In this document: one piece after another, positions 1-64,000 of the stretch
Numbering within the stretch: the first letter of the stretch is position 1
Layout: every line of letters begins with the position of its first letter
Assembly: GCA_965649765.1 (NCBI GenBank)
Contig: OZ287757.1
Coordinates: 47,306,001 to 47,370,000 of the forward strand
DNA from: Bispira polyomma
Lineage: Eukaryota
Direction of reading: 5' to 3'
DNA: 64,000 bases
The notes under the pieces: generated by a model
Databases searched by the model: none
What the model was told of the DNA's origin: nothing
Seen by the model: only the letters and a program-made list of their open reading frames with translations
Made by a program: the position numbers and the translations under genes

Positions 1-23207: not shown

Positions 23208-26200
23208 TTAGATAATAACATACTAATCCTGAAATCTCTCAATTATGCAGTTAGCAGCTAAAACTATGAAAATGGGGCCTTTTTGAAAAGAAGTAGCATT
23301 GTAGCTCTGTTGGATAGATGTATAATATAGATCTTGCCATTATGTATTGTGTGATTATAGTTTTAAATGCATATTGCACGGTAAAGTCAATTTGTTGTGC
23401 CAACAGTGTATCATGTGTCTCATGTGTATCCTATGCGTGTAAATCATGTGATGCTTATATCAACTAAAATAAGTCAAAGCAAAACAATATGTAAGGCACA
23501 ACCCATGACAAACCAGGGACATACAGGAATTTGTTTGAAAGGAACAAAACCATAGCTATAATCGCCTCTGTCCGCCTCTAGCCGCTTTTAACCCCCTATA
23601 ACCGTTGGTGAAATATTTGCTGACGGTCGAGCATAGTGATAGATAGTTAGAAGTGGTTACAGATGCGGTTACATATGCGGTTAAGCTACAGTCTGAGTTA
23701 TATATCTATGATGTAAACACATTGACAACTGAATTATAAATAATTTGAAACTTCCCAATTTCTAGATACCAGTTATAGAACCGTCCCCAACCTTCTACCA
23801 CCTCCCATCACCGAGAAAGAAACTTATGTCACCATTGATTTCTGTAACTCTTCTGAGTCCTTATCCTTTTCGACCTAACATTACCTTGTGTAACCTTAAC
23901 TCTGCCGTGTTAAACTGTTATGGTACTTGGAGACACTGTATAAAGGTTGGGTCACCCAATATGTGCTAACTGTGCAAACTATAATGTGTTGAAATAGAAG
24001 TGGCATCTTATGTACTAATAACAGTAAGGTTGGGTCATATCGGTTACTGAAATTTACCCTGAGGCTCATTTATCTACACTGTAACACAACTGAAGAAATA
24101 CCTTGCCAAACAGTATCACCACTGAGGCGTAATCGTCCCAAAGCTCATTTGCTTATTTCCAGGTGATATGAGAGGAAGGTTACAGAAGGTACGTAACCTT
24201 CTATAACCTTTTACTACCACAAACAATATCTGCAATGTCTGACTGGGGCATAAGAAAAGGAAAACACATTAAAAATATAAATACAATACAATGTATCAAC
24301 AGTACAAAACAAAAACTTTAACATCTGAAAAGTCGATTTATGGGGGTGTTAGGTCATTCACCAAGAATGTGCCCTTCGGCTTTTCGTCTAAGTATGCATC
24401 AGATATATTCAATTACATATATATTTGCAGTTTATAGATTCATCTTCCGCACTAACTGTTTAAAGTTTTACACCTTTATTTGCCACTGTTGGAGGTGAAG
24501 TTCCAATAATAACGGTTAAACTTTTGTACTTTGAGGACCATTGTTTTGTAGCCACTTCAGGATTGACACAAAATAGAGATTTCTGGAAAATCCCATTCAG
24601 GGGCATGTGGTCAGCTTTTACCTGTATCCTGTCTCGGTCAACCAAATCCTCTCCAAAATAGAGATCTTATTGGGTATCAAGATAGTGAATCAATTTGAAT
24701 CATTAAAACAAAATATAATAAATATTGATTATGATTTGAAAACATTATAACCAGGATGCCCTCGTCTATGAATTTATCAAACAGAAACCAATGAACAAAG
24801 GCTTCATATCAAAGGCTTCATATGTATGCAGCATATGTACACATGACTAAATAAACATCTGTAATTCTAAACATCAGTCAGTGTATTTGCTTAATCTGAA
24901 GTTGATTTCCCAAAGAAAATTTAACCTCATCCTTTCCAATTTCTAATTTTATGATAGATTGCGACCTCAGTTGTGTAGTAGTAAGACACTCACCTCCTAT
25001 CTCTGCCGTCATGGGTTTGAATCTTAGCGCTGGTCAGTATGCTAGCTGAAGGCTGCTTTTGACACAATTGATCACAGCACACTTCTTGAATGGTTGTCAT
25101 CATGGTATGGTTTCCATGGCACTTTCTTAAAATTGTTTACTTCATATCTCTCAGATCGATTCAAAGTAGTTAATATAGGCTTGGCTCTGTCAGACATACA
25201 TATTAACTGGAGTTGCAAAATAAACTTTATTTTCACAAAAATAAATAATATTTTAACAAAAATAAATAATATTTAATAGCAATTATTCCCAAACTCAATA
25301 ATATCAGACTGCCCGACAGTTTTTAAGCAAACATACAGTTAATGGAACATACTGGGTGCTTTATATGGATTTGAAACATTGCGCAAAAGCCATGTTTCCC
25401 GGTGATGTACATCGATGATGCAAATTTTAGAAGTGATAATACAAAATCCTTATTAATATGGAGGAATGCTAGAGCATTATGGTTAAAACTATAACATTGG
25501 TTTTATAGTAACTTTTACTTTACAGAGTATGGCAGTTATAAAATTTAAATATTTAAATTTGTATATACAGATATGATATATTTTTAAAAACTTGTAAACA
25601 AAATATCTCAAAACTGCTCTTTAGACGCATTTTGTTAGACTTTGTAAAGGGAATATATAAGTGAGTATTATATAAAAATATCTAACAACATCTCAGTTCA
25701 ATCTTATGACCATTGATATTTTTGTTTTTCAAACGTAATTTATCAAACGTTTGACATTCCGATTCATTAAACGGTCTCAAAAGTTCTTTCATCCAAAAAA
25801 AAAACAAAAAAACCAACTCCAGACTATTAGCTGATTGCGTGTTGACTCAAAATCATGTCATTCTGTCTGTTTTGGCATGTGACACATAGCTTAGACCTGC
25901 CATAATAGATCACTAAAAAAAATCTGGGAAATATCTGTTTTCAAATCCATCAAATTCAGTAATATCTGTTGGACACAGATTCAGGTTTATTGCAGCAAAA
26001 TTGTTTGCCGATTTTGTATATTTTGTTAGCCTGTAAACCCTCTAGATCTGTATTACATGATAAACATAGAAAATGTTTGTCACAAGATAGTATCTCTTAT
26101 TATCACCTGTGATATTAGCTGAGTTGTAAAATAATTTTGATGGACTTTTTGAGGAAAAAATCTGTTTAAGATTTTCTGCTCTGCAAACTACCAGCCTTCA

Positions 26201-27643
26201 GCAAGTCTACTGCACAACAAGGGCCAAAGATTTGAATTCACAATAGCAGAGTTAGCGTTGACTTAATAGTATTTCAGGTACTCTCCATCAAAAATAAAGA
26301 ATTTAGTTGGGTTTTATGTCACTTTCAACAGCATATGGATATCATGATGGCCAGATGCAGCAGTGAATAAAACCAGTGCTGAAGACACTGTAAACCACTG
26401 AACGTACAGCAAGTACCTGACAAATTTTTCCCACATGAAAGAATGAACAGTGATTGCGGCCCTTCCACCGAAATAGGGAAGCTGTATTCCATATTATTGC
26501 AGAAAGTTTTCACGTATTTTCTAAAGGTTTACCTGCCAGTATGTTCTTGTGAAAATGATAAGCTTAGAAAATATTTGTCATGTGATAGTATGTATTATTA
26601 TCACCTGTGATATTAGCTGGCTTTGATAAGAGTTTTGATAGACGTTTTAAAAAGAATGCAGACCAGGGTTAATTTGTTATATTTTCATCAACAATATATT
26701 TCTTAATATGTGTTTAATTCAATTTTTCCAACAAAACTCCATTTTTCCTGCTCGAACCCTATTGGTAAAAAAAAAATGAATATTTTATCATACAAAAGTC
26801 AGTTACTTGTATTCTAAAAGTAAAATTTTATCTACAAAGTAGGTAAGCATTTTTCGAGAATATGATATGCCACAATTTGGATTCAAGTAAGTGTAAAACC
26901 CAAAAAAGGATCTAAATCTAAGTAATCGCTCGTTAAAGAATACTACCTCTCTTCCACAATCATGAACATCCATCCCCACACACAAGTAATACACTTAATA
27001 GGTATAACCATTCCACTATTCCATTTATAACTTATAATTTTCACCAAAGCTTACATCATTTAAAGTGATATCCAATTTAAGCTACTTTACTGTGTCATTT
27101 TTTAAATCATAGAAATACTACTATTAAAGTAATTGATTGATGGATTGGCTTGTTTCTTATACGACATAAGCACTTATGCCATGCTATGTGTTTACTAGTA
27201 TTATATGGAAAGCATTTAAGGAAAGATTCCCCTAACCAACAGCCTTAACTTCTTCAAATGATAAAAAACGATGTTTTATGTAATTATATGCCTATAAACT
27301 ACCTTCTAAACACACTTAAATCTAAAAAGATCTAAATTTCTTTTTTTTTTCTTTTTTTTTTCTTTTTTAAGGCATGGTAATTAATATTTTTAGGCTTGTA
27401 ACTTACACTGTGTCTTAAATTAAGAGGGACGCTCCTTATATTGTTAGGGGTAATATTGATTTAACAACTCACTGTCTTCTACTACTGCAGATAATCTTAT
27501 ATAAGTTAGACTTCTGCCTAGTTATGCACATATTTTCAGAAGGGGACTTTGCCAATCGCCTGTTAAGAGTCTGCTGAGGAACAGTTTAACTGAATCTGCT
27601 GAGGAGAAGTGTAACTGAATCTGCTGAGGAGAAGAGAAGAACC

Positions 27644-27958
27644 ATGCATCAGATGCTATTACTACTCTTGTTTCTTCCCGCTGCTGTGGCCCTTGGTAGG
27701 CCAGCGCCCCTTGGTAGCCCAGAGCCCTTTGGTAGCCCAGCACCCTTTGGTAGCACAGCACCCCGTGGTAGCCCAGAGCCCTTTGGTAACCCAGCGCCCT
27801 TTGGTAGCACAGCGCCCCGTGGTAGCCCAGAGCCCTTTGGTAGCCCAGTGCCCTTTGGTAGCACAGCGCCGCGTGGTAGCCCACCGACCCTTGGTAGCAC
27901 AGCCACGTGCAACACAGAACAGGACAGCTACTCTGTGACCGTGATACAAAATGCTACA
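27644..27958 (+). CDS. Secreted repeat/Cys-rich protein, copy 2, exon 1
   Basis: MHQMLLLLLFLPAAVA plus 12 hexapeptide units; donor ACA|gttaaat. Confidence 0.8.
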
Positions 27959-28946
27959 GTTAAATCTGTTTTAATATGAATTCTAGTTATCTTGTAGTTA
28001 ATGTCTTTTGAAGTACCAAACTTTTAAACCAGGGGTGGTATTCTCGGCAAAAGTGACAATTCATTAATTACTTCCATGTCAAGTATTTGTCTTCATTTTT
28101 TTTTTGGCTTAATGAGACCCACGTGTAATATTCTCGATGAAATGTTTATTATTACTTATGGTGTAGAATAAAAACTTGCTAAGAATTCAAGTGAGAAAAC
28201 TAACATGCTCCGTTAAATGGTACTATATTCATTTTAGCACAAAAAGTTAGAGCTGAGGAAAATGGACTGTAATAAGTATATTTAACAAGTAAAAAGAAAA
28301 GTGTTGATTCTAAATGAAACAAAAAAGCAAGTGGAGTTAATTTCTCTTTTCATGAGAACAGCACTTTACTTACTAAAAGCCTGGTTACACCTACACGTGC
28401 TGGAGCTACATGTGTGTGACGTTTTGAACTGTCTTGAAACGTAGTAAAAGGTAATGCAAAAGTGAGGATCCCTGCCACGTTCGTTCTGTGATGTTGCTTA
28501 AACGTCACCATTTAGTCCAATGCCATGATTACTTCAAACTGTTTGAAATAATCGTGGTAGAGCTCTCCATTTCTTGAGGACATCTCCACTCATCTGTATA
28601 AGTAGCATAACATAGCAGTAAGAAGCAGTAAGTTACAGCAGGTAGTAGTAGGTAGTATCACATCTGTATTCGTCGTGGAACGTTTCACCAAATAACAGAA
28701 CGCAACCAAACGCAGCAGTAAGTAGCAGTACAGTAGCTCTACGTAGTAGTAGGCAATGATATCCTACCAGTAATGTGTTCGATTTATGCCCCCGCTCCGT
28801 GTGTATAAGTACCAACATCATCATTGGACAGGTAATATTTACACTAGAGTCTTTTGTTAGTCGTGATATATTTGACCCTCAAAATATCACAGAAAAATTA
28901 TAAAGCTTAATGTACATTGAATGGTCTGGAAATCTCACAAGCATGC

Positions 28947-29728
28947 TAAAACATCAAGACTTTATTGCTATTAAAGTACAAATATCAGGACTTTATTGCT
29001 ATTAAAGTACAAATAACAGGACTTTATTGCTATTAAATTACAACATCAGGACTTTATTGCTATTATAAGTACAAACATCAGAACTTTATTGCTATTGTAA
29101 GTACAAACATTAGGACTTTATTACTATTAAAGTACAAACATCAGGACTTTATTACTATTAAAGTACAAACATCAGGACTTTATTGCTATTAATGTACAAA
29201 CATCAGGACTTTATTGCTATTAAAGTACAAATATCAGAACTTTATTGCTATTAAAGTACAAACATCAGGACTTTATTGCTATCATAAGTACAAACATCAG
29301 GACTTTATTACTATTAAAGTACAAACATCAGGACTTTATTGCTCTTAAAATACAAACATCAGGACTTTATTGCTATTATAAGTACAAACATCAGGACTTT
29401 ATTGCTATAAAAATAGAAATATCAGCACTTTATTGCTATTATAAGAACAAACATCAGGACTTTATTGCTATTAAAGTACAAACATCAGGACTTTATTGCT
29501 ATTAAAGTACAAACATCAGGACTTCATTGCTATTAAAGTACCAACATCAAGGCTTTATTGCTATTAAAGTACAAACATCCGGACTTTATTGCTATTAAAG
29601 TACAAACATCAGGACTTTATTGCTATTAAAGTACAAACATCAGGACTTTATTGCTATTAAAGTATAAATTTCAGGACTTTATTGCTATTAAAGTACAAAC
29701 ATCAGGACAAATATCGGGACATAATTGC
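28947..29728 (+). repeat. 31-bp minisatellite, ~25 units
   Basis: Direct tandem repeats. Confidence 0.95.
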
Positions 29729-30058
29729 CATTATCTTACACCAGCTGTCTAATACTTGGGTATGACATGAGCCCTTTGTGACAGTCTCATAGATAGTTTG
29801 TACAAAACATGACACACAGGAGAGGTGTATGGCCAACAAGGATTGGTTGAAAGCAAATGACCCTGCAAAACTGAGGGGTGTCAGCTTGATAGTATCAGGT
29901 GCTATCTGATATTGCCGCCATGTTGGAAGTAATATGTAAGGCTTTCATGGATTGGTTGGAAGCAATCGACCTAGCTAAACTGATAGGTATCAGATTAATA
30001 TTTATCACACTGCTCACCTGTGTCTTTTTACAAATCTTGTTTTCTCTGGTATTTTCAG

Positions 30059-30122
30059 CTGACTTGTGCTTTGGAAAAGTTGTCAGGTTGTGGTGAAATC
30101 ATACTGACTGAAGAGGAAAAAG
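30059..30122 (+). CDS. Secreted repeat/Cys-rich protein, copy 2, exon 2
   Basis: LTCALEKLSGCGEIILTEEEK; splice sites conserved. Confidence 0.7.
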
Positions 30123-30489
30123 GTATTTGGTAGTATTTGTAATACGCTACAGTCAGTCTGTGTGGTCAATAATGTGCTTCTAGTACCCTGATAACGGTTA
30201 AAAGTTAACTGTACATGTCTAGGTTTCGAATCCGGTTATCACCCCATATAATGAGGTCTCACCTGACTACAATTTGCTCACCACAAGCCTGGGTTCTCAC
30301 ACCTCTCCACCAGTTGTTCACTCTCCACTCTCTGAAGAAGCATATATACTATCAATGCTGCCACACATGGGGCAATGATTATAACACTGCCCATTACAGG
30401 CAATCTACCCATGCATTCACCTTCTTTTTAAGGGAAGAAGTCAATGTAAAAACAGATTTATTAAAATGTTGTTAATAGTTACAACGTTA

Positions 30490-31153
30490 CATTGTTATAC
30501 ATTAAGTATTACTACATTGTTACACATCAAGTATTAATAAATTCAATTATTAATACATTGCTACACATCAAGTATTATATATAGCTACACATCTAGTATT
30601 AATATATTGCTATACATCAATCATTAATATATTGCCACACATCAAGTATTAATATACTGCTACACATCAAGTATTAATACATAGCTACACATCAATTAAT
30701 AATACATAGCTACACATCAAGTATTAATACATAGCTATACATCAAGTATTAATACATAGCTACACATCAAGTATTAATACATAGCTATACATCAAGTATT
30801 AATACACAGCTACACATCAATTAATAATACATAGCTACACATCAAGTATTAATACATAGCTATACATCAAGTATTAATACATAGCTACACATCAAGTATT
30901 AATACATAGCTATACATCAAGTATTAATACACAGCTACACATCAAGTATTAATACATAGCTACACATCAAGCATTAATACATAGCTATACATCAAGTATT
31001 AATACACAGCTACACATCAAGTATTAATACATAGCTACACATCAAGTATTAATACATAGCTATACATCAAGTATTAATACATAGCTACACATCAAGTATT
31101 AATACATAGCTATACATCAAGTATTAATACATTGCTACACAACAAGTATTAAT
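30490..31153 (+). repeat. 25-bp minisatellite, ~26 units
   Basis: Direct tandem repeats; tac/tat variants alternate in a 50-bp higher-order pattern. Confidence 0.95.
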
Positions 31154-31430
31154 CCTGTCTGACAAGTTATCCGACCTTGTGTCTCAGTCAACTTCATAAC
31201 TGATCGAGTGTTTTTGGTCTAACATTGGCCAAAATAGTAAGTTATTGGCACCCAAATAATCACCATATAGTCTAGAGTAATGTTTTACACAGGCCACACT
31301 AGGCTCAAAAGGACAAACTTGTGTGGAAATCGATTTGATGTGATTTAGGTATAACATCGCTTTCAACATATTTTATAGGTCATATCACAACATGCAATAT
31401 ATACTAGTTGGTCAATGTTGTACACTCTAA

Positions 31431-31537
31431 GCCAGTGACCATCGGCAAGTAAATGCCAAATTTTCCACTTACAGCCCTGGCCGAGATTCAAACTGGGACC
31501 TCAGAGGTTGGAGGTCTGTGTGTTAGCACTGCGCCAC
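31431..31537 (-). mobile_element. tRNA-derived SINE 5' part (copies 2 and 3 only)
   Basis: Minus strand gtggcgcagtgctaa (A box) ... agtttgaatctc (B box). Also at ~61412-61518. Confidence 0.6.
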
Positions 31538-31941
31538 TAAGGCCCTACACTTTTTGTGGAGTACCTTGTGTGGAGTACATTGTCCAAGGCTACAATCTCC
31601 AACCCAATTTAATATTACTCGTTCACCTTCGAACACAGCGGATAGAATCAACCCTTCCCTTGCTTTTCTAGGATCCACAGTAGTGTACTTGCTAACCGAA
31701 TTGAGAAAACGAGAAAAACACTAAATAGAATCCCACTACAGTTAAACCCACTACAGTTAAATCCCAAAAGTTGTTGTTTAATGTTCATACAATCTTATAT
31801 GTCTGTGTGGAACTATTCTGGAAGTCACTGCATAACTTGTATTTGGTGGTACTTATACTTAACGTTAAACCCTTACAATATAACACTATAGACTGATAGT
31901 CAGGAGAACTACTTCTAAAGTCCACTGTGTCTAGTATATTT

Positions 31942-32152
31942 TGATAGTCACTGCATTAAGCATGGCTTCTCAGTCGCAGAAATTTCATATATTACAGTAA
32001 TGCTGATAAACAATTTGTTTACTGAGACAGCAGCCTATTAGAACACTTACTGATAGCCAATAGCAGGCTGGTTCACTCAGGCATTTTGCCGCCCTTTCTA
32101 TTGTGAGGGCATTGCAAAACTAGAAGTTGAATAAGCAACAACTAAAATTTTG
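31942..32152 (+). repeat. Ngaro split direct repeat A1 (211 bp)
   Basis: Identical by eye to 37691-37901. Confidence 0.95.
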
Positions 32153-32340
32153 AAAGAAACGACGCCATCTTGTCAATAGAAAAAAGTTGGCAAGATTCAG
32201 AAGAGTTTTACAAGTTTTAGTGTTTTATTAATTTACTTATACATCTTATACCATTTTATTTTATACACAAGTGTTTATCATATACAAGGAGGGTGTTAAA
32301 CGGATTATTACATTGTTGTGAACAAATCCTATGACTCATC

Positions 32341-33792
32341 ATGGGCAGAGGTAAGAAGCGTCAACCTGCTACAAGCATAGCTTCGTGTTCTCGATGTGAC
32401 ATCTCACATACCAGACCTGTTGGGAGCAGATGTAAACGTCAATTAGTGTCGGACGAAATAGGAGGCTTGCAGAGCGATTCCGTAACTACACAAGACCACG
32501 AAACTTCGATAAGCATGAGCGAATCTGGCACAGCCGTAAGTAGTGATTCTTTCTACCGGGACGCGTTTCATGAACAACAGTCCATGATGAATAACATTTT
32601 AAAAACAGTGTCAAAATTACAAGAAGATATGTCCGCCCTGAAAGAAAATAAAACCCGCTTATGTCCCATGAGTCCTGACAAAACTACAGCTGAATCAGAT
32701 CAACAAGGTTCAGGTCCACTGATCCGACAGAAGTTTAATAGGCAGTGCAGAAGTAGCACACAAGGGCGTACACAGCCTCAGGGTACACTTCGCAGAGATT
32801 CTCGTCTACCGATTCCAGATTTCTACAATGACGTACCTCCACATTCACATAACCGTGCACAGAATACACCTCAGTCAGCAGCATTACTACCCACACCAAG
32901 CATCGTGTCTCAGGGGCAGAACCTATTCAATACGACGTCTCAGAGACTGCTTCCAAGTGAACAAGGTCCACAACAAGCGGGTTGCACAGGTCTTCAACCA
33001 CATCACAACACGACTGCACACAATGCCTTCTCACAACAAGCGTCAAACCACACACAAAGAGCAATGCAAGATTCGATCATCCCATCTACAGACGTACTTC
33101 GGCAGTCCTCGTTAATACAAAACGAAGTAAGCAGACGATTGGCCCAGTATGACAGTTGGTCAAGCAGCGACTACATTCAGGGTAAGTCAACTAAGAAAAA
33201 GTCGGGAAGGTACAACATTTCAGAAGTTTGCATATCCGACCCAATAGTACGTTGGCCGAATGAGGGAAATTTAGCGGGGGTCTCAAAGAAACGTATCGCA
33301 TACGATGAACTCACAGTAGCACAATTTGGCGCGGGTCAAATTCAGAACATTTTACAAGTTCAAAACCAGGTCATAGCGACAGCTATGCTAAAACAGCTAG
33401 GTGATTCATTAAGAGACAGTGCCAACCTATCCTGGCAAGTCGCGCGGGGCGCATACGCCTGTAGTATGCACGATGTGGAAGAGGGAAGGCTGTGTTGGAC
33501 GGATGAACACAAATGGGCGATGAATCGCCTGTCCTACTCCCAAACGTTGATTTCAAATCCATCCGGAGCATCAAATTCCACTAACGCGTCTGGTAACAAA
33601 CCCGAGATTCCATGTCGACATTTTCAAAAGAACACTTGTCAGCACAAAGGTGACCACGAGGGCCACTCAACCGTCTTCAAGCACATCTGTGCTAATTGTT
33701 TCCGCATTTCCAGACGACAGAATCCCCATCCGGAAACCAAGTGTTTCAAAATACATGGGAAACCAGAGGTCAACACGACGCACACTCAATAG
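32341..33792 (+). CDS. gag: Ngaro ORF1, Gag-like (483 aa)
   Basis: N-terminal CxxCxxxH..C motif; C-terminal Cys/His fingers (CRHFQKNTC...H, HICANC...H...C). Confidence 0.9.
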   Translation: MGRGKKRQPATSIASCSRCDISHTRPVGSRCKRQLVSDEIGGLQSDSVTTQDHETSISMSESGTAVSSDSFYRDAFHEQQSMMNNILKTVSKLQEDMSALKENKTRLCPMSPDKTTAESDQQGSGPLIRQKFNRQCRSSTQGRTQPQGTLRRDSRLPIPDFYNDVPPHSHNRAQNTPQSAALLPTPSIVSQGQNLFNTTSQRLLPSEQGPQQAGCTGLQPHHNTTAHNAFSQQASNHTQRAMQDSIIPSTDVLRQSSLIQNEVSRRLAQYDSWSSSDYIQGKSTKKKSGRYNISEVCISDPIVRWPNEGNLAGVSKKRIAYDELTVAQFGAGQIQNILQVQNQVIATAMLKQLGDSLRDSANLSWQVARGAYACSMHDVEEGRLCWTDEHKWAMNRLSYSQTLISNPSGASNSTNASGNKPEIPCRHFQKNTCQHKGDHEGHSTVFKHICANCFRISRRQNPHPETKCFKIHGKPEVNTTHTQ

Positions 33793-33954
33793 GACGGGAA
33801 ACCGCATACAGACACCACTGCTGCACGCATAACTCAAACATCTCGGAGAGGCACAGAATGGGACACAAGTATCCAGCATGATGACTTTGAGCATAAGTAT
33901 AAAATTGAAGGGAAAGACGTTGAGATATATTTTAATGAGTTAGGTAACAGTTCT

Positions 33955-36492
33955 ATGGACACTACTAGCTGTGTAATAACCAAGAGTAAAACAAACGTTT
34001 TGCAAATTAACACAGTACAACAGACAGAATCTATATTTGATGATCATATGTTAAATCTAAAAGACGTTAATTTAGTCATCAGTAATGTAAATCAACAAGT
34101 GACTAGTGGTAGTGATATGTGCAGTGACAAGACTCGATCTGACTCTATGAACAATTGTAGTAGCAACTCCATGTCAAAAGTAGATAGGAGTAGTGTTGAT
34201 GTATATTTTAGTTCATATATATCCAGTTTGGATGGATATCACTTATGTTATATTGTATGTAATGATAAGAGGCACATTTCAGGAGTGTACACCTGGACTA
34301 ATGTGTGCGGTCGAGTGTCTCTACATAAATCTGACTGCACTGTGGCTAATATATGGCCAGTAACATTTTACACAACAATGACAATAGATGTCATTGAGAC
34401 AAAAGCCAAACACTTCACAAATGCAACACGTTTAAAACAACACACAAATAAACAGATTCGACAGAGTATCACACACACACGAACAAAGACAAATAAGGCT
34501 CAATATTATTTGGACATTATTGATGAAATATCTAGAGCAGTTCACCAAGGTACACAAACACAAACAGAAGACAACATTGACACTCGACTAGTCAAACGAA
34601 AAAGTATAAAATCAGTAGACACAAATGAACATGTTGCCAATTTTGATGACATTGAGATACTACAGAATTTGATTATAAATGACCACATTGATGCATTAGG
34701 TGACACTAATACAAAAAAAGAAAACAAATTGAAGATAAAAGTGATAATGGACAACAGGACTTATGGTTTTATCACACACGAAGAAGAAACTTTCAATTTT
34801 GTTGGACCAGAGAGACAGACAGTTGACATTGACTCATACGATAAGTTAATTAAGGTGGCTGAGATGATAAAACAAACAAACTTACCAAATTACAGAATGG
34901 CAAGAATACCAATTAAGAGTAATCTTAATGTGAGTAATTGGAAGAAATATCTAACCAATTACCCAAACCAGAAATTACTTGATTACATACAATTCGGATT
35001 TCCCATTTCGCTGTATGAGCGAGACAGACTGAATGTAAAAGATATCAAAAATCATTTCTCAGCCTTCACCTTCCCAAATGTGGTAGACAAGTATTTCACC
35101 ACAGAAATAGAAAGAGGCACAATAATAGGACCAATAAATCAAACTCTTCACAAGGACATACATTGTTCTCCCCTTATGTCTAGGCCTAAAGACAATAATC
35201 AGCGCAGATTAATTCTTAACTTATCTCATCCTTTAGGCAGATCAGTAAATGATTGTACCGTAAAGGACAAATACGACAACACCGACTTTGACTTAAAATT
35301 ACCGACTATTGACCAAATTACCACTTACATTAAATTTTTAGGACCTAAGGCCACCTTAGCGAAATTGGACATAGCCCACGCATTTCGAAACTTACGTGTT
35401 GACCCTCTTGATTGTTTAAAACTAGGTTATGTTTGGGAAAATCAACACTTTATTGATCTAAGTCTTACTTTCGGACTCACCCATGGCACGTCTATCTTTA
35501 TGATGGCATCAGACGCAATTACTTACATCATGACAGAAAAAGGTTTTAAAGTATTTAACTACATCGATGATTACATTATTGTAGAAAAAGAAGATAAGGC
35601 CACCTTAGCCTATGAAACCTTACAAAGGATTGTAACTGAACTTGGTCTACCCATCAATCCCAAGAAATTAGTCCCCCCTAGTAAAAAGGTCACATGTATG
35701 GGCATAACAATTGATATTGCACACGCAACTCTCAGTATTGACGAAGAAAAACTCAATTCAATATATGACATTTGTGTCACATTCAGCTCATTAAGGAAAG
35801 TACCTAGGAATAAGTATCAATCATTATTGGGTAAACTCCTGTATATACAGAGGTGTGTGAAACATTCACGCATATTTATGAATCGGATGCTTACAGTACT
35901 ACGAAATTCCAAACATAGCAAATGGATAAACTTAACGGACGAGTTTCATAAGGACCTGAATTGGTTCTTACGTTTCTTAAAAGAATTCAATGGTACTACA
36001 AAGTATAGCATTGAAAACCAACACTATGACATACTATTTCATGGTGACGCGTGTCTCTCCGGCATAGGTGGCGTGTGGGATAAGAAAGTTTTTCAAACAG
36101 CGTTACCAATGTTTTTAACAGAATCACTATCTATAGTACACTTTGAAATGATCTGCGTACTATTAGCATTGAAATTATGGGGTAAACATTGGCAGAACAA
36201 ACGAATTAAAATCAAATCAGATAACATGGCAGTGGTTTCTGTAGTGCGGTCGCTAAAAACTAAAGATAAATATTTAAGCTTATGTTTGAGAAACATTTGG
36301 CTACTCTGTGCAAAATACAATATAGACCTCTTAATAGAACACATACCAGGTAAAGACAACGTTATTGCAGACTGTTTATCTCGTTGGCATGAATTAGGAC
36401 ATTATGGACAAAAAATGAAGGACTTGATTAAGGAAAATTTTGAAATGTACAATATACCACTAGACATGTTCCTAATGGACACTTTAATTTGA
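33955..36492 (+). CDS. pol: Ngaro ORF2, reverse transcriptase and RNase H (845 aa from the first ATG)
   Basis: RRLILNLS, KLDIAHAFR, LTFG, YIDD; RNase H motifs DAC, FEM, SDNMAVV and HIPGKDNVIADCLSR. Confidence 0.95.
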   Translation: MDTTSCVITKSKTNVLQINTVQQTESIFDDHMLNLKDVNLVISNVNQQVTSGSDMCSDKTRSDSMNNCSSNSMSKVDRSSVDVYFSSYISSLDGYHLCYIVCNDKRHISGVYTWTNVCGRVSLHKSDCTVANIWPVTFYTTMTIDVIETKAKHFTNATRLKQHTNKQIRQSITHTRTKTNKAQYYLDIIDEISRAVHQGTQTQTEDNIDTRLVKRKSIKSVDTNEHVANFDDIEILQNLIINDHIDALGDTNTKKENKLKIKVIMDNRTYGFITHEEETFNFVGPERQTVDIDSYDKLIKVAEMIKQTNLPNYRMARIPIKSNLNVSNWKKYLTNYPNQKLLDYIQFGFPISLYERDRLNVKDIKNHFSAFTFPNVVDKYFTTEIERGTIIGPINQTLHKDIHCSPLMSRPKDNNQRRLILNLSHPLGRSVNDCTVKDKYDNTDFDLKLPTIDQITTYIKFLGPKATLAKLDIAHAFRNLRVDPLDCLKLGYVWENQHFIDLSLTFGLTHGTSIFMMASDAITYIMTEKGFKVFNYIDDYIIVEKEDKATLAYETLQRIVTELGLPINPKKLVPPSKKVTCMGITIDIAHATLSIDEEKLNSIYDICVTFSSLRKVPRNKYQSLLGKLLYIQRCVKHSRIFMNRMLTVLRNSKHSKWINLTDEFHKDLNWFLRFLKEFNGTTKYSIENQHYDILFHGDACLSGIGGVWDKKVFQTALPMFLTESLSIVHFEMICVLLALKLWGKHWQNKRIKIKSDNMAVVSVVRSLKTKDKYLSLCLRNIWLLCAKYNIDLLIEHIPGKDNVIADCLSRWHELGHYGQKMKDLIKENFEMYNIPLDMFLMDTLI

Positions 36493-36500
36493 TTTCAGGA

Positions 36501-37478
36501 ATGACAGAAACAGCTAGACCTCTCTTGACAAGTGCAGTCCAGAGAATTAGACAGTGTCACAGACCCAGAACTACTAAACAATATAACAGCCAGTTTAGAT
36601 TATTCCTGGCCTTCACAGTATACTACCAGCTGAATGAAACATTCAGTTTCAATACCATTATTACATTCATGGAATATCTAGTACAATCTGGAGTTTCACC
36701 CAAAGTGATAAACAACTACTTGTCAGCGATACGTCATACTTGCAAATTTCTTAACATTACTGACAAAGGTCTTTATGATCAAAGATTACCACTGTTTCAA
36801 AGATCAGTCGAATTATCCTCAAGATTTTCTCCCAAGGTCAAAGGTGTCTTCGACCTTCACCAATTGATAGAAATTTCAAAAACATGTGAAATTCTTCATT
36901 GCCCTGAATTATTCAGAACAGCGTTTTTGGTTGCATATTTCGGATTCCTGCGAATCTCTAATTTGACTACAACTTCCGGATACCCATTTGACCCAACTAG
37001 ACACATTACCAGGGATGACTTGGTATTTGCTCACCCTGGCATTCATTTGATTCTAAAGTGGTCGAAGACGAATCAGACCAGATCACATACAGACATAATT
37101 TAACTTCCCGCTCTTAGCAACCCTTGGCTTTGTCCACTCACTGCTGTCAAGAAATTATTTCAAAAATTTCCAATGTCAGGGAAAGCACCATTATTAGCTG
37201 ATCCTTCAGACAAAGATAAATGCCTTTCAGATACAAAGCTCAGGATTGCTTTAAAACGCATACTGACACACATAAACATACCTCATGAAGGACACTCATT
37301 TCATTGTTTCAGACGATCAGGCGCATCACTAGCCTTCAATTCAAATATACAACTGCAACATATCCAGAAACATGGGTGTTGGAAATCAGATGCAGTTTGG
37401 TCCTACCTACAATCCACTTCTCATGCCGCCTCCATCATCCCTTCCACCTTTGCTTCCATCATTTCTTCAAAATTTTAA
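36501..37478 (+). pseudogene. Ngaro ORF3, tyrosine recombinase with one in-frame stop (TAA 37101-37103)
   Basis: FGFLRISN (R), KWSKTNQ (K), HCFRRSGA (HxxR), HGCWKSDAVWSY (W, Y); the two ORF-track pieces are in the same frame. Confidence 0.9.
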
Positions 37479-37486
37479 TTTGGCCT

Positions 37487-37690
37487 TGGCATTTTAAAAA
37501 TTTTAAATTAGAAATTTTATGTACAGATGTATATACAAATTAATGAATTATGAATAAATTTATCCCAAACTGCATCCGATTCTCATCTACCAAACAGACC
37601 CACACCATCATTATGACCTTCACTATTAGATAAAGGTCAAACTTACCTCTCTGACCCTTCATGGTCACATTCAAACATTTCATGAGACTG
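37487..37690 (+). repeat. Ngaro split direct repeat B1 (204 bp)
   Basis: Matches 37966-38153 apart from a 16-bp indel. Confidence 0.95.
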
Positions 37691-37901
37691 TGATAGTCAC
37701 TGCATTAAGCATGGCTTCTCAGTCGCAGAAATTTCATATATTACAGTAATGCTGATAAACAATTTGTTTACTGAGACAGCAGCCTATTAGAACACTTACT
37801 GATAGCCAATAGCAGGCTGGTTCACTCAGGCATTTTGCCGCCCTTTCTATTGTGAGGGCATTGCAAAACTAGAAGTTGAATAAGCAACAACTAAAATTTT
37901 G
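37691..37901 (+). repeat. Ngaro split direct repeat A2
   Basis: Matches A1. Confidence 0.95.
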
Positions 37902-37965
37902 CCCAAACCACCCTCCCCCTTTTTAGATTGTACTAATGTATGTATCATATGGGTTATTTTACGTA

Positions 37966-38153
37966 TGGCATTTTAAAAATTTTAAATTAGAAATTTTATG
38001 TACAGATGTATATACAAATTAATGAATTATGAATAAATTTATCCCAAACTGCATCCGATTCTCATCTACCAAACAGACCCACACCATCATTATGACCTTC
38101 ACTATTAGATAAAGGTCAAACTTACCTCTCCATTCAAACATTTCATGAGACTG
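37966..38153 (+). repeat. Ngaro split direct repeat B2 (188 bp)
   Basis: Matches B1. Confidence 0.95.
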
Positions 38154-38882
38154 CAATTATATTTTCATGGTTCTGTTCCGAATGAAGTGTGCACCCTAAG
38201 GTAAAATTTAACCCTTTTAATCCTAAGAGAAAAATATTGCCAGGAACTGAAGGGAATTTTTAGGTAATCGGCTACACATAGCTGTACCACCGACTACTTC
38301 CAGCATTCAATAACAGTCTTGCATATGGGAAAATAATATTTTGGAGGTCTTGACTGCTGGTCGGCAGACATACGGGTCAAAAGGGTTAAACATAACAAAA
38401 TTACATCGGTTGGTTCACTGGTACAAATATAGATTCCAGCATAGTAGTGTTTGCGTCAACCAATATTAATTTTCACAAGAAGCGTTGGCTGCTTCTCAGC
38501 CATCGTAGTGGACAACACTAAATCGGAGGTAAAATTAGAGGTTTTAAAATGTGTACAGCAGTCCAATACAATGTTGTAGTGTTTGTATAATTTGTTTCAT
38601 TTCTACTCTTGATAAAGCAAATGGCTGAAGCTTTAAACTGTAGCAGAAAATATATATTCTGTGAGAAGAAACTCTATTCGCTAAAACCAAAATTATTTTT
38701 TTGTAAAAAAAAATTTCTCAAACAAAAATCAAACCTCTTAACTCTCAAATCTAAGTATAATGCTACATTTACCTTTTGAATATACATTACATTATCATAA
38801 TCTAAAAAATCCCTTTAAAAGTACACACCTTGATTTATGTTGGTATTCTTTAGTATTTACTGTCATTTTCTTTATATTTCAG

Positions 38883-38933
38883 CGGCACTAGCCTTTGTGA
38901 CTGATGGCATTGGAAACCCTTCGTTCAGACAAG
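38883..38933 (+). CDS. Secreted repeat/Cys-rich protein, copy 2, exon 3
   Basis: (A)ALAFVTDGIGNPSFRQ; splice sites conserved. Confidence 0.7.
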
Positions 38934-40226
38934 GTAAACCACACTGAGTGCTGAATTTCAATATCTGTATTTGATAATGATCAACTGTTCTATCAATGGT
39001 GTTGAGACATGTGGTTTTACCATGGGCTATTTTGTTAAGGAGTTGGTTGAGAAGGTCCCTGGATTGTCTGATCAGTTGGCAGAGTTGGTCTGGTGACTGG
39101 GAGGTCTCCAGTTCCATGCATGTGTAATATCAATATATGTCAATGCTTTAAACACTCCGACCTCTGGGATTTCTCCTTTTGCTCAACTGTTGGTGTACTG
39201 GACTATTAATCTCAAGACACCCAAAGTCCATAGAATGAATCCCACCAGAAGCAAGCCTCCTTCTACTTTTACACCTGCTAATGCAGCTTTGTTTTTTGTT
39301 TGGTTAACATCCTTGGACAAGATATGAATACGCCACTGCCTACTGATGACTAACAAGGCTATGTCATAGGACCATCCATTTCAGAGAAAGACATTTTTAT
39401 GAGATTTTTATTTGATTTTATTATATTTATAAGATGAGAGTTTTTGGCATGGCATTACACCCCCTACTTGCAGTAATGAGTGTCAAAATTATCACTTTCA
39501 AAGGTGTAACTTTCAATTTTGTTACAAGGTCATGCGACTATGTATTAGCCAGTGAAAATTGAGGATGTGACACATACATCCGACATCCTCATTTGAACTG
39601 AAAATTGCAGACAATTGCAGACAAATTTCTTGACATCAGTTTTGCTCTATTGTATTTTCTGTTTATCAAGCTGTACGCCAGCAGAAGAATCAGAAATTAA
39701 TTATTTAGACATGTACAGTTACTACTAAACTACATAGGTGGAACTAGGAATTTGTTAAGGTCCTAGAATATATTGTGAACATAAATGTTAATTTTTTGGT
39801 TGCTAACCTCATGTTTCTATCACCAGTAAAAATTATTTAAAGAGGGGCGGTGTATAATAATTATTGCTTGGAAGGGCCAGTCGTCTTATGACACCTCTTT
39901 GTTGCCTACCAGTCCACATCGAAGGGAGCCAAATTTGGTGATATTTTTTGTAAAAATGTATCGAGCAGTAGTTTATTGGAGTATGATATTGGTCATCTTT
40001 TTATCCGAATGCCCCAATAACAAACATGAATCTGACAACCATATTTCAATATTTATGTTCACAATATATTGAGGTAATGGATCTTCCCGACCCATACCCC
40101 CTCATTACGACATCCTGGGCGCAACTATTGGTCCGCTGATACTGATTTACATTAGGCTGCTCAAAGCCTATATGCCCTACCAAATCATTGTTCTTGTACT
40201 GTTTCTCTATCACTGCTTGTATCCAG

Positions 40227-40353
40227 TGACTAGAAGACCAGGGCCTGCCTCAGGATCTAAATTGGGATGTTTCATCACTTGCACCGGTGGGAGCTGCAAC
40301 TGCTCTGGAGGCAGTCTGTGTGGATGCAGGTGTGGCACTTCTGGCCAACCAAT
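40227..40353 (+). CDS. Secreted repeat/Cys-rich protein, copy 2, exon 4
   Basis: (V)TRRPGPASGSKLGCFITCTGGSCNCSGGSLCGCRCGTSGQP. Confidence 0.8.
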
Positions 40354-41734
40354 GTAAGACTTAATTTTTTACCCCATAATGTTTGCCTCTCAATGTACAA
40401 GGTACAAATCCTGTTCATTACCTCATGTGGCAAAGTCTTATCTAGTACTAACCATAGGTAGGTTGTTTACAATGCTTCACCCTTAAAATCTGGCTATCGT
40501 AATATGGCCCACATGCTGTTGAAAGCAATGCTTAAACCAAACTATCAATAAGTACACAAATTATGAGTAAATAATGTTGGCATGTTTGGTATGATATAAC
40601 AACTTGACGAGTGACAATTAGAAACAAAAAAGAACAAGACAAAGATAGAATGATCATGCATTGTGGATATATGTGTCTAAACACTTTACCTGTGGTATGT
40701 TGATGAGATTCTAAAGGATTTGTGTAAAAGTGTGTTCCTACATTTCAAATCCCAGTTGGACAAATATTGGCTCCAAATTACTGTGTCTCTTACCGTTTCC
40801 AGGATATTCAAAAATTTTAAGATGGTTGCCTAAATTTTGGACATTTCAATATTGACAGACATATTCAGCAAAACAATCCCTCACGGATATAGCTTGGAAT
40901 TCTAGGAATAAGCAAAGTACTTCCAACAAAAACGTTTAAATATACCTTATTCACTCATCTGCTGGGAAAATAATAAACTTTAGCGCATCAAATAAAACAA
41001 TGGGCTGGAGTTTAAACTTTTTACAATATTTTAGACTGAAAAGTATGATTTCCGCTCAGCAGTGGATAAAGCAAATAGAACCTTTACTGATAGACAATAA
41101 TAAATGCTTACTCAATTTAATATATGTAAAAATAAGTATTAAACTTTGGTTAATGACTGAAGTAAAGCCTAATGAAATATACCAAGAATTGGTTTGCAGG
41201 TCATCAAAACCACCACTATCACTGTGTAGATGGATTAACATACATCTGTTCTTTGAAAATTATTTGTGGTCTATATCTTTCACGTTACCATTTTAAACTA
41301 TACAGGAAACATACTTTCAAAGTTTCCAATATAAGGTTATACAGAAAATAATCAACTTCAGACATAATCTTTTCAAAAGGAAAATAACAGATAGTCCGAA
41401 TTGTCATTATTGCTCACTAGTTGATACAATAGAAAATCACCTTTATTACTTCCAAGTTTACAAATATTTCTGGAAAAAAGTCACTATCTTTATATGTGTA
41501 AATTATGTATGTGTACATTGCAAAATATTGAAATTGTGTACATATTGTTGTAGTACAAAAGTATAATAATCACATATTCGTGAGAAAATTTAAGAGTTTT
41601 TATGTCATGTGTATAATGTGTATCTATATATGAAAACAATAAAAGAACAGGTAAATGTTTAAACATAACTTAAAACAAATAACTAAAAAATATCATTTAA
41701 GAATATGGCCCCTCACTTGTTTTGTATTGTGCAG

Positions 41735-41870
41735 ATGTATTCTTTTGGATGTAGACGATAGGGATTATACATCAGATAGTTTGCAATTTACTAAAATATC
41801 TCTCCGTGAAAATTGTGACATTCAGAAGAACTACTTTCAGCCTGGCTACCGCTTGTTCAGTGAATACTAA
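41735..41870 (+). CDS. Secreted repeat/Cys-rich protein, copy 2, exon 5 (intact)
   Basis: (I)CILLDVDDRDYTSDSLQFTKISLRENCDIQKNYFQPGYRLFSEY*; gives a 230-aa protein with 12 Cys. Confidence 0.65.
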
Positions 41871-42919
41871 AATTTAGCTGATAAAATTTGTATAAGTATG
41901 CTGTATGTATGGCAAAATAATGGTTGTGGTAAGAAATGCTGTGTAATGTGTCACTGTGACCGAGTTGTGAAACTGAACAACTAGAACCCACCCATTTTTG
42001 TACCCTGAGTGTAACAATTGTTATCCAGAGAACAACTTTAATATGTTTTTTAAAAAAGCAAAAACCTATAACCCCAAATTGACAAGTTTAACCAGTGCTG
42101 TACATTTTTGAATTATTCATGTGCTCAATTTCAGTTGTGTCGGTGCAAGCATTCAGGCTGCTCTGCCCCCAGGTGGAGAACCCTAAGCCAACATGACTGA
42201 TGTCTATTTAAACACTTGTCTAGTACAAGAATATTATTTGTGTTTTTAAGTATGGTTTTAACCTGAGCTAACCAAAGAAAAAATATTTTATATATACTCA
42301 CTAAAGAATTTGACTCATATGGTATTTGATTTTATTATATTTGTTTCAAAATTTTAAAAGTGAAATTTATTATAATCCTTTAACAAATAAACCATCTTAC
42401 TATATTGTAGTTTTCTTTTGAATGGGAAACTTTATACATGCCCTTAAAAAGGAATTTCCACAATGGTAGATACTTGTCCACAGATTTGAAAAATGTCAAA
42501 TAACTTATCTGATGAACATTTTTGTGGGATTTGTTTGTGGTATTCACATATATGGCCATCTAAAAGTGACTAGGCTCTAAACTATTTGTGCTGTGGCTAT
42601 TGGAGTTAATCAAAGACATCCATTTTAAGACATTAAAATCAGTTTAAAATCAATGTTTAAGCATAACTACATAATAGTAATTATAGTTTGAATGGTCAAA
42701 CAAATTACATATTAGAAGTCATATTTCAAGTAAATGTTTTAAAATTGTTGTTCGACCCTTTTCCAAGCAGATATAATGAAAACATGTATATTTTTAGCAA
42801 ACCAATGGCAATAACCTTCATTAAATATACCTTGGAATAGTAATATTTGAGATTTTAGATAATTTTTACTTCCTGGTCAAAAGTCTGCTCCTAAACAAAC
42901 TAATGGTGCAATATACTTT

Positions 42920-45520
42920 TTTCATTCAAATGCAATCCATTGTCAACTTTTCAGCACACTTTCTATTTAAGATAGCAAGTATTGATCATTATATTTGCTC
43001 TTTAGATACTGTTGGTACTCAAAAAAATTTAAGTATGCATTGTATCTTACAAAATTAAGAATTTAAAATTTTGTTGTTATATAAACAACATTTATAGGAA
43101 TATTAGGTATATCATATTCCCAAGTTCTAAAGATCCATGTACTAGGACTACAAGTAAACTTGATACTTACTGAATGACTCAACCAAGATTTGATATTACT
43201 CAAAAACAGCACACTTTTTTGGCACAAGACGAACAAGTGAAGATTTAGTTCTTCATGCCCATTATAGAGACAACACATAGCTGTTTGAGAATGTTTTATT
43301 TTATGCAAAAATGTATTTGTAAATAATCTGTATATTTATTTTATACTGAAACCTACTCAGTGAGTTATCCTTGATAAAATGAAAACATATTTTATGTATA
43401 ATTTTTCAGGTCCAAAGATATAATCAGATCATCTTTCCACTTATGGTGAGATCTGTTGTCACAGATACTATCAGTTCTCATTATGTCATAACAATCTCTT
43501 GTTCCTGTTCAAGATTTGCAGAGTAGCGGGATATGGTTGTAATAAATAGGCCTTTGTCATATCTTTGGTGAAAGATCGTTAGTTTGAATGTACTTTTTTA
43601 AAGACGAACGCAACCTGTGGTATGTACTAAAGTCCACATGAGTAATGTAGTATAGAGTAATACTCTCCTTAGTCACAAAGTCAAACTCATTTGTGATAAG
43701 ATCAAGTGAGGAAATGACTTCTTTGTTATATAACTTAGATATCAAACAGTTCAATTTTAAAATAGCAGAGAGGTCCAAACGTTCTCTTATAGTCATTACT
43801 TTTTCTGGCCAAGTTTGATATAACACTGCAGACTATCAGAACATCCTTCCAAAACTTGTTGCTTATTATACGAGCTCTTAGTAAGAACCACTCAGACCCC
43901 AAGTAAAGTATTTTATTGACTGATCCAATACCACTGTGTGTTAACTGTATCCAGGGGGAGTCTTTGTTACAATATAAATAACGGATTCATGATACTCAAA
44001 GCCCTTTGATCAAAAAGTTGACATTTATGATTTAAAACCTTCTTTCAAATACCCTTTTGACAATTGCTTTCGAATGACTTTATCTGGTTTGTCATCCCAG
44101 ATAAATTTGTAAAATATAGTATTTATTTGTTAAATGAACTTAGTATCAGGGTTGGTATAGAAATAAAAAGATGATTTAACTTGAGTAGCAATGAAGTTTT
44201 TATCGCTCTTAATTTACCAATAGGTATTAACTAGTATATTTTCCAGTATTTTGACGACTGTTTTATTTTGCTTTCTGCTTTGGGATGACTAAGATCATTT
44301 TGCTCAGATCAACTGAAAATGTTATTCCTAACAAATTAAATTGTTTCCCACTTCTTGTCATTTGAAAATCTTTTCATCCCTATTCATTTAGTTTTGTTTT
44401 GTCAGTGTTAACCTTTACTCCAAACAATGATCTATATATACGTATTTAATGCTACAAACAGAGAACCAATTGTACCATTCAGTATTATATTGGTGTCATC
44501 AGCAAATTGTGTTATCTTAGATACAGTGTCGCTTATAGTTATTTCTATAAAAAAAAGATTTTTGACTATAATAATCAATATTTGTTGACATATAATAAAT
44601 AAATAAGGTGCAATTGGGTCGACTTGTCGACAGCGCTTCTCAATGTTATGAAGTCTAACAGAACACCACAACAGCTGCCTTAATGTTTTTAATTGAACAT
44701 TTGTATCCAGCTTAGCATACTGTCACCAAAACCAAGAAAGTTCACAACAGAGGATAAAAATTTCCAGAAAACAGAATCAAAAGCTTTTTCAAAGTCTATA
44801 AGTCCTATTATTTTGCTCTGTATAATACATTAAATTGAATATTAAGTGATCTTCCAAAGGTATTTTATAAAATTCTATCAGCGATGGCACTAGAACCATT
44901 TTTGTCAATAACAGAGAAACAGGTCACCAATTCTTTAAGAATTGTACTGGTTTATTACCATCTGGTAAACAGTTGATAATCCATTACAGTAATGATGTTG
45001 ACATTTCGCCACATTTGTAAGCATGGTTTAAGGCTCTAAGTACAAAATATTTTTGTTTACTCCAAAATACTTTAAAAAATTCAGATAGGAATCCATCAAT
45101 GCCAGGACATTTCCCACTTTATATTGCTTTTAGTGCAATACTCAATTCACTGGTCTTTGAAGGGCCTTCATGTTCTGCTAGTTCATTTAGTGACAGTTTT
45201 GTAACATTATTTATGAATGAAGTGTCATTAAAATTTGGTTCAGAGAGAAATTTGTCATTATTTTAAAATAGCCTCTAAATTTTTTTTTATTTCTTCAAGA
45301 ATTTCTATTTAATCTGTCAAATTTTTACCATTCTGTTTTACGATAAGCTTTATGGTTTTTCGAGATAATTGGTGTTCCAAAGAACAGATTTGGATTTGGA
45401 AGGTTTCTCATCCACTTTTAGCCATTATACTCTATATCTGATGTAGATACCTTTTAATTTTTCTTCTCTTAATTCTTGTAATTTCTTCTTTTTATCTTCA
45501 AATTGTGTACAATAAAATTT
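42920..45520 (-). mobile_element. Degenerate Tx1/L1-like LINE ORF2 (copy 2)
   Basis: Duplicate of 13340-15940. Confidence 0.85.
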
Positions 45521-45569
45521 CAAGGTAAAGCTTATCATTTTCTGTTAAAAATAGGTCACATCAGTAAAC

Positions 45570-46260
45570 TCATTAAAGCTTATTAGAAGGTCCACTAAAT
45601 CAAGATGAATTAGGTGTTGCCCTAAAACAGATGAAGAATAACAAAACTCCTGGAATGGATGGTTTTCCCTCAGAATTTGTTTAAATGTTTTGGAAAGATT
45701 TAAAACATTGTATACTTAAAGCTCTAAATTGCAGTTTTAAGAAAGGGACAATGCTCTTCGGCCCTTCGACAATGCACTATTACTTGCCTTCCAAAGAAAG
45801 ATAAAAATCGAGACATGATAAAAAACTGGCGTCCTTTATCAATGCTGTCTGTAGTTTATAAACTAGCATCTGCTACAATAGCAAACAGACTGAAACCATA
45901 TCTTTGCTACTTAAAAAACAAAACTCAAAATGGCTTTGTACCTGGTAGATATATAGGTCAAAGTTCTAGATTAGTCTAGAAAATTTTGTATTACACAGAG
46001 GTATCTAAAACTCTGGGAATGTTAGTTCTGATAGTTCGATTCTTTATCTTGGTCTTTCATACATAAAATGTTACAGTACCTTGGCTTTAGGGATTCATTT
46101 ATTAGTTGGATCAAATTATTTAATAAAAACATTAAGACAACTGTGATACAATGTGGATTGCTATCAGAATTTTTATATGTTGAGAGAGGCTGTAGACAGA
46201 GTGATCCTATTTCCCCTTATCTTTTTATTATAGCTACCCAAATACTGACAGTTTTATGAT
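45570..46260 (+). mobile_element. Tx1/L1-like LINE RT fragment (copy 2)
   Basis: Duplicate of 15990-16680. Confidence 0.85.
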
Positions 46261-47976
46261 TCACAAATACAGGCGTTTTTGTCTTTAATCAAATCAGTTA
46301 AATGTAATCATTTTAATCCACACACTTTATGTGAACTACAATTTCACTAAAACAAGATGCAGACAAAATGTTCAAACTATATAAAATGCAGTTTATGTTA
46401 ATAAATACAATTTAAAAATCACATTTTAAGTATTGCATCAAATATACTTAATGTGAGGCGTTGTGTAAAATTTATTTGTTGAGAGGTATTTTGTATGTTT
46501 CTTACCTAAATATTTGAAATGTATAATGAAGATTGGAATAAAAAGAAATGCCATTAAACCTCTATGGTGGTATTTACAAAAGGGCTAAGTCTAGACATTG
46601 TCTTAAATCTGGCATTAATATACTAGATTAAAGACAAAGTCTAATCTCAGCTGGCAACTTATTCCACTCATATGGATAGGCAGCATAGGTAAATGCCTCC
46701 ACCCAGCGGTATATGTGGTCGGGTGGAGGACACAGATAATCAGTTATCATGGGAGAGATTACTAGCTTGAATAAGGGAGCAAAGGTAGGGAGGTTGGCCT
46801 GAATGTATGGCCTTAAAAGGGAGTAGATTATACTTTAAAATTATTCAGTATTCCACAGGCAACCAATGGAGCTGTTTTAAATAGCAAGTACTGTGGATTC
46901 CACAGCCCATTTAAAGGACGGCTTCACCAAATGCATTTTGAAATTTTTACAGATTAGCCAGTTTGGCTCTTGCTGCTAATTATACTGTGTCTTGTACAGA
47001 GAAGGCCATAACATACCAGTTCAGCACTCTGTCACCTGCAACAAGTTGATTTAAGTATTTCCAAGGCCCCAAGGCCCATATAATACAACAGCCAAGATAA
47101 GGTCAAGGTTAGTGAAGTTAGTGATAAGAGAAGGGAGATGTGAAGCATTTACGTTATTATAATTGTGATCATGTATTGATGATAATATCACAACACAAAA
47201 ACTAACACATGATAATAATCAAACTACACTGTAACTGCATATAACAAGCCCCACCAGTGCTGAAGCACTGTAAACCACCGATGTATGGCCAGTACCTGAC
47301 AAACTTTCTCACGTGAAGAAGGAATCTGTGGGATTTGATCCCCAGAGGGGAGAGGCCAGTGATTTTAAAACCAGTCACTTATAACCACTAGGCCACCACT
47401 ACCACACATGGGAATACACATGCTAAGACATTCAATTTATTTACATTCCACAGGGGAATCTGTTAACATTACCCTACAATAAATGCTGGTCATTAAGCCA
47501 TGTACTACTAGAAAAATGCATGATTACATAAAACATTTTTGATTGCATAATATGACTTCTTTTAACCATAAAACCATATAAACCCTGGCTCAAACTTGCG
47601 AATGTAAGGTATACTTCAAAAATGAAAGTAAACATAACTATACAAACTGACTATATACTCTGGCCCAGACACGACATCACACTACAACTCACTGCACGAC
47701 ACTGCAATTTGACTTAGCAGTGTCATTAGGTGGCCCTATATGTATTATGCAGTAAAAGTATTGTGGAAGGGAGGGGGCAGAAAGGTACATTTGTATATGG
47801 ATTATGTTGTGTGGTGTTGTGTTTGGTGTGTATAGTGGCATGGCATCCCCTGTAGTGTCGTGTCGTGTTTGGTGTGTAAATAACTGTCGTGCAGTGGCAT
47901 GGCATCCCCTGTAGTGTAGTGTAGTGTCGTGTAGTCAGCGGTTTGTAAAGCCCTTTAGTCTACAGTACTAATTGTA

Positions 47977-48233
47977 TCAGATTCTGACATAGACCTTATA
48001 CTGGGGACCATCAGCCAGAGACAACTGTTTGAGAGTCACTTGGTCAGTACAGTATTTCACATTACAGTTGTTCACACAATCTCCCAGATTAGCCCCATTT
48101 GCACCTAACCGACACACCTTGGCCAAACATTCTGCATCACTCTCTACAAACACAGTTCCCAAGTGCTCACAAATATACAAGACTTCTGGGTTGTCCTCGA
48201 AACCAGTCCTGAGGAGTTGAAACTGGCACTGTT
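47977..48233 (-). CDS. Terminal exon encoding a PAN/Apple-like Cys-rich domain, copy 2
   Basis: Same protein as 18397-18653; two synonymous differences. Confidence 0.7.
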
Positions 48234-48403
48234 CTGTAAATAAACAAAAAAAAACATTCTTGTGCATAGGTATGATTTGTGTGAGTAATCTCCAGTTTAG
48301 CATTTTCCGGGGCCTGTAGTTGACAAAAAGCAATTCAGCTTTTTTAGCGAATACGAACTGGAGCTAGTTCAAAATAGGACCGTTAGACTAAGCAGGATGA
48401 GAC

Positions 48404-48461
48404 CAGCTGTAGAGGAGGACTCTGCCAGTGCAATGAGAATCAGCAAAATTAAGAGTTCCAT
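48404..48461 (-). CDS. Candidate signal-peptide exon for the PAN-like gene, copy 2
   Basis: MELLILLILIALAESSSTA; weak donor. Confidence 0.4.
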
Positions 48462-50971
48462 GTCGAGATGCCATTGTTATAAGGAGAGTTTCACTTTATC
48501 AGTAAAGATATATCCAAAAAATGTGTCAGGTTATTGGTTTAGTTTTAGTTTTTTTTAATTTTATTTCTGTAACTAGAACATCAACATATCTTGTATATCA
48601 GTAAGGATAAACAGAGCCAGACTTCCCAGTTCATATGAGCTCATGAGTAAATATACAAATTTAGCATGTAAGTTGAAAAAATATTTGACCAAGTCACTAT
48701 AAATATTTTCTATATTATTCAATAATAACAAGTCTGATTTTTTTTATTACCAACAAAAAGAAAAATTTGTAATGATGATAATGACAAAAAAAAAATCTGT
48801 TATTTGGTACTTTTTGTACACTTAAAAAATACATAAATTCTATATTGTAGAATATTTATGGTCCAAACTTCTATTATCCAAATATTGAGATTGTTATGTA
48901 CTGTCTATTATCTTCTCCCTGCAAAATTGATAAGTTCTTGTTACCACTTCAGTTTCATGAACAAAAATCCACACCTCTTGTAATATTTTCAGATAATAAA
49001 TGTTTTAGCAACATTACACTGATAAAAAAACGATTACATCTTGTCAATTTTCCTGGTTCATGTGTTTAAATTGTATATCTATATAAATTGTTTAAAATTG
49101 ACTACATTTACTACAGGATTTGTTTTAATCTAATGCAAATTGCATAAGTTTCTCAATAAATGTATAAAATGTCTACTTTATTTTCCTTGACTTCATTTTT
49201 ATAACTGCAATGTAATTAGCACTACTGAAAAATATAAATTGTGAGGTACACTTTTTTGTCATTGATTTCTTGAAACTAAGTTAAACATTTCCGTCCACCA
49301 TTTAGCAATTTCCATTAGCAATGTTTGCTTTAACACATCATCGGCATATACTGTAGTTTAATACTCGATATAATGAGCCAATTAAATTGGTGTTTGCGAT
49401 CTAAATGGCAAAACAAATATTTATTTGTAAAGATGTAAAATGTTCAAAGTAAATATTTAACATTACTTAGGACATTCATGTTTTGTTGTTGTTTTTTTGT
49501 TTTGTTTTTCTAAATTTATTTATTTATGTCATTGAAACTCACATATTTACTGGCAATTAATTGATCTTTAATCTTGAATCTTTTGTTTCCTAAATGTTGA
49601 GCACACTAAATGTTGATGCCAATGAATTAATTATTAGCCATGGCACTGTTTTTTCTAAATACATATGTATATACTAAGGAGTGGGGGCATCTGCTTTAAA
49701 GTTGGAACTGTTTTTTGTTGTCTTGTGTCTTTAAACATTATTTGTGTATTGACAATTGCCCACAGCTCTAGATCACAAAGGGGACCTTGTCCAACAATAC
49801 AACAAGGCTGTGTACAATTGCAGTAAATATAACACTTACATGTACAAATTATTTATAATTATTTTTCAGAAAGACAATAGTACCATACAGATCCATTAAT
49901 TGCTAGTAAATCTGTTCCAGTAATATATGACTACACAATGGGAAATAGTCCTTATCTTGGTCACCAAAAGAACCAGATGTAAACCATTACAGATCTGGGG
50001 CTGTATTCACGAACAAGTGAAAAAAAATTTCACTTACTTTCCAAAGTAAGTAAATTTTTCCAAAGATTTCCTTAGAAGTGGTATTCACCAACAAGTGAAA
50101 AACTCCACTTAGTTAAGTTTTACTTAGAATCAAAGTTACCTTAGAAATCTAAGGTACCTTATCTGCTTACTTGAAATCTAACTAAGTTTTATCTCCAAAG
50201 TAAGTAAGTTTTCTTTTGTGAATACCACTTAGATCTAAGTTAGTAAAATATAGCCACAATACTTGAAATCCAAGTTAAGAATAGGATTTCGCTTGTTCCT
50301 GAATACGGCCCCAGGTTATATCATTGTCACTTTTGTTACTCAAAAGAAAACATAGGTTTAGGTTATTGGTACATTTCTTCCCTCAAGTACTAGTTAACCC
50401 TTTTTTGACAGACAACCGGTATCGTTAACTATCCTTGTATACTCTACCTGAAGAGAGAGGATTGAGGATGACCATTTATCGATATCCCCAGTGTTTTAGT
50501 CACTGGGGACACTAACTTAATAACTGAGGACTGTTTTAAAGAGGACCTCCAAGTGACTGCCAGTATCTGTTTGCCCAAAGGCTGATATCAAACCCAGTTT
50601 AGAATCAATTGTGTTAGACACAGGCAAAATATCTATTGTGTAAAGATGATATTCATGTATTGTGTTCAATTTAGATTTAACATTATAACAGGCATATCAT
50701 AATGTGCAGCTAGTTCACTGATGGAACAAATCAGGACACGATACTTTGTCAAGTTTTTCTGCTGTGTACAACTACCAACCTCCAGCAAGTTTACTGCCAA
50801 TTCTCCCACATACTAGGACGAGATTCTTACCCATGGCTGCAGCAGTGAGATTTCAGAATGTTACCACTACTTATAATGCTTAATTTTGTTGCATAATTTT
50901 GACCATGGAAGAAGTTATTATCCCGGAAATGCAAAAAACCAAATTCAATGTGTATAATAAACCATCATTAC

Positions 50972-51109
50972 CTTCAGTGTAGTTGTCACCAACAAAGCCT
51001 GGTGTACATCTATGATCCCTACAAGCTCCTGTGATTTGGTCACATGGTAAGACTTTAAAGTTTACTGAACATGACTGGCACTTATGTTCAAATGTTTCGT
51101 CAGGGCATT
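50972..51109 (-). pseudogene. Decayed MEGF10/SREC-type EGF-like exon, copy 2
   Basis: Duplicate of 21392-21529. Confidence 0.7.
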
Positions 51110-51455
51110 TTGAAGTATTAAAAATGGTGTTTTAAAATAGTAAGTAAAGTTATCAGTTTAGCTAATTTTGTGTTTTAAAGTAACTTTCAACATGTCTTGC
51201 ATTATATAACGATGTACAGTTCAGTGGTGGAGGTAAATCAGAACAGGGAAGTTGGTTAAGGTGTTCTGCTCTGCAAACTACCGACCTTTACCAAATCCAC
51301 TGCTAACTTTCCCACATACATGCCAGGGCAGAGATACAAACACAATTTCTAAGGTGGGAGGTGGGAGGTGTTACCACTATGCCACCGAAACCGTCTAATG
51401 TATTGGGAAGGTGATCTATTTTCATTATTCTGCATGCATGTTTAGATTTCCCTAA

Positions 51456-52790
51456 TGTGGGGGTTCCACTATCAAGTACAATCGTGAAAATAGGCCCGAT
51501 TTTGAAATTGGGGTGATCAGGCCGAAAAAAATCAATTAATTTAATATATTGGGCCGAAATGAAAATGTGGGACGACCTTCCAGATCAAACTGATTGCGTC
51601 CCATTTTGATTGGACCACGATCCTAATCGCCCTTGATGTCGGGTTGTTGAGAATGCCAACAACATCCTTTATTGACCACAAACATTACGTTAATATTTGT
51701 TATATTACACAACATTTAAGAAGCCGCTGTAAGAACCAAGCACTGGAGCACCCAAATCCACAAGATGATCCGCTTTAGCCTGTGTAGCAGTTGGTGGGGG
51801 ATCAATTGGGCAATGAAAAAACAAATTCATCTAGATGGGCGAAAGAGAGGGCAGTTCCATTACAAAATGATAGAATATGAAGTCTAACCTGAGCCTAACT
51901 ACAATCCTGATTGACCTTGAAGTCGGGTTGTTGAAAATGCCGACAACATCCTTTATTGGCCACAAAAATTACGTTAACATGTTTTATATTACACAACATC
52001 TTAAGAAGCCGCTGTGGAAACCCAGCAGTGGAGCACGTAAATCCACAAGATGATCTGCTTGAGCTTGAGGAGCAGCTGGTGGTGGATCAATTGGGCGTTA
52101 AAAATAGAAATCCATCTAGACGGGCGAATGAGGGGGCAGTTCCATGGCAGAATTACAGAATAAGAAATCCAGCCTGAGCCTAACCTGAGCCTGACCTGAG
52201 TCTGACCACCTGAGCCTGATGAGAGGTCAACCCTGGGTATCTGCAGTCTCGTTGAATCTTACTATGTGTGGAAAATGTCCTATGTCTGAAAGTCTGGAAA
52301 TCACCCTCATCTAGCTTCTCTGCTTCTGCAGCCAAATACTGGAAAAAACGCTGCTCTGTTGGACTGTGGTTTCTCGGGCTTTTGTGTCTCGACCATGACA
52401 GGGTGAAGATGATCTGTGACTACTTCTAAGACTGGTCTTAGTGGCGCTGTCTCCACCAATGTTCAAAGCACCTAGACAGACAGTAGATCTTGTTCTGTCT
52501 GTGTGGCGAGTTCGAAGCAAACTCCCCTACGGACATGTGCTAGAACAGGCCTGGAGTGCAAAAAGACCTATCCGACAGAACGTATTGACAATACGAACAA
52601 TTATATTCCGCAATATGTTTTTAAGGTTAAGGGAGCTAGTCCAGCAAACTTTTGGAAAATATCAAACATGTTTGATCTTCTTACCTACCACCGTGTTCGC
52701 CCCGTTTTGGTCTCCCAAACTATACAAACCCGCCTCGGACTTCAAAATCGGGAAGGTTGGGGACAAAATCGTCAATGTGGAACTTCCACA
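51456..52790 (+). mobile_element. Internally deleted Harbinger/PIF-like transposon (second copy)
   Basis: Duplicate of 21873-23207. Confidence 0.8.
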
Positions 52791-55700
52791 TTAGATAATA
52801 ACATACTAATCCTGAAATCTCTCAATTATGCAGTTAGCAGCTAAAACTATGAAAATGGGGCCTTTTTGAAAAGAAGTAGCATTGTAGCTCTGTTGGATAG
52901 ATGTATAATATAGATCTTGCCATTATGTATTGTGTGATTATAGTTTTAAATGCATATTGCACGGTAAAGTCAATTTGTTGTGCCAACAGTGTATCATGTG
53001 TCTCATGTGTATCCTATGCGTGTAAATCATGTGATGCTTATATCAACTAAAATAAGTCAAAGCAAAACAATATGTAAGGCACAACCCATGACAAACCAGG
53101 GACATACAGGAATTTGTTTGAAAGGAACAAAACCATAGCTATAATCGCCTCTGTCCGCCTCTAGCCGCTTTTAACCCCCTATAACCGTTGGTGAAATATT
53201 TGCTGACGGTCGAGCATAGTGATAGATAGTTAGAAGTGGTTACAGATGCGGTTACATATGCGGTTAAGCTACAGTCTGAGTTATATATCTATGATGTAAA
53301 CACATTGACAACTGAATTATAAATAATTTGAAACTTCCCAATTTCTAGATACCAGTTATAGAACCGTCCCCAACCTTCTACCACCTCCCATCACCGAGAA
53401 AGAAACTTATGTCACCATTGATTTCTGTAACTCTTCTGAGTCCTTATCCTTTTCGACCTAACATTACCTTGTGTAACCTTAACTCTGCCGTGTTAAACTG
53501 TTATGGTACTTGGAGACACTGTATAAAGGTTGGGTCACCCAATATGTGCTAACTGTGCAAACTATAATGTGTTGAAATAGAAGTGGCATCTTATGTACTA
53601 ATAACAGTAAGGTTGGGTCATATCGGTTACTGAAATTTACCCTGAGGCTCATTTATCTACACTGTAACACAACTGAAGAAATACCTTGCCAAACAGTATC
53701 ACCACTGAGGCGTAATCGTCCCAAAGCTCATTTGCTTATTTCCAGGTGATATGAGAGGAAGGTTACAGAAGGTACGTAACCTTCTATAACCTTTTACTAC
53801 CACAAACAATATCTGCAATGTCTGACTGGGGCATAAGAAAAGGAAAACACATTAAAAATATAAATACAATACAATGTATCAACAGTACAAAACAAAAACT
53901 TTAACATCTGAAAAGTCGATTTATGGGGGTGTTAGGTCATTCACCAAGAATGTGCCCTTCGGCTTTTCGTCTAAGTATGCATCAGATATATTCAATTACA
54001 TATATATTTGCAGTTTATAGATTCATCTTCCGCACTAACTGTTTAAAGTTTTACACCTTTATTTGCCACTGTTGGAGGTGAAGTTCCAATAATAACGGTT
54101 AAACTTTTGTACTTTGAGGACCATTGTTTTGTAGCCACTTCAGGATTGACACAAAATAGAGATTTCTGGAAAATCCCATTCAGGGGCATGTGGTCAGCTT
54201 TTACCTGTATCCTGTCTCGGTCAACCAAATCCTCTCCAAAATAGAGATCTTATTGGGTATCAAGATAGTGAATCAATTTGAATCATTAAAACAAAATATA
54301 ATAAATATTGATTATGATTTGAAAACATTATAACCAGGATGCCCTCGTCTATGAATTTATCAAACAGAAACCAATGAACAAAGGCTTCATATCAAAGGCT
54401 TCATATGTATGCAGCATATGTACACATGACTAAATAAACATCTGTAATTCTAAACATCAGTCAGTGTATTTGCTTAATCTGAAGTTGATTTCCCAAAGAA
54501 AATTTAACCTCATCCTTTCCAATTTCTAATTTTATGATAGATTGCGACCTCAGTTGTGTAGTAGTAAGACACTCACCTCCTATCTCTGCCGTCATGGGTT
54601 TGAATCTTAGCGCTGGTCAGTATGCTAGCTGAAGGCTGCTTTTGACACAATTGATCACAGCACACTTCTTGAATGGTTGTCATCATGGTATGGTTTCCAT
54701 GGCACTTTCTTAAAATTGTTTACTTCATATCTCTCAGATCGATTCAAAGTAGTTAATATAGGCTTGGCTCTGTCAGACATACATATTAACTGGAGTTGCA
54801 AAATAAACTTTATTTTCACAAAAATAAATAATATTTTAACAAAAATAAATAATATTTAATAGCAATTATTCCCAAACTCAATAATATCAGACTGCCCGAC
54901 AGTTTTTAAGCAAACATACAGTTAATGGAACATACTGGGTGCTTTATATGGATTTGAAACATTGCGCAAAAGCCATGTTTCCCGGTGATGTACATCGATG
55001 ATGCAAATTTTAGAAGTGATAATACAAAATCCTTATTAATATGGAGGAATGCTAGAGCATTATGGTTAAAACTATAACATTGGTTTTATAGTAACTTTTA
55101 CTTTACAGAGTATGGCAGTTATAAAATTTAAATATTTAAATTTGTATATACAGATATGATATATTTTTAAAAACTTGTAAACAAAATATCTCAAAACTGC
55201 TCTTTAGACGCATTTTGTTAGACTTTGTAAAGGGAATATATAAGTGAGTATTATATAAAAATATCTAACAACATCTCAGTTCAATCTTATGACCATTGAT
55301 ATTTTTGTTTTTCAAACGTAATTTATCAAACGTTTGACATTCCGATTCATTAAACGGTCTCAAAAGTTCTTTCATCCAAAAAAAAAACAAAAAAACCAAC
55401 TCCAGACTATTAGCTGATTGCGTGTTGACTCAAAATCATGTCATTCTGTCTGTTTTGGCATGTGACACATAGCTTAGACCTGCCATAATAGATCACTAAA
55501 AAAAATCTGGGAAATATCTGTTTTCAAATCCATCAAATTCAGTAATATCTGTTGGACACAGATTCAGGTTTATTGCAGCAAAATTGTTTGCCGATTTTGT
55601 ATATTTTGTTAGCCTGTAAACCCTCTAGATCTGTATTACATGATAAACATAGAAAATGTTTGTCACAAGATAGTATCTCTTATTATCACCTGTGATATTA

Positions 55701-57226
55701 GCTGAGTTGTAAAATAATTTTGATGGACTTTTTGAGGAAAAAATCTGTTTAAGATTTTCTGCTCTGCAAACTACCAGCCTTCAGCAAGTCTACTGCACAA
55801 CAAGGGCCAAAGATTTGAATTCACAATAGCAGAGTTAGCGTTGACTTAATAGTATTTCAGGTACTCTCCATCAAAAATAAAGAATTTAGTTGGGTTTTAT
55901 GTCACTTTCAACAGCATATGGATATCATGATGGCCAGATGCAGCAGTGAATAAAACCAGTGCTGAAGACACTGTAAACCACTGAACGTACAGCAAGTACC
56001 TGACAAATTTTTCCCACATGAAAGAATGAACAGTGATTGCGGCCCTTCCACCGAAATAGGGAAGCTGTATTCCATATTATTGCAGAAAGTTTTCACGTAT
56101 TTTCTAAAGGTTTACCTGCCAGTATGTTCTTGTGAAAATGATAAGCTTAGAAAATATTTGTCATGTGATAGTATGTATTATTATCACCTGTGATATTAGC
56201 TGGCTTTGATAAGAGTTTTGATAGACGTTTTAAAAAGAATGCAGACCAGGGTTAATTTGTTATATTTTCATCAACAATATATTTCTTAATATGTGTTTAA
56301 TTCAATTTTTCCAACAAAACTCCATTTTTCCTGCTCGAACCCTATTGGTAAAAAAAAAATGAATATTTTATCATACAAAAGTCAGTTACTTGTATTCTAA
56401 AAGTAAAATTTTATCTACAAAGTAGGTAAGCATTTTTCGAGAATATGATATGCCACAATTTGGATTCAAGTAAGTGTAAAACCCAAAAAAGGATCTAAAT
56501 CTAAGTAATCGCTCGTTAAAGAATATTACCTCTCTTCCACAATCATGAACATCCATCCCCACACACAAGTAATACACTTAATAGGTATAACCATTCCACT
56601 ATTCCATTTATAACTTATAATTTTCACCAAAGCTTACATCATTTAAAGTGATATCCAATTTAAGCTACTTTACTGTGTCATTTTTTAAATCATAGAAATA
56701 CTACTATTAAAGTAATTGATTGATGGATTGGCTTGTTTCTTATACGACATAAGCACTTATGCCATGCTATGTGTTTACTAGTATTATATGGAAAGCATTT
56801 AAGGAAAGATTCCCCTAACCAACAGCCTTAACTTCTTCAAATGATAAAAAACGATGTTTTATGTAATTATATGCCTATAAACTACCTTCTAAACACACTT
56901 AAATCTAAAAAGATCTAAATTTCTTTTTTTTTTCTTTTTTTTTTCTTTTTTAAGGCATGGTAATTAATATTTTTAGGCTTGTAACTTACACTGTGTCTTA
57001 AATTAAGAGGGACGCTCCTTATATTGTTAGGGGTAATATTGATTTAACAACTCACTGTCTTCTACTACTGCAGATAATCTTATATAAGTTAGACTTCTGC
57101 CTAGTTATGCACATATTTTCAGAAGGGGACTTTGCCAATCGCCTGTTAAGAGTCTGCTGAGGAACAGTTTAACTGAATCTGCTGAGGAGAAGTGTAACTG
57201 AATCTGCTGAGGAGAAGAGAAGAACC

Positions 57227-57541
57227 ATGCATCAGATGCTATTACTACTCTTGTTTCTTCCCGCTGCTGTGGCCCTTGGTAGGCCAGCGCCCCTTGGTAG
57301 CCCAGAGCCCTTTGGTAGCCCAGCACCCTTTGGTAGCACAGCACCCCGTGGTAGCCCAGAGCCCTTTGGTAACCCAGCGCCCTTTGGTAGCACAGCGCCC
57401 CGTGGTAGCCCAGAGCCCTTTGGTAGCCCAGTGCCCTTTGGTAGCACAGCGCCGCGTGGTAGCCCACCGACCCTTGGTAGCACAGCCACGTGCAACACAG
57501 AACAGGACAGCTACTCTGTGACCGTGATACAAAATGCTACA
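57227..57541 (+). CDS. Secreted repeat/Cys-rich protein, copy 3, exon 1
   Basis: Same translation as copy 2; donor ACA|gttaagt. Confidence 0.8.
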
Positions 57542-58556
57542 GTTAAGTCTGTTTTAATATGAATTCTAGTTATCTTGTAGTTAATGTCTTTTGAAGTACC
57601 AAACTTTTAAACCAGGGGTGGTATTCTCGGCAAAAGTGACAATTCATTAATTACTTCCATGTCAAGTATTTGTCTTCATTTTTTTTTTTTGGCTTAATGA
57701 GACCCACGTGTAATATTCTCGATGAAATGTTTATTATTACTTATGGTGTAGAATAAAAACTTGCTTAGAATTCAAGTGAGAAAACTAACATGCTCCGTTA
57801 AATGGTACTATATTCATTTTAGCACAAAAAGTTAGAGCTGAGGAAAATGGACTGTAATAAGTATATTTAACCAGTAAAAAGAAAAGTGTTGATTCTAAAT
57901 GAAACAAAAAAGCAAGTGGAGTTAATTTCTCTTTTCATGAGAACAGCACTTTACTTACTAAAAGCCTGGTTACACCTACACGTGCTGGAGCTACATGTGT
58001 GTGACGTTTTGAACTGTCTTGAAACGTAGTAAAAGGTAATGCAAAAGTGAGGATCCCTGCCACGTTCGTTCTGTGATGTTGCTTAAACGTCTCCATTTAG
58101 TCCAATGCCATGATTACTTCAAACTGTTTGAAATAATCGTGAGAGAGCTCTCCATTTCTTGAGGACATCTCCACTCATCTGTATAAGTAGCATAACATAG
58201 CAGTAAGAAGCAGTAAGTTACAGCAGGTAGTAGTAGGTAGTATCACATCTGTATTCGTCGTGGAACGTTTCACCAAATAACAGAACGCAACCAAACGCAG
58301 CAGTAAGTAGCAGTACAGTAGCTCTACGTAGTAGTAGGCAATGATATCCTACCAGTAATGTGTTCGATTTATGCCCCCGCTCCGTGTGTATAAGTACCAA
58401 CATCATCATTGGACAGGTAATATTTACACTATAGTAGATGAACTGAATGCTGAAGAGTCTTTTGTTAATCGTGATATATTTGACCCTCAAAATATCACAG
58501 AAAAATTATAAAGCATTAATGTACATTGAATGGTCTGGAAATCTCACAAGCATGCT

Positions 58557-59708
58557 AAAACATCAAGACTTTATTGCTATTAAAGTACAAATATCAGGAC
58601 TTTATTGCTATTAAAGTACAAATAACAGGACTTTATTGCTATTAAATTACAACATCAGGACTTTATTGCTATTATAAGTACAAACATCAGAACTTTATTG
58701 CTATTGTAAGTACAAACATTAGGACTTTATTACTATTAAAGTACAAACATCAGGACTTTATTACTATTAAAGTACAAACATCAGGACTTTATTGCTATTA
58801 ATGTACAAACATCAGGACTTTATTGCTATTAAAGTACAAATATCAGAACTTTATTGCTATTAAAGTACAAACATCAGGACTTTATTGCTATTAAAGTACA
58901 AATATCAGAACTTTATTGCTATTAAAGTACAAACATCAGGACTTTATTGCTATAAAAGTAGAAATATCAGGACTTTATTGCTATTAAAGTACAAATATCA
59001 GAACTTTATTGCTATTAAAGTACAAACATCAGGACTTTATTGCTATCATAAGTACAAACATCAGGACTTTATTACTATTAAAGTACAAACATCAGGACTT
59101 TATTGCTCTTAAAATACAAACATCAGGACTTTATTGCTATTATAAGTACAAACATCAGGACTTTATTGCTATAAAAATAGAAATATCAGGACTTTATTGC
59201 TATTATAAGAACAAACATCAGGACTTTATTGCTATTAAAGTACAAACATCAGGACTTTATTGCTATTAAAGTACAAACATCAGGACTTCATTGCTATTAA
59301 AGTACCAACATCAAGGCTTTATTGCTATTAAAGTACAAACATCCGGACTTTATTGCTATTAAAGTACAAACATCAGGACTTTATTGCTATTAAAGTACAA
59401 ACATCAGGACTTTATTGCTATTAAAGTACAAACATCAGGACTTCATTGCTATTAAAGTACCAACATCAAGGCTTTATTGCTATTAAAGTACAAACATCCG
59501 GACTTTATTGCTATTAAAGTACAAACATCAGGACTTTATTGCTATTAAAGTACAAACATCAGGACTTTATTGCTATTAAAGTATAAATTTCAGGACTTTA
59601 TTGCTATTAAAGTACAAACATCAGGACTTTATTGCTATTAAAGTATAAATTTCAGGACTTTATTGCTATTAAAGTACAAACATCAGGACAAATATCGGGA
59701 CATAATTG
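58557..59708 (+). repeat. 31-bp minisatellite, ~37 units
   Basis: Direct tandem repeats, longer than in copy 2. Confidence 0.95.
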
Positions 59709-60039
59709 CCATTATCTTACACCAGCTGTCTAATACTTGGGTATGACATGAGCCCTTTGTGACAGTCTCATAGATAGTTTGTACAAAACATGACACACAG
59801 GAGAGGTGTATGGCCAACAAGGATTGGTTGAAAGCAAATGACCCTGCAAAACTGAAGGGTGTCAGCTTGATAGTATCAGGTGCTATCTGATATTGCCGCC
59901 ATGTTGGAAGTAATATGTAAGGCTTTCATGGATTGGTTGGAAGCAATCGACCTAGCTAAACTGATAGGTATCAGATTAATATTTATCACACTGCTCACCT
60001 GTGTCTTTTTACAAATCTTGTTTTCTCTGGTATTTTCAG

Positions 60040-60103
60040 CTGACTTGTGCTTTGGAAAAGTTGTCAGGTTGTGGTGAAATCATACTGACTGAAGAGGAAA
60101 AAG
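60040..60103 (+). CDS. Secreted repeat/Cys-rich protein, copy 3, exon 2
   Basis: Same as copy 2. Confidence 0.7.
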
Positions 60104-60470
60104 GTATTTGGTAGTATTTGTAATACGCTACAGTCAGTCTGTGTGGTCAATAATGTGCTTCTAGTACCCTGATAACGGTTAAAAGTTAACTGTACATGTC
60201 TAGGTTTCGAATCCGGTTATCACCCCATATAATGAGGTCTCACCTGACTACAATTTGCTCACCACAAGCCTGGGTTCTCACACCTCTCCACCAGTTGTTC
60301 ACTCTCCACTCTCTGAAGAAGCATATATACTATCAATGCTGCCACACATGGGGCAATGATTATAACACTGCCCATTACAGGCAATCTACCCATGCATTCA
60401 CCTTCTTTTTAAGGGAAGAAGTCAATGTAAAAACAGATTTATTAAAATGTTGTTAATAGTTACAACGTTA

Positions 60471-61134
60471 CATTGTTATACATTAAGTATTACTACATTG
60501 TTACACATCAAGTATTAATAAATTCAATTATTAATACATTGCTACACATCAAGTATTATATATAGCTACACATCTAGTATTAATATATTGCTATACATCA
60601 ATCATTAATATATTGCCACACATCAAGTATTAATATACTGCTACACATCAAGTATTAATACATAGCTACACATCAATTAATAATACATAGCTACACATCA
60701 AGTATTAATACATAGCTATACATCAAGTATTAATACATAGCTACACATCAAGTATTAATACATAGCTATACATCAAGTATTAATACACAGCTACACATCA
60801 ATTAATAATACATAGCTACACATCAAGTATTAATACATAGCTATACATCACGTATTAATACATAGCTACACATCAAGTATTAATACATAGCTATACATCA
60901 AGTATTAATACACAGCTACACATCAAGTATTAATACATAGCTACACATCAAGCATTAATACATAGCTATACATCAAGTATTAATACACAGCTACACATCA
61001 AGTATTAATACATAGCTACACATCAAGTATTAATACATAGCTATACATCAAGTATTAATACATAGCTACACATCAAGTATTAATACATAGCTATACATCA
61101 AGTATTAATACATTGCTACACAACAAGTATTAAT
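60471..61134 (+). repeat. 25-bp minisatellite, ~26 units
   Basis: Direct tandem repeats. Confidence 0.95.
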
Positions 61135-62651
61135 CTTGTCTGACAAGTTATCCGACCTTGTGTCTCAGTCAACTTCATAACTGATCGAGTGTTTTTGGTC
61201 TAACATTGGCCAAAATAGTAAGTTATTGGCACCCAAATAATCACCATATAGTCTAGAGTAATGTTTTACACAGGCCACACTAGGCTCAAAAGGACAAACT
61301 TGTGTGGAAATCGATTTGATGTGATTTAGGTATAACATCGCTTTCAACATATTTTATAGGTCATATCACAACATGCAATATATACTAGTTGGTCAATGTT
61401 GTACACTCTAAGCCAGTGACCATCGGCAAGTAAATGCCAAATTTTCCACTTACAGCCCTGGCCGAGATTCAAACTGGGACCTCAGAGGTTGGAGGTCTGT
61501 GTGTTAGCACTGCGCCACTAAGGCCCTACACTTTTTGTGGAGTACCTTGTGTGGAGTACATTGTCCAAGGCTACAATCTCCAACCCAATTTAATATTACT
61601 CGTTCACCTTCGAACACAGCGGATAGAATCAACCCTTCCCTTGCTTTTCTAGGATCCACAGTAGTGTACTTGCTAACCGAATTGAGAAAACGAGAAAAAC
61701 ACTAAATAGAATCCCACTACAGTTAAACCCACTACAGTTAAATCCCAAAAGTTGTTGTTTAATGTTCATACAATCTTATATGTCTGTGTGGAACTATTCT
61801 GGAAGTCACTGCATAACTTGTATTTGGTGGTACTTATACTTAACGTTAAACCCTTACAATATAACACTATAGACTGATAGTCAGGAGAACTACTTCTAAA
61901 GTCCACTGTGTCTAGTATATTTCAATTATATTTTCATGGTTCTGTTCCGAATGAAGTGTGCACCCTAAGGTAAAATTTAACCCTTTTAATCCTAAGAGAA
62001 AAATATTGCCAGGAACTGAAGGGAATTTTTAGGTAATCGGCTACACATAGCTGTACCACCGACTACTTCCAGCATTCAATAACAGTCTTGCATATGGGAA
62101 AATAATATTTTGGAGGTCTTGACTGCTGGTCGGCAGACATACGGGTCAAAAGGGTTAAACATAACAAAATTACATCGGTTGGTTCACTGGTACAAATATA
62201 GATTCCAGCATAGTAGTGTTTGCGTCAACCAATATTAATTTTCACAAGAAGCGTTGGCTGCTTCTCAGTCATCGTAGTGGACAACACTAAATCGGAGGTA
62301 AAATTAGAGGTTTTAAAATGTGTACAGCAGTCCAATACAATGTTGTAGTGTTTGTATAATTTGTTTCATTTCTACTCTTGATAAAGCAAATGGCTGAAGC
62401 TTTAAACTGTAGCAGAAAATATATATTCTGTGAGAAGAAACTCTATTCGCTAAAACCAAAATTATTTTTTTGTAAAAAAAAATTTCTCAAACAAAAATCA
62501 AACCTCTTAACTCTCAAATCTAAGTATAATGCTACATTTACCTTTTGAATATACATTACATTATCATAATCTAAAAAATCCCTTTAAAAGTACACACCTT
62601 GATTTATGTTGGTATTCTTTAGTATTTACTGTCATTTTCTTTATATTTCAG

Positions 62652-62702
62652 CGGCACTAGCCTTTGTGACTGATGGCATTGGAAACCCTTCGTTCAGACA
62701 AG
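62652..62702 (+). CDS. Secreted repeat/Cys-rich protein, copy 3, exon 3 (exon 4 starts at 63996 and leaves the window)
   Basis: Same as copy 2. Confidence 0.7.
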
Positions 62703-64000
62703 GTAAACCACACTGAGTGCTGAATTTCAATATCTGTATTTGATAATGATCAACTGTTCTATCAATGGTGTTGAGACATGTGGTTTTACCATGGGCTATT
62801 TTGTTAAGGAGTTGGTTGAGAAGGTCCCTGGATTGTCTGATCAGTTGGCAGAGTTGGTCTGGTGACTGGGAGGTCTCCAGTTCCATGCATGTGTAATATC
62901 AATATATGTCAATGCTTTAAACACTCCGACCTCTGGGATTTCTCCTTTTGCTCAACTGTTGGTGTACTGGACTATTAATCTCAAGACACCCAAAGTCCAT
63001 AGAATGAATCCCACCAGAAGCAAGCCTCCTTCTACTTTTACACCTGCTAATGCAGCTTTGTTTTTTGTTTGGTTAACATCCTTGGACAAGATATGAATAC
63101 GCCACTGCCTACTGATGACTAACAAGGCTATGTCATAGGACCATCCATTTCAGAGAAAGACATTTTTATGAGATTTTTATTTGATTTTATTATATTTATA
63201 AGATGAGAGTTTTTGGCATGGCATTACACCCCCTACTTGCAGTAATGAGTGTCAAAATTATCACTTTCAAAGGTGTAACTTTCAATTTTGTTACAAGGTC
63301 ATGCGACTATGTATTAGCCAGTGAAAATTGAGGATGTGACACATACATCCGACATCCTCATTTGAACTGAAAATTGCAGACAATTGCAGACAAATTTCTT
63401 GACATCAGTTTTGCTCTATTGTATTTTCTGTTTATCAAGCTGTACGCCAGCAGAAGAATCAGAAATTAATTATTTAGACATGTACAGTTACTACTAAACT
63501 ACATAGGTGGAACTAGGAATTTGTTAAGGTCCTAGAATATATTGTGAACATAAATGTTAATTTTTTGGTTGCTAACCTCATGTTTCTATCACCAGTAAAA
63601 ATTATTTAAAGAGGGGCGGTGTATAATAATTATTGCTTGGAAGGGCCAGTCGTCTTATGACACCTCTTTGTTGCCTACCAGTCCACATCGAAGGGAGCCA
63701 AATTTGGTGATATTTTTTGTAAAAATGTATCGAGCAGTAGTTTATTGGAGTATGATATTGGTCATCTTTTTATCCGAATGCCCCAATAACAAACATGAAT
63801 CTGACAACCATATTTCAATATTTATGTTCACAATATATTGAGGTAATGGATCTTCCCGACCCATACCCCCTCATTACGACATCCTGGGCGCAACTATTGG
63901 TCCGCTGATACTGATTTACATTAGGCTGCTCAAAGCCTATATGCCCTACCAAATCATTGTTCTTGTACTGTTTCTCTATCACTGCTTGTATCCAGTGACT

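Follow-up and report, generated by a model that had tools for sequence, protein, structure and literature searches.

A very young retrotransposon of Ngaro-type structure and its empty insertion site in a tandem array of Bispira polyomma

How does a retrotransposon that encodes a tyrosine recombinase (YR) become joined to its target, and how many bases must the two have in common? For the DIRS order integration is still mostly a model, and a 64-kb stretch of Bispira polyomma DNA (the window) raises the question with a filled and an empty copy of one insertion site. The 6,212-bp element at 31942-38153 on the plus strand is, with high probability, a recent insertion from a new Ngaro-type family, complete in structure but with a dead recombinase. 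The empty twin of its insertion site lies at 61922/61923, inside a near-identical block, where the flanks of the element, missing from this copy, rejoin exactly.

The filled junctions fall at 31941/31942 and 38153/38154, and their reading proposed from the letters alone (ctagtatattt on the left, caattata on the right, the two adjacent at 61922/61923) agrees with them exactly. The flanks match the empty copy without a difference over 786 bases leftwards and 346 bases rightwards, so that the accompanying claim of no duplication or loss also holds: 0 target bases were duplicated and 0 were lost. Neither repeat pair runs beyond the element (extension 0 past its ends on both sides), and its boundaries therefore have a single placement. 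A third, older copy of the site (8594..8595), separated from the empty block by 639 differences over 9,686 aligned sites, is also empty; the ancestral state was thus empty, and the paralog was rightly taken as a natural control, since it presents a valid pre-insertion sequence. The target 30-mer is 80% A+T, and 63 of 698 host 30-mers are equally rich; no fold was found at the target site (z +1.2). Searches with blastn and tblastn for further copies or solo repeats within the 64-kb window returned only a 66-bp A+T-rich match of 76%, and Rfam gave 0 matches in the window.

The element is laid out as A1-gag-RT/RNase H-YR-B1-A2-B2, all features lying on the plus strand, and in a self-comparison its internal repeats of at least 40 bp are all direct. 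A1 (31942-32152) and A2 (37691-37901), both of 211 bp, had been described as equal and are so at 211/211 bases. A2 abuts B1 (204 bp, 37487-37690, with AATAAA at 37553) with neither gap nor overlap, and a unique spacer of 64 bp (37902-37965) parts it from B2 (188 bp, 37966-38153, with AATAAA at 38032). B1 and B2, delimited by sequence comparison, are equal at 188/188 aligned bases and differ by one 16-bp gap, which leaves the internal repeats A and B identical at 399/399 aligned bases. We read the inequality of B1 and B2 as a lesion of this copy. What B2 lacks, from base to base, is a hairpin with a 5-bp stem and a 6-nt loop that is present in B1 (37652-37667); its counterpart in B2 would stand between 38130 and 38131, about 90 nt 3' of the B2 AATAAA (38032). 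The gap has one possible placement, is not flanked by a repeat and takes out exactly one hairpin. Since the loss removes a single complete hairpin from a stretch that the replication model recopies from B1, it would most likely represent a skip of the polymerase in the round of reverse transcription from which this copy arose. A second hairpin in B, with a 7-bp stem and a 12-nt loop (37614-37639 and 38093-38118), has a stem motif in common with the deleted one.

The gag ORF (32341-33792) encodes 483 aa up to its TAG stop and carries a zinc-binding Cys/His motif at the C-terminus. At E<=0.001 it matched 1,149 relatives, and eight Cys/His positions are kept in 100-113 of the best 150. The pol ORF (33793-36492), recognized by Pfam matches and 113 relatives, comprises 899 codons from stop to stop, its first ATG being at 33955, with an N-terminal extension of ~330 aa followed by reverse transcriptase (RT; YIDD at 35560; RVT_1, E 8e-12) and RNase H (RVT_3, E 1e-5) domains. 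Its relatives are mostly of similar length and at best 50% identical. Internal stops are absent from both frames, and gag and pol are in this sense intact, as had been said. A block of the pol N-terminus (34165-34830) is moderately conserved in relatives and predicted to form a small sheet and two helices; the extension as a whole gave 0 family or fold matches, its model being of low confidence (mean pLDDT 60), which has no bearing on novelty. No methyltransferase was matched in any of the 29 pol alignment members scanned. Pol ends 35 aa past the RNase H end motif, and 89 of the 90 relatives that have this motif (90 of 113) stop within 51 aa of it; the missing methyltransferase is common to a broad set of relatives, down to ~27% identity.

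The gag and pol genes share one frame and are parted only by the gag TAG (33790-33795). The idea that this TAG is a lesion of a gag-pol fusion was rejected. Gag ends 15 aa past its last Cys, and of 100 relatives in which this Cys is present 94 stop no more than 26 aa beyond it. The best 150 are all 574 aa or shorter; a weak search for a long fused gag-pol form among relatives found none, and 3' of the TAG there is no readthrough structure (z +0.7). Pol may be expressed by readthrough, reinitiation or splicing.

The YR ORF (36501-37478, 325 codons) lies in an open frame that begins at 36444 and overlaps the end of pol by 49 nt in the -1 frame. Its Pfam matches are weak, and it was recognized by residues that it has in common with relatives, of which 347 were found (best 62% identical among the matches listed): R151, K189, H268, R271, H291/W294 and Y302 recur in 107-120 of the 120 listed. 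The frame is broken by a TAA at codon 201 (37101-37103), in a column that 120/120 listed relatives (of 347) read through. As this stop precedes the H-x-x-R motif and the catalytic Tyr, the copy appears recombinase-dead and is predicted to be unable to integrate itself. The description of the element as full-length accordingly holds for its structure and fails for its function, the recombinase being cut by the stop. The sequence-only reading mentioned neither this stop nor the B2 gap, nor did it mention the third empty copy or the single frame of gag and pol. The divergence of the surrounding blocks predicts ~1.7 substitutions within the element and gives a new stop a chance of 0.05-0.065; it is therefore more likely that the stop arrived with the copy and, barring a consensus error at this position, the recombinase was probably supplied in trans by another copy. 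The stop and the 16-bp gap could also be consensus errors or changes that followed the insertion. No hydrolase ORF was found, the longest frame 3' of YR being 54 aa.

Some features of possible relevance to YR expression were also recorded. Donor-like sites of the form G/GTRAG occur on the plus strand of the element only at 32350/32351 and 33181/33182, both in gag and both in phase 1, and either would join YR in frame at an acceptor-like site at 36498/36499, just past the pol stop; YAG sites with a branch motif and a tract number 3 of 215. In the linkers of gag relatives G is followed by K or E in 52 of 83 cases, compared with 15.6 in shuffles, an excess that a conserved donor would explain, as would a mere protein motif. 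Close to the end of pol stands a canonical slippery heptamer, which was discarded because it runs straight into a stop.

On these grounds the element is classified as a Ngaro-type retrotransposon, a class set by structure and not by a tree with named references; of the relatives listed, a single one bore a name, 'hypothetical protein'. It combines split repeats, gag, RT/RNase H and YR on one strand, no methyltransferase and a YR that overlaps pol in -1, the last two features making it Ngaro-type by structure, and the identity suggested by the sequence-only reading is thereby upheld. The defining features of Ngaro-like elements are given in PMC9210276 and PMC4157794, the -1 overlap of YR with pol is attributed to Poulter and Butler 2015 as quoted in PMC13003380, and the lack of a target site duplication is stated for the DIRS order in PMC8969392.

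The insertion site belongs to a tandem array with a unit of ~23-24 kb. As delimited by sequence comparison, near-identical block 1 (13470-43049) carries the element, and block 2 (43050-64000), which is empty, runs off the window. Ahead of 13470 there are ~20 substitutions per 500 bp and beyond it almost none, divergence dropping sharply from ~4-5% to ~0.05% at 13470/43050. Comparison of the two blocks over 18,626 sites gives 10 differences (7/14,531, 2/2,017 and 1/2,078 by segment; 95% interval 0.026-0.099%), a count that leaves out 28000-29900, a tract of minisatellite and indels (bins 28000-29999 hold 12 substitutions and 5 gaps). As had been stated, the insertion is very young, and its age is bounded by the divergence of the blocks, whatever the order of duplication and insertion. 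The earlier statement that the paralog dates the insertion is correct to this extent, but the further claim that insertion followed the last duplication is not proven. In an alternative order, to which we give a limited though appreciable chance, the insertion came before the duplication, and unequal crossing-over between filled and empty homologs set both alleles in tandem. The sharp switch of divergence at 13470/43050 is what a single crossover between older units would yield, and derived changes are found in both blocks (of 17, eight in the filled block, seven in the empty one and two unresolved), as is a 31-bp minisatellite of unequal copy number, 24.4 in the filled block (28949-29708) and 36.4 in the empty one (58558-59689). 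The same picture would result, however, from duplication between sister chromatids followed by insertion.

Several other features of the array were noted. A cluster of differences between 27964-28906 and 57547-58515, where the empty block is mostly like the old copy, is a possible conversion tract. A 25-bp array and a 285-bp dimer (30543-31153; 22037-22601) are further repeats. Decayed fragments of non-LTR retrotransposons (RVT_1, zf-RVT) lie on both strands at 11369-16700 and 40940-46260, and the switch to near-identity (~13470) falls inside them. A signal-peptide-like exon recurs at 4664-5107, 27590-27979 and ~57170-57560, with an 18/54-bp coding repeat present in 5 copies in the old unit and 4 in the young units; it is probably part of the gene of the array, and its end presumably resembles the start of a cadherin domain (Pfam gave no match). 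Such flanks, with LINE fragments and a signal-peptide exon, are typical of an intron-rich eukaryote.

The published split-repeat model would account for the structure of the element as follows. The transcript would start inside A1 and end at the poly(A) signal in B2, and reverse transcriptase would copy it, jump from A1 to A2 and continue into B1; this jump would rebuild both ends and join B to A. The tyrosine recombinase would then cut the B/A junction and join it to the A+T-rich target, strand exchange tolerating mismatch as in Tn916-type recombinases, and replication or repair would settle the mismatched overlap. If the cuts were staggered, an insertion without gain or loss would result from either daughter strand. 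The observation, made previously, that the joined ends of the element equal the internal B1/A2 junction is true and fits a circle, but it also follows from the split-repeat layout; we infer a circular intermediate from the layout together with the published model. In the one experimental study of a DIRS element, DIRS-1 cDNA in cells was found to be single-stranded and mostly linear, and PCR of the circle junction was without product (PMC7192593).

The B/A junction and the target have 0 bases in common on either side of the joint, and a check for shared bases or shifted registers yielded none. For an unrelated junction and target a match of 0 bases is expected, by computation, 56% of the time; zero shared bases are thus unsurprising under homology-free integration, and they exclude an obligate shared motif. 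If the joint is the work of a recombinase, mismatch must have been tolerated during the exchange, and recombinase-made integration with a mismatched overlap is the reading that we favour, from the evidence of one event and one element. A look-alike of the B/A junction, 13 bases at 31889-31902, 40 bp to the left of the site, is probably due to chance: depending on probe length, 6/314, 37/314 and 61/314 control windows score as well, and it recurs at 61870-61883 and ~8543-8555 and is thus older than the insertion.

Other tyrosine recombinases make different demands on their targets. DIRS1, which has RT and YR, a proposed circle junction and no target site duplication in common with the element described here, is reported to recombine through a 3-bp motif common to its ends and the target, compared with 0 bp here (PMC3266345). 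Its repeats are inverted, and it carries a methyltransferase and an internal complementary region, whereas our element has direct repeats and no methyltransferase. Crypton recombination uses 4-6 bp according to PMC3212892 and PMC13465315. The closest likeness, in the manner of working only, is to the integrases of Tn916 and Tn1549, which insert a circle at A+T-rich sites where hardly any homology exists; members of the Tn916 family melt a non-matching crossover region, yet need one matching base (PMC5871717). These are bacterial DNA elements, and they need 11-bp inverted arms as well as a matching T where ligation takes place, whereas our element has no matching base in either strand reading and only a 4-bp inverted match around the junction, so that the precedent is inexact. 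In the literature passages searched, we found no statement on junction homology or hairpins in Ngaro elements.

A different answer to the absence of homology would be that the recombinase works on single-stranded DNA that has folded, exchanging one pair of strands and leaving replication to complete the process, as with integron attC. An imperfect hairpin of 56 nt is predicted across the B/A junction (37677-37732, plus strand, the break being at 37690/37691), in which A positions +30 to +42 pair with the final 14 nt of B, the B side of the stem stops at the break and the base that opens A stays unpaired. It has a z-score of -3.7, equal stability being reached in 3/1,000 shuffles as DNA and 2/1,000 as RNA, and a core pair probability of >=0.97 in contexts of 60 to 854 nt. 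Both repeats are required for it (without B, A gives z -0.1 to -0.2, whether alone or together with its flank), and its 60-mer, picked after the fold had been seen, ranks first by energy but only sixth by z-score among 82 independent peaks of the element. A 60-mer centred on the break folds no better than shuffles (z 0.06). A search for DNA of relatives in bacterial and archaeal genomes, phages and plasmids found none. The fold is suggestive and may be a substrate of single-strand recombination, an RNA signal or chance. Use of a folded strand, although it would account for the absent homology and agrees with the single-stranded state of DIRS-1 cDNA (PMC7192593), seems to us unlikely: the window was chosen post hoc, the z-score rank is modest, the break-centred 60-mer does not fold, and equal folding as RNA may serve strand transfer, packaging or the choice of the 3' end. 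Integron attC and CTX-phage attP, again similar in the manner of working only, are recombined by a tyrosine recombinase on a hairpin with unpaired bases, the product being resolved by replication (PMC4792948 for the outline, the details of these folded substrates being general background), while our element has a predicted fold alone, in which neither binding boxes nor a conserved core triplet were identified. The broader proposition, that Ngaro recombinases in general would integrate single-stranded cDNA folded attC-like at the B/A junction, with no target homology and with resolution by replication, we regard as more doubtful still. If it were true, a eukaryotic retroelement would use integron-type chemistry, and the locus would be its base-exact record, including the skip of a polymerase over a neighbouring hairpin in a single-stranded intermediate.

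The two blocks could, in principle, be alleles of a single locus misassembled in tandem, the insertion then being heterozygous. A heterozygous 6-kb insertion is a common source of false duplication, and near-identity over >20 kb in a repeat array speaks for this explanation, which we nevertheless consider doubtful, because a real array exists (as evidenced by the older copy), the blocks meet at 43050 without a seam and the window contains no N. Even if the blocks were alleles, the empty site would still be a valid control.

Returning to the class of the element, its nearest counterparts are Ngaro-like elements such as Xenopus DIRS-53_XT and Cafeteria Ngaro types 1-4, with the same A1-ORFs-B1-A2-B2 order in ~6 kb, gag, RT/RNase H and YR, and no methyltransferase. 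YR extends over the end of pol in -1 in both (by the 49 nt given above in our element), although fungal Ngaro vary. The repeats of DIRS-53_XT measure 236 bp (A) and 152 bp (B), compared with 211 and 204/188 bp here. Our element differs in having no hydrolase ORF, a gag that abuts pol in frame instead of overlapping it, unequal B1 and B2 and a broken YR, and its best relatives are only 50% (pol) and 62% (YR) identical. PAT-like and VIPER-like elements have split direct repeats in the same order; PAT carries a methyltransferase, which is missing here, and VIPER is reported from kinetoplastids. Descent from the PAT lineage with subsequent loss of the methyltransferase has a precedent in Caenorhabditis briggsae, described by authors who warn that structure alone misleads (PMC4157794). 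For the present element we find such an origin very improbable, as the methyltransferase is absent throughout the broad set of pol relatives, and the phyla richest in gag look-alikes are Basidiomycota and Chordata, where Ngaro is reported (weak evidence, few members having an assigned phylum).

Tyrosine recombination is reversible in principle, and zero homology is also a product of end joining, which usually trims or fills. It is nonetheless least probable of all that the empty site arose by precise excision from one of two filled blocks, or that a linear cDNA entered at a break via host repair, given that both repeats end to the base, unlike in usual end joining, that the internal repeats are free of substitutions, and that loss products of Ngaro are reported as solo AB repeats and not as clean sites (PMC8547959).

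The superfamily is well known, and this one defective copy is otherwise ordinary. Its importance lies in the one clean pair of filled and empty sites, from which it would follow that this split-repeat family needs no match of shared bases, provided that a recombinase made the joint. The very low divergence of the blocks implies that the family was recently active in this genome, and this recent activity makes the question of the recombination substrate testable.

Follow-up and report, generated by a model that had tools for sequence, protein, structure and literature searches.

In the 64,000-nucleotide stretch of Bispira polyomma DNA that we analysed (hereafter the window), the gag and pol genes of a retrotransposon lie in one reading frame and are separated by a single UAG codon, which is probably read through by a minority of ribosomes to yield a Gag-Pol protein of 1383 aa. 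We regard this as the likeliest reading of the junction. What is directly observed is that gag and pol share a frame, that this layout persists across the family and five relatives, and that TAA is avoided as the gag stop. A near-cognate tRNA would decode the UAG, and readthrough at a low level would keep the Gag:Pol ratio high and bring the reverse transcriptase (RT) into the Gag particle.

The element is a tyrosine-recombinase (YR) retrotransposon which has inserted recently and is Ngaro-like by structure, a purely structural label, as our pol tree is made up of homologues without names. Its flanks join seamlessly at 61922|61923 in a tandem duplicate that retains the empty site; by self-BLAST the flanks and this duplicate are 99.9% identical, and comparison of the junction letters with the empty site shows no target-site duplication. 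The split direct repeats follow the order A1-ORFs-B1-A2-B2, with 64 nt between A2 and B2, and the gag-like, RT/RNase H and YR ORFs are all on one strand. Pfam searches of the element ORFs gave no match to a DDE integrase, a protease family or a methyltransferase, and pol stops 34 aa beyond the RNase H match, leaving no room for the last of these. Absence of the methyltransferase separates Ngaro from PAT/DIRS elements, although its loss is described as homoplastic among DIRS-order elements. Described Ngaro-like elements (order DIRS) have the same split repeats, the same gene order (gag, RT/RNase H, YR), no methyltransferase and a length of about 6 kb, whereas the available extracts of those descriptions give separate or overlapping ORFs and no in-frame gag stop, readthrough or spliced YR. 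The statement in the sequence-only reading that DIRS-order ORFs usually overlap is only partly right: according to one paper overlaps are not usual in Ngaro elements (PMC3266345, in part), and according to another every ORF of Xenopus Ngaro elements overlaps (PMC9210276, in part).

Table 1. Features of the element and of its gag-pol junction (window coordinates)
Feature	Position	Strand	Details
Complete element	31942..38153	+	6212 bp; order A1-ORFs-B1-A2-B2
Split direct repeat A1	31942..32152	+	100% identical to 37691-37901, 211 nt (self-BLAST)
gag-like ORF1	32341..33792	+	ATG 32341; 483 aa; 1221 homologues at E<=0.001
Predicted 5' splice site	33178..33187	+	CAG G|GTAAGT; intron start 33182, phase 1; underlies conserved Gag QGK
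Single amber codon, in frame, dividing gag from pol	33790..33792	+	context CAA UAG GAC
pol ORF	33793..36492	+	899 codons; closes at TGA 36490-36492
Purine-rich spacer, stop to predicted helix	33793..33800	+	8 nt, 7/8 purines
3-bp hairpin of the sequence-only reading	33795..33804	+	CGG-GAAA-CCG; 2 nt past stop; mutually exclusive with long-range helix
5' arm, predicted 21-bp long-range RNA helix	33801..33822	+	begins 8 nt past stop
3' arm, predicted helix	36228..36250	+	2.4 kb downstream, in the part of pol encoding RNase H (MAVVSVVR)
Predicted 3' splice site	36485..36498	+	AG 36497-36498, phase 1; just past pol stop, 2 nt before YR ATG 36501
YR ORF	36501..37478	+	interrupted in this copy by TAA 37101-37103
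Split direct repeat B1	37487..37690	+	92% to 37966-38153 across 204 columns (self-BLAST)
Split direct repeat A2	37691..37901	+	self-BLAST
Split direct repeat B2	37966..38153	+	16 nt shorter than B1 (self-BLAST)

The sequence and the ORF listing agree with the layout described in the sequence-only reading: gag ends CAA TAG (33787-33792), and its frame remains open for 54 codons to the first in-frame ATG of pol at 33955 and on to 36492, so that gag, stop and pol together make 483+1+899 = 1383 codons. Over 33400-34300 this frame has no stop other than the TAG. Gag, for which a Pfam search gave no match, carries a C-terminal Cys/His zinc-finger-like motif whose end is 15 aa ahead of the stop. In pol, an RT (about 35185-35712; RVT_1, E 8e-12) and an RNase H-like domain (about 36115-36387; RVT_3, E 1e-5) follow an unconserved N-terminal region of about 330 aa, which is similarly long and unalignable in the homologues. 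An open spacer of 54 codons arises in 1.1% of composition shuffles, and gag and pol would share a frame by luck in 1 case out of 3. Reassignment of the codon was rejected, as pol uses 30 CAA/CAG and 12 TGG codons and no TAG, TAA or TGA. Programmed -1 frameshifting in this element was rejected as well, since G GGA AAC (33796-33802), a heptamer of the slippery kind, belongs to the +1 frame, where ribosomes translating gag do not reach it.

The TAG is unchanged in the high-depth family contigs of three runs (X1, X2 and X3), which represent two samples of one study. These contigs cross the TAG and the spacer without gaps, and their differences from the window (5, 7 and 2 letters) are all accounted for by positions listed away from the stop. 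Eight further loci were matched, from which two that start within RNase H (L006 and L007) and one with 22% identity and no match to the pol profile (L008) were left out of the count. All five relatives spanning the junction (L001-L005) have gag and pol in a common frame with a single TGA in between. The stop comes after the Gag zinc finger in L001, L002, L003 and L005, while the gag of L004 is internally deleted. Their pols are 38-41% identical to that of the window and 47-71% among themselves; the pol ORFs range from 619 to 1095 codons, with a first ATG 4-98 codons past the stop, so the shared gag/pol frame has survived much indel and ATG turnover. A single in-frame stop with an open frame behind it is thus conserved across copies and relatives, which favours readthrough. 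On the other side, the window itself was picked for this trait, and in a quick tree the five relatives group as a single clade (SH-aLRT 99) with about three lineages; four of the five relatives come from one assembly, and the window pol stands on another branch among 30 pols known here without junction DNA. The sequence-only reading had named a stop private to this copy, or stops and frameshifts within the spacer, as findings that would overturn its proposal of readthrough; neither was seen, and of that proposal it is the hairpin stimulator (discussed below) that failed. Scans of viral contigs and prokaryote genomes found no relatives, and an Atlas search returned hypothetical-protein clusters only, at low recognition; one alignment was too divergent for use in scanning. 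Over 33627-33961, a diverged family contig that covers the position of the TAG shows 50 differences along with 14 gaps.

The stop codon and its context give mixed indications. Gag ends in TGA in five and in TAG in one of the six elements and never in TAA, which closes 7 of 11 pol/YR ORFs (Fisher p 0.035), and TGA accounts for 5/6 gag stops against 1/11 pol/YR stops (p 0.005). Since UGA and UAG give more readthrough than UAA (PMC13517186, in part), this bias favours readthrough. The nucleotide after the stop (+4) is C in 3/5 TGA gag stops, which counts for it too; on the other side, UAGGAC falls outside the type III contexts (UAGGGV, UAGGUA, UAGGAU), and none of the six stop contexts is an exact match to the type I-III motifs, as far as these are listed in the available part of the source. 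No -1 slippery heptamer was found in the gag frame of the six elements and in 4/5 relatives the -1 frame is already closed 1-19 nt ahead of the gag stop, which counts for readthrough over frameshifting. More distant relatives look like -1 frameshifters, as judged from protein evidence only.

Pol might instead be translated with the stop left undecoded, thanks to an internal promoter, by internal initiation at a downstream AUG or by a non-canonical bypass as in Candida Tca2, where a minor promoter lies in the gag-UGA-pol junction and the junction gave no readthrough in S. cerevisiae (PMC2194720, in part). An in-frame ATG does follow the stop within 4-98 codons in every element, and the AUG at 33955 is preceded by A at -6 and followed by G at +4. 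However, the position of this ATG is unconserved among the elements, and the called starts vary between full-length siblings in 6/10 pol clusters, a weak and gene-caller-dependent observation. Independent initiation also gives no reason for a shared frame, an open spacer and a non-TAA stop in 6/6 elements, and we consider synthesis of pol by any of these routes rather unlikely.

The element very likely splices, judging from a conserved donor and a conserved YR acceptor. The donor motif G|GTAA occurs at the same G[K/N] position in 4/4 elements covering it, and QGK is present in 10/11 aligned Gags. At the start of YR, a phase-1 acceptor is found in 6/6 elements covering that place; in the window it comes sixth among 343 AGs when these are ranked with a crude score devised here. 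The phase-matched donor and acceptor suggest that splicing yields the recombinase in the form of a Gag-YR fusion: a separate RNA from which 33182-36498 is removed would join the Gag N-terminus to the recombinase, and the unspliced and spliced forms of one transcript would then give three proteins. Matches of YR to phage integrases are weak and below the cut-off (E 0.006-0.09), and HCFR and the terminal Tyr are present in the sequence. Such splicing raises the possibility that pol itself comes from spliced RNA, the donor at 33182 being joined to an acceptor within pol so that the stop is skipped. By the same crude score, good phase-1 acceptors exist in the 5' region of pol in L002 (8.5) and L003 (8.2), but not in the window, L001 or L004 (best 4.3, 1.7 and 5.4), with L005 intermediate at 6.5; the best in-phase acceptor for pol in the window thus scores 4.3 against 8.4 for the YR acceptor. 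Moreover, an intron would have no need to keep the gag frame open starting exactly at the gag stop, which makes this route very improbable.

The structure that might stimulate readthrough of the UAG was sought in the RNA downstream. The hairpin put forward in the sequence-only reading is present where it was said to be, but it does not stand up as a stimulator. Folding of the 78 nt past the stop (33793-33870), suggested there as a check, was no better than shuffles (z 0.25), and neither was that of 148 nt (z 0.24). Hairpins with 3 GC pairs follow 10/290 codon positions in 33001-33900 and 13/1374 over the whole gag-pol, and in the whole fold of 33700-36400 the proposed one is not formed. A local H-type pseudoknot 8 nt past the UAG, of the murine leukaemia virus type, was rejected, 24/60 shuffles being equally good.

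A better candidate stimulator is the predicted long-range helix (Table 1). It is the strongest duplex among 442 windows (-36.6, against a mean of -20.1 with sd 3.7), was matched by 0/150 shuffles, and only 4/3000 synonymous recodings pair as well as its 3' arm; this support, into which covariation does not enter, concerns a helix that came up after several structure tests. Predicted pair probabilities are 0.94-1.00 at 19 of the 21 paired positions and 0.52 and 0.73 at the other two. Spacers of 8 nt ahead of stimulatory structures, and long-range stimulators, are established, and the predicted helix probably aids readthrough in this family, a role which we infer to be stimulation rather than splicing control. 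The helix is not common to the relatives: L001 has a different distal duplex, top-ranked (rank 1-2 of 156), L002 has a local stem (z -2.15), and the long-range duplex scan found nothing above background in L003, L004 and L005; L004 has an imperfect local stem. An apparent pattern of structures with non-C +4 and none with UGA-C is not claimed, being post hoc and blurred by the L004 stem.

A long predicted duplex adjoining the stop could also recruit an editing enzyme, with A-to-I editing recoding the stop in the RNA. One edit turns UAG or UGA into the Trp codon UGG, and TAA, which needs two, is absent. But the predicted helix begins 8 nt downstream and does not cover the stop, and a stop-covering duplex stood out in none of the relatives; editing is accordingly a far-fetched explanation.

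Equally far-fetched, and already largely refuted, is the idea that the TAG arose by nonsense mutation of a once-fused gag-pol ORF, inherited by the family and mobilised in trans: this copy does carry another nonsense codon in YR (37101-37103), but in the relatives the stop has the same location and is a different codon, Gag ends within 25 aa past the finger in 83/93 homologues with a recognisable finger (median 14, window 15), and the fused form was not found in Gag, pol or cluster searches. It was absent among 150 Gag matches (longest 574 aa), 59 pol matches and the 139 cluster members listed, which also weighs against readthrough. Searching for Gag within longer proteins likewise gave nothing, a result that is weak evidence. 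Ten C-terminally extended Gags had no match to any pol N-terminus, and 9/10 of the clusters looked up for them are singletons; the 165-aa Gag tail of P0031 is only a hint of stop loss.

Readthrough at this junction would resemble that of Moloney murine leukaemia virus, which has UAG then G, an in-frame pol and an 8-nt purine-rich spacer before its structure. That structure is a local H-type pseudoknot not found here, the viral context is UAGGGA as compared to UAGGAC, the element has no protease or DDE integrase, and its relatives use UGA. Candida albicans Tca2 likewise keeps pol in the gag frame behind one stop (UGA), with a purine-rich spacer, but it is an LTR element whose junction alone gave no readthrough in S. 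cerevisiae and whose bypass mechanism is not yet settled (PMC2194720, in part). In the Tombusvirus PRTE-DRTE interaction, as outlined in the available text, sequence just 3' of the stop also pairs kilobases away (about 3.5 kb). In that plant RNA virus a stem-loop pairs with the genome's 3' end; in the element a 21-bp helix with RNase H coding sequence is predicted. Kilobase-scale stimulators are shown in plant RNA viruses, and our literature search found no retroelement example. It also found no paper on readthrough in DIRS/Ngaro elements, and expression of RT and recombinase from one RNA in DIRS-order elements was not addressed in the literature searched.

The conserved in-frame stop offers a directly testable answer to how DIRS-order elements express RT and, if readthrough is true, gag-pol readthrough would no longer be confined to gamma/epsilon-retroviruses and a few LTR elements. 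A long-range stimulator could explain the failure of Tca2-type junction-only reporters. It is conceivable, though we hold it only tentatively, that a Ngaro-like clade makes Gag, Gag-Pol by readthrough and Gag-YR by splicing, with the 2.4-kb helix switching readthrough on in this family so that only full-length unspliced RNA would give RT; sister lineages would shift frame by -1 at that same place, so that the DIRS order would have its own counterpart of the contrast between MuLV and HIV. Pipelines that take an in-frame stop after gag, or a YR lacking an ATG, for decay will miscount intact elements. The present copy is itself not pristine, as its YR contains the nonsense codon TAA; the stretch homologous to the interrupted YR is uninterrupted in L002, L003 and L007.

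Self-comparison of the window delimits the insertion listed in the table, with the layout A1-ORFs-B1-A2-B2; the split direct repeats A1 and A2 are identical (100%) over 211 nt and B1 resembles B2. In Pfam searches, pol matched RT and RNase H-like domains but no methyltransferase; the third ORF encodes a tyrosine recombinase (YR), for which the Pfam matches are weak. By these structural features the element is Ngaro-like, as the sequence-only reading had proposed (structural definitions in PMC8547959, PMC9210276 and PMC4157794, each in part). The host is an AT-rich eukaryote. Of two tandemly duplicated copies, only one carries the element. The other still has the empty site, with flanks 99.9% identical, and we therefore regard the insertion as very recent. 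The YR ORF is broken by a TAA in this very young copy. An inverted repeat between the YR end and both B repeats may have a role in reverse transcription.

Features of the element and its surroundings (window coordinates)
Feature	Position	Remark
Tandem segmental duplication	8597-64000	8597-29704 against 38156-59313 at 98.4%
Older duplicate copy	window start	about 92%
18-nt coding-like repeat (PLGSPEPFGS-type ORF), 31-nt and 25-nt minisatellites	27590-27976, 28881-29835, 30452-31276	again in each duplicate
Element insertion	31942-38153	6212 bp
gag ATG	32341	
Predicted intron	33182-36498	3.3 kb, phase 1
gag end, CAA TAG	33787-33792	TAG at 33790-33792
Hairpin CGG-GAAA-CCG	33795-33804	
Predicted helix, 5' arm	33801-33822	
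First ATG after gag stop	33955	54 codons after stop
Predicted helix, 3' arm	36228-36250	
End of open pol frame	36492	899 codons
TAA in YR ORF	37101-37103	
28-nt inverted repeat (79%)	37373-37400; 37565-37592, 38044-38071	YR end; both B repeats
Empty site	61922/61923	element in one duplicate only

The reading frame of gag stays open 3' of its TAG and continues through pol, and readthrough would give a product of 1383 aa; the junction was placed correctly in the earlier reading. Judged by sequence comparison, the in-frame gag-stop-pol arrangement is a real and conserved feature, and ribosomes probably read through the gag UAG into pol. Most ribosomes would end at the UAG and release Gag, and a minority would likely add an amino acid there and go on into pol, which would yield RT/RNase H fused to Gag, at a low ratio; Gag-YR would come from a spliced RNA. 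This would be gag-pol readthrough of a known kind, predicted here in a group for which we found no description of it. Our search, which covered the main text of open-access papers, found no description of readthrough, slippery sites or spliced YR in DIRS/Ngaro elements, and neither DIRS nor Ngaro is mentioned within the first 300,000 characters of PMC5009743.

A metagenome scan with the pol alignment yielded eight loci, five of which cover the junction. In all five, gag, a single stop (here TGA) and pol share one frame, where chance would give the same frame in one third of cases per element. The TGA lies directly behind the Gag zinc finger in four and behind an internally deleted gag in the other (L004). 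Pol identity is 38–41% to the window and 47–71% among the relatives, whose pol ORFs span 619–1095 codons. The five are not independent: all belong to a single clade comprising about three lineages, and four are from one assembly; the window falls on another branch of a quick tree. TAA is the gag stop in 0/6 elements against 7/11 pol/YR stops (p 0.035; the pol stop of L007, a near-duplicate, was left out). A codon check of the elements gave no sign of reassignment. In the relatives the first ATG comes 13, 17, 98, 44 and 4 codons past the stop, and an equally long open spacer occurs in 42%, 25%, 0/5000, 3.6% and 71% of shuffles, respectively (1.1% for the window). Production of pol by internal initiation or by a bypass like that of Tca2, the Candida albicans gag-UGA-pol retrotransposon (PMC2194720, in part), appears unlikely.

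At the protein level, the longest of the best 150 Gag matches has 574 aa, the stop falls within 25 aa of the finger in 83 of the 93 Gags with a recognisable one, and no full Gag occurs on the 59 pol matches or the 139 cluster members listed; a gag stop at this place is therefore, by sequence, the family norm. The heptamer A AAA AAC is a −1 slippery motif. No slippery heptamer was found in the gag frame of the window or the junction-spanning relatives. A terminal [K/G]N (plus 0–6 residues) is seen in 0/23 of the closest short-tailed Gags (rank ≤45) against 27/60 of the more distant ones (rank >45); KN alone is modestly enriched (22/83; shuffled mean 14, maximum 25). In the pol homologue P0207 the Gag finger is followed by FKKRV and then pol, an arrangement that looks like an SKNE-stop tail read in the −1 frame. 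These tails and P0207 suggest, from proteins only, that sister lineages likely use −1 frameshifting.

By the general splice-site consensus, a donor G/GTAA falls on a shared Gly-Lys/Asn position of Gag in 4/4 elements and a phase-1 acceptor is located at the opening of the YR ORF in 6/6 (L006 and L007 being near-duplicates). In the window, Gag residue 280 would be joined in frame to the YR ORF of 607 codons; in four of the five relatives covering the site (L002, L003, L006, L007), the YR start lacks an ATG. A spliced Gag-YR RNA is predicted on this basis, so splicing is also a rival route to pol, by an RNA skipping the stop. The element has the predicted donor and YR acceptor; however, the best in-phase pol acceptor in the window scores 4.3 against 8.4 for YR, on a crude score of our own, and this route is very unlikely. 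The non-coding stretch from pol stop to YR acceptor is 250–780 nt in relatives (L003, 3719-3973; L006/L007, 474-1255) against 4 nt in the window.

Family copies were compared over 33300-37500 using the strongest contig matches from three runs, which represent two samples of a single study; 930 weaker matches ranked below them. Every run has a gap-free contig over the stop, at depths of 122, 153 and 512, and a diverged contig at the same place at 21, 25 and 64. The several-fold difference suggests that the high-depth contigs are collapsed multiple copies, though depth does not equal copy number. They carry 5, 7 and 2 differences, equal in number to those listed elsewhere along the same stretches, with no difference listed at the stop itself; the TAG is thus retained. 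No stop-creating change is among the listed differences. An inherited mutation and recoding of the stop by editing are both very improbable; we give them hardly any weight. Three of the five differences in run X1 (34193, 34337, 34537) have G in the window and A in the contig, too few for an editing call.

Concerning a stimulator, the small hairpin noted earlier is present, but its region folds like shuffled sequence (z 0.25, 0.24), and local hairpin and pseudoknot tests after the stop were both negative. A scan for distant partners revealed a predicted 21-bp helix, interrupted by a single bulge and a single mismatch, that begins after an 8-nt purine-rich spacer following the stop. It ranks first of 442 transcript windows (−36.6; mean −20.1, sd 3.7), and pairing as good arose in 0/150 shuffles of the 5' arm and 4/3000 synonymous recodings of the 3' arm. 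When the whole 2.7 kb is folded, helix probability is at least 0.94 at 19 of 21 paired positions and the small hairpin is excluded. The helix, which is without covariation and emerged after several structure tests, may or may not stimulate readthrough, the balance tilting slightly against. Since both arms lie inside the predicted intron, control of splicing is an alternative role. Scanning the five junction-spanning relatives, we did not find this helix in common: L001 has a different top-ranked distal duplex from +13 (rank 1–2 of 156) plus a long imperfect local stem, L002 a 12-bp local stem starting at +12, and L003–L005 are at background level in the long-range scan. L002 also carries a 25-nt inverted repeat (84%) between the pol 5' region (3146-3170) and 6315-6339, at its predicted YR acceptor (6326); long-range helices in such elements may regulate splicing.

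Follow-up and report, generated by a model that had tools for sequence, protein, structure and literature searches.

Conserved splice-site motifs point to a probable spliced Gag–recombinase fusion in an Ngaro-type retrotransposon of Bispira polyomma

The recombinase (YR) of an Ngaro-type retrotransposon in the genome of Bispira polyomma is very probably reached by splicing. The YR is likely produced from a spliced RNA in which a donor in the middle of gag (D2) is joined to an acceptor whose exon starts at position 36499, yielding a fusion of the N-terminal part of Gag to YR. Both motifs recur at corresponding places in related elements. All positions refer to the window, a stretch of 64,000 nucleotides of contig OZ287757.1 (positions 47,306,001 to 47,370,000, forward strand).

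The window represents a tandem duplication whose other copy has an empty site (61922|61923), at which both flanks of the element are joined exactly. This empty site fixes the ends of the element, which is organized as follows:

31942..38153, + strand: whole Ngaro-type YR retrotransposon, 6212 nt, without target-site duplication
31942..32152, + strand: split direct repeat A1, 211 nt, 100% identical to A2
32341..33792, + strand: gag-like ORF1, 483 aa, ending in TAG; aligned with six related gags
33790..33792, + strand: single TAG between gag and pol, a readthrough candidate
33793..36492, + strand: pol ORF2, 899 codons stop to stop, with a long N-terminal region, RT and RNase H
36499..37478, + strand: YR exon/ORF3, ATG at 36501, Cre-like fold, broken in this copy
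37101..37103, + strand: premature in-frame TAA in YR, at a column where aligned relatives carry a residue
37487..37690, + strand: split direct repeat B1, containing AATAAA, 16 nt longer than B2
37691..37901, + strand: split direct repeat A2; the element ends, when joined, give the same sequence as the B1|A2 joint
37966..38153, + strand: split direct repeat B2, from direct-repeat comparison

The element is thus ordered A1-ORFs-B1-A2-B2, with gag, RT/RNase H and YR on the same strand in this order and the internal repeats 3' of YR. The B repeats are 100% identical over 165+23 nt. The identity of A1 and A2, together with flanks that agree with the empty site, marks the insertion as young. The element is an Ngaro-type YR retrotransposon by the structural definition in PMC4157794. 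No inverted repeat linking the termini, a DIRS1-like trait, was found, the repeats of the element being direct. The split direct repeats are a PAT-like trait, but no Pfam match to the methyltransferase domain that would accompany them was obtained after RNase H in this pol or in the pols of three relatives. The layout A1-[gag, RT/RH, YR]-B1-A2-B2, the lack of a methyltransferase match and the Cre-like YR are all shared with Ngaro-like elements of the DIRS order, as far as these are described in the accessible portions of PMC4157794, PMC3783388, PMC9210276 and PMC8547959.

Gag comprises an N-terminal Cys/His knuckle, a long helix (69-107), a helix at 257-275, a linker, a helical domain (326-405) and C-terminal Cys/His fingers. 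It has no Pfam family and no clear Atlas match, and its AlphaFold model (mean pLDDT 53) gave no clear fold match, with no Foldseek match at E 0.001 and a best VIA Z of 5.6 (rmsd 3.3, 80 aligned). Pol matches RVT_1 (E 8e-12) and RVT_3 (E 1e-5) and nothing else in Pfam at E 0.01; it ends about 35 residues past the RNase H-like match, and RT and RNase H-like are the only Pfam families in pol here and in three relatives. The YR structure model is of higher confidence (pLDDT 87.9), with Cre as the best Foldseek matches (E 1e-8, TM ~0.65) and a catalytic set R-K-H-R-H-Y at R151, K189, H268, R271, H291 and Y302 (alignment A3). Furthermore, Pfam Phage_integrase scores above the cut-off in the YRs of two related loci (L002 and L004). 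Because its own YR carries the premature stop, this copy would need the recombinase of another copy.

Gag and pol share one reading frame, interrupted by a single stop. The same in-frame arrangement is present in all seven elements in which it was examined, the stop being TGA in 6/6 relatives. Between the gag stop and the conserved pol block, 84-527 codons are open while the other frames are full of stops, and in a shuffle test of this open frame 0/2000 shuffles remained open for each element. This suggests readthrough of the gag stop codon to a Gag-Pol protein as the simplest reading, in which case pol needs no splice. The arrangement differs from that in Xenopus, where the accessible text of PMC9210276 describes the Ngaro ORFs as overlapping.

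The candidate splice motifs in this copy are the following:

32348..32356, + strand: early donor D1, GAG|GTAAGA, phase 1, 10 nt into gag, rank 2 of 81 gag GTs
33179..33187, + strand: mid-gag donor D2, AGG|GTAAGT, phase 1, after codon 280, rank 1 of 81 gag GTs, conserved
33182..36498, + strand: predicted intron, 3317 nt, covering the C-terminal half of gag and all of pol
34276..34284, + strand: proposed pol acceptor, ATTTCAG|GA, in phase, probably chance
36473..36500, + strand: YR acceptor, TTTCAG|GA, phase 1, with a branch-like CTAAT 26 nt upstream and a T-rich tract

The original prediction placed phase-1 donors at 32350|32351 (D1) and 33181|33182 (D2) and a phase-1 acceptor before YR at 36498|36499 (...TTTAATTTGATTTCAG|GAATG), and all three are present in the sequence as proposed. 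As all four motifs are in phase 1, either donor could join either acceptor in frame. By a simple generic score, used also for the ranks listed above, the YR acceptor stands second of 388 AGs in the element. A branch-point-like YTRAY is found in 6/11 acceptors, although the word is too common to count. The products foreseen for this copy fare less well: the D1 product, expected to be an MGRG-YR of 329 aa, stops at codon 205 at the in-frame TAA (37101-37103), and Gag(280)-YR is indeed joined in frame but is interrupted at codon 482. Likewise, YR was said to lie clear of pol. This holds for the ATG-started ORF, whose ATG at 36501 lies, as noted originally, 8 nt past the pol TGA (36490-36492), but not for the stop-to-stop YR frame, which opens at 36444 and shares 49 nt with the end of pol. 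Contigs from three runs of one study, none of them recorded as RNA, covered all 30 bins of 31900-37660, and none of their 12 listed joints equals a predicted junction; such contigs appear to be DNA and drop rare forms, so that this bears neither way on splicing.

Conservation of the YR acceptor was assessed in related loci, of which 11 (31-39% YR identity) were obtained from one metagenome scan of two assemblies and none from the viral_contigs and genome_contigs collections. Ten of these keep the YR 5' end and were used; L009 was left out. All ten carry a pyrimidine tract followed by YAG|G or YAG|A in phase 1, located 17-21 codons before the RP.T motif, a position that corresponds to 36498 here. 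Within their loci, each with 46-305 AGs, they hold ranks 1-10, and in each of the ten the best phase-0 and phase-2 sites of the same region score lower or are absent. Two close copies, L005 and L008, which belong to one family, differ at the acceptor itself (TAG versus CAG). In the eight loci that include the pol end, the acceptor lies 6, 24, 30, 54, 253, 334, 780 or 783 nt past the pol stop; given this variation, the acceptor tracks YR and not pol.

The same signal was sought in protein sequences by back-translation. Of 269 homologues, 187 extend to the anchor column; the 95 with at least 22 residues before the anchor were retained and the rest dropped. Many of the homologues in the protein collections seem to be single-ORF calls that continue across the acceptor. 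Phase 1 scored best in 85/95 proteins, compared to 15-45 in five control regions inside YR (Fisher p = 1.8e-10 against the best control, with rows that are not independent). A p-value of the phase-1 count against one third was dropped in favour of these controls, since the model is permissive. Good sites are located 19-23 codons before the anchor in 82/90 proteins, and only 18/90 have a Met between site and anchor. The residue preceding the Gly/Asp is S, T, A, P, L, I or V in 86/89 cases, versus 46% elsewhere in YR. This is exactly the NYA-coded set, which YAG|G in phase 1 forces and which no protein constraint predicts. The back-translated acceptor motif is found in 86/95 proteins (controls: median fraction 0.11, maximum 0.43) and is kept in 30/35 clusters at 50% identity. 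Taken together, the putative YR acceptor is conserved well beyond chance.

A corresponding donor was examined in the six related loci with a full gag, which come from two metagenome assemblies and are in part related to each other. A phase-1 G|GTAA occurs in 6/6 related gags and here, in the stretch between a conserved helix R[LI]xx[LMY][DE], which it follows by 12-17 codons, and K[SP]GR. The sites are AGG|GTAAGT in this copy and AAG|GTAATT, AAG|GTAAAA, ATG|GTAATA, ATG|GTAACG, CAG|GTAATA and ATG|GTAATA in the relatives, while the surrounding linker is conserved in neither length nor sequence. The Gly codon at the donor is GGT in 6/6 relatives versus 43/125 other Gly codons (p 0.0017 if independent), and such a site occurs at 6/2701 other codons, or about 0.065 per 30-codon linker; these figures refer to a motif that was found by inspection of the same sequences in which it was then tested. 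Under the stricter rule of the first Gly after the helix, the donor is found in 5/6, L009 using the second Gly. The donors of the relatives are without the +5 G and rank 1, 8, 1, 3, 2 and 11 of 54-87 GTs. The frame stays open across the donor-acceptor join in 5/5 relatives that contain both parts, and the fusions predicted for those with a complete YR measure 458, 511 and 494 aa. Among longer proteins of 351-2000 aa, the search for fusions returned only two pol-YR gene calls; a second search, over 616-2000 aa, gave none, but this range lies above the predicted 458-511 aa and is uninformative.

The other two motifs of the original prediction did not behave in this way. A counterpart of D1 was sought as G|GTAA in the first 40 codons of the six related gags, and only a poorer site at codon 36 of L004 was found; the same search showed C|GTAAAT at codon 19 of the L009 gag. 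The pol acceptor at 34282|34283 (...CACATTTCAG|GA) is present and in phase as claimed, but as an acceptor it is weak and unconserved: it falls outside the five best AGs of the N-terminal region of pol and has no shared position in relatives. A pol acceptor common to the relatives and paired with D2 was also sought, and no common position emerged. Some elements do have weak phase-1 AGs 30-74 codons upstream of the RT start, a lead only. Thus, when conservation in related Ngaro elements is used as the check, as had been proposed, the YR acceptor and the candidate mid-gag donor are kept, both well beyond chance, whereas D1 and the pol acceptor are not.

Several other readings of these motifs have to be weighed. 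The acceptor may be real and joined mainly to D1 or to a short leader exon, which would give an env-like stand-alone YR carrying no more than a few Gag residues. In favour of this, D1 ranks second among the donors of this gag and is in phase, and the ATG of this copy lies 2 nt past the acceptor. In addition, 92 of the 187 anchored homologues start no more than 21 residues before the anchor, at what may be ATG, GTG or TTG, and 33 of these short homologues begin at offsets 17-18, so that many families, like this one, may carry an ATG shortly past the acceptor and need no Gag part. Against this, a D1-like site is absent at the start of the six related gags, whereas D2 is kept in 6/6, and relatives that lack a Met past the acceptor depend on a coding exon in phase 1, which D2 supplies. 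Joining mainly to D1 or a short leader is therefore regarded as unlikely, and D2 is probably the main partner of the acceptor. Translation of YR without any splicing, through reinitiation or leaky scanning at ATG 36501 or from an internal promoter, is very unlikely, even though in this copy that ATG coincides with the beginning of the YR fold. Only here does an ATG directly follow the acceptor; between acceptor and anchor, an ATG is otherwise present only in L006 and L007, 5 codons short of the anchor, and is missing from the other eight loci. In 5/10 loci (L001, L002, L005, L008 and L010) there is no Met in the YR frame ahead of the RP.T motif, the first one lying 6, 6, 15, 15 and 79 codons past the anchor, respectively, and the pol-YR spacers of 253-783 nt hold 5-22 ATGs, with 11-22 in some. 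These two observations make reinitiation, which had been put forward as the alternative, improbable, and any route without splicing leaves the conserved pyrimidine tract and YAG unexplained.

A fusion of YR to Pol by ribosomal frameshifting or readthrough near the end of pol would suit the 49-nt overlap of the YR frame with pol, two single-copy gene calls (P0001 and P0002) that run pol into YR in one frame, and the statement, in the accessible text of PMC3783388, that the YR of fungal Ngaro can share the frame of RT-RH or be frameshifted against it. However, in L002, L004, L005 and L008 the acceptor lies 253-783 nt past the pol stop with the YR frame opening shortly before it, and after the only slippery heptamer here (A AAT TTT, 36435-36441) the -1 frame runs straight into a stop; a Pol-YR protein is thus judged extremely unlikely. 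Hardly any credence is given to the view that the motifs reflect chance or protein-level constraint, such as Gly-Lys/Asn in Gag and Ser-Gly before YR. TTTCAG-like words do arise easily in AT-rich DNA, and the phase-1 protein model is permissive, with up to 45/95 in controls, but neither accounts for the synonymous choice of GGT in 6/6, for the chemically mixed NYA-coded residues in 86/89, or for acceptors in non-coding spacers without an upstream Met.

The preferred reading, a splice from D2 to the YR acceptor, implies the following route. The full-length RNA would serve as genome and give Gag and, by readthrough, Gag-Pol, while partial splicing of 33181|33182 to 36498|36499 would remove 3317 nt and give Gag(1-280)-YR. 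In the Gag model, D2 falls in a low-confidence linker (275-316) that follows helix 257-275 and leads to the helical domain (326-405) and the C-terminal fingers; on the YR side, the acceptor lies ahead of the first helix (6-17) in the Cre-like model. Spliced at this point, the product would retain the knuckle and helices of Gag, with YR taking the place of its C-terminal half. As the conserved donor is in the middle of gag, a Gag-N/YR fusion is expected and not an env-like stand-alone protein; the env-like subgenomic splicing of the original prediction is therefore supported by conservation as a splicing route, but not in its short leader. As a guess, the N-terminal part of Gag (knuckle, long helix and short conserved helix) might bring YR into the particle through Gag-Gag contacts, and this recruitment is put forward purely by inference.

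In retroviruses and errantiviruses, the env mRNA uses a donor near the 5' end and encodes a separate envelope protein. D1 would fit such a 5' donor with a 3' ORF free of Gag domains in this copy, but it is unconserved, and the conserved donor is mid-gag. A subgenomic RNA that removes pol and brings a 3' ORF forward is common to env splicing, including that of foamy viruses in the accessible text of PMC7828637, and to the route proposed here; in the present elements, however, the conserved donor comes after 130-280 codons of gag, and a Gag-enzyme fusion would result. Foamy virus Pol, according to the same portion of that source, is made from a spliced mRNA via a suboptimal splice site and is Gag-free, including RT and integrase. 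It is thus another retroelement enzyme obtained from spliced RNA, as is predicted here, although here only the recombinase would be spliced and would keep half of Gag. In Ty1/Copia elements, a spliced gag RNA makes excess Gag in Drosophila copia and Arabidopsis EVD, and in Drosophila copia an intron of roughly 3 kb removes pol (PMC5580714, in its accessible part). The conserved splice sites within a retrotransposon family and the pol-removing intron are of a similar kind, but the splice proposed here would swap the C-terminal half of Gag for an integration enzyme. A spliced Gag-integrase fusion, as predicted here, is present in none of the env, foamy Pol and Copia systems.

The YR retrotransposon papers compared give, in their accessible text, the ORF layout and not the translation route of YR. 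The main texts of PMC3783388, PMC9210276 and PMC3266345 contain no match to 'splic', and no report of spliced YR expression in DIRS-order elements was found in the titles and abstract starts of papers listed by searches of the open full-text literature. Within the accessible parts of neighbouring reports, the splicing passages of PMC7192593 concern a reporter intron, PMC13465315 deals with introns in Crypton-type DNA elements, and PMC4495291 with host co-option of a DIRS gag. The element described here is thus of a known kind, and it is its conserved and directly testable expression route that is probably undescribed.

The conserved donor-acceptor pair offers a one-junction test for any host with RNA data. 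If the proposed splice is true, the real integration enzyme carries a Gag extension of 130-280 residues, Ngaro YR annotations based on start codons would have the wrong N-terminus, and biochemistry and engineering should use the fusion. It may well be, on balance, that a broad set of Ngaro families would produce from one RNA Gag, readthrough Gag-Pol and a spliced Gag-N/YR that is carried into the particle by its N-terminal helices, so that 'ORF3' would be an exon. A spliced Gag fusion separate from Gag-Pol would then add a further route of integrase packaging beside those of retroviruses, foamy viruses and Copia.

A single stop codon separates gag from pol, both in the same frame, in seven of seven elements, namely the Ngaro-type tyrosine recombinase (YR) retrotransposon of the window and six related loci from metagenome assemblies (L handles, each numbered in its own coordinates). 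The stop is positioned as follows:

33790-33792, + strand: window element
1122: L002
1562: L004
3007: L006
2566: L009
1317: L010
2924: L011

Between this stop and the conserved pol block, 84-527 codons are open across the seven elements, and the open frame after the stop was matched by 0 of 2000 shuffles in each of them. A comparison of the bases 3' of the gag stop across the elements showed no conservation. This organization suggests that pol is expressed through conserved readthrough of the gag stop codon. The putative readthrough region differs in length, placing 129-572 residues ahead of the RT start. It is also rich in Cys and His (L006 3010-4700; L011 2927-3880).

Close to the end of pol, the window element carries a slippery-type heptamer, A AAT TTT, immediately after which the -1 frame runs into a stop codon (36435-36443). 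In some relatives, pol and the predicted splice acceptor before YR are separated by a non-coding spacer of 250-780 nt containing many ATGs:

477-1259: L005
477-1256: L008
3618-3951: L002
3722-3974: L004

Downstream of YR, the split direct repeats of the element are arranged as B1-A2-B2, with 16 nt of B1 (37652-37667) being absent from B2, and with A2 and B2 separated by 64 nt (37902-37965) that include a C run followed by a T run. Over 28 nt (37373-37400), the DNA encoding the YR motif HGCWKSDAVW is 79% complementary to a stretch in both B repeats:

37565-37592: stretch in the first B repeat
38044-38071: stretch in the second B repeat

This complementarity possibly reflects RNA pairing, or chance.

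The window itself is a tandem segmental duplication of ~23 kb, comprising a 98% identical pair (8597-29704 and 38156-59313) and an older copy at ~90% identity (572-8404). Every unit contains an ORF with a signal peptide-like start and GSP-rich repeats (4664, 27590 and 57173). The element is present in one unit only, downstream of two minisatellites:

28877-29750: minisatellite of 31-nt units
30452-31251: minisatellite of 25-nt units

The element's insertion is clean and lacks a target-site duplication (junctions 31941|31942 and 38153|38154; empty site 61922|61923). When joined, the element ends read GACTG|TGATA and share no obvious short homology with the target, TATTT|CAATT. Among the relatives, L011 is terminally redundant (1-197 and 5686-5882) and assembles as a circle, and in L006 one block occurs three times (1-300, 866-1165 and 7353-7652). 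Both arrangements may represent either collapsed repeats or circular DNA forms.
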